This document shows positions 1 through 64,000 of a stretch of DNA of 64,000 nucleotides, in pieces (the stretch's first letter is position 1; each line of letters opens with the position of its first letter). This stretch comes from Gammaproteobacteria bacterium (GTDB taxonomy: Bacteria; Pseudomonadota; Gammaproteobacteria; S012-40). Location of the stretch: positions 31,592 through 95,591 of the forward strand of contig WFPC01000041.1 of assembly GCA_015487785.1 (NCBI GenBank). Direction: 5' to 3'. The notes under the pieces are model-generated. The model did not search any database. It was not told where the DNA came from and worked only from the letters and a program-made list of their open reading frames with translations. The position numbers and the translations under genes are program-made.

Positions 1-1072
1 ACATAGAGACAATCGTCACTGTCCTTGCTGCTGATCAAGGCACTGCCATTGGCATCGGTAAAAGCTATCTTGACTGTGTCACCGGAAACCGCATTCACCG
101 CGTCGGTGAGATAATTCACGTTGAAGCCGATGGCAACCTGCTCACCTTGGTAGTCCACCGTTATCTCGTCCCGGGCTTCTTCCTGTTCCGGATTGTTGGC
201 CGAAGCCACCAATACACCGGGGGCAATTTCTATACGAATACCACGGTACTTTTCATTGGAAAGAATGGCTGTCCTGATCAGGCATTGCCGAAGCTCATTT
301 TTGTCGGCATGGACTATCTTGTCGCCATCGCGGGGAATCACCGCCTCATAGTTGGGATATTTGCCATCCACCAGCTTGGTGGTAAAAGTAAGCTCAGGTA
401 ACTCCACGCGGAAAAAATTGTCACCTATGGTGACTTCGGTTTCATCGTCCACGTCTTCAAGCAACCGTGACAATTCCAATACGCCTTTGCGCGGTATGAT
501 GGATTGCTGCGGGATTTCCATCTCCAGTGTCATCTCGCAGGTGCACATGGCCAGGCGATGTCCATCGGTGGCCACGGCACGAATTCTCTCCGGCGTGGTT
601 TCCAGCAACAGGCCGTTGAGATAATAGCGCACATCCTGGGTTGCCATGGCAAAGGCTGTCTTGTCGATGATGTGTTTCAACACCTTCTGGGAAATCTTGA
701 AACTGGATTGGTTGAGGCGAGCCTCGATCAAGGGAAACTCATCGGCGGGCAGGGTGGTGAGACTGAAACGGGTCTTACCCGAGCGGATCTGCGCCTTGTC
801 GTCGGTCATCTCGAAACCCAGCGAAGCTTCTTCCGGCAGGGCCCGGCAGGTATCCTGGAATTTTCTCACCGGAACCGTGGTCTTGCCACCAAGATCCTGA
901 TCCACAGTCGTGCGCACCACGATTTCGGTTTCCAGGTCGGTGGCGGTGAATGTAAGAACCCCTTCGTCCAGGGAAAGCAGAACATTGGACAAAATAGGCA
1001 AGGTCTGCTTTCGCTCTACGACCCCACTGACCAGTTGCAGCGGACGCAAGAGATTTTCCCGCTGGGTGGTGA
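1..1072 (-). CDS. dnaN: DNA polymerase III beta sliding clamp, 3' end running off the window
   Basis: Reverse-complement translation from the ATG at 1070-1072 gives MKFTTQRENLLRPLQLVSGVVERKQTLPILSNVLL, the canonical DnaN N-terminus. It sits downstream of dnaA on the same strand. The ORF is absent from the track only because its stop lies off-window. Confidence 0.85.
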
Positions 1073-1090
1073 ACTTCATCGGTTCTATCC

Positions 1091-1302
1091 TTTATTAATA
1101 ATATCTAAGTATTAAAACTAACTATTATTATTAACTTGTACGTTTTTGTGAACAATTTTAAAAATTGTTTTTATTTCATATTGTTATAGCTTGCTTTCGG
1201 GGCGAAGAAGACGGTAGTTGTTTCTGTATGGCTTGTGGATAACTTGTCTGTAAAAACGCTGGTTTCAAACTCTCTTCTTTTGTCCACAGTTTGTGGACAT
1301 CA
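1091..1302. promoter_or_regulatory. AT-rich DNA-unwinding-element-like tract plus DnaA boxes in the dnaA-dnaN spacer (candidate oriC or DnaA autoregulatory site)
   Basis: Bases 1091-1200 are strongly AT-rich (ttattaataatatctaagtattaaaactaactattattatt...). The complement of a perfect DnaA box TTATCCACA is at 1234-1242 (tgtggataa). A near-consensus inverted box pair ttgtccacag/tttgtggacat at 1280-1301 overlaps the dnaA stop codon. Confidence 0.5.
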
Positions 1303-2670
1303 ACTACTCAGTATTCTTAACAGGTTGTTGTAGTCTTCGTCGATCTTGCTATCGGATTGCTTCAATTGTTTTATTTTCCTGCATGCATGAAGTACCGTGG
1401 TATGGTCCCGTCCGCCAAAGGCCTGGCCGATTTCGGGCAGGCTGTGATTGGTCAGTTCCTTGGCCAGGGCCATGGCCATCTGGCGAGGACGGGCCACGGA
1501 ACGTGATCGGCTCTTGGACAACAGGTCGCTACGGCGGATATTGAAATATTCTGCCACGATTTTCTGGATGTTTTCGATGGTGACCAGTTTGTCTTGCGAT
1601 GCCAACAGGTCGCGCAAGGCCTCACGGGTGAAATCCACGGTGATGGCACTGTTGGTGAAGCCCGCATGGGCCACTACTCGTCGCAGGGCACCTTCCAGTT
1701 CGCGGATATTGGAACGGATCTTCTTGGCGATGAAATAGGCCACTTCATCGGGTACTTTCATGTCCAGTGACTGGACCTTGCTCATGAGTATGGCCACCCG
1801 GGTCTCGAAATCCGGTGGTTCTATGGCTACTGTCAGGCCCCACCCGAAGCGGGACTTGAGCCTTTCTTCCAGGCCGTTGACTTCCTTTGGGAAGCGGTCA
1901 CAGGTGAGCACCACTTGCTGTTGGCCTTCGAGCAGGGCATTGAAGGTGTGGAAGAATTCTTCCTGGGATCGCTCTTTGCCGGCAAAGAACTGGATGTCAT
2001 CGATGAGCAAGACATTCAGCGAGCGATAATGGTTCTTGAAACGGTTGATGGCGTTTTGTTGCAGGGCCTTGACCATATCCTGGACGAATTTTTCCGAATG
2101 CAGGTAGGCGGCCTTGGCGCGGGGATTTTGCGCGATGATGGCATTGCCGATGGCGTGCATCAAATGGGTCTTGCCCAGACCAACGCCACCGTAGATGAAC
2201 AAGGGGTTGTAGGAACCCCCGGGATTCTCGGCTACCTGGGCGGCGGCGGCACGGGCGAGTTGGTTGGATTTGCCCTCGACGAAGTTGCCGAAGGTGAACG
2301 CAGGATTGAGTGAACGGTTCTGGATCACGCTGGGCACGTCGTCTCGTCGTCGGCCCCTGGGTGTGGCGGGGCCGTTGTGGCGATCGTGGGTCGTCGTATT
2401 TGCCGATGCTGATCGGTCGTTGGTCGTTTTTGTTGGTTTTCCTATCTCGATAACGACAGATCGAGAATTTTGACGACAAATCGCTTCTATTTTATCCAGA
2501 AAGCGACTGGATACCCACTCCAGCACGAAACGGTTGGGGGCCAGGATGCGCAGTTCCGCTGCCGCTTCGTCGTCGATGGCGGTGAGCGGTCGGATCCAAG
2601 TATTGTATTGCTGGGCGGAAAGTTCGCTTTCCAGGCAATCGAGGCACTTGTTCCAGAGAGAGTCGGGCAC
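1300..2670 (-). CDS. dnaA: Chromosomal replication initiator DnaA (GTG start)
   Basis: The 456-aa product begins [29 protein letters not shown] (compare E. coli MSLSLWQQCLARL...). It carries the AAA+ Walker A motif [13 protein letters not shown] and a C-terminal DnaA-box-binding helix-turn-helix. The start codon at 2668-2670 is the complement of GTG. Confidence 0.95.
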
Positions 2671-2830
2671 GGTGATTCTTGCGGGTTTACCGGTAACAGT
2701 GAGCGTTCCAGTTTAGCTTCGGCGCCTATTCTAATCCAATGCTTTGTGGCCGGGTTAACACAATTTTTTTTATTGACATTCACAGGGCTCATGCGTATCT
2801 TTTAGCGCCTTTTTAGATAGCGGAAAGCAC

Positions 2831-2965
2831 GATGAAAAGAACGTTTCAACCAAGCAATCTCAAGCGCAAGCGCACCCATGGCTTTCGTGCACGCATGAGT
2901 ACCAAGTCTGGCCGCCAGATTCTCAATGCGCGTCGCTCGCGTGGCCGGGCGCGGCTTTCTGCCTG
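2831..2965 (+). CDS. rpmH: 50S ribosomal protein L34
   Basis: The 44-aa [47 protein letters not shown] is the universal L34 sequence. It is shorter than the 60-aa track cutoff, so it was translated by hand. Confidence 0.9.
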
Positions 2966-3033
2966 AGACGAGGTGCATAGACCCAGCGGTCGCCGGGCGT
3001 GGTTGCGGGTTTTTCCAGAACTCGAACACGATC

Positions 3034-3396
3034 TTGTTAACGGGTGAATTTCGCTTCGGCAAGGATTCTCGTCTGCTCAAACCGGCGGATTTCCGCCGGG
3101 TTTTTCAGCAAGCCGTCAAAATCCATGGGGCGGGTTTCACCCTGTTTGCCCGGCGCAATGAATTGGGTCGAGCCAGGCTGGGGATGGCCGTGGGCAGGAA
3201 AGCCGTGCGGCGGGCGGTGGACAGAAACCGTATTCGGCGGCTGGTGCGCGAGAGTTTCCGTCATCATAAAAACGATTTATCATCGCTCGATATCGTGTTC
3301 TTGGCCCGAAGGGAGATACTGGCTCATTCCGGGACGATGCTCAACAAGCAATTGAATCTGGCCTGGAAGCGCCTGGAAAAACGATGCGCAAGCTGA
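3034..3396 (+). CDS. rnpA: RNase P protein component (start uncertain; the TTG at 3034 or the ATG at 2926 overlapping rpmH)
   Basis: The product has the RnpA signature ...[14 protein letters not shown]...[32 protein letters not shown], which aligns with E. coli RnpA. It lies between rpmH and yidD as expected. The N-terminal boundary is judged by alignment length only. Confidence 0.75.
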
Positions 3397-3632
3397 TAAC
3401 CGGCCCCATCTGGGTCTATCGTTATTTCATCAGCCCTTTTCTCGGCAACAATTGCCGGTATTATCCCTCTTGTTCCGCCTATGCCCAGGAAGCGGTAGAG
3501 AAACACGGCGTGTTGCGCGGCGGCTGGCTGTCGCTCAGGCGCATCAGCCGTTGTCACCCTTGGCACGAGGGTGGTTATGATCCGGTTCCCGAACAGAGTG
3601 AAAACAAAAGATCATGGAAAACCAACGATTAA
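3384..3632 (+). CDS. yidD: Membrane protein insertion efficiency factor YidD
   Basis: The 82-aa product contains the YidD signature [31 protein letters not shown]. It overlaps the rnpA stop and the yidC start. Confidence 0.85.
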
Positions 3633-5314
3633 TCCTCTTTCTTGCGCTGAGCCTGGTGATCTTGTTCCTGTGGGAGGCCTGGCAGGAAAAGCAGGCGCCG
3701 CAACAGGATGTTGTGGCCCAGCAGACAATGGCCCAGCCGGAGTTGCCCGGTGAAGTGGCCGTTGCCCCGGCGCCGGCCGAAGTCCCCGCCGATTCCCGTG
3801 ATCTGCCCGAGGCGGCACCGGCCGAGCCGGTGGTACCGGCAGCGGAGAAGGAGCGCAAGGCGGTGAAAAAAGCCGCGCTCGGCAGCAAACAGCGCATTCG
3901 CGTGGTGACCGATGTGCTGGACGTGGATATCGACACTCTGGGCGGCGATCTGCGCCGGGCCTACCTGGAAGAGTTTCCGGTCAGTCCCGACAAGCCGGAC
4001 GAGGCCTATCCGTTGATGGACGATCGCCTGCCCCAGCTTTTCATCGCCCAGTCGGGCTTGTTGGCCAATGGTCCGGCGCCGGATCACTATGCGGTGTATC
4101 GGGCGGAGAAGACGGAATATGTTCTGCCGCCCGGCCAGGATGAACTCAAGGTGCCCCTGACCTGGACCAGTCCCGAGGGGATTACGGTTACCAAGATCTA
4201 TACTTTCCGTCGCGGAGATTATTTGATTCGGCTGGATCACCAGGTCTCCAACCAGTCCCAGCAAGAGTGGAACGGGCGTCTGTATCGCCAGTTCCAGCGC
4301 ACCGAATACGACGAAGTAGGCAAGTCCCGCTTGTTGTACACCTTCACTGGTGGAGCAGTGTCCACTCCCAGCAAGCCCTATGAGAAGATTCCTTTCGAGG
4401 ACATGGCCGATTGGCGACCCGAGCAGAGTTATGTGAAAGGTGGCTGGGTGGCCATGTTGCAGCATTATTTCGTGGCAGCCTGGATTGCCGGCAAGGACGA
4501 GGTAAACCATTTCTATACCCGTTCGGTCAACAACGAGCGTTATATTCTCGGCATGACTGGCAAGGAAGTGAGTGTTGCCCCCGGGGAGAATTATGATTTT
4601 GTGGCCGAACTCTATGTAGGTCCCAAGGATCAGGACAGGCTGGCGCAGATCGAGCCCAATCTGCGTCTCACGGTGGACTACGGCATGCTGAGCTTCATTG
4701 CCCAGCCGCTGTTCTGGTTGTTGCAGACCATCCACGCTTTCGTGGGCAATTGGGGTTGGGCCATCGTGATCCTGACCTTCCTGATCAAGCTGGCCTTCTA
4801 TCCCTTGTCGGCGGCCAGTTACCGTTCCATGGCCAACATGCGCAAGCTGGCGCCCAAGTTCCAGGCCATTCGTGAACGTTATGGCGACGATCGCCAGCGC
4901 ATGACCCAGGCCACCATGGAGCTGTACAAGAAGGAAAAGATCAACCCCATGAGCGGTTGCTGGCCCATGCTGGTGCAGATCCCGGTGTTCATCGCTCTCT
5001 ACTGGGTGTTGCTCGAGAGCGTGGAATTGCGCCAGGCTGAATTCATTCTGTGGATCAAGGATTTGTCGGCCAAGGACCCGTATTATGTACTGCCCCTGTT
5101 GATGGGCGCGTCCATGTATGTGCAGCAGAAGCTGAGCCACAACCCGTCCATCGATCCCATGCAGCAGAAGATCCTGCAGTTTCTGCCCATTGTCTTCACC
5201 CTGTTCTTCATGCTGTTTCCGGCGGGACTGGTGTTGTACTGGGTGGTCAACAATATCCTTTCCATCCTGCAGCAATGGTATATCACCCGCAAGATCGAAC
5301 AGGCCGGCCGCTGA
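3614..5314 (+). CDS. yidC: Membrane protein insertase YidC
   Basis: The 566-aa product has an N-terminal TM segment, a large periplasmic domain and a C-terminal 5-TM core ([55 protein letters not shown]). It sits downstream of rnpA-yidD. Confidence 0.95.
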
Positions 5315-6678
5315 CGGCGGCCGGTCCTGGGGATGATGGCGACACCATAGCTGCGCAGGCCACGCCCCCGGGACGCGGGGGCGTGGGCATCATCCGGGTA
5401 TCCGGTCCACGGGCCGGTGCCATTGCCCGCGCCGTCACCGGCAAGGAACTTTCTCCACGGCAGGCCGAGTACCTGCCGTTTTTCGATTCTGGCGGCGAGG
5501 TGCTGGATCAGGGCATTGCCCTGTTTTTCGCTGGCCCCCATTCCTTCACCGGTGAGGACGTGCTGGAGTTGCAGGGTCACGGTGGGCCGGTAATCATGGA
5601 CATGCTGCTGCGCCGGGTGCAGGAGCTGGGGGCCCGCATGGCGCGGCCGGGTGAATTTTCCCTGCGAGCCTTTCTCAACGACAAACTGGATCTGGCCCAG
5701 GCCGAGGCCATTGCCGATCTCATCGACAGCAGTACCGAGGCGGCGGCGCGCTCGGCGCTAAAGTCCCTGCGTGGCGAGTTTTCCCGGCGCATAGAGGCTT
5801 TGCTGGAGCAGTTGATCGAATTGCGCGTGTTCGTGGAGTCGGCGATCGATTTTCCCGAAGAGGAAATCGATTTTCTCGCCGATCCCCAGTTGCGCCAGCG
5901 GCTGGATCGATTGGCAAACTCGCTGCAGGACGTGCTGGCCGCCGCCGGTCAGGGTTGCCTGCTCAGGGAAGGCATGAACCTGGTGATCCTGGGACGGCCC
6001 AATGCCGGCAAGTCCAGCCTGCTCAACCGCCTGGCCGGGCGTGACAGCGCCATCGTCACCGCAGTTCCCGGCACCACGCGGGATGTATTGCGCGAGCAGA
6101 TCCAGCTCGACGGCATGCCGGTCAATGTGATCGACACCGCCGGCCTGCGCGACAGCGGTGACGAGGTGGAACGAGAGGGCATGCGCCGGGCCTGGGAGGA
6201 AGTCGGCCGGGCCGATCGTGTGTTGCTGGTATTCGACGACAGCACGGGTTTCGGTACTCAGGAAAAAGCCATTCTGCGACGACTGCCGGCCGGCCTGGAG
6301 GTTACCCTGGTACGCAACAAGATCGATCTCAGCGGTGGTGACAGCCGCTGGCGGCAAACCGACCACGGTCCCAGTATCGGTATCAGCGCCAGGGAGGGCT
6401 TGGGGCTGGATGTGCTGAAGGCGCATCTCAAGCAGGTCATGGGTTACCAGGGCAGTGGCGACAATGTGTTCATGGCGCGAAGACGCCATGTGGAAGCGCT
6501 GGAGCGGGCCCGCGCGGCGGTGGAACGCGGCCGCCGGCAACTGGTCGAACACGGCGCCGGCGAGTTGCTGGCGGAAGAGTTGCGTCAGGCCCAGCAGGCG
6601 CTCAACGAAATCACCGGCGAGTTCGACAACGAAGCCTTGCTGGGGCGTATTTTTGCATCCTTTTGCATCGGGAAATAA
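5275..6678 (+). CDS. mnmE: tRNA modification GTPase MnmE/TrmE (start taken as the ATG at 5275, which overlaps the yidC 3' end by 40 nt)
   Basis: The product contains [23 protein letters not shown]...[16 protein letters not shown], then the G-domain [13 protein letters not shown] / DTAGLR, and the C-terminal tetrapeptide CIGK. It aligns along the E. coli MnmE sequence. Confidence 0.9.
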
Positions 6679-6680
6679 AC

Positions 6681-8564
6681 ATGTTCTATCAACAGCGTTT
6701 CGATGTCATCGTGGTGGGTGGCGGCCATGCCGGTACCGAGGCGGCCCTGGCCGCGGCCCGCATGGGCCGGCGCACCCTGCTGTTGACCCACAATATCGAA
6801 ACCCTGGGCCAGATGAGCTGTAACCCGGCCATTGGCGGCATAGGCAAGGGCCATCTGGTGAAAGAGGTGGATGCCCTCGATGGCATCATGGCGCGGGCAG
6901 CCGACCGTGCCGGTATCCAGTTTCGCATCCTCAATGCCCGCAAGGGTCCGGCAGTACGTGCCACCCGGGCCCAGTGTGACCGGGTGTTGTACAAGGCCGC
7001 AGTGCGCGCGGCGCTGGAGAACCAACCCAACCTCAGCCTGTTTCAGCAGGCGGTGGACGATCTGTTGGTGGAGAATGGCCGGGTCAGTGGCGTGATCACC
7101 CAGATGGGCTTGAAATTCGCCGCCCCGACGGTGGTACTGACAGTGGGTACTTTCCTCGGTGGCAAGATCCACATCGGCCTGGAGAATTACGCCGGTGGTC
7201 GTGCCGGCGACCCGCCGGCCAATGCCCTGGCCCGGCGTCTGCGTGAACTGCCCTTCACGGTGGAGCGGCTCAAGACCGGTACCCCGCCGCGCATCGATGG
7301 CCGCAGCATAAACTACAGCCGCCTGCAGGTTCAGCCGGGCGACGAACCCACGCCGGTGTTTTCCTACCTGGGCCGGCGCGAGGAACATCCACGCCAGGTC
7401 AATTGTTACATCACCGCCACCAATGCCCGTACCCACGACATCATCCGCGAAGGCCTGTCACGCTCGCCCATGTACACCGGGGTCATCGAGGGGGTGGGGC
7501 CACGCTATTGCCCCTCGGTGGAAGACAAGGTGATGCGTTTTGCCGACAAGGACTCCCACCAGATCTTCGTGGAACCCGAGGGTCTGGAAACCCACGAGGT
7601 CTATCCCAATGGCATCTCCACCAGTCTGCCTTTCGATGTCCAGTATCGTCTGGTGCGCAGCATTGCCGGTTTCGAGCAAGCCCACATTATTCGTCCCGGC
7701 TATGCCATCGAATACGATTTTTTCGACCCTCGCGATCTCAAGCCCTCGCTGGAGACCAAGCACATCGGCGGCCTCTATTTCGCCGGCCAGATCAACGGTA
7801 CCACCGGCTACGAGGAGGCCGCGGCCCAGGGGCTGATCGCCGGGCTCAACGCCGCCCTGCAGGTGAAGGATGAGGAACCCTGGTCGCCGGGCCGGGAACA
7901 GGCCTATATGGGCGTATTGATAGACGACCTCATCACCCGTGGCACCCAGGAACCCTATCGCATGTTCACCAGCCGCGCGGAATACCGCCTGCTGTTGCGT
8001 GAGGACAATGCCGATGAGCGCCTTACCGAGATCGGTTATCGCCTGGGGCTGGTGTCGGAGAGCCGCTGGCAGGCCTGGCAGCAAAAGCGCGAGGCCATCG
8101 AGCGCGAGGAACAGCGTCTGCGGGCCACCTGGCTGCATCCGCAGACTCCGGCGGCCCAACGCCTGGAAACCCTGCTGGGCCAGCCGCTGACGCGCGAGGC
8201 CAGCCTCATGGATTTGTTGCGCCGGCCGGAGATGAGTTATTCCAAGCTGATGGCGTTGGAACAGGCTGGCCCAGCCGTCGACCAGGCCCAGGTAGCCGAA
8301 CAGGTGGAGATTCGCGCCAAGTACGCCGGTTACATCGAGCGCCAGAAGAACGAAATCGAACGCAACCGGCGCCAGGCCGACACGCCCATCCCGCAACATC
8401 TGGACTATGACCAGGTTGCCGGCTTGTCGGCGGAAGTCAGGCAAAAACTGCAACGGGTCAGACCCGCCACCATCGAGCAAGCGGGACGCATACCCGGCGT
8501 GACCCCGGCGGCCATTTCCCTGCTCCTGGTGCATCTCAAGCGCCTGCGCGCGGCGGGCTCGTGA
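6681..8564 (+). CDS. mnmG: tRNA uridine 5-carboxymethylaminomethyl modification enzyme MnmG/GidA
   Basis: [68 protein letters not shown] is nearly identical to the E. coli MnmG N-terminus. The product is 627 aa. Confidence 0.95.
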
Positions 8565-9184
8565 TGCAGGACCGCTTGCAGACCCTGCTCATCCGTTTGG
8601 GAATCGATGCCGGCGCCGAGGCGCCTCGGCGCCTGGTCCGTTTCGTGGGACTGCTGCAGAAATGGAACCGGGTCTACAATCTGGTGGGCAAGTCCTCCAG
8701 CGAGGAAATCCTCAGCCTGCACCTGGCCGACAGTCTGAGCATCCACTCCCACCTGGTCGGGCAACGCATCGCCGATGTGGGCACCGGCGCCGGTTTTCCC
8801 GGCCTGGTTCTGGCCATGGTGGATCCCGCGCGGCACTATACCCTGATCGACAGCAACAACAAGAAAACCCGTTTTCTCACCCAGGCCGTGATCGAACTGG
8901 GGCTGGACAACGTGGCCATCTACAATGGCCGCTGCCAGGATCTGGGTCATTGCGGTGAGTTCGACAGTGTCACCGCGCGCGCCTTCGCGCCCCTGCCGGA
9001 AGCGGTCGCCCGGCTCCGGCCCCTGCTGGCGCCCGGCGGCCGCCTGTTGCTGATGAAGGCGCGCCAGGCGCGCCAAGAGCTGGAGCAATTGCGCGGCGAT
9101 TATGATAAAAAGATCGTCCGGCTCGAGGTGCCCGGTCTGCGGGCCGAGCGCAACCTCGTCATCGTGCAACCCGAGCAGTCTTAG
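8561..9184 (+). CDS. rsmG: 16S rRNA (guanine527-N7)-methyltransferase RsmG/GidB
   Basis: The 207-aa product has a SAM-binding motif ([13 protein letters not shown]). It follows mnmG with a 4-nt overlap. Confidence 0.9.
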
Positions 9185-9186
9185 CG

Positions 9187-9981
9187 ATGGAGAACCACAT
9201 GGCACGCGTGATCGCCATAGCCAACCAGAAAGGGGGCGTGGGCAAGACCACCACCACCGTCAACCTGGGCGCCTCCCTGGCCGCCACCAAGCGGCGGGTG
9301 ATGCTGATCGACCTCGATCCCCAAGGCAATGCCACCATGGGCAGCGGAGTGGACAAACACCAGGTGGAACGCAGCAGCTACGACGTGCTGGTGGAAAACC
9401 TGCCCTTGACCGAGGCGCTGGAATACTCCGAGACCGCCGGTTTCCACGTCTTGCCCAGCAATGCCGATCTCACCGCGGCCGAAGTCCACCTGCTGGAGCT
9501 GGACGATCGCGAGCTGCGCCTGCGTCGGGCCCTGGCTGCGGTGAGAGAGAATTTCGACTACATCCTCATCGATTGTCCACCCTCGCTGAACATGCTCACG
9601 GTCAATGCCCTGGCCGCGGCCCAGTCGGTGATGATTCCCATGCAGTGCGAATACTATGCCCTGGAAGGACTCTCGGCATTGATGAACACCATCGAATCCA
9701 TCCGTGCCCGGCTCAACCCGCAACTGGAGATCGAAGGCCTGTTGCGCACCATGTATGATCCGCGCAACAAGCTTTCCGGGCAGGTCACCGAACAACTGGA
9801 AAAATACTTTGGCGACAAGGTCTACCAGACCATCATCCCGCGCAACATCCGCCTGGCCGAAGCGCCCAGCCACGGCCTGCCGGCCCTGCACTACGACAAG
9901 TTCTCGCGCGGGGCCAAGGCCTATCTGGCCCTGGCCGGTGAAATTCTGCGGCGGGATGAGCAATTGGTGAGCGCTCACTGA
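9187..9981 (+). CDS. parA: Chromosome partitioning ATPase ParA/Soj
   Basis: The product contains the deviant Walker A motif IANQKGGVGKTTTTVNLGASLA. It follows rsmG. Confidence 0.9.
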   Translation: MENHMARVIAIANQKGGVGKTTTTVNLGASLAATKRRVMLIDLDPQGNATMGSGVDKHQVERSSYDVLVENLPLTEALEYSETAGFHVLPSNADLTAAEVHLLELDDRELRLRRALAAVRENFDYILIDCPPSLNMLTVNALAAAQSVMIPMQCEYYALEGLSALMNTIESIRARLNPQLEIEGLLRTMYDPRNKLSGQVTEQLEKYFGDKVYQTIIPRNIRLAEAPSHGLPALHYDKFSRGAKAYLALAGEILRRDEQLVSAH

Positions 9982-10025
9982 CCAAACGACAACGACGTGT
10001 CGCACAAGAACCACGGGGAGAATCC

Positions 10026-10892
10026 ATGAGTAAGAAACGCGGCCTGGGCCGAGGTCTGGACGCCTTGCTGAGCAGCAAGACCAGCGTTGCCGCCAGCGAG
10101 CCGGCCGGCGTCGACGGCGAGCTGCGGGAGCTGGACATCGACTTGATCCAGCGAGGCAAATACCAACCTCGCATCGACATGCACCCGCAAGCATTGGAAG
10201 AACTGGCGGACTCCATTCGTGCCCAGGGTGTGGTGCAGCCCATCGTGGTGCGTCCCATCGGGGGGGGGCGCTACGAGATCATCGCCGGCGAACGCCGCTG
10301 GCGGGCCTCGCAACTGGCGGGCAGGCAAAGCATCCCGGCGTTGATCCGCGAAGTGCCCGACGAGGCGGCCATGGCCATGGCCCTGATCGAGAACATCCAG
10401 CGCGAGGAACTCAATCCCATGGAGGAGGCCACAGCCCTGCAACGCCTGGTGGATGAGTTCGGCATGACCCACCAGCAGGCCGCCGAGGCGGTGGGGCGCT
10501 CACGGGCGGCGGTGAGCAACTTGCTGCGCCTGCTCACCCTCGGCGAAGAGGTCAAGCGCCTGCTCAGCAACGGCGATCTGGAAATGGGACATGCCCGGGC
10601 CCTGTTGGGGCTGAATGGTGAAACCCAGCTCGAAGCCGCCCGCACGGTGGCGGCCAAGGGCTTGTCGGTGCGGGAAACCGAACGCCTGGTCAAGCGTCTG
10701 CAGGAACAAACAGCCTCGCACACGACGCAGCGCACACAGGACGATCCCGACATCCGTCGTCTGCAGGATGAACTCGCGGCCAAGCTGGGGGCGGCGGTGA
10801 AGATCCATTATTCCGCCAGCGGCAAGGGCCGGCTGGAAATCCGCTACAACAACCTCGACGAACTGGAGGGTATTCTGGCCCATATCAAGTGA
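10026..10892 (+). CDS. parB: Chromosome partitioning protein ParB/Spo0J
   Basis: The product has the ParB box IENIQREELNPMEEA and a helix-turn-helix. It lies downstream of parA. Confidence 0.9.
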   Translation: MSKKRGLGRGLDALLSSKTSVAASEPAGVDGELRELDIDLIQRGKYQPRIDMHPQALEELADSIRAQGVVQPIVVRPIGGGRYEIIAGERRWRASQLAGRQSIPALIREVPDEAAMAMALIENIQREELNPMEEATALQRLVDEFGMTHQQAAEAVGRSRAAVSNLLRLLTLGEEVKRLLSNGDLEMGHARALLGLNGETQLEAARTVAAKGLSVRETERLVKRLQEQTASHTTQRTQDDPDIRRLQDELAAKLGAAVKIHYSASGKGRLEIRYNNLDELEGILAHIK

Positions 10893-10931
10893 GCGTCGGT
10901 ATGCTTGCGGCTCTATTAGCGGCAGGTTATA

Positions 10932-11168
10932 ATGCCGCCGCTTTTTGGCATGGATTTTTTGATGGCTCAGCCGGAAAAATCGGGGGTTCTACTCATCGGT
11001 GTGGGCAGTATTCTCACGTCGATGGTGGTTGCGGGCTTTCTTCTGGGCTATGCGACCGATGCATGGTTGGGCACTACCCCCTTGTTTTTGTTGTCTTTCG
11101 GTTGTCTTGGTCTGATCGGCGGCAGCCTGAAAGCCTATAAACTACTGAGCCATCCGGATTTGAATTGA
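10932..11168 (+). CDS. AtpZ/ATPase_gene1-family small 2-TM protein encoded upstream of atpI
   Basis: The 78-aa product reads ...PEKSGVLLIGVGSILTSMVVAGFLLGYATDAWLGTTPLFLLSFGCLGLIGGSLKAYKLL. This matches the recalled pattern of AtpZ-like proteins found ahead of some atp operons. The overlapping ORF 10889-11140 in another frame is rejected. Confidence 0.6.
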   Translation: MPPLFGMDFLMAQPEKSGVLLIGVGSILTSMVVAGFLLGYATDAWLGTTPLFLLSFGCLGLIGGSLKAYKLLSHPDLN

Positions 11169-11169
11169 T

Positions 11170-11562
11170 TTGAACAGCACGACGCGTGAAGTCGCCGAGA
11201 ACACCCGGCGGCTGATAATCACCCAAGCTATCGTCGGCCTGGTGGTTGCCACCGGGTTTATTTTTGCGCAGAGCTTGTGGGTCGGGGTGTCGGCCCTGTT
11301 CGGCGCCGCGGTGAGCGTGGTGATCACCCTGATGCTGGGTTCCGGGGTGAAACGGGCCGGCGCACAGGCAGCCGAGAATCCCAAGAAGAGCATGGGGATT
11401 CTCTATTTTGGCGCCGTGCAGCGGTTCGTCGTGGTGCTGGTGCTGTTCGTGCTGGGGCTGGGGCTGATGGGGCTCGATCCTCTCGCTCTGGCTGTGGGTT
11501 TCGGTTTTTCGCAATTGGGTTATCTATTCAGTTTTCGCCGTCTCAGCAGACCGGCGGGCTAG
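11170..11562 (+). CDS. atpI: ATP synthase subunit I (AtpI)
   Basis: The product is a 130-aa hydrophobic 4-helix protein. It lies directly upstream of atpB. Confidence 0.7.
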   Translation: MNSTTREVAENTRRLIITQAIVGLVVATGFIFAQSLWVGVSALFGAAVSVVITLMLGSGVKRAGAQAAENPKKSMGILYFGAVQRFVVVLVLFVLGLGLMGLDPLALAVGFGFSQLGYLFSFRRLSRPAG

Positions 11563-12414
<852 letters not shown>

Positions 12415-12440
12415 TTTCGTTTTTTGCTAACTGAAACTGA

Positions 12441-12737
<297 letters not shown>

Positions 12738-12777
12738 GCCTTATCACGATTGGTTCGAAGCCTAAGGGGATTACACT

Positions 12778-13248
12778 ATGAATATTACAGTGACCCTGCT
12801 TGCACAGGTCATCGCGTTCATCGCGCTCATCTGGTTTGTCAACAAGGTGCTCTGGGGCCCCTTGTCCAAGCTGATGGAAGAGCGGCAGAAACGAATCGCC
12901 GATGGTCTTGCCGCAGCGGAGAAAGGTAAGAAAGAGCAGGAGCTGGCCGAGAAAAAGGCCCTTCAGGCGATCAGCGAGGCCAAGCAACAGGCGGCCGAGA
13001 TTATTGCCCAGGCACAGAAGCGGGGCAATGAGATCGTCGAGGAGGCCAAGGAAACGGCCCGGGCCGAGGCCGAGCGTATCGTCGCCGCTGCCAATGCCGA
13101 GATCGAGCAGGAGGTCAACCGCGCCAAGGAGCACTTGCGCAAGGAAGTGGCCGAACTGGCCCTGGCCGGCGCCAGCAAGGTGCTCAAGCGTGAAATCGAC
13201 GCCAAGGCGCACAAGGATCTGCTCAACGATCTGGCCGCGCAAATCTGA
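12778..13248 (+). CDS. atpF: ATP synthase Fo subunit b
   Basis: The 156-aa product has an N-terminal TM segment followed by a long charged coiled coil. Confidence 0.9.
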
Positions 13249-13259
13249 ATGGGTGAACT

Positions 13260-13796
13260 ATGGCAGAAGCATCAACGATAGCACGGCCCTATGCCCAGGC
13301 GGCGTTTGAGGTTGCGCAAGAGAGCAAGGCCCTCGAGAGCTGGTCGCAGGCCCTGGGATTCGTCGCCGCGGTGGTCGCCGACCCGCAGATGCGGGCGCTG
13401 GTGGGCAATCCCAAGCTGACGCCGGCGCAATTGGCCGATGTGTTGTTCGCCATTTGTGGAGACAGGCTCGACAAGACACAGGGCAATTTCATTCGTCTGC
13501 TCATCGAGAACCGCCGCCTGGCCCTGTTGCCGGAGATCGCCGCGCGTTTCGACGCCTTGCGCGCCGAGGCCGAAAAGGTTGTCAACGTACAACTGGTTTC
13601 CGCAGTGGAGGTGGACAAAGCCACCCAGAAAAAGATCGCCAATGCCTTGAAAAAGCGCCTCGGACAGAGCGTCAATCTGAGCACGGCCATCGACGAGCGC
13701 ATCATCGGCGGTGCCATCATTCGTGCTGGTGATTTCGTCATCGATGGTTCGGTCGCCGGGCAACTGGATCGGCTGGCAAGTGAGTTGACTCACTAA
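13260..13796 (+). CDS. atpH: ATP synthase F1 subunit delta
   Basis: The 178-aa OSCP-like protein sits between atpF and atpA. Confidence 0.9.
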   Translation: MAEASTIARPYAQAAFEVAQESKALESWSQALGFVAAVVADPQMRALVGNPKLTPAQLADVLFAICGDRLDKTQGNFIRLLIENRRLALLPEIAARFDALRAEAEKVVNVQLVSAVEVDKATQKKIANALKKRLGQSVNLSTAIDERIIGGAIIRAGDFVIDGSVAGQLDRLASELTH

Positions 13797-13823
13797 ACCA
13801 AAGATTTTGAGAGGGAAAACCCC

Positions 13824-15365
13824 ATGCAATTGAATCCTGCAGAGATCAGTGATCTGATCAAGAACAAGATCAAGAACTTCGAAGCGGCTACCGAAGCCCG
13901 CACCGAGGGTACCGTGGTCAGCCTGACCGACGGCATCGCCCGCATCCACGGCCTGTCGGACGTCATGTCCGGCGAGATGCTGGAATTCCCCGGTGGTATC
14001 TACGGCCTGGCGCTGAACCTGGAGCGCGACTCCGTGGGTGCGGTGATCATGGGCGACTATGGCAATATCTCCGAGGGTGACACGGTCAAGTGTACCGGCC
14101 GCATCCTGGAAGTGCCGGTGGGTGAAGCCCTGTTGGGCCGGGTGGTGGATGCTCTGGGCAACCCCATCGACGGCAAGGGCCCCATCGAGACCGGCACCTC
14201 CTCGCCCATCGAGAAAATCGCCCCCGGCGTTATCGCCCGCCAATCGGTGGACCAGCCGGTACAGACCGGTCTCAAGGCCATCGACTCCATGGTGCCCATC
14301 GGTCGCGGCCAGCGGGAACTGATCATCGGCGACCGCCAGACCGGCAAGACCGCGGTGGCCGTCGACGCCATCATCAATCAGAAAGGCACCGGCATCAAGT
14401 GCATCTACGTGGCCATCGGCCAGAAGGCCTCGTCCATCGCCAACGTGGTGCGCAAACTGGAAGAGCACGGTGCCATGGAGCACACCATCGTGGTGGCGGC
14501 CTCGGCCTCCGACTCCGCCGCCCTGCAATACGTCGCACCCTATGCCGGCTGCGCCATGGGCGAGTATTTCCGCGATCGCGGCGAAGACGCCCTGATCGTC
14601 TACGACGATCTCACCAAGCAGGCCTGGGCCTATCGCCAGGTTTCCCTGCTGTTGCGTCGTCCGCCGGGTCGTGAAGCCTATCCCGGCGACGTGTTCTACC
14701 TGCACTCGCGGCTGCTGGAGCGGGCCGCGCGGGTCAATGCCGACTACGTGGAAAAGATGACCAATGGCGAGGTCAAGGGCAAGACCGGCTCACTTACCGC
14801 CCTGCCCATCATCGAGACCCAGGCCGGTGACGTGTCCGCCTTCGTACCCACCAACGTGATCTCCATCACCGATGGCCAGATCTTCCTCGAGACCGATCTG
14901 TTCAACGCCGGTATCCGCCCGGCCATCAACGCGGGTCTGTCCGTATCCCGTGTGGGTGGCGCGGCGCAGACCAAGATCATCAAGAAGCTTGGTGGGGGTG
15001 TGCGCCTGGATCTGGCCCAGTACCGCGAGCTGGCGGCCTTCGCCCAGTTCGCCTCCGACCTGGACGAGTCCACCCGCAAGCAGATCGAGCGGGGTCAACG
15101 GGTGACCGAGCTGATGAAGCAGAAGCAATACGCACCGTTGAGCACCGCCGAAATGGCTTTCTCCCTGTTCGCCGCCAACGAGGGTTTCCTCGACGACGTG
15201 GAAGTGAACAAGGTGGTGGCCTTCGAGGAGGCCCTGCATGCCTACATTAACTCGAGCTGCGCCGACCTGGTGAAGCGCATCAACGACACCGCCGATTTCA
15301 ACGACGAGATCGCGGCCGAGATGCGCAAGGCCATCGAGACGTTCAAAGCCAACAATACGTGGTAA
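13824..15365 (+). CDS. atpA: ATP synthase F1 subunit alpha
   Basis: The 513-aa product has the P-loop [10 protein letters not shown] and the alpha-subunit signature. Confidence 0.97.
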
Positions 15366-15380
15366 ACCGGGGTAGCAGAC

Positions 15381-16250
15381 ATGGCCGTTGGTAAAGAGAT
15401 ACGCAACCAGATCAAGAGTATCAAGAATACTCAGAAGATCACCCGCGCCATGGAGATGGTGGCGGCGAGCAAGATGCGCAAGGCGCAGAAGCGCATGGAG
15501 GCCTCGCGTCCCTATGCGCAGAAGATGCGTGCCGTGATCAGTCACCTCGCCCATGCCCATCCCGAGTACCGGCATCCCTATCTGCTGGAGCGTGAAAACG
15601 TCAAGCGGGTGGGCTACATCGTGATCAGCAGCGACCGCGGCCTGTGCGGTGGCCTCAATACCAACCTGCTCAAGCTGGTGGTGACCGAGGCCCGGCAGTG
15701 GAAGGACAAGGGGGTCGAGGTCAAGCTGTGCACCATCGGCCAGAAGGGCACCTCGTTTCTCAGCCGCTTTGGTTTCGACATCGCCGCCCAGCAGACCCAG
15801 ATCGGCGACCAGCCCGGAGTGGCCGACCTCATCGGTACCGTCAAGGTGATGCTGGATGCCTACGACCAGGGCGAAATCGATCGCCTGTTCGTGGTCAGCA
15901 ACGAATTCGTCAACACCATGACGCAGAAGCCCGTGGCGGAACAACTGCTGCCGATTCAGTCCGCCGAGCCCGAGGAAGAGCTCAAGCACCACTGGGACTA
16001 CATCTACGAGCCCGAGGCCAAGGAGGTGCTCGACATGCTCATGGTGCGCTACATCGAGTCGCTGGTCTACCAGGGCGTGGTGGAGAACATCGCCTGTGAA
16101 CAGGCGGCGCGCATGGTGGCCATGAAGTCGGCCTCGGACAACGCCGGCAACCTGATCTCCGATCTGCAGCTGGTCTACAACAAGGCCCGCCAGGCCGCCA
16201 TCACCCAGGAGATCTCGGAAATCGTCAGCGGCGCCGCGGCGGTTGGCTAG
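15381..16250 (+). CDS. atpG: ATP synthase F1 subunit gamma
   Basis: The 289-aa product starts with an N-terminal sequence ([36 protein letters not shown]) matching the conserved gamma-subunit N-terminus. Confidence 0.95.
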
Positions 16251-16275
16251 AAAAAGATTTTGACTTTATTTTTAA

Positions 16276-17667
<1,392 letters not shown>

Positions 17668-17685
17668 GCCCCAGAGGAAGCGAGT

Positions 17686-18111
17686 ATGGCTATGACATTT
17701 CATGTGGACATCGTCAGCGCGGAAGAAGAGATCTACTCCGGCAAGGCCGAGATGCTGTTTGCGCCGGCGGTGATGGGCGAGGTGGGCGTGCTGGCCCACC
17801 ACACCCCCCTGCTGACCAGCCTCAAGCCGGGCGAGGTACGGGTGAAGACGCCGGAAGGCGAGGAACACTTCATCTACGTCTCTGGTGGCATGCTAGAAAT
17901 CCAGCCCCACGTGGTGACGGTTCTGGCCGACACCGCGATACGGGCGGCGGATCTCGACGAAGCCGCGGCCCTGGAAGCCAAGGAACGGGCGGAAAAGGCC
18001 CTGGCCGAGCGCAAGGCCGATATCGATTATGCCCTGGCCGAGGCGGAGCTGGCCGAAGCCATCGCCCAGTTGCAGGCCATCCAGCGCTTGAAACAAGCAC
18101 GTCGTCATTGA
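17686..18111 (+). CDS. atpC: ATP synthase F1 subunit epsilon
   Basis: The 141-aa product follows atpD. Confidence 0.9.
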
Positions 18112-18126
18112 TGGTGGTCGTGTTCG

Positions 18127-18152
18127 CTGGCAGACGAAAAAGGGCCTCCGGG
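18127..18152 (+). terminator. Rho-independent terminator after the atp operon
   Basis: A perfect hairpin aaaaagggcc-tccg-ggcccttttt is followed by a T-run immediately 3' of atpC. It has A-tracts on both sides, so it may work in both directions. Confidence 0.6.
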
Positions 18153-18198
18153 CCCTTTTTTGCTTTATGAAAATCCCCTTGAAGCCGATTAGTCACCC

Positions 18199-19572
18199 AT
18201 GGATCTGAGCATCGTCATACTCGCCGCGGGAAAGGGTACCCGCATGCGCTCCAAGCTGCCCAAGGTATTGCACCGGCTGGCCGGCAAGGCCTTGCTGGCC
18301 CACGTCATCGAGACCGCACAAGCGCTCGACCCACGACGTATCGTGGTAGTCTACGGTCATGGGGGTGAAACCGTGCCCCGCGCCTTGTCCGGTTATGCCG
18401 TGCAATGGGTGGAGCAAGCCGAACAACTGGGCACGGGGCATGCGGTGGATACCGCCATGGCGGTCCTGTCCCTGTCGACGTCGGAGCGCGTGTTGGTACT
18501 CTATGGCGACGTGCCCCTGATTCGCCACGAGACCCTGCGAGATCTGCTACAGGGCCTGGATCGGACGCCCTTGGCCCTGCTCACCGCGCACCTGGACGAC
18601 CCCAGCGGCTATGGCCGCATCGTGCGCGACGAGCAAGGTGAAATCCTGCGCATTGTGGAACAGAAGGACGCCAGCGATGCCGAGCGCCGCATCGGGGAAA
18701 TCAACACCGGCATCCTGGCCGCCGAGGGCCAGGCCCTGCAGCGCTGGCTGGCGCGGTTGGACAACGACAATGCCCAGGGCGAGTACTACCTGACCGATGT
18801 CATCGCCCTGGCGGTGGCCGAGGGTCACCGGGTGGCCAGCAGCCGGGCCACTCACCTGTGGGAGATTCTGGGCGTGAACGACAAACTGCAACTGGCCGAA
18901 CTGGAACGACGCCAGCAGCAGAACCTGGCCCAGGCGCTGATGCGCCAGGGTGTGACCCTGGCCGACCCCGCGCGGCTGGACGTGCGGGGCCGGGTAGAAG
19001 TGGATCGCGATGTCAGCATCGATGTCAACGTGGTGCTGGAAGGCCATTGTGTACTGGGTGAAGATGTCTACATCGGTCCCAACTGTCTGCTGCGCGACGT
19101 GCGCCTGGCAGCGGGCGTGCGCATCGAGGCCAACAGTGTGCTGGAACAGTGCCAGGTGGGCGCCGGTTGCGTGATCGGCCCGTTTGCCCGCATTCGCCCC
19201 GACACCGAGCTGGACGAGGGCGCACGGGTGGGCAATTTCGTGGAAATCAAGAAATCCCGCATCGGCCGTGGCAGCAAGATCAATCACCTGAGCTATGTGG
19301 GCGACAGCCAGGTGGGCCAACGGGTCAACATCGGTGCCGGCACCATCACCTGCAACTACGATGGCGCCAACAAACACCGCACCGTGATCGGCGATGATGC
19401 CTTCATCGGTTCCGACACCCAATTGGTGGCACCGGTGGAAGTGGGCGCGGGTGCCACCATAGGTGCCGGTTCCACCATCACCAGCGATGCGCCGGCGGGC
19501 GAGCTGACCCTGTCGCGCAGCAAGCAGCGCACCATCCCCGGCTGGCAGCGCCCGCGCAAGGAAAAAGGCTAG
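18199..19572 (+). CDS. glmU: Bifunctional GlcNAc-1-P uridyltransferase / GlcN-1-P acetyltransferase
   Basis: The 457-aa product has the N-terminal motif [11 protein letters not shown] and C-terminal left-handed beta-helix hexapeptide repeats. Confidence 0.95.
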
Positions 19573-19586
19573 AGAGGTAAACGGAC

Positions 19587-21419
19587 ATGTGTGGCATCGT
19601 AGGGGCGGTTGCGGAGCGCAACGTGGTGCCCATTCTGCTGGAAGGACTGCGACGGCTGGAATATCGAGGCTATGATTCCGCCGGCATCGCCGTGGTGGGC
19701 GAGGAGGGCGAACTGGAGCGGGTGCGTGCCCTGGGCAAGGTGGAGGTGCTGGCGCAGGCGGTGGCGGCCCAGGGGCTGCATGGCAATACCGGCATCGCTC
19801 ACACCCGCTGGGCCACCCATGGCAAGCCCAGTGAATCCAATGCCCATCCCCACATCTGCAACCGCCGGGTGGCGGTGGTACACAACGGCATCATCGAAAA
19901 CCACGACGCGTTGCGTCAGCGCCAGCAAGCCCAGGGTTATACCTTCACCTCCGAAACCGACACCGAGGTGGTGGCGCACGAAATCTTCCAGCACCTGGAA
20001 GGGATGGACCTGCTGGAGGCCGTGAAACAGACTCTCGAAGTGTTACAAGGGGCCTATGCCCTGGCGGTGATCCAGCGCAACGAAGCCCAGCGCATGATCG
20101 TTGCCCGCCGAGGCAGCCCGCTGGTGATCGGCATAGGCATCGGTGAGCACTTCATTGCTTCCGATGTGGCGGCCTTGCTGCCGGTGACCAACCGTTTCAT
20201 CTTCCTGCACGATGGCGATGTCGCCGATGTGCGTCCGCAACAGGTAGTGATCTACAACGCGCGGGGCGAGGTGGTGGAGCGCGAGATCCAGCTTTCCCAA
20301 CTCAGTGCCGACGCCACCGACAAGGGGCCGTACCGGCATTTCATGCTCAAGGAAATCTTCGAGCAGCCCAAGGCCATCAGCGATACCCTGGACGGACGCA
20401 TGCTCAACGGCCAGGTGCCGGACGAAATTTTTGGCAGTGGCGCCGGCGAACTGCTCGACCGGGTCGACGGGGTACACATCATCGCCTGCGGCACCAGCTA
20501 TCATGCCGGCCTGGTGGCCAAATACTGGCTGGAATCCATCGCCAGGGTACCCTGCATGGTGGAGATCGCCAGTGAATTTCGCTATCGCCATCCGGTGGTG
20601 CGCAACAACAGCCTCATCGTGACCATTTCCCAATCGGGTGAAACCGCCGACACCCTGGCCGCCCTGGAAGAGGCCAAGCGCCTGGGCTTCGGCCATTCCC
20701 TGAGCATTTGCAACGTGGCGGAGAGCTCGCTCACCCGTGCCTCCGATCTGACCCTGCTCACTCGTGCCGGACCCGAGATCGGAGTGGCTTCCACCAAGGC
20801 CTTCACCACCCAATTAGTCTCATTGCTGCTCTTGGTGTTGGCTCTGGGGCGCCGCCGTGGCTTGGAGGCGGCACGCATCGCCGCCATCCTGGCCGAGCTG
20901 GAAAAACTGCCAGGCAAGATCGAGCGCACCCTGGAATCCATGGACCCGCTCGTGCGCCTGTTGGCGGAAGATTTCATCGACAAGCACCACGCTCTGTTCC
21001 TGGGCCGGGGCGCCATGTACCCCATCGCCATGGAAGGGGCGCTCAAGCTGAAGGAGATTTCCTACATCCACGCCGAGGCCTATCCGGCCGGTGAGCTCAA
21101 GCATGGACCTCTGGCCCTGGTGGATGCGGAGATGCCGGTGATCACCGTGGCCCCCAACGACGAGTTGCTGGAAAAACTCAAGTCCAACATCCAGGAAGTG
21201 TCCGCCCGCGGTGGCCGACTCTATGTATTCGCCGACCCCAGCGTGGAAATCGAACAATCCCAGGACTGCCAGTTGTTCCACCTGCAGCGCGCCGAGGAGA
21301 CCATCGCGCCCATTCTCTACACCGTGCCGCTGCAGCTCTTGTCCTACCATGTGGCGGTATTGCGTGGCACCGATGTGGATCAACCCCGTAACCTGGCCAA
21401 GTCGGTGACAGTGGAATGA
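19587..21419 (+). CDS. glmS: Glutamine--fructose-6-phosphate aminotransferase
   Basis: The 610-aa product has an MCGIVG N-terminal nucleophile, SIS domains and ends ...VTVE. Confidence 0.95.
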
Positions 21420-21459
21420 GCGGCATCGAAGGGTTTTTGTCGCTCGCCGGTGTTCGCCA

Positions 21460-22707
21460 TCAAATGGTGGCTCGGCGGTCTTGATCCAGCGTCTGTGCCA
21501 GGAGCTCCAGCCAGTGTTGCACGGGCGTATGGGTGCCGCTGGCGAGATGGAGCTGGCAGCCGATGTTGGCGGTGGCGATGATGGCCGGCCGGTGTGTCTC
21601 CAGATTGCCGAGCTTGTTCCGTAACAGTTGTTGCGAGAGTTCGGGCTGGAGCAGGGAATAGGTGCCGGCGGAACCGCAGCACAAGTGGGCGTCGGCCACC
21701 GGCAGCAAGTCGAAGCCGGCCTCGCGCAGGAGGTTTTCCACCACGCCACCGAGTTTTTGGCCGTGCTGCAGGGTGCAGGGGCTGTGGAAGGCGATTTTTT
21801 TTCGTGCCGCCGGCGCAACAGTGTTTGCGGGCAGGCCCTCGTCGCGCAGCACTTCCGCGGCATCCCGGGCGAGTTCGGAGATGCGCCGGGCCTTTTCCCC
21901 ATAGGTCGGGTCGTTTTGCAACAATTCACCGTATTCCTTGACCTGTACGCCACAGCCGCTGGCGGTGATCACGATGGCTTCGGCGCCACGTTCTATGTGT
22001 GGCCACCAGGCGTCGATGTTGCGGCGCATGAAGTCGGCGGCTTCCTGGGGGGCGGCCAGGTGCTGGCTGACGGCGCCACAGCAGCCTGCCTCGGGGGCTT
22101 CGGTCAACTGGATGCCCAGGGCCTGGAAAACGCGTTTGGCGGCGGCATTGGTGGCCGGGGTGGCGACGCTCTGGGCACAACCGGCCAGTAGCAACATGCG
22201 CCGTGGCAGGTTGCGTTCAGGTGGCGGGGTGACGGTCTGGGCCGATCCGGACGGCAGCTTGCGGCGCAGGGCCGGCGGCAACAGGGGTGTACAGGCCCGG
22301 GCCAGTTTCAGCAGCAGGCCCAGGCGGGCGGGGTGGGTCAGGATGCGGCGCAACAGGGCGCGTTTGAGCCGCTCGCCGGGAGGGCGGGATACACGTTGCT
22401 CGATCAGTTCGCGGCCGATGTCGATCAGCCGGCCATAACGCACCCCGGAAGGGCAGGTGGTCTCGCAGGAACGGCAGGTGAGGCAACGGTCGAGGTGCTG
22501 CTGAGTATGGCGACTCACCGGCTGTTCTTCCAGTAATTGCTTGATCAGGTAGATGCGCCCGCGCGGACTGTCGCGCTCGTCGCCCAGCAGTTGATAGGTG
22601 GGACAGGTGGCAGTGCAGAAACCGCAGTGTACACAAGCGCGCAGAATGGCATCGGCCTCGCGGCCCTGGGGTGTGTTGCGGTAACGCTCGCCGATGCGGG
22701 TCTGCAT
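21460..22707 (-). CDS. glcF: Glycolate oxidase iron-sulfur subunit
   Basis: The 415-aa product has two 4Fe-4S motifs (CVHCGFCTATCP and CLTCRSCETTCP) and a CCG-type Cys-rich C-terminal half. Confidence 0.85.
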   Translation of the reverse strand: MQTRIGERYRNTPQGREADAILRACVHCGFCTATCPTYQLLGDERDSPRGRIYLIKQLLEEQPVSRHTQQHLDRCLTCRSCETTCPSGVRYGRLIDIGRELIEQRVSRPPGERLKRALLRRILTHPARLGLLLKLARACTPLLPPALRRKLPSGSAQTVTPPPERNLPRRMLLLAGCAQSVATPATNAAAKRVFQALGIQLTEAPEAGCCGAVSQHLAAPQEAADFMRRNIDAWWPHIERGAEAIVITASGCGVQVKEYGELLQNDPTYGEKARRISELARDAAEVLRDEGLPANTVAPAARKKIAFHSPCTLQHGQKLGGVVENLLREAGFDLLPVADAHLCCGSAGTYSLLQPELSQQLLRNKLGNLETHRPAIIATANIGCQLHLASGTHTPVQHWLELLAQTLDQDRRATI

Positions 22708-22710
22708 GGT

Positions 22711-23769
22711 TCAGAGTTCCGGATACAGTCGGCCGGGATTGAACAGGCCATGGGGATCGAAGGCCTGTTTGAGGCGGCGGTGATAATGTAGCAGGGTCGC
22801 CGGCAGGGGTTGGAAGGCCTGCTGGCGGTCGCCGCGCCGGAACACGGTGGCATGGCCGCCGGCCTGGTGTGCCGCGGCGCGGATGTCTTCGGCCGGGGCC
22901 GTGGACAACAGCCAGCGCTGGCTGCCACCCCATTCGTACAGCCACTGGCCGGGCAGGGACAGGGGTGGGGTGTCCGAGGGCAGTGACAGGCGCCACAAGG
23001 GGCGTTCATCGGCGAAAAAGGGGTGTTGCTGTTCCCGGATTTCATGCCAGAGGGTGGTGGCCTCCAGGGTATCGCCCCCGAGGGTGGCGCTGGCGGCCTC
23101 GATGGCCTCGGCGCTGCCTTCCAGGCGTAGGTAGAGCCGGCCATCCACATGGCAGGAGGCCGACACGGGCAGGGGCAGGCATGCCCAGCGGTGCAGGTGC
23201 TGCAGGGCTGCGGCGGGATCCAGCTCGAGCACCCGAGTGATTTCCCGCGCGGGCCGGGGCAGGACCTTGAGCGAGACTTCCAGCAGTATGCCGAGGGTGC
23301 CCAGGGCGCCGCATTGCAGGCGGGAGACATCGTAGCCGGCGACGTTTTTCATCACCTCGCCACCGAAGTGCAGCAACTCGCCACGGCCGTTGATCAAGCG
23401 GCAACCGAGCACGAAATCGCGCGCGGCGCCGGCATGGGGCCGGCGCGGGCCGGAGAAATTGGTGGCAATGGTGCCGCCCAGGGTAGCCTGGGGGCCGAAG
23501 TGGGGTGGCTCGAAGGCCAGCATCTGGCGCTGCGCGGCCAGGGTGGTCTCGATCTCCACCAGGGGGGTGCCACTGCGGGCGGTGATGACCAGCTCGGTGG
23601 GCTCATAGTTGACGATGCCGCGGTGAGCCCGGGTGGACAAGGGTTCGCCCACGGGTTCTCGGCCGTAGAAGGTCTTGCTGCCGCTGCCGGTGATACACAA
23701 CGGCGTGCGGGATGCGACGGCGGCCCGCACGCGTTGCTGCAATTGCTCTGTGGCGTCATGGTCGCGCAT
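22711..23769 (-). CDS. glcE: Glycolate oxidase FAD-binding subunit
   Basis: The ~352-aa FAD-binding PCMH-type domain protein lies between glcD and glcF. Its ATG overlaps the glcD stop (TGATG). The longer R-rich N-terminal extension in the track ORF is rejected. Confidence 0.8.
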   Translation of the reverse strand: MRDHDATEQLQQRVRAAVASRTPLCITGSGSKTFYGREPVGEPLSTRAHRGIVNYEPTELVITARSGTPLVEIETTLAAQRQMLAFEPPHFGPQATLGGTIATNFSGPRRPHAGAARDFVLGCRLINGRGELLHFGGEVMKNVAGYDVSRLQCGALGTLGILLEVSLKVLPRPAREITRVLELDPAAALQHLHRWACLPLPVSASCHVDGRLYLRLEGSAEAIEAASATLGGDTLEATTLWHEIREQQHPFFADERPLWRLSLPSDTPPLSLPGQWLYEWGGSQRWLLSTAPAEDIRAAAHQAGGHATVFRRGDRQQAFQPLPATLLHYHRRLKQAFDPHGLFNPGRLYPEL

Positions 23770-25247
23770 CAAAAACGTTCCAGTTCGGGAAACGGCAGTC
23801 GCCCGCCATGCACGTGCATGGCGCCGAATTCGGCGCAACGGTGCAGGGTGGGCACGGCCTTGCCCGGGTTGAGCAGGCCATGGGGGTCGAAGGCCCGCTT
23901 GATGGCGTGGAACTGCTCCAGTTCGGCGGGCTGGAACTGCACGCACATCTGGTCGATCTTTTCCATGCCCACGCCGTGTTCGCCGGTGATGGTGCCGCCG
24001 ACCGCCACGCACAGTTCCAGGATCCTGGCGCCGAAGGCCTCGGTGCGCTCCAGCTCACCCGGGCGGTTGGCGTCGTAGAGGATCAGCGGATGCAGGTTGC
24101 CGTCGCCGGCGTGGAACACATTGGCCACCGCCAGGCCATATTCGCGTGACAGCTCGCTGATGCCCTGCAGGACCTCGGGCAGACGCTTGCGGGGAATGGT
24201 GCCGTCCATGCAGTAGTAGTCCGGTGCGATGCGCCCCACGGCGGGAAAGGCCGCTTTGCGTCCCTGCCAGAAGCGGGCGCGCTCGGCCTCGTCGCGGGCG
24301 CTGCGCACCTCGGTGGCGCCGCTGGCCAGCAGGATTTCGCGTACCTGAAGGATCAGCGCCGAAACCTCGGCATTGATGCCGTCGAGTTCGCACAACAGGA
24401 TGGCCTCGGCATCACGTGGATAACCGGCATGGACGAAGTCCTCGGCGGCCTGGATGGCCAGCCGGTCCATCATTTCCAGGCCGGCGGGAATGATGCCGGC
24501 GGCGATGATCTCGCCCACCGCGCGGCCGGCGCGGGCCACGTCGTCGAAGGCCGCCAGCACCACCTGGGCTCGCTCGGGCTTGGGCAGCAGTTTCACCGTC
24601 ACTTCGACGATGATGCCCAGCATGCCCTCAGAGCCGGTCATCAGGGCCGGCAGGTCGTAGCCGGGTGCATCCAGGGCGGTGCTGCCCAGGGTTAGCAATT
24701 CGCCCTCGGCGGTGACGATTTTCAGTTGCTGGATGTTGTGCACGGTGAGACCGTACTTGAGGCAGTGCACGCCACCGGAGTTTTCCGCCACGTTGCCGCC
24801 GATGGTACAGGCGATCTGGGAGGAGGGATCGGGGGCATAGTACAGGCCGTGGGGTTCGGCGGCCTGGGAGATGGCCAGGTTGCGCACCCCGGGTTCCACC
24901 CGCGCCAGGCGCCGCCGGGGATCCAGTTCGAGGATGCGGTTGAACTTGGCCAGGCTGAGCAGAAGGCCGTGTTCGTGGGGCAGGGCACCTCCGGACAGCC
25001 CGGTGCCGGCACCCCGGGCCACCACCGGCACACCCAGACGGGTGCACAGGCGCAGGATGTGCTGGATCTGGGTCACGCTCTCGGGCAATACCACCGCCAG
25101 AGGCAGGCGGGTGTAGGCGGACAGGCCGTCGCACTCATAGGGGCGCAGATCCTCGGGTTCACTGAGTACGGCGCCGACGGGTAACAGGTCTTGCAGTTGT
25201 TGCAACAGTTCCTGCTTATTGGCCGCGGCAGTGTTCGCGTTGGGCAT
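23769..25247 (-). CDS. glcD: Glycolate oxidase subunit GlcD (FAD-linked oxidase)
   Basis: The 492-aa product has an FAD-binding domain 4 plus a C-terminal FAD-oxidase domain (GGTITGEHGVGMEK). Confidence 0.9.
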   Translation of the reverse strand: MPNANTAAANKQELLQQLQDLLPVGAVLSEPEDLRPYECDGLSAYTRLPLAVVLPESVTQIQHILRLCTRLGVPVVARGAGTGLSGGALPHEHGLLLSLAKFNRILELDPRRRLARVEPGVRNLAISQAAEPHGLYYAPDPSSQIACTIGGNVAENSGGVHCLKYGLTVHNIQQLKIVTAEGELLTLGSTALDAPGYDLPALMTGSEGMLGIIVEVTVKLLPKPERAQVVLAAFDDVARAGRAVGEIIAAGIIPAGLEMMDRLAIQAAEDFVHAGYPRDAEAILLCELDGINAEVSALILQVREILLASGATEVRSARDEAERARFWQGRKAAFPAVGRIAPDYYCMDGTIPRKRLPEVLQGISELSREYGLAVANVFHAGDGNLHPLILYDANRPGELERTEAFGARILELCVAVGGTITGEHGVGMEKIDQMCVQFQPAELEQFHAIKRAFDPHGLLNPGKAVPTLHRCAEFGAMHVHGGRLPFPELERF

Positions 25248-25336
25248 GCTGGAATATAAACATTAGTAAAACAGTCAGGAGTGCAAGGCTGTCACAAGCG
25301 GACGGGGATATCAAGGGCCCGAAGAGGTCGCCTGGC

Positions 25337-26248
25337 TTATTTCAAACGAATCATCTCCGACAACGGGATGAGACTGATCTCGGCCCGGTAGAGGATACGG
25401 TTGCCGCTGAGCAGGCCATAGCAGCGATAGCGGTGCTGGGTCATGCCGGTGACACCGATGCCGCGGGCCTGTTCGATGATTTCGGGGTCCTGTACCAGGA
25501 TGTTGAGGCGGTCGTTGCTGCGCAGGCCCGCAGCCAGGCCGCGGTCGACGCTGATGTGGTGGGAGATGTAGACCATGGGGTCGCGGCGGAAGTCGTGCTG
25601 CTGTTTGTGGGCCCGTTCCAGCAGGGCACAGGAGATCAAGGCGGCGGGAAACATTTCCGGGAAGCGGACCTGGTCTTCCAGCTCATCGAAATAATCGGAT
25701 TGCTCCACCAGCGAGCCGAGCAGAAAATTCTTGCCGTTGGCGGTATTCATGAACTTGCGCTTGAGAAAGAATGGCTGATCTTGGAGAAAACTGCGGTCGT
25801 CGATGTCATCGAGGTCGGGCAGGCCGGAAAGCTCGCTTTCGGCCAGGAACAGGGGCTGGTCCGACTCGCTCTTGTTGCCCATGAGCATCACGCCCTGTTC
25901 GTGATGGCGAATGAGCACCCGGTTGTTGAGCAGGCGTTCATTCTTGAGGTGGGTTTTTTTGATTTCCAGTTCGAAGGGCATGTCCGGGCGTAGCGCGTTG
26001 ACGAAGGTGAACTGGTAGTTGCTAAAGCCCAGGCCTTGCTCTTCGATCAGTGCAGCTTCCCCCTGTTGCCGACGGTGCTGGCGCACCCGGTCCTCGATCA
26101 GCATGGCGAGCTGGAAACCCAGCACGATGGGGCCCTGGAAGGGGTTGTTGCGGATCTCGGCCCAGCGTTTCTTGTCGTGGAACAGGTTGAAGTCGTCGGT
26201 GGCGTTGCGTGCCGCGTCGATGTGCAGCTGAGTGAAGCGCAGGCTCAC
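25337..26248 (-). CDS. MaoC-like dehydratase double-hotdog-fold protein (GTG start overlapping the upstream stop as GTGA)
   Basis: The N-terminal half carries the MaoC/hotdog signature DDFNLFHDKKRWAEIRNNPFQGPIVLGFQLAML, followed by beta-rich segments. The second half looks like a degenerate hotdog repeat. The 378-aa track ORF has an R/G-rich N-terminal extension lying out of frame over the upstream gene; this is rejected. GC content is visibly lower than in neighbouring genes. Confidence 0.5.
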   Translation of the reverse strand: MSLRFTQLHIDAARNATDDFNLFHDKKRWAEIRNNPFQGPIVLGFQLAMLIEDRVRQHRRQQGEAALIEEQGLGFSNYQFTFVNALRPDMPFELEIKKTHLKNERLLNNRVLIRHHEQGVMLMGNKSESDQPLFLAESELSGLPDLDDIDDRSFLQDQPFFLKRKFMNTANGKNFLLGSLVEQSDYFDELEDQVRFPEMFPAALISCALLERAHKQQHDFRRDPMVYISHHISVDRGLAAGLRSNDRLNILVQDPEIIEQARGIGVTGMTQHRYRCYGLLSGNRILYRAEISLIPLSEMIRLK

Positions 26249-26838
26249 GCTGCCTGCTCCTGCTTGCTGAAGTTGCGTGCCACCGCGGCAGCGGTCTCCG
26301 GCTTGAACTGCTTGGCGTCGTGTTCGATGAGCATGCGGTAGATCTCGCGCGCGGCATCGCAATAGTCCTCGATGTCGAGCTTGTCCACCTTGCCTTCCTG
26401 TGACCAGGCCAGGGCCTTCTTGGTGGTGCCGGCACTGCCGTCGAATTGTTCCCATACGGGGGTGAAGCGCCACAACAGGCCGCCGTCGCGTTCCAGTTGT
26501 TCCATGTAGTCGCGAATCTCCTTGCGCAGGGGGTATTCCAGCCGGTTGCGCACGATGAGGTAGGTGAACAGGCCCACCACCGTGGTGGGAATCATCATGA
26601 TCCAGACCATCTTGGCGAAGGCTTCCACGGAGATGAGGTTGTTGCTGAAGCCGTAATATCCCCCGGCATAGGCGGCGCCATAGAGCAGGCCGGCGACCAC
26701 GGTGCCGAACAGGATGGCCTTGTATTTGACTTCCTTGGTATGGCGCTTGTAGTTCAACCGCCGCAGGTCGATGCTGCGTTCGAACTGGCGCAGAATATCC
26801 TTTTTCAGAGAGCGCTGGCCCTTGCTTTTCTTTGCCAT
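26245..26838 (-). CDS. Small two-transmembrane-helix protein of unknown function (basic N-terminal tail, helical charged C-terminal domain)
   Basis: Start is taken at MAKKSKGQRSLKK. Two predicted TM helices are present (AILFGTVVAGLLYGAAYAGGYYGF and VWIMMIPTTVVGLFTYLIV). The gene has sensible amino-acid composition, unlike the overlapping frame. Its stop overlaps the GTG start of the hotdog gene. Confidence 0.5.
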   Translation of the reverse strand: MAKKSKGQRSLKKDILRQFERSIDLRRLNYKRHTKEVKYKAILFGTVVAGLLYGAAYAGGYYGFSNNLISVEAFAKMVWIMMIPTTVVGLFTYLIVRNRLEYPLRKEIRDYMEQLERDGGLLWRFTPVWEQFDGSAGTTKKALAWSQEGKVDKLDIEDYCDAAREIYRMLIEHDAKQFKPETAAAVARNFSKQEQAA

Positions 26839-26918
26839 GGATCTTGTGCTGACACGGTTTGCGGGATGCTTCCTCGTATTAAGCCATAGATGTCGATGGT
26901 GATCCAGAGTTCTGATCC

Positions 26919-28442
26919 TCACCAGGGCGGGGTTGTTGCCGCAGGCTGGCCCTGGGCGTGGTACTGGCGCCACATGATCTGTCGCAGTAGCTCGGCCGGG
27001 TCGTCGCGCAGATTCTGCGAACGGGGGGGGTCGGCTGGTGCCGGCGTCGCCGCTGGTGCTCGTCCGCCGTCGCCGCGTCTGGTCGATGGTCCGACGGGAG
27101 CCGGGGCAGGCGGTGAGGGGGAGTGGCCGGCCTCCAGCCAGTCTTGTACCAGGCGGCGGTTGAAGCGGGCGTCCTGGTGGCGGGGATCCAGTGCCAGGGC
27201 CTCGTCGTAGGCCCGCAAGGCCTCTTCCAGTTTGCCCTGGTGGACCAGGGCGTTACCCAGGTTGTAGCGGTTGTCGGCGCCGTCCAGGCGACGAAAGATG
27301 GCGGCGGCGCGAGCGTAGTCCCCGGCGCGATAATAGGCGCTGGCCCGCCAGGCGGGGTCCTGGAAACGTTCGGCGGCACGGGCATAGTCTCCGGCCCGGA
27401 ACAGGGTCATGGCTATGCGTGGATCCGTCTCGGCGGCCTGCAAGAGAGGTGCTGGCGGCAACAGGAAAGTGAGTGCCAACACACCGGCCAGCCAGCCACG
27501 GCGGTAGCCCAGCGCGATCAAGGGCAGGGCCAGTAGCAACAGCCAAGGTCCCTGGTCACGCCACTGGTCGAAACGCTGCGGGCTGGCCAGAGAGGCCGCC
27601 GGCGGATCGTGCAACAGGGCCTGGACGTCGCTGTCGTCGTGCTGGACTTCCTGGTAGCGTCCGCCGCCCGCCGTGGCCAGGGCCTGCAGGGGGACGGCTT
27701 GCAGCCGGCTGTGCACGGCGCGGCCGTCGCTGTCTCGCATCCCGGGCACCTTGGCGCCTTGCTGGCTGGCCACCGCCAGTACCGAGAGGCGGTGGCCGGC
27801 CTGGCGCAGGCGCCGGGCCTGGCGTAGGGCGCGTTCGGGTTGGGCCAGGCCGTCGGTGATGAGGATGACCTGGGCCTGGCGGGCCGGGTAGTGTTCGAGC
27901 AGGGTCACGGCCGCCGCCAGGGCGGATGCGGCATCGCTGCCCGGCAGCGGCATCAGTTCAGGGTCCAGGGCCGGTACCAGGTTGGCTACGATGGCCGGGT
28001 CGTGTGCCAAAGGGGTGAGCGGGTGGGCGCTGCCGGCGTAGGCGATGAGAGCGGCAGGGTCGTCGCCCAGCATGGCCAGGAGCTTTTGCTTGGCCCGCTC
28101 CAGGCGCGAGGGTTTGATGTCGTCGGCCTGCATGGAGCGGGAGACATCCAGCAGATAGACCCGGGGCTGGGCATGGTGACTGGCCGCGGGCAATTGTTGC
28201 CAGGTGGGGCCGGCCAGGGCGAGTACCACCAGGAGCCCGCCCGCGGCCAGGCCGGCCAATGCCCTATGTGAGCGTTCACTGTCGGCGTGAACGAGTATCC
28301 ATGGTCTGAGCTGGGGATCACAGTGCTTTTCCCACGGGCTGGGGCGGCGCTGGTGCCGGGCCAGGCGCCACAAAAGCCAGGCCAGGGGCGGCAGGGCCAG
28401 CAGCCAGTAGGGGCGCAGAAAGTGGAAGGCGGCGAGATCCAT
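26919..28442 (-). CDS. BatB-like VWA domain protein with C-terminal TPR repeats
   Basis: The product has an N-terminal TM segment, a VWA/MIDAS motif (YLLDVSRSM) and TPR-like repeats (AGDYARAAERF..., AGDYARAAAIF..., LGNALVHQGKLEEALRAYDEALALDP). Its ATG overlaps the batA stop (TGATG). Confidence 0.75.
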   Translation of the reverse strand: MDLAAFHFLRPYWLLALPPLAWLLWRLARHQRRPSPWEKHCDPQLRPWILVHADSERSHRALAGLAAGGLLVVLALAGPTWQQLPAASHHAQPRVYLLDVSRSMQADDIKPSRLERAKQKLLAMLGDDPAALIAYAGSAHPLTPLAHDPAIVANLVPALDPELMPLPGSDAASALAAAVTLLEHYPARQAQVILITDGLAQPERALRQARRLRQAGHRLSVLAVASQQGAKVPGMRDSDGRAVHSRLQAVPLQALATAGGGRYQEVQHDDSDVQALLHDPPAASLASPQRFDQWRDQGPWLLLLALPLIALGYRRGWLAGVLALTFLLPPAPLLQAAETDPRIAMTLFRAGDYARAAERFQDPAWRASAYYRAGDYARAAAIFRRLDGADNRYNLGNALVHQGKLEEALRAYDEALALDPRHQDARFNRRLVQDWLEAGHSPSPPAPAPVGPSTRRGDGGRAPAATPAPADPPRSQNLRDDPAELLRQIMWRQYHAQGQPAATTPPW

Positions 28443-29437
28443 CAAGTGGTCTCCCGCGGGGATGAAGCCAGGCGCCAGGCGAGATAGCCATAGAGCAGCA
28501 GGGCAATGGTCAGGGGCCAGTGGAACCATTCACGCACCGGCTGCAGAGGTGGCCGTTCGGTGGGCAGGGGTTGCAAGGTATCCAGTTGCCGGTAAATGGC
28601 TTCCAGGGCGCGGGTGTCGGCGGCACGGAAATACCGGCCCTCGGTGATTTCGGCAATGCGCCGCAGGGTGGTTTCGTCCAGTTCGCCGGTGCTGGTGTTG
28701 AGGCGGTTGCCAAACAGGCTCTGGCGGGTCTGCTCATCGGCACCCACGCCGATGGTGTAGATGCGCACTCCGTGGTGGCGGGCCAGGCGGGCGGCGGCGA
28801 GGGGGTCGATGTGCCCGGTGGTGTCGGCGCCGTCGGTGAGCAGGATCAATACCCGGTGCTGCCGCGGACTGTTGCGCAGGCGCTCGGTGGCCAGGCCGAT
28901 GGCCTCGCCGATGGCGGTTTCTTTGCCGGCCAGGCCGATGTCGGCCCGTTCCAGCAGGTAGCGGACGCTGGCGCGGTCGAAGCTGAGCGGGGCCTGTACA
29001 TAGGCGTGGCTGCCGAACAGGATCAGGCCCAGGCGATCGCCACGGCGGCGTTCGATGAAGGCGCCGGCCACTGCCTTGACTGCACCAAGACGGTCGATGC
29101 GCTGTCCCTGGAGCAGAAAGTCGGCGATTTCCATACTGCCGGACACGTCCACCGCCAACATCAGGTCACGGCCCGTGTCGGCCCACTGGCGGGGTTCATC
29201 CAGGCCCTGGGGACGGGCGGCGGCGATGAGTAACAACAGCCAGGCCAGTATCGCCAACCAGCCCAGCAGGCTGGAGGGACGGTGATCGCTGTTGTGCCCT
29301 TCTCGCCCCACCCAGCGTGAATAGAAGGGTATGCGCAGGGCGCCGTGGCGGGGATCGGCGACGGCGGACAAATAGCGCCAAGCCAGCCAGGGCAGGGGCA
29401 GTAGCAGAAAGCTCCAAGGCCAGGCGAATTCGATCAT
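28442..29437 (-). CDS. BatA-like VWA domain membrane protein
   Basis: The product has two N-terminal TM helices and a VWA MIDAS motif (LAVDVSGSM ... ILLTDGADT). Confidence 0.8.
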   Translation of the reverse strand: MIEFAWPWSFLLLPLPWLAWRYLSAVADPRHGALRIPFYSRWVGREGHNSDHRPSSLLGWLAILAWLLLLIAAARPQGLDEPRQWADTGRDLMLAVDVSGSMEIADFLLQGQRIDRLGAVKAVAGAFIERRRGDRLGLILFGSHAYVQAPLSFDRASVRYLLERADIGLAGKETAIGEAIGLATERLRNSPRQHRVLILLTDGADTTGHIDPLAAARLARHHGVRIYTIGVGADEQTRQSLFGNRLNTSTGELDETTLRRIAEITEGRYFRAADTRALEAIYRQLDTLQPLPTERPPLQPVREWFHWPLTIALLLYGYLAWRLASSPRETT

Positions 29438-29895
29438 GGCAAGTGTTCCAGCCAGCGTTGCATGAGTTGGAACAGGGCCTCCACATCGTAGTCGCAGTGA
29501 GCTTGGTAGGGGCCCCGGGCCAGGATCCGGCCCGGCCCTTGGCTGAAGGCATTGTCGCCGAGTTGTCGGTCGAGGTGTTGCAGCCAGGCCGCGCCGGTGA
29601 GCCGGGCCACCTGGCCGGGCTCACCGGCCTGGGCCAGGGCCACGCGATGGGCGAAGGCCGAAAGGGCGCGCAAGGTGGCCATGGCGTCGCCGTGGCGGTC
29701 ATGGGCCTGGCGCAGGGCGGTCAGTTCGCGGCGGGCTTGTTGTTTGAGCGAGAGCTGTGGTCTGCGCCGGTGGCGCAGCAGCAGCCAGCCCAGTCCCAAC
29801 AGGATCAACAGTGCCAGCCACCACCCGCCATCGAATGACTCGCTGGCGGGTGGTGGAGGAAGATGGATGTCGCGCAGTTGTTCCAGTGCGTTCAT
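29434..29895 (-). CDS. DUF4381-like small membrane protein of the MoxR/Bat operon
   Basis: The 153-aa product has a single TM segment (WWLALLILLGLGWLLL). It lies between the DUF58 and batA genes and overlaps both by 4 nt. Confidence 0.55.
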   Translation of the reverse strand: MNALEQLRDIHLPPPPASESFDGGWWLALLILLGLGWLLLRHRRRPQLSLKQQARRELTALRQAHDRHGDAMATLRALSAFAHRVALAQAGEPGQVARLTGAAWLQHLDRQLGDNAFSQGPGRILARGPYQAHCDYDVEALFQLMQRWLEHLP

Positions 29896-30797
29896 GAATC
29901 TTGGGCAAGGGTGGCCAATTGCATGCGCAGGGCGTGGATGGGGTCATGGTCGGTGGCCAGTTCCAGCAAATGGGCGCCGTACTGGCGGCAGAAGCCGGCC
30001 AGGGTTTGTCGGTGCTGGAAAAATTGTTGTCGGATGTGTTCGGCCCGTTGTGGGTCCAGCCAGGCGAGGCGTTCGCCGTCGCTCAAGGGATAGTGGCCGG
30101 TGGGGGGGTGTGCTTCCAGTGGATCGTGGACCAGGCCCAATACCAGCGCGCTGTGACGGGCCAGGGGAGCCAGCAGCCCGGCGACGTGGTCGTTCCAGCC
30201 GTCGAAGTCGCTGAAGGCGAATACCAGGCTGCCCGGTCGCACGATGCGGGCCAGGCGTCCCGCCTGGCTGGCCAGGTCCTGGGGTGGCACGGGAGTATCG
30301 GCCGGGGGCTGGGTGAGGGCATTGATCAGGCGCAATACGCCCCGGTCGCCGCCAGCAGGGCGCAGTTCGCGGTGGTGGCTCTGGTGGAACACCAAGGCGC
30401 CCACGCGATCGCCGTGGGCGCTGGCTCGCCAGCCCAGCAAGGTACCGGCGCGGGCGGCCAGCACCGACTTGAAGACACCGCGGGTGGCGAAGTGCATGGT
30501 CGGGCGCTGGTCGATCAGCAGGATCACCGGGCGTTCCCGCTCCTCGTTGAACAGCTTGGTATGGGCGCGGCCGGTGCGCGCGGTGACGCGCCAGTCGATG
30601 CAGCGGATGTCGTCACCGGGCTGGTATTCACGGACTTCACGGAAGTCCATGCCGCGGCCGCGCAGGCGTGAGCGGTGCTGGCCCATGAGCTGGGCGCGAA
30701 TGCGGCCGGCCGCGCGCGAGCCCAGATGCCGGGCCTGGATGCGCAGGGCCACCAGGTCGGCGATGTTGGGCCGGATGGCGGATGGTGTCGCGGACAT
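29892..30797 (-). CDS. DUF58 protein (MoxR-associated, VWA-like)
   Basis: The 301-aa product contains the DUF58 core ...GMDFREVREYQPGDDIRCIDWRVTARTG..., which typically follows MoxR ATPases. Confidence 0.8.
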   Translation of the reverse strand: MSATPSAIRPNIADLVALRIQARHLGSRAAGRIRAQLMGQHRSRLRGRGMDFREVREYQPGDDIRCIDWRVTARTGRAHTKLFNEERERPVILLIDQRPTMHFATRGVFKSVLAARAGTLLGWRASAHGDRVGALVFHQSHHRELRPAGGDRGVLRLINALTQPPADTPVPPQDLASQAGRLARIVRPGSLVFAFSDFDGWNDHVAGLLAPLARHSALVLGLVHDPLEAHPPTGHYPLSDGERLAWLDPQRAEHIRQQFFQHRQTLAGFCRQYGAHLLELATDHDPIHALRMQLATLAQDS

Positions 30798-31768
<971 letters not shown>

Positions 31769-31772
<4 letters not shown>

Positions 31773-32320
31773 GGTCGCAGCAGGGGGTCTTCCACCGCCT
31801 GGCGGGTGGCCGAGCCGGCGAGCAGTTCGATCAGGGTGAGGGCGAAATCCATGGCGGTGCCGGGCCCGCGCGAGGTGACCACGTTGCCGTCCACCACCAC
31901 TGCTTGTTCCAGGTAGGTCATGCCGGGAATGTCCATGCGGTCCAGGGTGCCGGGATAGCTGGTGGCCCGGCGTCCCTCCAATACGCCGGCGGCGGCCAGG
32001 GCGCGGGGAGCGGCACAGATGGCCGCCACGATCTTGCCGGCATCGTGCAGGCGGGTGATCAGTTGCTGGATGCGGGGGTCGTCGCGCAGGTGATCGGAGC
32101 CAGGCAGACCGCCGGGCAGTACGATCATGTCGAAGTCGTGTTCCAGCACCGCATCCAGTGCCTGGTCGGCGATCAGCACGGTACCACGGCTGGCACGCAC
32201 CGGCTGGTCGTCCAGCGAGGCGGTGATCACCTCCAGTTTGGCGCGCCGGAACAGGTCGACGAGGGTGACGGCCTCTAGTTCTTCACAGCCTTGGGCGAGG
32301 GGGACAAGAATGCCTGCCAT
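31769..32320 (-). CDS. DJ-1/PfpI (ThiJ) family protein
   Basis: The 183-aa product has a class-I glutaminase-like fold with the nucleophile elbow IVAAICAAP. Confidence 0.8.
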
Positions 32321-33054
32321 GTGGGGTTCTCCATTACTAGTTGTTGGCTGACGGGGACCAGGCGTATACCCTGGGTTCGCAGCCGGGGAATCTGTTCCTC
32401 GAGAAAGGCGAGGGTCTCGGTGTGCGGGTGGGCGATGGCCACCGCGCGACCCTGTTGCCGGGCTTTTTTTAACAGACGTTGCAGGTGATGGGCAAGGGCG
32501 CCGAAATCCTTGTCGTGGTCGAGAAACACGTCCCGTCGCAGGTGAGGCACCCGGTATTGGCTGGCGTAGTGTCCCGCCACGCTGTGCAGGGTGGTGAGGC
32601 TGTCGACGAAGAACAGCCCGCGCTGGCGCGCCAGTTCACTCATCAGCCATTGCATGGGGCGCTCGGCCTGGGTCAGCAGGCTGCCCATGTGGTTGTTGAT
32701 ACCCATGACAAAGGGGATGGCGGCCAGGTCGGCTCGCAAGGTGCGCAGGAGTTCCTCCCGCGACATGTCCTGGCGCAGACCGCCGCGTCCCATGGCGGCG
32801 GGACCCTGGGGCTCCATGGGCAGGTGCAGCAGCACGTCGCGTCCCAGGCGGTGGGCCCGGCGGGCCTGTTCCACGGCATAGGGGGTGTGGGGCAGGAAGG
32901 CGTAACTGACCGCGCCGGGCAGGGCCAGGGCGCGCTCGCCCCGCGCCCGGTTGTCACCCATGTCGTCGATGATGATGCTGATCACGGGTGCCGCCTGGGC
33001 CGCCAGGCTCAGCAGCAGGGCCGACAAACCCAGAAACAGGCGCCGTGGCATCAT
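32275..33054 (-). CDS. yibQ: Divergent polysaccharide deacetylase (YibQ family)
   Basis: The 259-aa product has a signal peptide followed by ISIIIDDMGDN... It matches E. coli synteny (gpmM-envC-yibQ). Confidence 0.75.
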   Translation of the reverse strand: MMPRRLFLGLSALLLSLAAQAAPVISIIIDDMGDNRARGERALALPGAVSYAFLPHTPYAVEQARRAHRLGRDVLLHLPMEPQGPAAMGRGGLRQDMSREELLRTLRADLAAIPFVMGINNHMGSLLTQAERPMQWLMSELARQRGLFFVDSLTTLHSVAGHYASQYRVPHLRRDVFLDHDKDFGALAHHLQRLLKKARQQGRAVAIAHPHTETLAFLEEQIPRLRTQGIRLVPVSQQLVMENPTWQAFLSPSPKAVKN

Positions 33055-33062
33055 CGGGATGC

Positions 33063-34379
33063 TCAGTGCTTGAGCGAACCCATGATGTCCAGCGCCTTGA
33101 GCAGGTTCAGGGCTTCATAGAGCTGATAGTCCTGTTGGGCCAGGGAGTTTTCTTGCTGGTCCTGGTCGCCTTTTCCGGTGTTCTTGTCGCCATTGGTGTT
33201 TTCCAGGTGACGGGCCAAGTCGGCTTCCTTGATTTCCTTGAACGGCAGTTTCACCGACTCCACCCGGACCCGTTCCAGCTCGATGTCGGGTTCGATACCC
33301 TCGGCCTGGATGGAGCGTCCGGAGGGTGTGAAATAGCGCGCAGTGGTGAGCTTGAGGGCCGCATTGTTGTTCATGGGCAGGATGGTCTGCACCGAGCCCT
33401 TGCCGAAGGTGCGCGAGCCGAGAATGATGGCGCGCCTGTGGTCTTGCAGGGCACCGGCGACGATCTCCGAGGCCGAGGCCGAGCCGCCGTTGACCATCAC
33501 CACCAGTGGTGCGCCTTCCAGCACTTCGTTGGGGGTGGCCTTGAATTTGAGCCGGGAATTTTCATCACGGCCCTCGGTGTAGACGATTAGACCCTCGGTG
33601 AGGAAGGCATCGGAGACTTCCACCGCTGCATTGAGCACCCCGCCGGGATTGTTGCGCAGGTCCAGGATCAGTCCGCGCAGGTGCTTGTCGGCGGCTTCCC
33701 GCTGCAGTTTGTCGATTTCCTGCAGCAGGTTTTCGCCCGTTTTGGATTGGAAGCTGGAGATGCGCAGGTAGCCGTAGCGTTTCTCCAACAGGCGGCTCTT
33801 GACGCTCTTGACCTTGATGATGTCGCGGGTGATGGTGATCTTGAGGGGCTTGTCCTGGCCCTCGCGCACGATGGTGAGGGTAATGTCGGTGCCGGGCTTC
33901 CCGCGCATGATCTTCACCGCCTCGTTGAGGGTGAGCCCCTTGACCGGAGTGTCGTCCAGGCGAATGATCAGGTCACCGGCGTGAACCCCGGCCCGCTGGG
34001 CGGGGGTGTCGTCGATGGGTGCGATGACCTTGACGAAACCGTCTTCCATGCCCACTTCGATGCCCAGGCCACCGAATTCACCGGTGGTACCCACTTGCAG
34101 TTCGCGGTAGGCGTCGGGATCGAGGTAAGTGGAATGGGGGTCGAGTCCGGAGAGCATGCCGCGAATGGCGTTCTCCAGCAGGGTCTTGTCGTCCACCGGT
34201 TCCACATAGTCGCTCTTGATCTTGGTGAACACCTCGGTGAAAGTGCGCAATTCCTGGATGGGAATGGTGCGCAAGCTATTGTTTTCACGCTCCGCCAGGA
34301 CGCCCTGCCCGATGGCCAGGGTGACGCCCAGGACGAGTCCCGTTGCCAAGATGGAAAGATTGCGAGTGGTCGATTTCAT
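33063..34379 (-). CDS. ctpA: Carboxyl-terminal processing protease
   Basis: The S41 peptidase has a PDZ domain and the catalytic region GGLLRTMYD.. / NGGSASASEI. Start is taken at MKSTTRN, 5 nt after a GGGGAG Shine-Dalgarno sequence. Confidence 0.88.
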   Translation of the reverse strand: MKSTTRNLSILATGLVLGVTLAIGQGVLAERENNSLRTIPIQELRTFTEVFTKIKSDYVEPVDDKTLLENAIRGMLSGLDPHSTYLDPDAYRELQVGTTGEFGGLGIEVGMEDGFVKVIAPIDDTPAQRAGVHAGDLIIRLDDTPVKGLTLNEAVKIMRGKPGTDITLTIVREGQDKPLKITITRDIIKVKSVKSRLLEKRYGYLRISSFQSKTGENLLQEIDKLQREAADKHLRGLILDLRNNPGGVLNAAVEVSDAFLTEGLIVYTEGRDENSRLKFKATPNEVLEGAPLVVMVNGGSASASEIVAGALQDHRRAIILGSRTFGKGSVQTILPMNNNAALKLTTARYFTPSGRSIQAEGIEPDIELERVRVESVKLPFKEIKEADLARHLENTNGDKNTGKGDQDQQENSLAQQDYQLYEALNLLKALDIMGSLKH

Positions 34380-34553
34380 AGTAACTCCCCGGTCCTCACC
34401 GGTGTTTGAAGGCGGCATAAGGCGCAAATATACACGTTTTCCAACTGTTTAGCATGTATTGCCTCATTGTGGGGCAGTGTTTCGGGTATGTTGCCCACGG
34501 GCTGGCCTGTCCCGCGGCACATCGGTTGTCCCGGACAGCAGGATTCGGGCCGT

Positions 34554-35756
34554 TCAGCGTCGGGCGAGCATCCATTTGCGCGGGTTGATGGCCTTGCCCC
34601 GGTAGCGGATCTCGAAATACAACGCGGGGATCTTTTGTCCGCCGCTGTTACCCACGGTGGCCAGGGTTTCGCCCTGGCGCACGTGCTCGCCCACTTCCTT
34701 GAGCAGGCGTTGGTTGTGGCCGTAGAGACTGAAATAGTCGCCACCATGATCGACGATGATCAAAAAGCCGAAGCCCCGCATCCAGTCGGCGAAGACCACT
34801 CGCCCATCGGCCACCGCACGCACCGGCGTGCCGGCCTGGGCGGCGATGACCACGCCCTGCCAGCGCAGCTTGCCGGTGGGGCGCAGGCTACCGAAGCGGT
34901 GGCGGATGCGGCCTTCCACCGGCCAGATCAGTTTACCCTTGAGCTTGGCGAAGCGGGTGTGACCAGGCGGTGGCTCCGGGGCCGCCTGGCGAATGGCGCG
35001 GGTGAGCTTGGCCAGGCGTTTTTGGTCGGCCTGCAGTTGGGCCAGTTTGCGCTGGGAGCGGGTCAGCTCCCGTTCCAGGCGCTGGATCAGGGCCTGCCGC
35101 TGCTGGCGTTGTTCACGCAGGGCGGTCTGCTGTTCCTGGTAGCGTTGGCGCAGGGCCTGCTGGCGGCGGGTTTCCTGTTGCAGTTGTTGTTCCAGGGCCT
35201 GTAACTCGGCCAGTTGCTTGTTCAGGGCGCCCAATTGCTCCAGCCGGTGACGATTGAAATAGTCGTAGTAGACCAGCATGCGGCCCAGGCGGTTGGGATC
35301 GTCTTCCTGTAACAACAACTTGACCGGATGTTGTCGCCCCATGAGATAGGCTGCGCGCGCCTGGCGATAGAGCTGACGGCGCTGGTCGCGGGTGCGGGCG
35401 AGGATATCGCGTTTTTGTCCACGCAGTTTTTTCAGGCGCCGGGCATTGGCCAGGCGCTGCCGTTCCAGTTGTGTCAGGGCCTTGGTTTTGGCGGCGATCT
35501 GGCGGTCGAAGCGCTCCAGCTCCCGGGTGAGCTTGTTGCGCCGTGTTTCGGTGCCGCTGATGTCGCGGGTGACGGCGTCGATGGCCTGGCGCAGACGCTG
35601 CAGTTGCCGGGCCGGGTCGTCCTCGGCCAGGGCCATGGGGCTGGCCAGGGCCAGGACCAGCAGCCCGGCCAGGCCGAGGCTGGTGCGAAAGGTCGACAAT
35701 GGGGCTTGCGCAAGGTTCACCGGGTGAATCCTTGCGCCATGGGCCCGTTTAGTCAA
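34554..35756 (-). CDS. envC: Murein hydrolase activator EnvC (coiled coil + LytM/M23 domain)
   Basis: The 400-aa product has a signal peptide, a long Q/R-rich coiled coil and a C-terminal M23 domain ([12 protein letters not shown]). It overlaps the gpmI 3' end by 8 nt. Confidence 0.8.
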
Positions 35757-37296
35757 GCAGCTCCACCAGTGAATGGCCGGTCATCTCCGGCGGTTTGTCC
35801 AAGCCCATCAGGTAGAGCATGGTGGGGGTGACGTCGGACAGCGCGCCGCTTTCGGCCAGCCTGGCCTTGCGGCCCACATAGACGAAGGGTACCAGGTTGG
35901 TGGTATGGGCGGTGTGTGCCTGGCCGGTGGCCTCGTTGCGCATCATCTCGGCATTGCCGTGGTCGGCGGTGATGAGGGCCTCGCCACCGACTTCACGCAG
36001 GGCCTCGACCACCTGGCCGATGCAGCGATCCAGCACTTCGATGGCCTTGACCGTGGCGTCGAAGTTGCCGGTATGGCCCACCATGTCGGGATTGGCGTAA
36101 TTGCAGATGATCACGTCGTAGCGACCGCTGCGGATGGCCTGGACCAGTTGCTCGGTGAGCTTGGGCGCGTTCATCTCCGGCTGCAGGTCGTAGGTGGCCA
36201 CCTTGGGTGAGGGCACCAGGATGCGATCCTCACCGGGAAAAGGCTCTTCCACCCCGCCATTGAGGAAGAAGGTGACGTGGGCGTATTTCTCGGTTTCGGC
36301 GATGCGCAACTGCCGCAGACCGAGCTTGGCGATGTATTCGCCGAACACATTGTGCAACTCGATGGGCGGAAAGGCCACTTCCGCATCGAAATCGGCGTGA
36401 TACTGGGTGAGGGTGACGAAGTGCGACAGAGCGGGCCTGGGGCCACGCTCGAATTCGGCGAAGTCGTCTTCCACGAAGGCGCGGGTGAGCTGGCGGGCGC
36501 GGTCGGAACGGAAGTTCATGAAGATCACCGCATCGCCCTCGGCAAGGCGCACGGGGGCCTCGCCGTCGGGACAAACGGTAGTGGCCTGGATGAATTCGTC
36601 GCTTTCGCCGCGCGCATAGGCGGCTTCCACCGCGGCCTGGGCCGAGGGAGCGGTGAATGGCGCCTTGCCTTCGGCGATCAGGCGATAGGCCTGTTCCACC
36701 CGTTCCCAGCGGTTGTCGCGATCCATGGCGAAATAGCGGCCGATCACCGAGGCGAAGCGTCCCCGGCCCTGCTCCCGGAACACATCTTCGGCGCGCCGGA
36801 TGAAGTCTTCCGCGCTTCTGGGCGGCGCATCACGGCCGTCGAGGAAGGCATGCAGGTAGATCTTGTCCACGCCGCGCTGGGCGGCCATGGCCAGCATGGC
36901 CCGGATCTGCTGCTCATGGCTGTGCACGCCGCCATCGGACAACAGGCCGATGACATGCAGGGCCTTGCCCTTGGCGATGACATCGTCCAGGGCGGCGAGC
37001 AGCACGGGGTTGCGCCGGAATTCGCCGGACTCGATGGCATTGGCGATGCGAGAGGTCTCCTGGAACACCACCCGTCCCGCGCCAAGGTTGAGGTGACCCA
37101 CCTCGGAATTGCCCATTTGCTGGCTGGGCAGGCCGACGGCGGCCTCGGAGGCGGCGATCAGGGTGTGGGGGCAGTCGTGCCACAGTTTGTCCCATACCGG
37201 CGTGTGAGCATGGGCGATGGCATTGTCCCGGGGATCTTCCCGGTATCCCCAGCCATCGAGTACGAGGAGGGTGATGGGTCGTTTTTCGAGTGCCAT
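35749..37296 (-). CDS. gpmI: 2,3-bisphosphoglycerate-independent phosphoglycerate mutase
   Basis: The 515-aa product starts [20 protein letters not shown] and includes the metal-binding motif ADHGN. Confidence 0.95.
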
Positions 37297-37331
37297 GGAT
37301 TCGTGATTTCAGCCTTGAAACAGTATGTTAA

Positions 37332-37351
37332 GGGGGGTTCATGAACCCCCC
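37332..37351. promoter_or_regulatory. Perfect 20-bp G/C palindrome ggggggttcatgaacccccc in the gpmI 5' leader
   Basis: Read directly from the sequence. It lies ~35 nt upstream of the gpmI ATG, in the gpmI/arsR divergent region. Confidence 0.5.
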
Positions 37352-37425
37352 CCGCGATTCGGGCGCAAAGTATAAAAAAACTCGCGCAAATAATCACAAA
37401 AAAGTGAGGAGAAAAGTGTATTACT

Positions 37426-37447
37426 GTATAATGGTATGATTATACAC
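37426..37447. promoter_or_regulatory. 8-6-8 inverted repeat tgtataat-ggtatg-attataca overlapping a TATAAT -10 box upstream of the ArsR-family gene (candidate autoregulatory operator)
   Basis: A perfect 8-bp inverted repeat lies in the AT-rich stretch ~60 nt upstream of the arsR-like start. Confidence 0.45.
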
Positions 37448-37502
37448 TTGCCACGGGCCGGTGGTCTGCCGGCTCACCAAGCGGAATCAGGAAGGTGTGG
37501 CT

Positions 37503-37823
37503 ATGAGTAGTGAACAAATGGGTTTGCCCATCAAGGATGAAGATATCGAGCGCGCGGCCATGTCCATCAAGGCCATGGCCCATCCGCTGCGCCTGCGGAT
37601 CTTGTGCACCCTGGGAGATCGCGAGGTCAGCGTGCAGGAGATCGTCGAGCTGGTCGGCACTTCGCAGAGCAATATTTCCCAACATCTGGCCATTTTGCGC
37701 GACAAGGGCATCCTGGCCTCGCGCAAGGATGCCAACCGGGTGTACTACCGGGTCAGCGACGCGCGCACCCTGCGCCTCATCAGCATGATGAAAGACGTAT
37801 TTTGTCCTGCCTTCGGGAGCTGA
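37503..37823 (+). CDS. ArsR/SmtB-family transcriptional regulator
   Basis: The product has a winged helix-turn-helix (LRLRILCTLGDREVSVQEIVELVGTSQSNISQHLAILRDKGIL). Start is taken at MSSEQ. Confidence 0.8.
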   Translation: MSSEQMGLPIKDEDIERAAMSIKAMAHPLRLRILCTLGDREVSVQEIVELVGTSQSNISQHLAILRDKGILASRKDANRVYYRVSDARTLRLISMMKDVFCPAFGS

Positions 37824-37906
37824 GAGCCCGGCATCGTTTTTTCCCGGGGAATCGGCTACAATGCGCGGCCGTGGTTCTCGTGTGCACTTGATTTAGATAA
37901 AACGGC

Positions 37907-38347
37907 ATGACTTCATTTACCGAGTTTGTGATAGAGCAATGGCCGCTATTCGCCGCCCTGGTGTTGATTCTTGGCCTGTTGCTGCGTACCTGGATTGCGC
38001 CCCGTCTCAGTGGTATCCAGGAAGTGGGCACCCAGGAGGCCATCCGTTTGCTCAATCACGACGACACCGTGGTGGTGGATGTGCGGCTGGACAAGGAATT
38101 CAAGACCGGTCACATTCTCGATGCCATCAATATTCCGCTCGGCGCGCTCGACTCACGGGTGCGGGAGCTGGACAAGGCCAAGTCGCACAATGTCATCGTC
38201 GTCTGCCAGACGGGCAATCGTTCCCTGCAGGGCGCGCGCATCCTGCGCAAGCACGGTTTCGAACACGTCTACAACCTCAAGGGTGGCATGAACGCCTGGA
38301 TCAATGCCGGGCTGCCGGTGAGCACCAAGAGCCGCAAACGCAAGTAA
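37907..38347 (+). CDS. Membrane-anchored rhodanese-domain protein (YibN-like)
   Basis: The product has an N-terminal TM segment and a rhodanese domain with the active-site Cys loop VVCQTGNRS. Confidence 0.8.
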   Translation: MTSFTEFVIEQWPLFAALVLILGLLLRTWIAPRLSGIQEVGTQEAIRLLNHDDTVVVDVRLDKEFKTGHILDAINIPLGALDSRVRELDKAKSHNVIVVCQTGNRSLQGARILRKHGFEHVYNLKGGMNAWINAGLPVSTKSRKRK

Positions 38348-38352
38348 TACCG

Positions 38353-38616
38353 ATGTCGGTCGTAATAATGTACAGTAGCGGCGGATGCCCCTATTGCATT
38401 CGGGCACGGATGCTGCTGGAGCGCAAGGGCGTGGCGTTCGAGGATATTCGCATCGATCTGCAACCCGCCCTGCGCAGTGAAATGGAACTCAGGAGCGGCC
38501 GCACCTCGGTGCCCCAGATTTTCATCAATGGGCGTCATGTGGGCGGCTACGACGATCTCTATCTGCTGGAACTGTCCGGGGAGCTGGACAAGTGGCTGGC
38601 GCAAGAGGACACCTGA
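38353..38616 (+). CDS. grxC: Glutaredoxin 3
   Basis: The product contains [23 protein letters not shown]...[19 protein letters not shown] with a CPYC active site. Confidence 0.9.
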
Positions 38617-38651
38617 GCCACGGGATCAACCACATTCTCAAGGATACACGC

Positions 38652-39122
38652 ATGGCCGAACAACAAAGCGACACCCGCGAATTTGCGATTCAGAAAATCT
38701 ACTGCAAGGATATTTCCTTCGAGGCACCCAATACGCCACAGATCTTCCGTGAGCAATGGCAGCCGGAAGTCAACCTGCAACTGGGCAATGCCGCCCAGTC
38801 GTTGGGAGAGGGGGTGCACGAAATCGTGTTGACGGTGACGGTGACCGTCAAGCTGGCGGACAAGACCGCGTTGCTGGTGGAAGTGCAACAGGCTGGCATT
38901 TTCAACATCAAGGGTTACAACGAGCAGGAAATGGGGGTGATGGTGGGCAGTTTCTGTCCCAATATCCTGTTTCCCTATGCCCGTGAAGCCATTTCCGACC
39001 TGGCCACCCGCGGCGGTTTCCCGCAACTGCTGCTGGCGCCGGTCAATTTCGACGCGCTATATCAGCAGCATCTGCAACAACAGCAACAACAGGCCAAGAC
39101 CAGCGAAGATACCACCCACTGA
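38652..39122 (+). CDS. secB: Protein-export chaperone SecB
   Basis: The product reads [29 protein letters not shown]..., the SecB fold. Its C-terminal tail is Gln-rich. Confidence 0.9.
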
Positions 39123-39125
39123 TCC

Positions 39126-40142
39126 TTGAGCGTGAGTGAGCCACGGGTCATTGCCGTGCTGGGGGCGGGTTCCTGGGGCACCGCCCTGGCCATCCTGCTG
39201 GCGCGCAAGGGCTTGGATGTGCGTCTATGGGGTCGCAATCCCCGGCACATGGCGGAGATGGCGCGCGAGCGTTGCAACAGCCGCTACCTGCCCGGCATCG
39301 ATTTCCCCCCGGGCCTGCGTCCCCTGGCCGATCTGGCCACGGCGATACGGGGGGCCGGCGAACTGCTGTTGGTGGTGCCCTCGGAAGCCTTCCGGGATTT
39401 GTTGCGCCGGATCGAGCCCCTGATCGGTGACGGTGTGCGGGTAATGTGGGCCAGCAAGGGGGTAGAGCCCGGCAGTGGCAAGTTGCTCCATCAATTGGTG
39501 GCCGAGGAACTGGGGGTCACGCGGCCCATGGCGGTGTTGTCCGGTCCCACCTTCGCCCGCGAAGTGGCCGTCGGCCTGCCCACCGCTCTCACCGTGGCCG
39601 CCAACGACGCCGCCTATGCCGAGACCGTGGCCCGCTTGCTGCACAGCGAGACCTTCCGTGCCTATACCAGTGACGACATGACCGGCGTGGAGCTAGGCGG
39701 CGCGGTGAAAAACGTGCTGGCCATTGCCACCGGCATCGCCGATGGCATGGGCCTGGGAGCCAATACCCGGGCCGCCCTCATCACGCGGGGCCTGGCGGAA
39801 ATCCAGCGCCTGGGCCTGAGGCTGGGCGGGCATCCGGAAACCTTCATGGGCTTGGCCTGTCTGGGGGATCTGGTGCTCACCTGTACCGACGACCAGTCAC
39901 GCAATCGCCGGGTGGGCATGGGCCTGGCGCGGGGCCAGAGCCTGGAACAGGTGCTGGCCGAGCTGGGCCAGGTGGCGGAGGGCGTGGGCAATGCCAGGGA
40001 AATCCGGCAGCTGGCCCAGCGCCACACGGTGGAGATGCCCATCGTGGAGCAGGTCTACCAGGTACTCTACCAGGGCAAGGCGCCCAAGCAGGCGGCCATG
40101 GACCTGCTGTCGCGCGACCTCAAACCAGAATATTCCTTCTGA
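39126..40142 (+). CDS. gpsA: NAD(P)H-dependent glycerol-3-phosphate dehydrogenase
   Basis: The 338-aa product has a Rossmann motif (VLGAGSWGTALA). Confidence 0.95.
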   Translation: MSVSEPRVIAVLGAGSWGTALAILLARKGLDVRLWGRNPRHMAEMARERCNSRYLPGIDFPPGLRPLADLATAIRGAGELLLVVPSEAFRDLLRRIEPLIGDGVRVMWASKGVEPGSGKLLHQLVAEELGVTRPMAVLSGPTFAREVAVGLPTALTVAANDAAYAETVARLLHSETFRAYTSDDMTGVELGGAVKNVLAIATGIADGMGLGANTRAALITRGLAEIQRLGLRLGGHPETFMGLACLGDLVLTCTDDQSRNRRVGMGLARGQSLEQVLAELGQVAEGVGNAREIRQLAQRHTVEMPIVEQVYQVLYQGKAPKQAAMDLLSRDLKPEYSF

Positions 40143-40149
40143 GGCACGT

Positions 40150-40617
40150 TTATACCCCGCCGCGGAAGCCCAGTTGCCGCCAGGCTTCGTAGGCCACCAC
40201 CGATACCGCGTTTGCCAGGTTGAGACTGCGGCTGTGGGGGCGCATGGGAATCCGGATGCGTTGGCGTTGCGGCAGCATCTCCAGTACCGCTTGTGGCAGG
40301 CCCCGGCTTTCAGGCCCGAACAGTAGTGCATCGCCGGGCCGATACTCTACCTGGTCGTGCCGGCGGCCGGCCTTGGTGGTACAGGCAAAAAGCCGCCCGG
40401 TTTCCAGCAAAGGCAGGCAATCCTCCAGCCGGGCATGCCGCTGTACCTCGATCCAGTCGCGATAGTCCAGCCCGGCCCGGCGCAGGCGTTTCTCTTCCAG
40501 CCGGAAACCCAGGGGCTCGATTAAATGCAGGCTGGCGCCCATGTTGGCGCACAGACGCATGATATTGCCGGTGTTGGGTGGGATTTCCGGTTGATACAGA
40601 ATGATGTGCAACATGTG
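40150..40617 (-). CDS. trmL: tRNA (cytidine/uridine-2'-O)-methyltransferase TrmL (SpoU family)
   Basis: The product contains MLHIILYQPEIPPNTGNIMRLCANMGASLHLIEPLGF... with a SPOUT knot. The longer track ORF carries a junk N-terminal extension. Confidence 0.85.
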   Translation of the reverse strand, partial: HMLHIILYQPEIPPNTGNIMRLCANMGASLHLIEPLGFRLEEKRLRRAGLDYRDWIEVQRHARLEDCLPLLETGRLFACTTKAGRRHDQVEYRPGDALLFGPESRGLPQAVLEMLPQRQRIRIPMRPHSRSLNLANAVSVVAYEAWRQLGFRGGV

Positions 40618-40711
40618 TGGTATCCGAGTTCCACCATGACAGAGTTTGCCGTCTCGCTCAAGTCCACCGCATGGACTATGCTGATGACAAGGCATCATAC
40701 AGGCGTGGGGA

Positions 40712-41434
40712 ATGAAATACCTTATCTGGGTCTTTACGGCGCTCGTCTTGTGTGCGATGCCGGCCGCTGCCGAGAAACTTGAACTGGGGCTGTCGGCGCG
40801 GGACTTCGTGGCCGGGGAGGTTCCTCGGGCCTGGCATTTGCGGCGCTGGTCGCCCAGTACCTTTGGTGCACGGGCTTACTGGGTACAAGACGACGGCGTG
40901 GCGGCGGTGCGCTTGGTGTCCCGCGGTAACCTGGTGTTCCTGGAAAAGGCGGTGGACATCGACATTCGCCGCTTGCCGTGGGTGAGCTGGCGCTGGAAGG
41001 TGGAAAACATCCTCGAAGGCGTCGACGAGACCCGCGAAGACGGTGACGATCATCCCCTGCGTATTTTTTTCGCCTTCGCACCCGATGAAAAACGCCAGAC
41101 GCCCTGGCTGCGTCTCAAGCGCTGGCTCTATCTCGATCGCAAGCATGGCCATCCCTTCGGTGGTCGCTACACGGAATATCTGTGGAGCAGTCAGTTCCCC
41201 GCTGGCAGCATCATCGCCGATCCCGGCATGCCCATGCAGAAACTGATGGTGATCGAAGGTGGTGCACAAAGGCTGGGGCAGTGGTTGGGTTACCGGCGCA
41301 ATCTCTACCAGGACTTCAAGCATCTCTACGGCGAAGAACCCCGGCGTCTGATTTACCTCGGCATACTCAACGATACCGACCAGACCGGGCAGGCGGCGGT
41401 GAGCTATATTGCCGATCTCGTCTTCAGTGACTGA
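40712..41434 (+). CDS. DUF3047-family secreted protein
   Basis: The product has a signal peptide and conserved motifs (RLPWVSWRWKVENIL and DHPLRIFFAF) recalled for DUF3047. Confidence 0.55.
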   Translation: MKYLIWVFTALVLCAMPAAAEKLELGLSARDFVAGEVPRAWHLRRWSPSTFGARAYWVQDDGVAAVRLVSRGNLVFLEKAVDIDIRRLPWVSWRWKVENILEGVDETREDGDDHPLRIFFAFAPDEKRQTPWLRLKRWLYLDRKHGHPFGGRYTEYLWSSQFPAGSIIADPGMPMQKLMVIEGGAQRLGQWLGYRRNLYQDFKHLYGEEPRRLIYLGILNDTDQTGQAAVSYIADLVFSD

Positions 41435-41464
41435 AAGCCGGCGCTGGCGATCGGCTTGGCAAGG

Positions 41465-42016
41465 CTATTCGTCCTGCAGCTCGCTGTCGCGGGGTGGCAG
41501 CAAAACCATCCTGGGCACGCGGGCCTTGCAGTTGGTGTAGACCTGTTCGATCTGCACTTGCACATAGCGCTGGGCCAGGGGCCAGGTTTCGGCATGTGCC
41601 GTGGGGTCGGCGATGATCTCGGCGTGGCCGTTCACGCGCAACCGGCGGCGGGAGTCGAAATCGATGAACAACATCCCGATATAGGGGTTGCGCATGATGT
41701 TGCCCAATGAGCTGAACAACCCGTTGCCACGGTAATCCGGGAAAACGAGGTGTTTGGCATCGGTGATCCGAAGCAGGGGCAGGGCTTGTCCGGAGGCATT
41801 GTATTCACGTCCACGGTAAGCGCAGTCACAGCAACCCCGGGCATCGGCGGTGGCGATGAAGAAGAAGGGCAGGTTTTCGATGAAACGGGCGAGGCCGGCG
41901 GAAAGCCTGTCTTGGAAAAAGGCTTCGAGGCGGGCCGGATCCCAAAAGCCCGCGCTTCCGAAACGCGCCTGGGCCGCCTTTTCCCCGGGATGCAGCCAGT
42001 CCTTGCCCGTCGTCAT
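41465..42016 (-). CDS. Pyridoxamine 5'-phosphate oxidase-like FMN-binding family protein
   Basis: The 183-aa product has a split-barrel motif ...PFFFIATADARG...RGNGLFSSLGNIMRNPYIGMLFIDF. Confidence 0.6.
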   Translation of the reverse strand: MTTGKDWLHPGEKAAQARFGSAGFWDPARLEAFFQDRLSAGLARFIENLPFFFIATADARGCCDCAYRGREYNASGQALPLLRITDAKHLVFPDYRGNGLFSSLGNIMRNPYIGMLFIDFDSRRRLRVNGHAEIIADPTAHAETWPLAQRYVQVQIEQVYTNCKARVPRMVLLPPRDSELQDE

Positions 42017-42471
42017 GAGCTGTGCCCTCGATAGCGTGCCAGCATGCCGGGATCATCCAGGGAACCGTGGTGGTGAAGTTGGCGCCAGCGATTCGCTTCG
42101 CGACGGAACAGGCGGGTGGTGCGGATGGCCAGTTTCAGCTCGTCCCCGTCCTGACGTTTGTAACCACGCTCACGGCCCACGGCGACAAAGAGTTCATGGG
42201 TGCGCTGAATCCGGTAGTCATGATATTCCACATAAACCTGGAACGGGCCCTCGAACAGGCGCTTGTAGACCGAGCAGATCTGGGGCCAGCCGAATTTGAT
42301 ATCCCCCAGGGGATTGGCCATGGAGGCCTGGGGAGAGGCGGACCAGTTGTATTCCATCAGTTGGAGGTCGGCCGAGTTGAAGGCGCGGTAGAACTCGCTC
42401 AGGGCATACAGGGGGTCATCGTGGTCCTCGATGTTTTCCGTGCCGGAAATGATCATTTGTTCGCTCCTCAT
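42013..42471 (-). CDS. SnoaL/NTF2-like small protein
   Basis: The ~150-aa NTF2-like protein has a stop overlapping the PNPOx start (ATGA). Family assignment is weak. Confidence 0.45.
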   Translation of the reverse strand: MRSEQMIISGTENIEDHDDPLYALSEFYRAFNSADLQLMEYNWSASPQASMANPLGDIKFGWPQICSVYKRLFEGPFQVYVEYHDYRIQRTHELFVAVGRERGYKRQDGDELKLAIRTTRLFRREANRWRQLHHHGSLDDPGMLARYRGHSS

Positions 42472-42522
42472 GTAATTGTACATACAACTATTTGACCAAG
42501 AAAACACCTTTTGTTATCCCGG

Positions 42523-42950
42523 TCAGCCCTGTGCCAGCTCGCTTTCGATCTGTTTCAGTTGTTCCACCAGTTGTTTCACGTTTTTGGCGCCAAGCTTCTT
42601 GCTCATGCGTCGGGCCAGGCTGCTGGCGGTCTTCTCCAGATCCTCGTGCAGACGTTCGGCCTTTTTGGTGGGTTTGATGTGGTATTCCCGGCCGTCGCCC
42701 CGAGCCAGTCGCTTGCGCACTACCAGGCGTTTTTCTTCCAGTGCGTTGATGAAGCGGGTGATGGTGGATTTTTCCAGCTTCATTTCCTCGGCGATGGCTT
42801 TCTGGGTGATACCGGGATTGGCCAGCACCACCCGCAGTAGATAGGCATGGGAGGGCGACAGGCCCAGTTCGGCAAAGGCCTGGTCCCAGATACGGTTGAC
42901 CTGACGGCTCAGGGCATTGAGATTGAAATAAAGGCAACGATCGAACATGG
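42523..42950 (-). CDS. MarR-family transcriptional regulator
   Basis: The product has a winged helix-turn-helix (LRVVLANPGITQKAIAEEMKLEKSTITRFINALEEKRLVVRKRLARGDGREYHIKPT). Start is taken at MFDRC. Confidence 0.8.
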
Positions 42951-42968
42951 CTATTACTCTAACATCGG

Positions 42969-42988
42969 CAAGTTGTTGCCGCAACTTG
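42969..42988. promoter_or_regulatory. 7-6-7 inverted repeat caagttg-ttgccg-caacttg immediately upstream of marR (candidate MarR box)
   Basis: Read from the sequence ~20 nt upstream of the marR ATG. Confidence 0.35.
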
Positions 42989-43138
42989 TTTTGGCTTGAC
43001 GCCTCCTGGTCCCAGAGTTTAGGCCACGGTGCGGACCGGGGCAAGGGGGTGTTGCGCAGGAACCCAAAACCGTGACCTGGGCCACCAAATCGCCTTCGAA
43101 GGACGGATTATGGCACCATTTCTGTTAGAATAGATACG

Positions 43139-43421
43139 ATTAACCCGGCAACAATATAGATTGCGTTCAGGGCTACAAGCGTCCTCCAGATCAAGGCGTC
43201 ACTCGCCGGCCATGGTGGCGCCATGGGCAACAGTGACAATGCCGGGATGGAGGACGCTTGTAGCCCCTAACCCATTGTTACCGATATGACAGGCCGTCGT
43301 GTACCGCTGTACGGACTGCGTTGTCGAAGCTTGCTGTAGGCCCGCTACAGCGGCGCTTCGATGCCTTGCCGTACAGCGGTACACGGCGGCTGAACACGAC
43401 CTATATTGTTGCCGGGTTAAT
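43139..43421. repeat. 283-bp non-coding element: 21-bp perfect terminal inverted repeats enclosing three further long perfect or near-perfect inverted repeats (nested hairpins)
   Basis: The terminal inverted repeat is attaacccggcaacaatatag (43139-43159) paired with ctatattgttgccgggttaat (43401-43421). Inverted repeat 2 is gggctacaagcgtcctcca (43170-43188) paired with tggaggacgcttgtagccc (43248-43266). Inverted repeat 3 is ggccgtcgtgtaccgctgtacgg (43292-43314) paired with ccgtacagcggtacacggcggc (43369-43390), with one mismatch. An inner hairpin has tcgaagc/gcttcga around gctgtag-gcccg-ctacagc (43324-43361). Confidence 0.7.
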
Positions 43422-43492
43422 ATTTGCCGGCTGCGGGGATACGGCTCGGCATTGGGATGTGTGGTGGCTCGAGGGACGGCGGCGGATTGTTC

Positions 43493-45889
43493 ATGAAACG
43501 GCTTCGCAAACTGATCAAATGGCTGGGCATCGCCGGCCTGGTGGGCAGCCTGCTGGGTGTGCTGGCCATCGTCGGCATGTTCTATTACGTGAGCCCCCGT
43601 CTGCCGCCCATCGACAGCCTCAAGGACGTGCGTTTCCAGGTGCCCCTGCGGGTCTATTCCGCCGATGGCAGGCTGATGGCCGAATTCGGCGAGAAGCGCC
43701 GTTCGCCGCTGCGCTACGAGCAGATTCCACCGTTGTTGATCAAGGCCGTCCTGGGCGCGGAGGACGATCGTTTCTTCGAGCATCCGGGGGTGGATTATCA
43801 AGGTATCCTGCGGGCGGTAGGCCTGTTGCTGCTGACCGGTGAAAAGGCCCAGGGCGGCAGTACCATCACCATGCAGGTAGCGCGTAATTTCTTCCTCAGT
43901 CGGGAAAAGACCTTTCTGCGCAAGTTCAGTGAAATCCTGCTGGCCTTGAAAATCGAAAAGGCCTTGTCCAAGCAGGAAATCCTCGAGCTCTACCTGAACA
44001 AGATCTACCTGGGCAATCGCGCCTATGGCGTGGGTGCCGCGGCCAAGGTGTATTATGGCAAGCCCATAGACGAACTCAGCCTGCCGGAGCTGGCCATGAT
44101 TGCCGGCCTGCCCAAGGCGCCGTCGCGCTACAACCCCATCGTCAATCCCCAGCGGGCGGTGCTGCGGCGCAACTACGTCTTGGGCCGCATGCGCCAACTG
44201 GGTTTCATCGACGAGGCCACATACCAGGCAGCGGTGAAGGCCCCGGTGACGGCCCGGTTGCATCGCCAGGCCCCGGAGCTGGAAGCGCCCTATGCGGCGG
44301 AGATGGCGCGCAAGTTCATGCTGCAACGTTATGGCAACGGAGCCTATACCGAGGGTTACCGGGTCTATACCACGATCGATTCACGTCTGCAGGCCAAGGC
44401 CAACCGGGCTCTACGCTACAATCTGCTGGCCTACGAGGAGCGCCACGGTTATCGCGGGCCGGAACAGCATCTCGATGCGCTGGATTACTCCGAGCCACAA
44501 CAATGGGAAGCCGCGCTACAGCAACGTCCCCGGGTGCCGCTGTTGCATGCCGGTGTGGTGATTGAGGTGGGCGAGCGTTCGGCGCTGGTGTATCTGCGCG
44601 GAGGGCGTATCGCCCATTTGTGCTGGCGCGGCCTGCGCTGGGCCGCGCCCTATGTGGACGGTAACCGGCCGGGACGCGCTCCCCGGCGAGCCGGTGATAT
44701 CCTGGCGGCAGGCGATGTGATCCGGCTGTACGATGCCGGGGGCGGGCGCTGGAGCCTGGGCCAGATTCCCCAGGTGGAAGGAGCCCTGGTATCGCTGCGG
44801 CCACGCGACGGCGCCATCATCAGCGTGGTGGGCGGCTACGATTTCTACCGCAGCAAGTTCAATCGCGCCGCCCAGGCCAGGCGCCAGCCGGGTTCCAACT
44901 TCAAGCCCTTCATCTATTCCGCCGCCCTGGAACGGGGCTATACCGCGGCCACCCTGATCAACGATGCGCCGGTGGTGTTCCGTGATCCCGGCCTGGAAGA
45001 CATCTGGCGTCCGGAGAACTACAGTGGCAAGTTCTTTGGCCCCACCCGCTTGCGTGAGGCCCTGGTGAAGTCACGCAACCTGGTCTCCATCCGTATCCTG
45101 CGTTCCATCGGTGTACCCTATGCCTTGAATTATGTGAAGCGCTTCGGGTTCGATCCACGCGAGCTGCCGCGCAACCTGTCGCTGGCCCTGGGCAGCGCCA
45201 GCCTCACGCCCTTGCAGATCGTGCGTGGCTATGCGGTGTTCGCCAACGGTGGGTATTTGGTCGAGCCCTATATCGTGGCCCGGGTGGAGGACAACGACGG
45301 CCAGGTGCTGTTCGAGGCCGATCCGGCGGTGGTATGCGAGCGGGATTGCAGTGTGGAAAGCGAGGACGGTGGCTTGCGCTTGCTGCGCAAGGCGCCGCGC
45401 ACGGTTTCGCCGGAGAATGTCTACATCATGACCAGTATCATGCAGGACATCGTCAAGCGGGGTACCGGCCGCCGGGCGCGGGTGCTCAAGCGAGGCGATC
45501 TGGCGGGCAAGACCGGCACCACCAATGACCAGCGCGATGCCTGGTTCTCCGGCTTCAATCCCGACGTGGTGGCTACTGCCTGGGTGGGGTTCGACGAACC
45601 CCGCCCCCTGGGGGATCACGAGACCGGTGGGCGCGCGGCCCTGCCCATGTGGATCAGCTTCATGCGGGAGGCCCTCAAGGGCCTGCCGGAAAAACCCCTG
45701 GTGCAACCGCCCGGCATCGTCACCGTGCGTATCGATCCCAAGACCGGCTTGCTGGCGGGACCGGATTTCCCCGGTGCCATCTTCGAGATTTTCCGCGAGC
45801 AGAACGTGCCCACCCAGAAAGTGGAACACGACCGTCAGGCCCAGGAGCAAGCGGAGGACATGGGCGGCAATATTCTCGAGTTGTTTTGA
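43493..45889 (+). CDS. mrcA: Penicillin-binding protein 1A (bifunctional glycosyltransferase/transpeptidase)
   Basis: Start is at MKRLRKLIKW followed by a TM segment. The GT51 motifs (EDDRFFEHPG, RQGGSTITMQ) and the transpeptidase motifs SNFKP and KTG are present. Confidence 0.95.
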   Translation: MKRLRKLIKWLGIAGLVGSLLGVLAIVGMFYYVSPRLPPIDSLKDVRFQVPLRVYSADGRLMAEFGEKRRSPLRYEQIPPLLIKAVLGAEDDRFFEHPGVDYQGILRAVGLLLLTGEKAQGGSTITMQVARNFFLSREKTFLRKFSEILLALKIEKALSKQEILELYLNKIYLGNRAYGVGAAAKVYYGKPIDELSLPELAMIAGLPKAPSRYNPIVNPQRAVLRRNYVLGRMRQLGFIDEATYQAAVKAPVTARLHRQAPELEAPYAAEMARKFMLQRYGNGAYTEGYRVYTTIDSRLQAKANRALRYNLLAYEERHGYRGPEQHLDALDYSEPQQWEAALQQRPRVPLLHAGVVIEVGERSALVYLRGGRIAHLCWRGLRWAAPYVDGNRPGRAPRRAGDILAAGDVIRLYDAGGGRWSLGQIPQVEGALVSLRPRDGAIISVVGGYDFYRSKFNRAAQARRQPGSNFKPFIYSAALERGYTAATLINDAPVVFRDPGLEDIWRPENYSGKFFGPTRLREALVKSRNLVSIRILRSIGVPYALNYVKRFGFDPRELPRNLSLALGSASLTPLQIVRGYAVFANGGYLVEPYIVARVEDNDGQVLFEADPAVVCERDCSVESEDGGLRLLRKAPRTVSPENVYIMTSIMQDIVKRGTGRRARVLKRGDLAGKTGTTNDQRDAWFSGFNPDVVATAWVGFDEPRPLGDHETGGRAALPMWISFMREALKGLPEKPLVQPPGIVTVRIDPKTGLLAGPDFPGAIFEIFREQNVPTQKVEHDRQAQEQAEDMGGNILELF

Positions 45890-45891
45890 CA

Positions 45892-46511
45892 TGAGCAGAT
45901 ACCAGCGCGATCACACGGGCCAATTGCGCCGGCAATTGGCGCAACTGGCGGCACGCATCATGGCGGAGGAAGAACTGGCGGATTTCCATCTGGCCAAGCG
46001 TAAGGCGGCATCACGCATGGGTGTGGATGTGCGCAAACTGCTGCCCAGCAACGTGGAGATCGAGGCCGAGTTGCGTGCCTACAGGGCTTTGTTCCAGGGC
46101 GAGGAGCACGCTGCCCACCTGCGCCGCCTGCGGGAGGCCGCGCGGGAGGCGATGCGTTTCTTTGCGGCATTTCGGCCCTTGCTGGTGGGCCCGGTACTGG
46201 AAGGCACCGCCGGTGAGCACGGGGTGGTGAGCTTGCATCTGTACGTGGATACGCCGGAGGCATTGGGCCTGTTCCTGCTGGAACAAGGCATTCCCCATGA
46301 GTTGGCAGAAGTGAGCCTGCGCATGGCCGGCGGGCGTCGGCCGTTTCCCGCGGTGCATTTCATGGCCGGCGATGTGGCCATGGAGCTGGTGATGCTGCCG
46401 GCTGAGGGCGGTCGCCAGCCGCCGCTCAGTCCGGTGGATGGGCGGCCCATGAAACGGGCCAGTCTGCGTCAGCTCGAAGCCTTGCTGGGCACGGAACCCC
46501 CGTCCGGATGA
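45892..46511 (+). CDS. Hypothetical protein (206 aa) immediately downstream of mrcA
   Basis: The ATG lies 3 nt after the mrcA stop. The protein has plausible composition but no motif I recognise. Confidence 0.45.
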
Positions 46512-46564
46512 TATTTCCAAATTCCACCAACTGGGTCGTAGCGGCTCGGAAACATTGCTTCTGT

Positions 46565-46578
46565 CCTGCAGGCAGGGT

Positions 46579-46591
<13 letters not shown>
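46565..46591. terminator. Hairpin cctgcaggc-agggttcaa-gcctgcggg between convergent genes (overlaps the malic enzyme stop)
   Basis: An imperfect 9-bp stem was read from the sequence. No clear T-run follows. Confidence 0.3.
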
Positions 46592-47844
<1,253 letters not shown>

Positions 47845-47892
47845 TCAAATCAGACTGCTGTATTATCGGCACGGGGGCGTGGCGGCTATAGT

Positions 47893-48723
47893 CTACTCGA
47901 TAATCTCCAGGGCCGCCGGGTGGCGTAGGCGCAGATCGAGCCCATCACGGTAGGGGAACATCCAGCCCTTGGCGATCACCCGCTTGTCCAGCAGTTTTTC
48001 CAGCATGCCGGCAGGGAAATAGCGTCGGTCGCGTTTTTCGATGCGCAGGGCGAGTTTGTCCGACAAGCGCAGCCAGATGCGGCCCCTGTTCCGTTCGATG
48101 GCCTGTATCTGGCCGCTGACACGATAGAACCCGGTAGTATCTCGTCGCACCTGGCGGGCTTCCAGGGGCCGGTAGCGTGGGTGTTGCCACAGACCGCGGC
48201 GGGCCCGGCGGGCCTCGCGTTCCTTGGCGGCATAACAGTCGGTGCGCCAGAGGTTGGGGGGCTCCAGGCTGTGGATGGCCAGGCCCTGTTCCAGAAGCCA
48301 GGCCTGCACATTGGTGCCGTCGGGCAGAAACACGTGGCTCAGCAGGCGCTTGTATTTGTCGCGCCGGCGTCGATCATGGCGCAGCAACAGGGTTTTGTCG
48401 CCAATGAGCTGTTGCAGGCGTTTTTTGGCCTGCTCACCGAAGGGTTCGGCAGGTTTGTTGCCGCGGGCGATCTCGGGGGTGTTGATGGCGCTGAAACGGA
48501 CCCTGCGGCCATCGCCCAGGCGGATGGTGTCGCCGTCGATCACCCGCGCCAGGGTCGCGATCTCGTCGGCGCGGTCCAGGCTGCAATCCGCCGCCAGGCT
48601 GACCTGCTGGCTCGACAGCAGGGCACCGAGCAGGACAAGGCAACGGAAAAAGCAGCCTCCGGCAGGTGTGCCGGAAGCACGGGGGTTACTTGATGCCGTA
48701 TTTTTGACGGAACTTGTCCACAC
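47893..48723 (-). CDS. Secreted thermonuclease (SNase-like) family protein; start uncertain
   Basis: The product has a signal peptide ([21 protein letters not shown]) and an SNase core ([24 protein letters not shown]). No in-frame ATG lies near the signal peptide. A GTG at 48723 is proposed, which would overlap the rpmE 3' end. Confidence 0.6.
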
Positions 48724-48889
48724 GACCCGCGGTATCGACGATCTTCTGCTTGCCGGTGTAGAAGGGATGGCAGGCAGAACACACATCCAGTTGCAGATCC
48801 TTGCCGCTGGTGGAGCGGGTCTTGAACGTATTGCCGCAACTACAGGTTACGGTCACTTCCTCGTAGGCAGGATGGATATCTGCTTTCAT
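48686..48889 (-). CDS. rpmE: 50S ribosomal protein L31 (Zn-ribbon type)
   Basis: The product is [65 protein letters not shown] with CxC...CxxC. Confidence 0.9.
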
Positions 48890-49052
48890 CGCTTGAAACC
48901 TCTGTTTGATCCGGCGCCACGCCGCCATCGGGCCCCGTGCCCGACACCGCGCAGTCGAAAGGGCGCCGATTATAAACGGGCCGCCCCGCGCCCTGCAAGT
49001 TTCTTTCTTCGGGATTCGTGTACAGGGGAGCGGCTGTGATAGAATCGGGCGT

Positions 49053-50372
49053 ATGAAAGCAAGCGAAGCTCTGGCCAAGATTCCAGTGGTCAGCGTGGCC
49101 AAGGACAAGCACGATCCGCGGGGCCTGCGCCGTGCGCGCTATCTGGTACAGTTCGCCACCCTGGTGGCCCTGATTCTCATTCCCGCCTCGGGCCTGTTCC
49201 GCATCGATATGTCGTCCGGCTTCATCGTGCTGGACCGCCAGATATGGTTTTCCGACTTTCTCATCGTGTTCGGCCTGTGGCTGGCCATTGCCTGCACCCT
49301 GATCCTGGTCTATTCCACCCTGGGCACGGTATTCTGTGGCTGGGTATGCCCGCAGAACACCTTTTCCTCCCTGGCCAATCATTTCACCTTCAAGCATCTG
49401 GGCAAGCGCGCGGTGATCGATTGGCATAACAAGGACAAGGCCAAGCTGGCGGCGCGCAAGAATCACCTGGGCAACTGGGTGCTGCTGGGGCTCAAGCTGT
49501 TGGCCATGGCCATGTTGGTGGCCTTGATTCCCCTGTTCTATTTCTATCCCCCCGAGGCGGTGTGGGCCTTCATGACCTTTTCCGAGGATGCCCGCCTCGC
49601 TGGCAGTCTGCACTGGATCTACACGGTGTTCGTGTTCATCCTGTTCGTCAATTTCGCCGTGATCCGGCATTTCACCTGTCGCTACATGTGCATCTATCGT
49701 ATGTGGCAGTTCCTGTTCAAGACCAAGGACACCCTGCACATCGAATACGATGCCAGCCGTTCCGCCGACTGTGAGAAATGCCAGTATTGTCTCACCGCCT
49801 GCATGGTGGAGATCGATCCCCGCAAGACCAGTACCTACGACAGTTGTACCAATTGCGGTGCCTGTATCACCGCCTGTGACACCATGCACGCCAAGAAGGG
49901 TGAGAAGGGTCTGTTGCGGTTCAAGTTCGGCCCGCGCAGCGACAAGGATGCCGATCCCGCCCGCTCCATCGCCACGGTCAAGGAGCGCCTGGCCTGGGTG
50001 ATGCCGGTGTGGTTGCTGGGGATGGGCTTGTTCGCCTGGGGGCTTTACAGCTACCAGCCCTATCATCTGACGGCCTACAAGGCTTCCAAGGCCCATGGCC
50101 AGCAAATCAATGAATACCGGATCAACCTGGCTTCCAAGGTACTGCATCCGGCCACCCTGCAGATCAGTGTGGAAGGGCTGGATCCGGCGCAATATCAACT
50201 GAGCAAGCAGAGGGTGCATTTCGACACCGCCGGCCGGGAAGACGTCTTCGTCCGTCTCGAGCCCATGCCGGCGGGCCTGCACACCTTTCTGGTGCGCGCC
50301 CGTGCCGACGATGGCTGGGAGGCGAGCTACCGCTTGCAACACTATGTGGCCGAGGGACGTAAAGATGAGTGA
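49053..50372 (+). CDS. ccoG: CcoG/FixG-like cbb3 oxidase accessory ferredoxin membrane protein
   Basis: The product has multiple TM helices and two 4Fe-4S ferredoxin motifs ([11 protein letters not shown] and [11 protein letters not shown]). Confidence 0.8.
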
Positions 50373-50787
50373 CAAGAAAGACATCAAGGACTGGAAGATC
50401 AACCAGTCGGAGACCCAATGGGGCGAGGTGCCGGAGGACAACTTCGGCTATGAGGACGACGAGGAGCGTCGCAACAAGCGTGGCCTGGAGGATTGGGAGC
50501 TGGTGCAGACCATGGAAGAGACCTCCACTTCCATTCCCTACTGGTTCATCGCCATCTTCATCCTGTTGTTGCTGATCGCCATCGGCCTGACCTTTCCCTT
50601 CTGGGGCAACCGTCCGGGCTTCGAGCGGCCTTGGTTCGACTGGGGTATTCCCGCCGGTGCCGCCTGGGTCATCGTGATGAGTTTCCTCATCTATTATTTC
50701 GTGGATCTGCGCCACGTGCTGAAGCGCAAGAAAGAAGAACGGGAAAAGGCCGCCCGGCAACAGCGTGAGGAATCGAAGCAGCAATGA
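50365..50787 (+). CDS. Small membrane protein of the ccoG cluster (FixP_N/CcoQ-like?)
   Basis: The product has an acidic N-terminus, a TM segment IPYWFIAIFILLLLIAIGL and a K/E-rich C-terminus. It overlaps the ccoG stop (ATGA). Family assignment is tentative. Confidence 0.45.
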   Translation: MSDKKDIKDWKINQSETQWGEVPEDNFGYEDDEERRNKRGLEDWELVQTMEETSTSIPYWFIAIFILLLLIAIGLTFPFWGNRPGFERPWFDWGIPAGAAWVIVMSFLIYYFVDLRHVLKRKKEEREKAARQQREESKQQ

Positions 50788-51098
50788 AGGGTGATCTCCA
50801 CAGGCAGCGTCTCGCGCTGCCGGCCATGATTTGTATGCTGGCTCTGAGCGCATGGCCCCTGAGCAGCGCCGAGGCCACGGCCAAGCTGCCCGAGCCTGGC
50901 AGTCCGGGTGCCCAGATACTGAAGCGTTATTGCGGCGATTGTCATGGCCCGCCCAGCCCCCATGCCCACCGGAGCGACGAATGGGCCAACGTGATCTACC
51001 GCATGCAGAACCATCGGGTGATGCGCGCCATGAACCCGGTGCCCGAGAAGGAATATCAGCAATTGCTGGCCTATCTGAAAAAACACGCGAGGCCCTAG
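50784..51098 (+). CDS. Small mono-heme c-type cytochrome
   Basis: The product has a signal peptide and a single CXXCH motif (YCGDCHG). Confidence 0.55.
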   Translation: MKGDLHRQRLALPAMICMLALSAWPLSSAEATAKLPEPGSPGAQILKRYCGDCHGPPSPHAHRSDEWANVIYRMQNHRVMRAMNPVPEKEYQQLLAYLKKHARP

Positions 51099-51482
51099 AT
51101 GCTCCGAGTACTCCTGGTTTCCCTGACCCTTGCTCTGCTGACGGCCTGTGCCGGCGAGGTGGTCACCTCACCGACACAGCAGTGGAAGGATATGTCGTTT
51201 CGCATCGAGACCCGCCCGCCCACCATCAAGCCTGGGATGATCGAGTTTCTGGTCATTGCCAACCGGGGCGAGCGCAAGCGGGCGCACGATTTACTGGTCT
51301 CCCTGCGTATCGGTGAGCAGGGACGCTGGACTCAGGCCATACAGGACGGTGCGGTGGGCGTCTATCGGCGGGCTTTGCGGGTGAACGACCCTGCCAGCGA
51401 TGTGCTGAACGTATACATTCGCTACAAGAACGAGGAAACCATCCTCAAGTTCCCGCTGGATTTCGGCCTGCCCAAGAGCTAA
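51099..51482 (+). CDS. Lipoprotein (possibly FixH-like)
   Basis: The product has a lipobox LLTAC. Its start lies immediately after the cytochrome gene stop. The 127-aa protein looks beta-rich. Confidence 0.45.
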   Translation: MLRVLLVSLTLALLTACAGEVVTSPTQQWKDMSFRIETRPPTIKPGMIEFLVIANRGERKRAHDLLVSLRIGEQGRWTQAIQDGAVGVYRRALRVNDPASDVLNVYIRYKNEETILKFPLDFGLPKS

Positions 51483-52684
51483 CCCGAACGTGCGCTGCAA
51501 ACCCGGTTGCGGCCGTTCTTCTTGGCTCGGTAGAGGGCCTGGTCTGCCGTCTTGATCACGGACTCGCTGGTCTGTCCGCCGGTATTGTCCGCCAGCCCGA
51601 TGCTGATGGTCACCCGCGCCGTCCCCTGTTTGCGGCTTTTGCCACGGGGGGCCTGGCGCAGCACCAGCCGGCTTTCGGCGATGGTCGCGCGCAGATCTTC
51701 CAGCACGGCCTGGGCCTTGGCGCTCTCCCGGCCGGGCAGGACCACGCAGAACTCCTCGCCGCCGTAACGATAGGCCCGTGCCCGGCCCGGCAGGCGCCGC
51801 ATTTTGCTCGCCACCAGGCGCAATACCTGGTCACCCACATCGTGCCCGTGACGGTCGTTGAATTTCTTGAAGTGATCCACGTCCAGCATGGCTAGCGCAT
51901 AAGGGCCGCGCAGGCGGCTCAGGGCCTCGTTGAGCGCGCGGCGACCCGGCAGGCCGGTGAGTTCGTCCCTGTAGGCGATGACATAGGCGTGATGCAGCAA
52001 ACCGGCCAGCAGCAGGATCTGGGCCAGGCCAAACAGCACGGCCAAATCCTGGGCGGAGGTGGATGCTGACTGGTTCAGGGCCAGGGCCACGGTGAACAGG
52101 CAGGCCAGGAACAGCCGCTCGAATACCTGTTGACGCAGTGCAATCAATAGCAGCATACCCCCAGCGCTCGAGGCGAAGATGAGCAGTACCACGGGTGGCA
52201 GATTGATCCAGGCGGGCAGTTGCTCTGTACCGGGCGGCTTGGCCGCGAGCAGTCCTTGCAGCAGCGCTGGCGCATAAGCGTGCGAGCCGGCCAGCAAGGC
52301 CGCGAGGAGGACGAGCAGACCCAGCAGCGGGCGCAGGTGGTGTTCATGGAACAGGGCCAGCAGCAGCATGGCAAGGGCCAGCCAGGCACCGAGCAGGGTG
52401 GGCAGCTCGGGTTGCCTGGCCAGTGCGGGCCACAGCTTGCCGATGTCGCCCGTCAGAGTGGCGTAGTACAGGGCCAGCAACAGGGCAAACAGCCCGCTGC
52501 GCGGACGACGATAGAGCAGCCCGAGGGCCACCACGGCGAAGGTCAGGAAATAAGGCAGCAAGGGTAATTGAAGCAGGACTTGTCCCGGCAATTGCCGGCT
52601 GAAGGGGGCCAGGGTATAGGCCGTGGCCAGTCCCAGCAGGGGTAACAGGCTGTTGCCCAGAGGGTTGTGGATGATTGCGCGCAT
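51479..52684 (-). CDS. Membrane-anchored GGDEF diguanylate cyclase
   Basis: The N-terminal half has about 7 TM helices. The C-terminal GGDEF domain contains RYGGEEF and an RxxD-like I-site region. Confidence 0.85.
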   Translation of the reverse strand: MRAIIHNPLGNSLLPLLGLATAYTLAPFSRQLPGQVLLQLPLLPYFLTFAVVALGLLYRRPRSGLFALLLALYYATLTGDIGKLWPALARQPELPTLLGAWLALAMLLLALFHEHHLRPLLGLLVLLAALLAGSHAYAPALLQGLLAAKPPGTEQLPAWINLPPVVLLIFASSAGGMLLLIALRQQVFERLFLACLFTVALALNQSASTSAQDLAVLFGLAQILLLAGLLHHAYVIAYRDELTGLPGRRALNEALSRLRGPYALAMLDVDHFKKFNDRHGHDVGDQVLRLVASKMRRLPGRARAYRYGGEEFCVVLPGRESAKAQAVLEDLRATIAESRLVLRQAPRGKSRKQGTARVTISIGLADNTGGQTSESVIKTADQALYRAKKNGRNRVCSARSG

Positions 52685-52756
52685 GCTGCTCCCGGCGAAC
52701 GGTTTCCCCTGTTATCGCCGTTCCCGCGCGGGACTTGAGCCCGTGTGTGAGCGATG

Positions 52757-54277
52757 TCAGCCGAGAAACAGGCGGTAGGCGGCGTTGTCGCTCTCGGGCC
52801 AGTAACTGTAGCCCAGTTCCTCGAGAAAGGCCTGGAATTCTTCCTGTTCCGATGGCGGCACTTGCATGCCTACCAGAACCCGCCCATAGGCGGCGCCGTG
52901 ATTGCGGTAGTGGAACAGGCTGATGTTCCACTGCTGGCCGATGTGGGTGAGAAAGCGCAGCAGGGCGCCGGGTCGTTCCGGAAACTCGAAGCGGTAGATC
53001 TGTTCATGTTTGGCGCCGGCGGCATGGCCGCCCACCATGTGGCGGATATGCAGCTTGGCCAGCTCGTTGTCGCTGAGGTCGATCACCGGGTAGCCATCCT
53101 TGCGCAGGCGTTCGATCAGGGCCTGTTTTTCATCCACGCCCTCGCGCAACTGGATACCGGCGAACACGTGGGCCTGTTGGCTGTCGGCGTAACGGTAGTT
53201 GAATTCGGTGATGCTGCGCTGGCCGATGCTGTGGCAAAAGCGGCGAAAGCTGCCCGGTTGCTCGGGAATGGTGACCGCCAACAGGGCCTCGGCCTGCTCG
53301 CCCAGCTCGGCGCGCTCGGTGACGTGGCGCAGGCGGTCGAAGTTCATGTTGGCGCCGCTCTCGATGGCGACCAGGTGCCGATCGCGAATGCCTTCGCGCT
53401 CCACGTACTTGGTCAGACCTGCCAGGGCCAGGGCGCCGGCGGGCTCGGCGATGGAGCGGGTGTCGTCGAAGATGTGCTTGATGGCGGCGCAGATTTCGTC
53501 GGTGCTGGCCAGGATGACCTCGTCCACCAGATCCCGCACCAGGCGGAAGGGCTCTTCGCCCACCTGGCGCACGGCCACCCCGTCGGCGAAGATGCCCACC
53601 TGATCCAGCTTGATCCGCTCGCCGGCGGCCAGGGCCTGGTAGAGACAGGCCGCGTCGTCCGGCTCCACGCCGATAATCTTGATCTCTGGAAACAGGCGCT
53701 TGACGTAACAGGCCACTCCGGCCAGCAAGCCACCGCCACCCACCGGCACGAAGATGGCGTGGATGTCGCCCTGGTGCTGGCGCAGGATCTCCATGGCCAC
53801 GGTGCCCTGGCCGGCGATCACATCGGGGTCGTCGTAGGGATGGATGAAGGTGAGTTGACGCTGCTGGGCCAGTTGCCGGGCATGTTCATAGGCATCATCG
53901 TAGGTGGTGCCGTGCAATACCACTTCGGCGCCCATTTCGCCCACTGCATTGACCTTGATGGGGGGCGTGGTCTTGGGCATCACGATCACCGCATGGATGT
54001 CCATGCGCTGGGCCGCCAGGGCCACGCCCTGGGCGTGATTGCCCGCCGAGGCGGCGATCACGCCTTTCTCGCGCCGGCTGGGATCGAGCAGGGCGATCTT
54101 GTTGTAGGCACCACGCAGCTTGAAGGAAAAGACCGGTTGCAGGTCTTCGCGTTTCAGCCACACAGTGTTGCCGAGTCGCTTGGACAGGCCCGGTGCCTTT
54201 TCCAGCGGTGTCACCCTGGCCACGTCGTAGACGCGGGCGCGCAGTATTTTTTCCAGATAGCCTGATTCCATCGGCAT
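52757..54277 (-). CDS. ilvA: Biosynthetic threonine dehydratase (with two C-terminal ACT-like regulatory domains)
   Basis: The 506-aa product has the PLP lysine motif SFKLRGA and aligns with E. coli IlvA from the N-terminus. Confidence 0.95.
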   Translation of the reverse strand: MPMESGYLEKILRARVYDVARVTPLEKAPGLSKRLGNTVWLKREDLQPVFSFKLRGAYNKIALLDPSRREKGVIAASAGNHAQGVALAAQRMDIHAVIVMPKTTPPIKVNAVGEMGAEVVLHGTTYDDAYEHARQLAQQRQLTFIHPYDDPDVIAGQGTVAMEILRQHQGDIHAIFVPVGGGGLLAGVACYVKRLFPEIKIIGVEPDDAACLYQALAAGERIKLDQVGIFADGVAVRQVGEEPFRLVRDLVDEVILASTDEICAAIKHIFDDTRSIAEPAGALALAGLTKYVEREGIRDRHLVAIESGANMNFDRLRHVTERAELGEQAEALLAVTIPEQPGSFRRFCHSIGQRSITEFNYRYADSQQAHVFAGIQLREGVDEKQALIERLRKDGYPVIDLSDNELAKLHIRHMVGGHAAGAKHEQIYRFEFPERPGALLRFLTHIGQQWNISLFHYRNHGAAYGRVLVGMQVPPSEQEEFQAFLEELGYSYWPESDNAAYRLFLG

Positions 54278-54289
54278 AAACTCAGGGAA

Positions 54290-54443
54290 CCTCTGATCAA
54301 TTCGTGAATACTTGCTGAGCGGCTGGAGTTTCCGGCTTCCGCGTTGTGAATCTTGACAATAGTACCAGCTATTCCCTGCGATTTACGCCTTGAATCCGAA
54401 AATTCTATCTCGCTCATGCATTCCACTCAGAATTGATCAGAGG
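54290..54443. promoter_or_regulatory. Pair of ~24-bp imperfect inverted repeats (perfect 14-bp core cctctgatcaattc / gaattgatcagagg) bracketing 125 bp of the ilvA/rpiA divergent region
   Basis: The left arm is at 54290-54303 and the right arm at 54430-54443, with extended matches ggaAcctctgatcaattcGtga / tcaCgaattgatcagaggCtcc. A TTGACA lies at ~54354. Confidence 0.4.
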
Positions 54444-54526
54444 CTCCTGACGAAAACATCCGGGTCGGTAAGGACGGGTTTGTTGTAGAATTGTCGCCAA
54501 AGCCTATTTACAGACGAGGAGGACTC

Positions 54527-55183
54527 ATGTCTCAAGACGATTTGAAGCGCGCGGCCGCCGAAGCGGCGCTGGATTATATCGAGCCTGGCAGCATTGTAGG
54601 CGTGGGCACCGGTTCCACGGTGAATTATTTCATCGATGCCCTGGCACGGGTCAAGCACAAGATCGAGGCCACGGTATCCAGCTCCGAGGCGTCCACCGAG
54701 CGTCTCAAGGCCCACGGCATCCTGGTGGAAGACCTCAACATGGTCGACGAGCTGGCGGTCTACGTGGATGGCGCCGACGAGGTCACCCGTCACATGCATA
54801 TGATCAAGGGCGGCGGCGGTGCCCTGACGCGAGAGAAAATCGTCGCCGCGGTGGCCGACAAGTTTGTGTGCATCGTCGACGAGAGCAAGCTGGTGGACAT
54901 GCTGGGACGCTTTCCCCTGCCCATCGAGGTGATCCCCATGGCGCGCAGCTATGTGGCCCGCGAACTGGTCAAGCTCGGTGGTCAGCCGGTATACCGCGAG
55001 GGTTTCGTCACCGACAACGGCAACATCATCCTCGATGTGCACAACCTGGAGATTCTCGACCCGCCGGCGCTGGAGGCCGAGCTCAACCAGATCGTGGGCG
55101 TGGTCACCAACGGCCTGTTCGCCCGCCGTGGCGCCGACGTGGTCTTGCTGGGCACCGAGCAGGGCGTGAAGACCCTGGACTGA
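54527..55183 (+). CDS. rpiA: Ribose-5-phosphate isomerase A
   Basis: The product starts [39 protein letters not shown] and is RpiA along its full length. Confidence 0.9.
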
Positions 55184-55193
55184 GCAGCGGGAG

Positions 55194-55403
55194 GTGATGG
55201 TCGTGTCGCGTACCCTGATCATCATCGGCGCGGTGTTGGTGTTGTTGGGGCTGTTGTGGCCGTGGATCCAGAAACTGGGCCTGGGTCGACTGCCCGGTGA
55301 TATCGTGGTGGAGCGGGAAAACGTGCGTTTCTATTTCCCCATTGTCACCTCCATCATCATCAGCATCGTGCTCACCCTGCTGTTCTGGTTGTTTCGACGC
55401 TGA
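55194..55403 (+). CDS. DUF2905-like small 2-TM membrane protein
   Basis: The 69-aa product has two hydrophobic helices with the LPGDI motif between them. Confidence 0.5.
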   Translation: MMVVSRTLIIIGAVLVLLGLLWPWIQKLGLGRLPGDIVVERENVRFYFPIVTSIIISIVLTLLFWLFRR

Positions 55404-56509
55404 TGCCCGCGCTCGATTACCTGGCCGCGCCCGGTGAGGCGGTGACGCGCATGGATGCCGTGCGGGTTCGTCGACGCGGCGTCGAGCTGGGCTGGGTGGT
55501 GCCGCGGACGCGGGATGTCACCGACCATACCTGTCTGGCCCGGCACTGGGCGGCGGCCCGGCCCATCTACCTGGCGGATTTCGTTACCGCCGAAGTGGCC
55601 GAACATGGCGAGCACATTGCCCAGGCTCTGGCGCTGATGGAGGCGGTGCTGGCCGAGGCGGATCTCGAAGACGTGCTCCATGCCCCTCCCTATGATGCGC
55701 GACTGGCGCCCGATTTCCGCCTGCTGCCGGCCGGTATAGACACCGGTGACGCGCAGGAGATCCTGCGCCTGGACTTCGATGCCTACGCCGGCGAGCGGTT
55801 ACTGGCCGAGGACCTGTGGGTGAAGCTCTCATGGTTGTCCTTTCACCCCGATGACACCTCGCTGCGTTTTCGTTTTTCCTTCGGCATCGAAGGTTATGAG
55901 AACGTGGCCGCCCATTGGGACAAGCAAAAGCTGGCGGCGCGGCTCACCGAGGCGATCTTTCCCGAGTCGGCCATCGTCAGCCGCAACAGCTTTCTACGCG
56001 GATTGCTCACCAGCATCCTGCCCGTGGACGATGTGGCCTATGTGGAACGCATCGTCTATTTCAATGCGCCCAATGGCGGCGCCCAGTTCCACCAGGACGT
56101 GGAACGGGGTCACCTGGGCGTGGTGTTCGCCCAGCTCCACGGCCGCAGTCTGTGGCTGGCCCTGTCGCGGCAGCAATTGCTGCAGGAGTTGGCGGCATTC
56201 CTGCGCACCCCGGCAGGGCATGTCGCCGGGTATCCCCGGCTGCGGGCGCTGGTGGCTGATGCGGAGGGCCTGGCGGCGGCGCTGGAGGCGGGCGACGAGG
56301 TCGTGGAAGAAGTGTTGAACCGCTCGCCGGAATTTTTTGCCCACCTGCTGCGCCAGGGCCACGGCTGGCTGCTGGAACCCGGCGATATCATCCTGCTGCC
56401 CCAGCAGAGTCAGGAACACTGTGCTTGGCACAGCGTGTTCTGCGCCGATGATTTTCCTGGCCATGCCTTGTCCTTCGCCATCCGGGAGCGGCCGGTGGAT
56501 CACCAGTAG
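55403..56509 (+). CDS. Cupin-4/JmjC-like (RoxA/YcfD-like) putative Fe(II)/2OG oxygenase
   Basis: HxD and a distal His are spaced like E. coli YcfD (QFHQDVERGHLGVVFAQLHGRSLWLAL and GDIILLP...H). The ATG overlaps the DUF2905 stop (TGATG). Confidence 0.45.
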   Translation: MPALDYLAAPGEAVTRMDAVRVRRRGVELGWVVPRTRDVTDHTCLARHWAAARPIYLADFVTAEVAEHGEHIAQALALMEAVLAEADLEDVLHAPPYDARLAPDFRLLPAGIDTGDAQEILRLDFDAYAGERLLAEDLWVKLSWLSFHPDDTSLRFRFSFGIEGYENVAAHWDKQKLAARLTEAIFPESAIVSRNSFLRGLLTSILPVDDVAYVERIVYFNAPNGGAQFHQDVERGHLGVVFAQLHGRSLWLALSRQQLLQELAAFLRTPAGHVAGYPRLRALVADAEGLAAALEAGDEVVEEVLNRSPEFFAHLLRQGHGWLLEPGDIILLPQQSQEHCAWHSVFCADDFPGHALSFAIRERPVDHQ

Positions 56510-57399
56510 AGGGTGCCGTCGACCACGAGTTCCACCGGGGTCAGCTCCGATGAACCGATGCCGCCGCTGGTATAAACCGTCACCGTGAGCTGGTCGAAAA
56601 CGAGCCGGCGGTTTTCCTCGTCCACTTCGACATCCTTACATTGGGGGTCGGGTTCGGGGTAACAGGTCAAGACGAAGCCATAGGGGCCCAGTATTTCCAC
56701 CTTGATCAGGTCGCTGAACGAGGCGCCCCGCGTGATGGCCAATTGCGTGCCGGTGCCCTGCGCATTTTCCATCCAGTTGCCAAAACCCGTTGGAGCGAGT
56801 CTTGGGATGAAGTCGAAGGCGTAGTTTTTCCCCACCAGGGTGAAGCTCAGGCGGCCCAGGCCCGCGCCACCGGCGAGAATATCGCGGGTTCGCCGGAAAT
56901 GGATCCGGGCCGTGGTCGCCGGCACCAGCGCACGCCCACCGAGCACGCTGCTGTTCAGGGTATTGAAGCGGTCCTCAAAACTTGCTGGATCGAGTGCAAA
57001 GTTCAGCTCTTGCCCGGCCAGCGCGCTGTGAAGGCTCTGGCTGATGCGGATGCCATTGGAGGGCAGGCCGTCCTCGTCGGGCGTTTGCAGAAAGCGCAGC
57101 AGGTTGGTGACATGGGGGGTGTTTTCATCCACGGCCCCGGGTACCAGGTCCAGTGGCGTGAGGGTGTCGGCGGGGGTGGTTTTGCCCAGTGATACATCGC
57201 CGACGAAGAAGCTGATCTTTTCCCCTTTGCGATAAGCGAATGTACCGTCGGCATCGGTCTTCCCGCTCAGGCTGGCAGTCTCGAAGCGGAGGCCTTCCAC
57301 CGCTGCATCGACGAATTTTCCTGTAAGTACCGCCTCGGTTTGTTCATTGCTCCCTTTCTTGTCCACACAGGCGGCCAGCAGAAGCAGGATGATGGCCAA
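56500..57399 (-). CDS. Lipoprotein of unknown function (299 aa)
   Basis: The product has a lipobox LLAAC and no motif I recognise. Confidence 0.5.
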   Translation of the reverse strand: MAIILLLLAACVDKKGSNEQTEAVLTGKFVDAAVEGLRFETASLSGKTDADGTFAYRKGEKISFFVGDVSLGKTTPADTLTPLDLVPGAVDENTPHVTNLLRFLQTPDEDGLPSNGIRISQSLHSALAGQELNFALDPASFEDRFNTLNSSVLGGRALVPATTARIHFRRTRDILAGGAGLGRLSFTLVGKNYAFDFIPRLAPTGFGNWMENAQGTGTQLAITRGASFSDLIKVEILGPYGFVLTCYPEPDPQCKDVEVDEENRRLVFDQLTVTVYTSGGIGSSELTPVELVVDGTLYW

Positions 57400-57435
57400 A
57401 AAGCGGAATTTTCCATCGGTGAAAATCTTCCCTTA

Positions 57436-57479
57436 ATAATTGCCTAATACCCCCATTATAATTGCCTAATACCCCCATT
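57436..57479. repeat. Perfect 22-bp tandem direct repeat x2 (ataattgcctaatacccccatt), with a partial third copy ataa
   Basis: Read directly from the sequence. It lies in the AT-rich gap between the AAA+SPOR gene stop and the lipoprotein gene start. Confidence 0.85.
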
Positions 57480-57513
57480 ATAAAAGAGATAAACTTGCTT
57501 TTCGGCAGCCAGG

Positions 57514-58947
57514 TCAGAGGTTTTTTTGGATTTCCCCCAGCGAGCGTATCCAGGGCTTGAGTTTTTGCAGCTCGGCCGGCAGCTTGCGGATGGCGGCCGT
57601 AGCTTCGGCGCGGCTGGGATAGAGGCCGTAGACCAGGGAATACCACGGCCTGCCCTTGCGTTGGGTGCGGAAATAGGCCGCCTTGTCACCCAGCTTGTGA
57701 CGCGCGATGAAGGCGAGGATGTTGGCTTCCCGGCCGCTGGCCACCAGTTGCAGGGTGAAGGCCTTGGGGTCCTGGCGGGCCAGCCAGGCCGCGTCCTTGA
57801 TGCCGGCCGGCCGGGCCTCGGCTGCTGGCGGCGGGGCGGGTTTGGACCTCGCCGCCGGCGGTTTTGCGGGTGCCGGGGAGGGAGCCGGCTCCGTGGTGCG
57901 CGCTTGCTTCGCTTCGCGTGGAGCCGCTTGCGCAGCCGGTGGGCGCTCGGATGGTGCCGTGGCGGGCACTTCGCTGTCCTTTGCCGGTGCGCGGACCGGT
58001 TCGGGGGGGCGGATGCTCACTGCGGCCCGGGTCGGCGGGGTCTTGGTTGCCGCATCGGTATTGGATTCGGGCGGCAGGGTCAGGGTCTGGATGCGCTGGG
58101 CATCGTCTTCGTCTTGTTCCTGCGGTGTCTGCTGGGGGCCGAACAACAGGAAGCCGGCGATGGAGATCAACAGGGCCAGGATGATCAGCTTGAAACCTCC
58201 GGCTTGAGGCCGGGGGCGTTCGCCGTTGTTTCCCCCCTGCCGGAGGATGCGGTTGGCCTGGTTGTTGATGCGGGGGATATAGCCCTTGCTGTGCTGGTAG
58301 ATTTCGCGCAAGACCTTGCCCGTGAAGGGCTTGGCATCTTGCTTCATGTGGCGCAGGATGTGGTGTACGTATTCGGCGGTATCGGCCTCGGAGAGGGGTT
58401 CCAGGCTCAGCATGATCAGGGCCTGGTCTTCGTCGTCGCCGGGGTCCAGGGCCTGGTTGACTTCGGGGCTGAGCTGGCGACCGAACAGCACCACGCGCAA
58501 TTCGCCGCCACTGGCCTGGCGCAGCCGGGTGATGAATTGCAGTACCTCCCCGGCCATCTGGTCGCTGTTGTCCACCACCAGAAGGGGAATGGCGCCCCCT
58601 TGTCTGAGGGCGTCGATCGCGCCGAGGAGTTGTTCGGCCGAGGTGATGTTGTCGAGCTGCCAGGCCTGTTGCAGTTGCCTGAGCAGTTGCTCGGCGCTGC
58701 GGCAGAAATGGGCGTCGACAATGGCCACCCGCCAGTTGGGTTTGCGGGTCTTGATGAAGCGTTGCTTGAGCAGGGAGGTCTTGCCGGTGCCGGGTTCACC
58801 ACTGATGAACAGGGTCAGGCGGGTGAACTCGATCAGGTGGGCCAGTTTTTTCAGCAGTTCATCGCGGGCGGCATCAGCGAAGAAGGCCATGTCGGAGATG
58901 TTGTTGCGAAACAGCGAGGTTTTTGGGACGGTGCGGGTGCTTGCCAT
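57514..58947 (-). CDS. ExeA/MshM-like AAA ATPase with Pro/Ala-rich linker and C-terminal SPOR domain (DamX-position protein)
   Basis: Start is taken at MASTRTV. The product has Walker A ISGEPGTGKTSLL, a low-complexity P/A/E-rich linker and a C-terminal SPOR-like domain (FTLQLVASGREANILAFIAR...PWYSLVYGLYPSRAEATAAIRKLP). Confidence 0.75.
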   Translation of the reverse strand: MASTRTVPKTSLFRNNISDMAFFADAARDELLKKLAHLIEFTRLTLFISGEPGTGKTSLLKQRFIKTRKPNWRVAIVDAHFCRSAEQLLRQLQQAWQLDNITSAEQLLGAIDALRQGGAIPLLVVDNSDQMAGEVLQFITRLRQASGGELRVVLFGRQLSPEVNQALDPGDDEDQALIMLSLEPLSEADTAEYVHHILRHMKQDAKPFTGKVLREIYQHSKGYIPRINNQANRILRQGGNNGERPRPQAGGFKLIILALLISIAGFLLFGPQQTPQEQDEDDAQRIQTLTLPPESNTDAATKTPPTRAAVSIRPPEPVRAPAKDSEVPATAPSERPPAAQAAPREAKQARTTEPAPSPAPAKPPAARSKPAPPPAAEARPAGIKDAAWLARQDPKAFTLQLVASGREANILAFIARHKLGDKAAYFRTQRKGRPWYSLVYGLYPSRAEATAAIRKLPAELQKLKPWIRSLGEIQKNL

Positions 58948-58949
58948 GC

Positions 58950-59201
58950 TCAGCTTCCTGTTTGGCCCTGGACGAAGACCACCTGGTAACCGCGCCGAGC
59001 CTGCTGGTCGCGGGTTTGCTGCAGGGCTTGCTGGGCGGCGTCCAGGTCGTCGTAGTGTTCGTGCTTGACCCGCCCGGCGGAGCCCACCTGGCCCCATTCC
59101 TTGACCAGGATCCAGCCACTGATGAGGTCGCGTTCCAGGCAGATCTGGTAGAAGCGAGGCGCCTGATCCGGCAGGGGTGGGGTTTGCATGTAGATGCGCA
59201 T
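58950..59201 (-). CDS. Stand-alone WGR-domain protein (83 aa)
   Basis: The product contains RFYQICLERDLISGWILVKEWGQVGSAGRVKHEHYDDLDAAQQALQQTRDQQARRGY, which matches the recalled WGR consensus. It is tightly packed between dgt and the AAA+SPOR gene. Confidence 0.6.
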   Translation of the reverse strand: MRIYMQTPPLPDQAPRFYQICLERDLISGWILVKEWGQVGSAGRVKHEHYDDLDAAQQALQQTRDQQARRGYQVVFVQGQTGS

Positions 59202-59206
59202 GGCGG

Positions 59207-60358
59207 TCAGGTGAGTCGCAGGGGTTCGAATAAACGTTGGTGTTCGGTGATGGCGTAGCGGTCGGTCATGCCGGCGATGTAGTCGGAAACGATACGTGCC
59301 CGGCCGGCCTCGCCTTGCTGTCGCTCGGCCCGGCGGGCACGTTCGGCGTGCTCTCGCGGCAACAGCCTGATATCGTCCATGAAGGCGTTGAACAGATCCC
59401 GGATGATGCGCTTGGCCTTGTTGCTCATGCGGTAGACCCGGTAGTGAGAATACAGGTTTTCCCGCAGGAAGCGCTTGAGCTGCTGGTTGCCCTGGGCCAC
59501 CTGCTCGCTGAATCCGATGAGCATGTGCTTTTGTTGGCGCACCTGTTCGATGCTCGTGGGGGCACAGTCCTGTAGCCGGCGGCGCGAGGTTTCGATGAGG
59601 TCGCACACCAGTTGGTTGATCATGCGGCGGACGATCTCGTGCACCGCGCGGCGTTCGCCCAGCCTGGGGTATTGCCCGCGCACGGCTTGGTGGTGCTGGC
59701 GGAACAGTTCCAGATCTTCCAGTTGTTCGATGTGAATGAGCCGGGCGCGAATACCATCGTCGATGTCGTGGTTGTTGTAGGCGATCTCGTCGGCCAGGTT
59801 GGCCAGTTGTGCCTCCAGGCTGGGCTGCTGGTGGTCGAGGAAGCGCCGGCCCAGCTCGCCCAGTTGGCGGGCGTGGCGTGGCGAGCAGTGTTTGAGGATG
59901 CCCTCGCGGGTCTCGAAGGTGAGGTTGAGGCCCTCGAAGTCGGCGTATTTCTCTTCTATGGTGTCCACCACGCGCAGGGATTGCAAGTTGTGCTCAAAAC
60001 CGCCGTAGTCCTTCATGCACTGGTTGAGGGCATCCTGGCCGGCATGGCCGAAGGGGGTGTGGCCGAGGTCGTGGGCCAGGGCGATGGCCTCGGTGAGGTC
60101 TTCGTTGAGTCGCAGGGCGCGGGCGATGGAGCGACCGATCTGGGCCACTTCGATGGAGTGGGTCAGGCGGGTGCGGAACAGGTCGCCTTCGTGGTTGACG
60201 AAGACCTGGGTCTTGTATTCCAGCCGCCGGAAGGCGGTGCTGTGCACGATGCGGTCACGGTCGCGCTGGTATTCGCTGCGGTAGCGGGGCGGCGGTTCGG
60301 CGTGACGCCGGCCGCGGGATCGATCTTCGTGGGCGGCATAGGGCGCCAGTTGCTGCAT
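59207..60358 (-). CDS. dgt: dGTP triphosphohydrolase-like HD-domain protein
   Basis: Start is at MQQLAPY, overlapping the aroB stop (ATGA). HD motifs [13 protein letters not shown] and [12 protein letters not shown] are present. Confidence 0.85.
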
Positions 60359-61461
60359 CAGAAGGCCAGGCTCCGCTCGGTGATCGCGTGGTGGGCGTCG
60401 AGGGCGGCGCGCAGATCCTGTGGCCGGTAGTCGCTGGTGACGACCGCTTCGCCGATGCGCTTGAGCAGCACCAGGCGGATCTTGCCACCCTGGTTTTTCT
60501 TGTCGCGTGCCATCAGCTCGATAAATCGCTCGGTGCTGAGGCTGGCCGGGGCGCGGGTGGGCAGGCCGGCCTTGCCAATGAGGTTTTCGATCCGGTGCAG
60601 TTCGTCGTCGCCGATCCAGCCCAGGCGCTTGGACATTTCCGCCGCGATGATCATGCCGGTGGCCACCGCCTCGCCATGCAGCCATTGGCCGTAACCCATG
60701 CCGGTTTCTATGGCATGGCCGAAAGTGTGGCCGAGATTGAGCAGGGCACGCTGACCCGCCTCGCGTTCGTCGGCGGCCACGATGGCGGCCTTGTTGCGGC
60801 AGGAGCGCTCGATGGCATAGGCCAGCTTGTCGGGCTCGCGATCCAGCAGGGCTTGCATGTTCTCTTCCAGCCAGTCGCAGAACTCGGCGTCGCCCAGCAG
60901 ACCGTATTTGATGACCTCGGCCAGCCCGGCACTGAGTTCGCGATCGTCCAGGGTGTTGAGGGTGTCGGTATCAGCGATCACGCACCTGGGCTGGTGGAAG
61001 GCGCCGATCATGTTTTTGCCCAGTGGATGGTTGACCCCGGTCTTGCCGCCCACCGAGGAGTCCACCTGGGCCAGCAGGGTGGTGGGAATCTGGATGAAAT
61101 CCACCCCGCGCTGGTAGGTGGCCGCGGCGAAACCGGCCATGTCACCCACCACGCCACCGCCCAGGGCGATCAGGGTGCAACTGCGGTCGAAGTTCTCGCC
61201 GAGCAGTTGGTCGTAGATCAGGTTTAGGGTCTCCAGGTTCTTGTAGCGCTCGCCATCGGGCAGAAGGGTTTCGGCACAATGCAGACCCTGGAGCGCGGTG
61301 CGCACGCTCTCCATATAGAGAGGGGCGACGGTTTCGTTGCTCACGATCATCACTTGTCGTCCCTTGATATGAGGGCGGATCAGTTCGGGCCGGCGCAGCA
61401 GGCCCTGGCCGACATGGATGGGGTAACTGCGTTCGCCGAGTTCGACGGTGAGGGTTTTCAT
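60358..61461 (-). CDS. aroB: 3-dehydroquinate synthase
   Basis: The 367-aa product has full-length AroB motifs ([44 protein letters not shown]). Confidence 0.95.
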
Positions 61462-61552
61462 GCTGTTTTCTGCTCGTTGGGACGGCCCGGGCGGCCGTAA
61501 ACCGGATTTGCGTTCAGGATAAGAGCAAAGCCCGGTGGCTGCAAGTTGCGGC

Positions 61553-62098
61553 TCAGGAGGTGCCGGGCCGGAGCAGGTTCCGGTTCAGCAGCTTGAGGGT
61601 TTCTCGTACTGTGTGGCCGCCGGTTTCCACCACCTGGTCGGCGATTTCGCGGTACAAAGGATCGCGTTCGCCAAGGATGTCGAGCAGTTTCTGGCGGGGG
61701 TTGTCGGTTTGCAGCAAGGGGCGGTTGCGGTCTCGGGCGGTGCGTTCCAGCAATTTGTCGATGTCGGCGCGCAGATAGACCACGTGGCCCCGCGTGGCCA
61801 GGTGGCGACGGTTCTCCGGACGCAGCACGGCGCCACCACCGGTGGCCAGCACCACCCGGTCGAGTTGGCTCAGTTCGTCGATCATGGCGGCCTCGCGTTG
61901 GCGAAAACCCTCTTCGCCCTCCAGTTCGAAGATCAACGGAATGGAGGCGCCGGTGCGTTGTTCGATTTCCTTGTCGGAATCGAGAAAACGGTAGCCCAGT
62001 GCCTGGGCCAGTTGCTGGCCGAGGGTGGTCTTGCCCACGCCCATGGGGCCGATCAAAAAGATCCGCCGGGGCGGTCTGGCGGGAAAGCGGGCTGACAT
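61553..62098 (-). CDS. aroK: Shikimate kinase
   Basis: Start is at MSARFP. The product has the P-loop GPMGVGKTT. Confidence 0.9.
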
Positions 62099-62460
62099 CA
62101 GGCACCTGCCGATGCTTGCGGGTCGGCGTAGAGGCGGTCGCTCTTGGCGGCCATGACGAAGTCGTTGACGTGCAGTCCCTTGATCTTGTGCGACCACCAG
62201 CGCAGGTTCACCCTTCCCCACTCCACCAGGATGGCTGGGTGGTGGAATTCGGCTTCCGCCAGCTCGCCGATGCGGTTGGCAAAGGCCAGGGCATCGACGA
62301 AGTTGTCGAATCTATAGGTGCGGCTGAGCTGGTCGATGCCGTCCACAGTCTGGATCTGCCAGTGTGGAATCTGGGGCAACAGGGTTTCGATCTCCTGTGG
62401 CGTGACGCGCGGGGCGTCGCGCCGGCAGGCTTCACAATGTTGTTCGTGCAGGGGTTTCAT
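62098..62460 (-). CDS. Pterin-4a-carbinolamine dehydratase
   Basis: The product has the PCD signature [29 protein letters not shown]. Confidence 0.85.
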
Positions 62461-62855
62461 GAGGTCTCCTGGTTTTTCTTGCCGATCAGTTCGATGGGAT
62501 AGCCGTCGGGATCTTCCACGAAGGCGATCAGGGTGGTGCCGGCATTCATGGGGCCCGGTTCGCGCAGGATTTTCCCGCCGCGCCGGCGAATGTCCGCGGC
62601 GGCCCGGTGGACGTCGTCCACCTCGATGGCGAGATGGCCAAAGCCGGTGCCCAGCTCATAATGATCCACGCCCCAGTTGTAGGTCAGCTCGATCACCGTG
62701 TGCTCGGCCTCGTCGCCATAGCCCACGAAGGCCAGGGTGAACTCGCCCTCGGGATAGTCCTTGCGGCGCAGCAGTCTCATGCCCAGCACCTCGGTATAGA
62801 AGCGGATGGAGCGGTCCAGGTCGCCCACCCGCAACATGGTGTGCAGCAATCGCAT
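62457..62855 (-). CDS. gloA: Lactoylglutathione lyase (glyoxalase I)
   Basis: The product [30 protein letters not shown]... is nearly collinear with E. coli GloA. Confidence 0.9.
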
Positions 62856-62917
62856 GGCGCGTTCCTCGGTTTTTGACCGGCCCATCATAGTCGCTGGCGG
62901 CGGGGGAATAAAGCGCC

Positions 62918-63940
62918 TTATGGATGTCGCAGCATGGCCTGGACCACGGCGGTCCAGGCGGCAGCCAGGTTGCGGCGGTTGTAGCCGCCACCGCCCAGGG
63001 CCAGCAGGCGGCCATGGCCATGGCGTTCGGCCAGCTGGCACAGGCGCGTTGCGGCATGGGCATGCGCGGCGGCGGAGAACCGCAGGTTGGCGAGAGGGTC
63101 GCCGGCCAGGCTGTCGGCACCGCACTGCAGGATGATGAATTCCGGCGCGGCCGCGTCGAGGAAGGCCTCCATGCGCGACCAGGCCTGGAAGAAAAAGATA
63201 TCGTCGGCACCCGGCGGGGCGGGAATATTGAGCTTGCTGCCCCGTGCCGGCCCGCGGCCGCTTTCCCCGCTATCACCGGTGCCGGGATAGAGGGTGCGGC
63301 CATCCTGGTGCAAATCGGCGATGATGAGTTCGGGATCCGCTTCGTAGGCGTAGAATACGCCGTCGCCGTGGTGGGCGTCGATGTCCACATAGGCGATGCG
63401 GCGGATGCCGTATATCCGGCGCAGGGTCTCGATGGCCACGCCGCAGTCGTTGAATACGCAAAAGCCGGCGGCCGCGTCACGGCGGGCATGGTGCAGGCCG
63501 GCGATGGGCACGAAGGCGTGCCGGCAGTCGCCACCGAGCAAGCGCTCCAGTGCTTCCAGCACGCTGCCCACCACCGTGGCGGCGGCCTCGAACACGCCGG
63601 TGAAGGCCGGGGTGTCACCCCCGTCGAGCCAGCCCGAGCCTGCTTGTGAGAGGGCCTGGACGTGGACCACGTGATCTGGGCTGTGGAAGCGCTGGATTTC
63701 TTCCGTCGTGGCCTGACGCGCGGGGAGGCGGCAAATTCGCCGATCCAGGCCGGTTTGTTGCATGGCATGGACAAAACGCGTCAGGCGGTCGGCCCCGAAG
63801 GGATGGCTCGCGCCAAAGCCGTAATGGCCCAGTGTTTCATCCAGGGTGACGCAGACCGACGCGATTTTCGTGGCAAGGCCCATGGGCCGATGATAGGCCA
63901 GAGCGAGGCGCGGCGGAATAGGGGGAATAATGCTTGACAA
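62918..63940 (-). CDS. Histone deacetylase-family (acetoin utilisation AcuC/arginase-fold) protein
   Basis: The product has HDAC motifs (DIDAHHGDG and GGGGYN). Confidence 0.8.
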
Positions 63941-64000
63941 AAACGCTTATATATTTCACAATGAGGCCATCGTGGTTAAGTACTGCGGCATGCACCGAGC

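Follow-up and report, generated by a model that had tools for sequence, protein, structure and literature searches.

The window, that is, the whole stretch of 64,000 nucleotides analysed here, contains a palindromic block between two genes. On its left lies a gene for a MarR-family regulator and on its right ponA (mrcA), which codes for a class A penicillin-binding protein and has its ATG 72 nt from the block. The gene and domain assignments confirm the divergent marR/mrcA intergenic position described in an earlier note on this DNA. The features of the locus are as follows:

42523 to 42948, minus strand: gene of the MarR-family regulator (PF01047, PF12802), the left neighbour, 191 nt from the element.
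43123 to 43131, plus strand: TGTTAGAAT, an extended -10-like motif 8 nt to the left of the insertion, conserved as TGATAGAAT in an element-free relative.
43138 to 43139, no strand: left flanking dinucleotide GA, the degenerate counterpart of the TA target-site duplication found at all the other copies.
43140 to 43170, plus strand: left terminal inverted repeat TTAACCCGGCAACAATATAGATTGCGTTCAG, almost without variation across the family at positions 1-22 and 27-31; presumed transposase-binding end.
43170 to 43267, plus strand: arm A, a hairpin module of about 98 nt that scores 107.5 bits to the arm A covariance model (R1); it comprises a covarying stem P1 of about 19 bp, the loops GAnCAAGGCG and CAAyGCCG, a covarying stem P2 and the apical stem CGCCGGC..GGCAA.
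43268 to 43292, plus strand: unpaired, relatively A+T-rich linker between the arms (CTAACnnnnTG...GAnAG).
43293 to 43390, plus strand: arm B, a hairpin module of about 98 nt and inverted paralogue of arm A; it comprises a covarying 22-bp P1 with one T.G pair (43297/43386), the loops ACTGCGTT and GCCTTG, a covarying P2 and the conserved apical CTTGCTGTAG..CTACAGCGGCG.
43390 to 43420, minus strand: right terminal inverted repeat, reverse complement TTAACCCGGCAACAATATAGGTCGTGTTCAG.
43421 to 43422, no strand: right flanking TA, target-site duplication.
43493 to 45889, plus strand: ponA/mrcA, class A penicillin-binding protein of 798 aa (PF00912, PF17092 and PF00905, i.e. Transgly, PCB_OB and Transpeptidase), the right neighbour.

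The element proper has 281 bp (43140-43420). The limits first proposed were one base wider on each side, because they took in the outermost A (43139) and T (43421), which the comparison with 20 other copies assigned to the flanking TA dinucleotides. All the repeats listed in the earlier note are present. There is a perfect 21-nt terminal pair (43139-43159 and 43401-43421), which extends to 32 nt at 91%, a perfect 19-nt pair (43170-43188 and 43248-43266), which extends to 27 nt at 89%, a 22-nt pair with one mismatch (43293-43314 and 43369-43390) and, in the second arm, a bipartite 7+7 inner hairpin (TCGAAGC..GCTGTAG / CTACAGC..GCTTCGA). The terminal inverted repeats measure 31 nt and close two hairpin arms of about 100 nt each. 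The absence of an ORF, also noted earlier, was upheld, since only short mechanical ORFs overlap the 281 bp. The three long repeat words have no further occurrence within the 64-kb window, where the element is single-copy.

These repeats had been judged to exceed chance, and shuffling agrees with this: no matches are expected for the two longest repeat words, and the RNA fold of the element reaches -183.6 kcal/mol, compared with -100.8 +/- 4.8 for dinucleotide shuffles (z = -17.4). Folding of the complementary strand is nearly as favourable (z = -15.5). The predicted shape is a closing stem with two arms, the interior being entirely hairpin. No family of Rfam 15 matched any part of the window at gathering thresholds, and at permissive E-values only sub-threshold microRNA-precursor models were placed on the arms of the locus, which are generic hairpin noise. 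A sub-threshold asponA match was also seen at permissive E-values, inside the ponA coding region.

The earlier note had offered two readings, a MITE-like non-autonomous element and a large multi-stem RNA of the mrcA leader, and had proposed a search for further copies. The terminal 18-mer AACCCGGCAACAATATAG was scanned against species-representative genomes, with one genome per species, and 49 loci were found. Twenty-five of them are in a single MAG, JAJRUX01 ('Dive96_bin10.247'); others are in two Sedimenticola MAGs, HyVt-583, D100SM.bin.19 and several Chromatiales MAGs, and several MAGs besides JAJRUX01 carry 2-3 loci each. About 10 of the 49 are isolated matches in unrelated phyla, without the adjoining TT or further similarity, roughly the number estimated for chance. 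A metagenome scan that included vent metagenomes added 6 loci. BLAST and profile searches retrieved full-length homologues 72-85% identical to the window copy, together with many partial copies cut by contig ends. The copies are placed between ORFs, beside unrelated genes, and no marR-ponA locus is among the family loci found. Several size classes have the same ends (101, 138, 158, 166, 198, 232, 281, 298 and 380 bp); the variants are devoid of one arm, both arms or parts of arms, or carry insertions.

The element is therefore multicopy and dispersed, with invariant outer ends, TA flanks at all 20 of the other complete copies and deletion derivatives, and it is missing from the marR-ponA spacer of the nearest relative, all of which bears out the MITE-like reading. 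It is small and non-coding, with conserved terminal inverted repeats, a target-site duplication and multiple dispersed copies, as expected of a MITE, for which about 50-800 bp and conserved terminal repeats of at least 10-15 bp are usual. No description of its family was found in the searchable literature. The block is a copy of a previously unnamed MITE family of uncultured vent- and sediment-type, sulfur-type Gammaproteobacteria (Sedimenticola- and Chromatiales-like MAGs). It is an element of an ordinary kind, but its interior forms unusually elaborate hairpins, and copies of the family have kept this structure.

All 20 other complete copies read TA, TTAACCCGGCAACAATATAG ... CTATATTGTTGCCGGGTTAA, TA, and thus show the target-site duplication that the earlier note had suggested looking for; in the window copy the left dinucleotide is GA and the right one TA. 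Among 13 full copies, positions 1-22 and 27-31 of the terminal repeat are invariant or nearly so, and positions 23-26 alone vary in the closing helix, with limited covariation. Such terminal invariance would be expected for a protein-binding end. Three kinds of junction fit TA targeting and TA duplication. In L019 two copies abut through a single shared TA (GGGTTAA-TA-TTAACCC), and in L018 and L035 a copy lies within the TA of another copy's terminal T-TA-A (GGGTTAA-TA-ACCCGGC). Pre-insertion sites are often TTAA-like, which explains insertion into the element's own ends. In the third kind of junction, a copy downstream of clpB (L042) splits the loop of a terminator-like hairpin, and removal of the element with one TA restores GCCACACCAGC-TTAATAACA-GGTTGGTGTGGC followed by a T-run. 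attC-like recombination sites were considered and discarded, because of the mismatch between the ends and RYYYAAC/GTTRRRY and because of the dispersed, TA-flanked nature of the copies.

The exact MarR protein was found on 15 contigs, and the best 10 of these 15 all have the same 544-bp element-bearing spacer; 3 of the 10 listed contigs, all of the same species, end inside the element. As the copy is present in 10 of the 10 same-species contigs listed (of 15) and its left TA is degenerate (GA), the 'recently mobilised' status proposed in the earlier note is not demonstrable. The sole syntenic relative (MarR 73% identical; L060, L061) has a marR-ponA spacer of 196 bp without the element, compared with 544 bp. 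Once the element is taken out, the flanking motifs ATTATGG..TTTCTG(T/A)TAGAAT and GGCTG..GGGA can be aligned between the two spacers, but the divergence is too high for a clean single TA. MarR homologues of 59% identity or less no longer adjoin ponA, and the regions downstream of ClpB orthologues of 92-98% identity are not collinear. Among the marR-ponA relative and the clpB-downstream regions, no base-exact pair of filled and empty sites was obtained.

The conservation of TGTTAGAAT as TGATAGAAT in the element-free relative marks this motif as a putative ponA promoter. A consensus promoter scan called no promoter there, because the motif has no good -35. The ponA mRNA probably starts at about the left end of the element (approximately +1), judging from the position of the motif, and would then carry the whole element as its 5' leader. 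Two other roles in transcription were discarded: an outward promoter in the terminal repeat, where no -35 stands at a workable spacing, and an intrinsic terminator, because no U-tract follows the stems.

The arms were compared across the family, with 20 distinct copies aligned per arm. Double compensatory changes were found at 21 of the 39 predicted pairs of arm B and at 20 of the 34 of arm A. Standard pairs make up 96.5% of the cells in arm B and 95.6% in arm A, against 82% and 81%, respectively, when partners are shuffled; none of 500 shuffles reached the observed pairing, and when the partner columns are slid by 1-3 positions only 29-49% are paired. Many of the pair swaps are transversions (G:C to C:G, U:A to A:U) common to whole subfamilies. 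Single-sided changes in the stems are rare and private, and compensated states are common to subfamilies. Sequence conservation is seen in the asymmetric internal loops (GAnCAAGGCG and CAAyGCCG in arm A; ACTGCGTT, GCCTTG and CTTGCTGTAG...CTACAGCGGCG in arm B). The earlier note had sensed a conserved structure in these stems, and the strong covariation across copies bears this out. Among the non-Watson-Crick cells in minor states, the excess of G.U over A.C is only mild (48 vs 30 overall; 28 vs 13 in arm A and 20 vs 17 in arm B), and therefore no transcribed strand is indicated.

A different picture is given by copies that have stayed in place. In L030 and L065, two orthologous resident copies, the flanks are 98.5-99.3% identical and the elements 97.5%. 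Of the 7 differences between the two elements, 5 fall in stems, and not one of the 7 is compensated. Such uncompensated changes suggest that it is the transposing element, and not a host regulatory RNA, that requires the structure. The pattern fits selection for foldability in transposing lineages followed by neutral decay after insertion. Neither a site-by-site host function nor rapid self-correction agrees with it. The fold is most likely needed by the element rather than serving the host at each site.

These data also bear on the possibility that the block is a structured cis-regulatory RNA specific to ponA/mrcA (riboswitch- or leader-like), or a small RNA, in which the closing stem and arms would sense a signal and control PBP1A expression. 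The fold is indeed very stable on both strands, the stems covary and the block lies between the -10-like motif and the ponA start codon. However, more than 20 homologous copies stand beside unrelated genes and none beside ponA, the ponA leader of the closest relative is devoid of the element, and Rfam returned no match beyond the sub-threshold microRNA-hairpin noise. The TA-flanked invariant termini and the deletion derivatives are features of transposons, and G.U is not clearly favoured over A.C, least of all in arm B. The RNA dedicated to the mrcA leader, as the earlier note had it, is thus largely refuted by the distribution of the copies, and we regard a ponA-specific RNA as scarcely credible.

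Another explanation would dispense with any structural requirement: a decaying palindrome whose stems are kept by template-switch correction at replication, or by assemblers that collapse near-palindromes. The other same-species assemblies show only two SNPs in the element, 43297 T>C (L054) and 43386 G>A (L057). They hit the two partners of the single T.G pair, and each of them restores a Watson-Crick pair. Both could result from templated quasi-palindrome correction or from the collapsing of a bubble by a de Bruijn assembler, and the covariation could partly reflect templated palindrome correction rather than selection. The small strand bias in the non-Watson-Crick cells points the same way, as does a copy in which arm A is flipped in place (L026), which shows that the stems recombine as DNA inverted repeats. 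However, none of the 5 stem differences between the two orthologous resident copies was corrected, and the identity of these elements is not above that of their flanks. The asymmetric loops are conserved across copies that are 72-85% identical and were not 'corrected' into stem, the covariation includes many transversion swaps common to whole subfamilies, and an assembly artefact cannot yield consistent, subfamily-wide compensated differences in independent MAGs. Decay without a structural requirement is highly improbable, and selection for foldability in transposing lineages is the most likely reading of the covarying stems.

The two arms are related to each other. With a covariance model built on arm A, arm A itself scores 107.5 bits and arm B, when reverse-complemented, 40 bits (E about 1e-8), with UUCAG, CAAGGC, CGCCG, CAAG and AACGC aligned; the forward strand of arm B scores 21 bits. 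By this comparison, arm B is an inverted (reverse-complement) paralogue of arm A. A third site of the module is found in the window at 54314-54419, on the minus strand, with 39 bits (E about 1.5e-8). The site is part of a second palindromic element (about 54279-54450), more decayed than the first, with inverted ends of 18-21 nt, GGAACCTCTGATCAATTC, that are unrelated to those at 43140. As a negative control, 676 kb of unrelated viral contigs were searched with the arm A model and gave no matches. The loop word CAAGGCGNNNNNCGCNGGCAA occurs in at least 120 stretches of viral contigs; none of the 80 stretches searched matched the covariance model, and these occurrences were dismissed as chance matches rather than family members.

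The module is also found with other ends. The MAG JAJRUX01 has the same arms behind a different TA-flanked terminus, GTACTCTyTCAAGGTAATAAATTAGGATTCAG (L033:1-240). One copy is a chimera, with a GTACTCT-type terminus on one side and a TTAACCC terminus on the other (L046), and a solo GTACTCT-type end was also detected (L027:446-477).

This exchange of termini, together with the inverted pairing of the arms, recalls mobile elements that are handled as single strands. In IS200/IS605-derived elements, subterminal hairpins lie on one strand, terminal repeats and target duplication are absent, and insertion occurs 3' of a fixed tetra- or pentanucleotide. The window element could accordingly be of the REPIN/RAYT type or of the IS200/IS605 palindrome-associated (PATE) type, a single-strand element whose folded arms are read by a Y1/HUH transposase and whose 'terminal repeats' are no more than a closing stem. 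Covarying stems and conserved loops are shared with REPINs, in which compensatory changes are frequent (PMC3116915). The arms are inverted paralogues, like a REP doublet, a GTAG...CTAC palindrome stands at the apex of arm B, and the decay of resident copies beside the compensation of subfamilies suggests that the fold is needed for mobility. However, such elements have no long invariant terminal repeats or target duplication, and here 22 nt per end are invariant and TA is found at 20 of 20 copies. The arms have about 100 nt, compared with 20-40 nt for REPs, and no RAYT or IS200-like gene was found among the ORFs examined, namely those near terminal matches and ten ORFs of the window. Membership in REPIN/RAYT was set aside for these reasons; membership among the IS200/IS605 palindrome-associated elements was set aside on account of the terminal inverted repeats, the symmetric TA flanks and the arms, which are inverted and not direct. 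A single-strand element of either type seems improbable, and a TA-targeted MITE remains the preferred reading.

The obligatory duplication of TA is a hallmark of IS630/Tc1-mariner transposases, and the family shows such an obligatory duplicated TA target. Because of the TA duplication, and of that alone, an IS630/Tc1-mariner-like transposase is most likely what mobilises the element in trans. Such a TA-targeting DDE transposase would bind the invariant outer 22 nt and move the element by cut-and-paste. The searches for its gene gave the following. No autonomous IS with these termini was found with exact 18-20-mers and 8-kb flanks, and the 3 kb inward of 11 single-ended terminal matches contain no transposase-like ORF. 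When the end and the complete element were compared by BLAST with plasmid and phage sequences, a 20-nt chance match was the most that appeared, and the terminal 18-mer is absent from the viral contigs. Ten ORFs of the window (270-370 aa) encode ParB, VWA, M23 peptidase, DHQ synthase and similar proteins, with no transposase among them.

Classical IS630/Tc1-type transposition requires no internal hairpins. In lineages that keep transposing, the interior fold is most likely needed, as an extruded cruciform, as single-stranded DNA or, less likely, as RNA. It could allow the ends of so short and stiff an element to meet, or it could present the loop motifs to the transposase or to a host factor. 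A more radical proposal is that the hairpin module (GAnCAAGGCG / CGCnGG / GnCAAG / CAAyGC) is itself the essential, exchangeable core of a class of TA-inserting miniature elements. Mobility would then require the folding of the DNA, or of an RNA copy, and the mechanism would be a structure-dependent TA transposition, or recognition by an unidentified protein, in place of a duplex-binding transposase of the IS630 type. Under this proposal, the requirement for folding follows from the compensation that is seen between transposing subfamilies and is absent in the two resident copies. We consider it rather unlikely.

Taken as a whole, the data are very probably explained by a non-autonomous, TA-duplicating MITE, moved in trans, whose interior fold is most likely needed by the element and which probably forms a leader of ponA. 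At the window locus, the insertion lies 8 nt downstream of the -10-like motif and ends 72 nt short of the ponA ATG, and the ponA mRNA probably carries the whole element as a structured 5' leader of very high stability. The processing or stability of this mRNA could change in consequence, if Correia and ERIC elements are a guide. Processing of the leader by an RNase III-type activity is possible, as described for Correia elements (PMC2229807).

Several consequences may be drawn. For annotation, a palindromic block upstream of an essential cell-wall gene should be read as a transposon insertion and not as a regulatory RNA, and a MITE family without a name now has ends, a TA target and size variants. 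The family breaks assemblies of vent and sediment Gammaproteobacteria, as several contigs end inside copies. For the host, a structure of about -180 kcal/mol is probably present at the 5' end of the ponA mRNA, judging from the sequence, and the expression of PBP1A may change in this lineage. The family is also a natural data set, which combines termini conserved in sequence with an interior conserved in structure, compensation in subfamilies and decay in resident copies. Whether short DNA transposons must fold to move is directly testable with it.

The kind of element described here, a TA-duplicating bacterial MITE, is already known; what is new is the unnamed family, of interest for its strongly covarying, exchangeable hairpin module. 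TA-flanked bacterial MITEs that fold into long hairpins (Correia, ERIC and RUP) have been tabulated (Delihas 2008, PMC2229807). Correia elements are often co-transcribed with their neighbours, giving long-hairpin transcripts that can be processed by RNase III (PMC2229807). The window family resembles the Correia/NEMIS elements of Neisseria in that both are small, non-coding, dispersed and intergenic, with terminal repeats of more than 20 nt, duplicated TA flanks and internal-deletion variants, and have no known autonomous partner, an orphan condition shared by ERIC. Their termini have no evident resemblance, a comparison made with the published description and not by alignment. Correia elements have 100-155 bp and fold back only once, and their long form contains an IHF site, whereas the window family has 281 bp and two covarying modules of about 100 nt, and belongs to another lineage.

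RUP of Streptococcus pneumoniae is likewise a TA-targeting MITE. Its mobilisation is attributed to an IS630-family transposase (IS630-Spn1) through the similarity of terminal repeats and the TA target sites (PMC2229807), and this mechanistic model was adopted for the window family. RUP has a matching autonomous IS, 107 bp and no nested modules; no such IS was found for the window family in our searches. ERIC/IRU and YPAL are imperfect palindromes of 127-168 bp that are also intergenic and co-transcribed, and ERIC is TA-flanked; they differ in their terminal repeats of about 7 bp, their single long stem and the taxa in which they occur. RNA hairpins of ERIC affect the stability of neighbouring mRNAs (PMC2229807), an effect shown experimentally for ERIC and suggested only by analogy for the window element.

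Compensatory changes in mobile palindromic repeats have been described for bcr1 (PMC3184786) and for REPINs (PMC3116915). In bcr1, from the Bacillus cereus group, they keep a cruciform or hairpin, as in the window family, but bcr1 makes direct repeats of 5 bp. REPINs, found in Pseudomonas and others, are inverted doublets of a hairpin unit, like arms A and B. However, REPINs are tied to RAYT tyrosine transposases and have neither terminal inverted repeats nor target duplication, whereas the window family carries invariant 22-nt ends and duplicates TA.

The window holds a second, more decayed palindromic element, located in an intergenic space between an ORF on the minus strand (52757-54277) and a plus-strand ORF that starts at about 54528:

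54279-54450, second palindromic element
54314-54419, minus strand, its inner module

Its inverted ends, GGAACCTCTGATCAATTC and GAATTGATCAGAGGCTCC (94%), bear no relation to those of the 281-bp MITE at 43140-43420 (the 43140 element), and TA flanks are absent from them. Nevertheless, the inner hairpin fits the covariance model of arm A, one of the two hairpin modules (arms A and B) of the 43140 element, with 39 bits and an E value of about 1.5e-8, and the loop words CAAGGCG, CGCAGG, CAAG and CAACGC are common to both. The same arm modules were also found in the gammaproteobacterial MAG JAJRUX01 with a second terminus, TA followed by GTACTCTyTCAAGGTAATAAATTAGGATTCAG, at three loci:

L033:1-240
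L046:1270-1510, chimeric, with the second terminus at one side and the TTAACCCGG terminus at the opposite side
L027:446-477, a solo end of the second type, adjoining the 3' end of a gene

The cultured betaproteobacterium Uliginosibacterium gangwonense DSM 18521 carries, at L008:4050-4070, a 21-nt sequence identical to the terminus of the 43140 element and preceded by TA. Arms, partner end and nearby transposase are all absent around it, and the match may represent a solo end or have arisen by chance.

The copy at L026:4022-4122 has arm A at its usual place but in reverse orientation with respect to the termini and arm B, from which it follows that the two arms of its own stem have recombined with each other. 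Among the 10 same-species contigs listed, the 43140 element carries only two SNPs, at window positions 43297 and 43386, which are the two partners of the sole T.G pair of arm B. Each SNP regains a Watson-Crick pair, T>C at 43297 in one contig (L054) and G>A at 43386 in another (L057). These changes may reflect real templated correction or selection, or a near-palindrome collapsed by the assembler. Contigs often end within copies of the element. This applies to three contigs of the window's species (L053, L055 and L059) and to many loci in JAJRUX01, with ends at window-equivalent positions 43205 and 43352 as examples. Therefore, the family breaks up assemblies made from short reads, and counts of its copies in MAGs are probably too low.

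Regarding the surroundings of the 43140 element, a palindrome, GGCAAGTTGTTGCCGCAACTTG (CAAGTTG...CAACTTG), adjoins the marR start (42966-42990) and was left intact by the insertion. The spacer of a syntenic relative lacking the element (L060) has ACGGTTGTTTGTGCAACCGT at the corresponding position. This palindrome is probably a MarR operator. Within the ponA coding region, a sub-threshold Rfam match to asponA ("anti ponA RNA") was obtained on the minus strand (43558-43774; 35.9 bits, where the gathering score is 113), most likely due to conserved ponA coding sequence rather than to an antisense RNA gene. Downstream of clpB, a copy (L042:7212-7560) sits in the loop of a terminator-like hairpin, GCCACACCAGC..GGTTGGTGTGGC followed by TTTTTTT, whose stem halves are set 283 bp apart by the insertion. 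From its appearance, the split hairpin would be clpB's intrinsic terminator.

Follow-up and report, generated by a model that had tools for sequence, protein, structure and literature searches.

A conserved, probable gammaproteobacterial aroK-aroB operon that carries dgt, a WGR mini-protein gene and a DamX-like gene

The genes that follow aroB in this gammaproteobacterial window (the whole 64-kb stretch of DNA analysed) raise the question of whether they form a distinct functional system or belong to an ordinary housekeeping operon. The second reading is preferred, at a probability of roughly 85%: a polycistronic housekeeping operon that is a lineage-specific variant of the widespread proteobacterial (pilMNOPQ)-aroK-aroB-damX-like-(gltBD) neighbourhood, with dgt and a WGR mini-protein gene as extras between aroB and the DamX-like gene.

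Gene content and junctions

The features of the locus, from its upstream end, are:

62457-62855: glyoxalase gene, upstream of phhB
62098-62460, minus strand: phhB, pterin-4a-carbinolamine dehydratase (Pfam Pterin_4a, E 4e-29; NCBIfam NF002016, 170 bits, cutoff 133)
61553-62098, minus strand: aroK, shikimate kinase, 181 aa (Pfam SKI, E 2e-54; NCBIfam NF003456 AroK, 203.6 bits, cutoff 195)
60358-61461, minus strand: aroB, 3-dehydroquinate synthase, 367 aa (TIGR01357, 400 bits, cutoff 305; Pfam DHQ_synthase and DHQS_C)
59207-60358, minus strand: dgt, TT1383-type dNTP/dGTP triphosphohydrolase, 383 aa (Pfam HD and HD_assoc; NF002326 equivalog, 635 bits, cutoff 390)
58950-59201, minus strand: stand-alone WGR-fold mini-protein, 83 aa (Pfam WGR, 43.2 bits, cutoff 22)
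57514-58947, minus strand: DamX-like bitopic protein (AAA_22, transmembrane segment, Pro/Ala linker, SPOR), 477 aa (Pfam AAA_22, 50 bits; SPOR, 54.6 bits)
57440-57483, minus strand: two tandem copies of the 22-nt repeat TTATAATGGGGGTATTAGGCAA, in the spacer that follows the operon

The coordinates and tight packing of the five genes from aroK to the AAA-SPOR gene, as given in a preliminary description of this DNA, are borne out by the open reading frames and translations, and independent gene calls on identical contigs place the same boundaries. The Pfam and NCBIfam matches likewise uphold the gene identities and domain architectures proposed there. A 91-nt gap separates aroK from aroB. The aroB/dgt junction, previously given as an ATGA overlap, instead reads TGATG, with the dgt ATG and the aroB TGA sharing one base. 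The gaps reported downstream agree with the sequence: the WGR start lies 5 nt after the dgt stop, with no obvious Shine-Dalgarno sequence ahead of it, and the AAA-SPOR start, preceded by AGGAAG, lies 2 nt after the WGR stop. This spacing is compatible with translational coupling, and aroK-aroB-dgt-WGR-AAA/SPOR are presumably co-transcribed. The 91-nt gap weighs against co-transcription, as do the pattern scans, in which no promoter or terminator was informative.

The transcription unit probably extends upstream of aroK to include phhB, since one nucleotide is shared by the phhB stop and the aroK start, and the glyoxalase gene; the phhB gene call is also found on the identical contig L001. At the other end, TTATAATGGGGGTATTAGGCAA is present in one, two or three copies among otherwise identical contigs, and the pattern scan marks positions 57484-57455 (minus strand) as promoter-like. 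These repeats probably lie where the next gene has its promoter, and mark the 3' boundary of the operon.

Conservation of the gene order

The WGR mini-protein is found in 264 GTDB species, and gene order was surveyed at the 80 best WGR loci (Thiohalophilus, Thiohalobacter, Thiogranum, 'Ca. Tenderia' and others). In 77 of these dgt is immediately upstream of the WGR gene, and aroB and aroK precede dgt wherever the contig reaches that far. An AAA(-SPOR) gene directly follows WGR in about 49 of the 80, whereas in 27 it is gltB that directly follows, after about 185-520 nt. The backbone most often takes the form pilQ–aroK–aroB–dgt–WGR–(AAA-SPOR)–gltB; 57 loci have pilQ on the upstream side and 64 have gltB on the downstream side. 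The most divergent members of the WGR family that were checked (46-53% identity) share this context. Neither pilQ nor gltB occurs anywhere in the 64-kb window, and the five-gene block is intact in this organism though both flanks depart from the usual backbone.

The matrices of pairwise identity for aroK, aroB, dgt and WGR are correlated (r = 0.77-0.84), at a level that none of 500 permutations attains. In conservation dgt equals aroB, with mean identities of 0.71 and 0.69, respectively. This tight correlation of divergence indicates vertical co-inheritance. Dozens of species-level genomes thus share the conserved, vertically inherited order aroK-aroB-dgt-WGR(-AAA/SPOR), across a broad lineage of gammaproteobacteria that includes many sulfur-oxidising members.

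Comparison with E. coli places this order in a wider setting. The E. coli order hofMNOPQ-aroK-aroB-damX-dam-rpe-gph-trpS was verified, including the aroK-aroB-damX-dam operon cited in the preliminary description. In both operons aroK and aroB are followed by a gene whose bitopic product combines a Pro-rich linker with a SPOR domain of the DamX type, and genes of aromatic biosynthesis are mixed with those of DNA metabolism and division. The E. coli secretin cluster hofMNOPQ lies upstream, as a secretin cluster does in most relatives of the window locus. However, the window operon lacks dam, and its SPOR gene is separated from aroB by dgt and the WGR gene. In P. aeruginosa, gltB presumably follows PA5037, comparable to its downstream position in the relatives surveyed, and no dgt or WGR gene is known at that locus. 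The neighbourhood of PA5037 is pilMNOPQ/aroKB, the same as that of the relatives (PMC6321873, PMC9712689).

The arrangement had been proposed as an unusual, system-like unit, with the proviso that a conserved ancestral order containing a housekeeping dGTPase would leave nothing system-like. That state of affairs is now found: the order is conserved and dgt scores as the housekeeping equivalog. In addition, an AAA-SPOR protein beside aroB is already known. A system-like unit is therefore not supported.

Dgt and the WGR mini-protein

The closest solved relative of Dgt is TT1383 of Thermus thermophilus (PDB 2DQB), to which it aligns over its full length (E 1.8e-94) with the H..HD..D motifs conserved. 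With these features and its NF002326 score, it resembles in sequence the dNTP triphosphohydrolases of the TT1383 and Caulobacter FssC type; the linkage to aroB is specific to the lineage of the window. By homology, Dgt would be an HD-domain enzyme that trims dNTP pools; its relatives form hexamers, are activated by dNTPs and, in Caulobacter, influence the G1-S transition.

A nucleotide-depletion antiphage role had also been suggested for dgt. Homologues of dGTPase can defend by depleting dGTP (Tal et al. preprint, 10.1101/2021.04.26.441389), and the Sp-dGTPase family described there shares the HD-domain dGTPase superfamily with the window enzyme. The PADLOC dGTPase HMM matches dgt at 361 bits, so automated defence finders may flag it, and the AAA domain of its neighbour has weak, sub-threshold similarity to STAND-type NTPase models. 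Nevertheless, dgt reaches just 277 bits against NCBIfam antiphage_dGTPase (NF041026, cutoff 400) while passing the housekeeping equivalog. Its core position is fixed in about 77 of 80 species and it has diverged together with aroK and aroB, the reverse of the pattern of defence genes, which are patchily distributed and carried on islands; distant dGTPase homologues are likewise not associated with defence islands (10.1101/2021.04.26.441389). Among the neighbours, WGR has no match to PADLOC models and AAA-SPOR only marginal ones (E 1e-3 or weaker). No WGR of the same family was found on viral contigs, and no plasmid or phage homologue of dgt reaches 60% identity. Those nearest in the plasmid collection belong to Azospirillum megareplicons (about 1-2 Mb); core genes surround the one that was inspected. 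The antiphage role of dgt is thus unsupported, and it is very improbable that dgt and WGR, with or without the AAA protein, form an antiphage module inside the aro operon.

Within the preferred housekeeping operon, the WGR gene is the one undescribed member. Its homologues fall into more than 1100 clusters at 90% identity. Their lengths are all close to 82-86 aa, the N-terminal MRIYMQ is invariant and residues of the core are conserved; judged by this conservation the ORF is a real gene. An AF2 model (pLDDT 91.7) has the same fold as the WGR domains of PARP2 and PARP3 by Foldseek (TM 0.73-0.77, also to 2RA8). At E 1e-3 or better the WGR profile is matched by more than 1300 clusters at 50% identity, and most of the 150 matches listed are short stand-alone proteins. 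Stand-alone bacterial WGR proteins (PF05406; 'predicted DNA-binding WGR domain protein' at JGI) have the Pfam match in common with the window protein. The window subfamily differs from other WGR proteins in being tied to the aroB-dgt/gltB locus and in not being basic: its charge is near neutral (median pI 6.9) and the Arg of the W-G-R motif is usually missing, so that DNA binding is not assured. The protein consists of a single WGR fold and most likely serves as a small accessory factor that binds nucleic acid or protein.

No description of the dgt/WGR pairing was found in the searchable literature, in agreement with the preliminary description. The new element is a modest one: a WGR mini-protein family, conserved but uncharacterised, that goes with the aroB-dgt locus. 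As a point against the plain housekeeping reading, its strongly conserved place next to dgt could mean that the two are tied in function, in a way for which simple operon inertia would not account. A stronger proposal is that WGR is a dedicated partner of its neighbours, and that dgt, WGR and AAA/SPOR form a module through which division responds to the state of DNA and dNTPs. In one version WGR would sense DNA ends or nicks and tether or regulate the dNTPase; in another it would signal to the AAA domain on the cytoplasmic side of the DamX-like protein. Consistent with this are the adjacency to dgt in 77 of 80 species, with gaps typically of 0-40 nt where AAA-SPOR is present (median 36 nt), the 18 loci listed with dist=-4, where the longest ORF for AAA-SPOR starts 4 nt ahead of the WGR stop, and the fold shared with PARP2/3 domains that bind DNA breaks. 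Relatives of Dgt also influence cell-cycle progression (PMC11071499), and one alphaproteobacterial replicon carries a dgt-argS-SPOR cluster. However, WGR is kept without an adjacent dgt, for example in L022 (aroB-WGR), L064 (IS30-like transposase, then WGR-gltB) and P0205 (aroB-WGR-hemE read-through), and in the 27 loci without AAA-SPOR it persists 100-400 nt from both neighbours. No dgt-WGR or WGR-AAA fusion occurs among the best 150 relatives, and the near-neutral charge and missing Arg also argue against the proposal, which is considered unlikely.

The AAA-SPOR protein

An AAA+SPOR protein does occupy the DamX position, as previously described. Its ExeA-like P-loop domain (AAA_22, residues 42-157; Walker A GEPGTGKT, Walker B LLVVDN) is followed by a single hydrophobic segment at 251-269 by hydropathy, a linker (270-393) of 23% Ala and 21% Pro, and a C-terminal DamX-type SPOR domain (394-477; Pfam match 394-468). 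The last 163 residues are 34% identical to E. coli DamX (E 1e-18), and the DamX SPOR structure 2LFV is matched at E 4.5e-12. The score against the NF008153 DamX model is 72 bits (cutoff 256), and the cytoplasmic part is the AAA_22 P-loop rather than the DamX N-terminus. A counterpart of this architecture beside aroB has already been described: P. aeruginosa PA5037 (PA14_66580), an ExeA-like, SPOR-bearing DamX homologue (PMC6321873, PMC9712689), to which the window protein is likened by described architecture. It would be a bitopic inner-membrane protein, with the P-loop domain on the cytoplasmic side as in PA5037 and the periplasmic SPOR domain predicted to bind denuded septal peptidoglycan. 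AroK and AroB would supply two steps of the shikimate pathway in the same operon.

That the protein mainly serves type IV pilus biogenesis, helping near the PilQ secretin in the manner of ExeA, and not cell division, is suggested by the reduced twitching and fewer pili of PA5037/PA14_66580 mutants (PMC6321873), by pilQ upstream of aroK in the majority of related loci, and by the ExeA type of the AAA_22 domain. A main role in pilus biogenesis is nonetheless rather doubtful. PilQ multimerisation is unaffected in the Pseudomonas mutant (PMC6321873), the periplasmic part is a DamX-type SPOR domain and not the PF01471 peptidoglycan-binding domain of ExeA, and the window organism retains the gene with no pilQ in the window. 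Pilus and cell-division roles are not mutually exclusive.

Gene order and inheritance of the operon

The operon consists of five genes on the minus strand between positions 57514 and 62098. Open reading frames and domain matches bear out the gene identities given in the preliminary description. With the gene that precedes it, the operon is laid out as follows.

62098–62460, minus strand: phhB, sharing 1 nt with the start of aroK
61553–62098, minus strand: aroK, 181 aa (Pfam SKI, NCBIfam AroK)
60358–61461, minus strand: aroB, 367 aa (TIGR01357 AroB)
59207–60358, minus strand: dgt, a dGTPase-family HD gene, 383 aa (HD and HD_assoc)
58950–59201, minus strand: gene for the WGR protein, 83 aa (PF05406)
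57514–58947, minus strand: gene for the AAA+SPOR protein, 477 aa (AAA_22 and SPOR)

A gap of 91 nt separates aroK from aroB, aroB and dgt overlap by 1 nt, and spacers of 5 and 2 nt follow dgt and the WGR gene, respectively. The two short spacers match those first described, but the junction of aroB and dgt, previously given as an ATGA overlap, reads TGATG. These boundaries agree in independent gene calls from 18 contigs that carry an identical WGR protein and that place the source in an uncultured MAG lineage of gammaproteobacteria. Because phhB overlaps aroK, and a glyoxalase gene in turn overlaps phhB by 4 nt, the transcription unit probably starts farther upstream than aroK. A pattern scan found no enrichment of terminator-like sites (6, versus 7.2 in shuffled sequence) and none 3' of the operon, and the 3' spacer shows no significant structure (folding z = 0.42). 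The GC content is 0.62–0.69 inside the operon and 0.55–0.68 in the flanks, and the composition profile has no discrete island boundary.

The arrangement is well conserved among relatives. When each GTDB species was represented by a single genome and scanned with a 16-sequence alignment of the WGR family, the mini-protein was found in 264 species. The best 80 of these loci come from Thiohalophilus, Thiohalobacter, Thiogranum, Ca. Tenderia and Thiohalomonadaceae, and include many MAGs labelled Chromatiales or Ectothiorhodospiraceae. The WGR gene is directly preceded by dgt in 77 of the 80, with aroB and aroK before it where the contig is long enough. Directly downstream lies either an AAA(+SPOR) gene (about 49 of the 80), whose longest open reading frame starts 4 nt before the WGR stop in at least 18 loci, or gltB (27 of the 80), after ~185–520 nt. 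Farther out, 57 of the best 80 loci have pilQ upstream and 64 have gltB downstream. These counts indicate an ancestral backbone of pilQ-aroK-aroB-dgt-WGR-(AAA/SPOR)-gltB, and the most divergent WGR members looked up (46–53% identity) occur in the same context. Neither pilQ nor gltB is present within the 64 kb of the window. That the five-gene block is intact despite these odd flanks supports its being a single operon.

The E. coli order used for comparison, hofMNOPQ-aroK-aroB-damX-dam-rpe-gph-trpS, was confirmed. The survey downstream of aroB upholds the placement of an AAA-SPOR gene in the DamX position, but not the suggestion that the arrangement is unusual, as it is conserved across the lineage. 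Gene order and sequence comparison identify the locus as a variant, spread across the lineage, of the known aroK-aroB-damX-like operon, and they document a form of this super-operon in which dgt and a WGR gene are present.

For aroK, aroB, dgt and WGR, the matrices of pairwise identity are correlated (r = 0.77–0.84 over 58 loci and the window); 500 Mantel-style permutations gave no value as high. Mean identity is 0.71 for dgt and 0.69 for aroB, so that dgt is as conserved as aroB. Such a pattern is typical of core genes that diverge together with their host, and not of a mobile defence gene.

One exchange of neighbours was seen in the most divergent WGR-bearing locus (L091, 6374–10840), where genes for an HlyD-family adaptor and an ACR_tran (RND) pump replace AAA-SPOR between WGR and gltB.

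Family assignment of the dgt product

The dgt product contains the Pfam domains PF01966 and PF13286 (HD and HD_assoc). It passes the housekeeping equivalog NF002326 with 635.4 bits (cutoff 390), and falls under the curated cutoffs of both the antiphage_dGTPase model NF041026 (277.4 bits, cutoff 400) and the related NF003701 (238 bits, cutoff 383). The nearest solved structure is that of the Thermus thermophilus dNTP triphosphohydrolase TT1383 (2DQB), to which it aligns over its full length (E 1.8e-94). Its H...HD...D metal-binding motifs, RLTHS, HDLGH and HDIDD, are the same as those of 2DQB in this alignment. E. coli Dgt matches around the HD region only. Enzymes of the TT1383 type hydrolyse all dNTPs under activation by dNTPs, and Caulobacter FssC governs dNTP pools and G1-S progression (PMC11071499).

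The preliminary description had proposed that these genes form an unusual, system-like unit, possibly acting against phage by nucleotide depletion. The one point in favour of an antiphage dGTPase is a strong match to the PADLOC dGTPase HMM (361 bits, judged against no curated cutoff). Against it, dgt counts as housekeeping by the curated NCBIfam cutoffs, and its position between aroB and WGR is fixed in a core context. For these reasons the PADLOC match was dismissed as evidence of defence, and the nucleotide-depletion reading is not supported. Nor do the neighbours or the distribution of homologues support it. PADLOC models have no match for WGR and only marginal ones for AAA-SPOR (E 1e-3 or weaker). 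Viral contigs yield no WGR protein of the same subfamily and a single distant relative (33% identity over residues 16–72). Plasmid and phage homologues of dgt are all below 60% identity, and the best from plasmids lie on Azospirillum replicons of ~1–2 Mb, where the one inspected (H1) sits amid core genes. Tal et al. likewise note of distant dGTPase homologues that they do not lie together with defence genes and that their role may be a housekeeping one (10.1101/2021.04.26.441389).

The idea of a system-like unit is not supported; the arrangement is conserved and ancestral, and its dgt scores as the housekeeping type. By the NCBIfam cutoffs and its conserved position, the gene in the window is best described as a core, vertically inherited operon member of the housekeeping family. 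The main value of this case is as a caution: a strong PADLOC match can fall on a core gene of the dGTPase family, and context and curated cutoffs should therefore be checked before nucleotide-depletion defence is called.

The WGR mini-protein and its neighbours

The WGR protein matches PF05406 with 43.2 bits (gathering threshold 22). Its AF2 model, built with 39 homologues, has a pLDDT of 91.7 and consists of five strands and one helix; among PDB structures, Foldseek ranks the WGR domains of PARP3, PARP2 and 2RA8, a Bacteroides protein, highest (TM 0.73–0.77). The family is tight, with members of ~82–86 aa and an invariant MRIYMQ start. The Trp-Gly-Arg motif itself is incomplete. W36-G37 is conserved, but the place of the Arg is taken by Q in the window and varies (Q, H, Y, F or N) among family members. 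Six residues farther on, a GR pair is nearly invariant. With a median pI of 6.9 and a net charge of 0, the family is close to neutral, and DNA binding is therefore not asserted here.

A profile search matched 1102 clusters (clustered at 90% identity), and 1311 clusters in a library of 1.84 billion proteins match the WGR profile at E 1e-3 or better. Most of the best 150 of the latter are short stand-alone WGR proteins, and the few long ones are multi-WGR repeats or the read-through call P0205, a library protein that spans aroB, WGR and hemE. The single viral relative, at 2026–2199 of IMG/VR contig UViG_3300013296_000060, belongs to a different subfamily. Literature searches found no paper tying WGR to dGTPase, and nothing relevant on a stand-alone bacterial WGR domain or on aroK, aroB and dgt together. 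The novelty that remains at this locus is a conserved, uncharacterised and locus-bound family of WGR mini-proteins, flagged here in 264 GTDB species and more than 1100 clusters at 90% identity.

The consistent position of the WGR gene could indicate that its product is a specific partner of the adjacent proteins. It might sense DNA nicks or ends, or serve as an adaptor, and in doing so control the TT1383-type dNTPase, send a signal to the DamX-like protein through the cytoplasmic AAA domain of the latter, or do both; DNA and dNTP status would in this way be linked to septation. A partnership would fit the near-universal adjacency to dgt among the best 80 loci, the short dgt-WGR gaps in loci of the AAA-SPOR type (median 36 nt) and the AAA-SPOR starts that overlap WGR by 4 nt. 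However, the WGR gene also persists where one or another of these neighbours is missing. In one locus (L022, 4182–6255) dgt is absent between aroB and WGR, and the order is pilQ-aroK-aroB-WGR. In another (L064), an IS30-like transposase gene (HTH_38 and rve; 4598–5758, minus strand) lies directly upstream of WGR and replaces aroK-aroB-dgt, while WGR-gltB is kept. P0205 (396 aa) joins the AroB C-terminus, a WGR domain and the HemE N-terminus, and probably reflects read-through or a frameshift in the gene call at an aroB-WGR-hemE locus of a different lineage. A further 27 loci keep WGR without AAA-SPOR, at 100–400 nt from either neighbour. In betaproteobacteria, aroB-dgt may often occur with no WGR gene, which would also speak against a partner role. 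A Rosetta-stone test on the best 150 relatives turned up no protein in which WGR is fused to Dgt or to an AAA protein, and both the near-neutral charge and the usual lack of the motif Arg also count against such a role. As evidence stands on both sides, a dedicated partnership is graded as possible but unproven, and we consider it unlikely.

Were it true, a large clade of sulfur-oxidising gammaproteobacteria would couple DNA and dNTP status to septation, and a PARP-type WGR module would be used stand-alone in bacteria. The fixed place of the gene beside those for a dNTPase and a DamX-like protein offers a testable handle on stand-alone bacterial WGR domains.

In the alphaproteobacterium Azospirillum ramasamyi (replicon NZ_CP029830.1, 88107–92174), too, a TT1383-type dgt is found two genes away from one for a SPOR protein, in a core, division-related neighbourhood that reads erpA / dgt-argS-'SPOR domain-containing protein'-nagZ-...-scpA. 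This dgt is the closest plasmid-collection homologue of the one in the window (53% identity).

The AAA-SPOR protein and the downstream spacer

As first described, the protein in the DamX position differs from DamX in architecture; its C-terminus is DamX-like and its N-terminal half is AAA_22. The latter domain occupies residues 42–157 (50.2 bits, cutoff 27) and has an intact Walker A motif (GEPGTGKT). The Walker B motif is LLVVDN (residues 122–127, hhhhDN). The DN ending is shared with four other proteins, most orthologues (loci L011–L089) have hhhhDD, and none has the DE of ExeA-type ATPases. ATP hydrolysis by this domain may, from these motifs, be weak or lost. In one orthologue (L028) the AAA_22 domain has no Walker A. 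A single hydrophobic segment (251–269) is followed by a 124-aa linker of 23% Ala and 21% Pro and by the SPOR domain (PF05036, 54.6 bits). Over 163 aa the C-terminus and E. coli DamX are 34% identical (E 1e-18), and the C-terminus also matches the DamX SPOR structure 2LFV (E 4.5e-12). The DamX equivalog NF008153 is matched over residues 298–477 only, and at 72.2 bits its cutoff of 256 is not reached because the N-terminal half differs.

The protein shares with E. coli DamX the C-terminal SPOR domain, a predicted bitopic topology and a place downstream of aroB, although in the window two genes of the same operon intervene between aroB and the SPOR gene. Unlike ExeA/GspA, it has SPOR in place of a PF01471-type periplasmic peptidoglycan-binding domain, and no pilQ-like gene that might supply an ExeB/secretin partner is present in the 64-kb window. 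The closest parallel by description is PA5037 of P. aeruginosa, which lies by aroB and the pil cluster and combines an ExeA-like ATPase with SPOR. The protein (PA5037/PA14_66580) carries an ExeA-like annotation and is encoded next to the pil cluster, and its loss reduces twitching and the number of pili but leaves PilQ multimers unaffected (PMC6321873). Another paper gives it as the DamX homologue with a SPOR domain in P. aeruginosa (PMC9712689). The AAA+SPOR architecture beside aroB is thus already known. A literature search on a SPOR domain together with aroB and AAA found no paper.

Three features lie 3' of the AAA-SPOR stop (57514).

57440–57483, minus strand: tandem repeat of the 22-nt unit TTATAATGGGGGTATTAGGCAA, which contains TATAAT, between the AAA-SPOR stop and the start of the 299-aa ORF (57399)
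56500–57399, minus strand: 299-aa ORF with a lipobox-like N-terminus (MAIILLLLAAC...) and faint SslE/AcfD N-terminal similarity
55403–56509, plus strand: 368-aa ORF, convergent with the 299-aa ORF

The repeat varies in copy number between identical flanks, with two copies in the window and in loci L003 and L005, one in L001, L004 and L009, and three in L002. It probably sits in the promoter region of the downstream gene. The 299-aa and 368-aa ORFs are conserved but match no significant Pfam family, and both occur in all same-species contigs.
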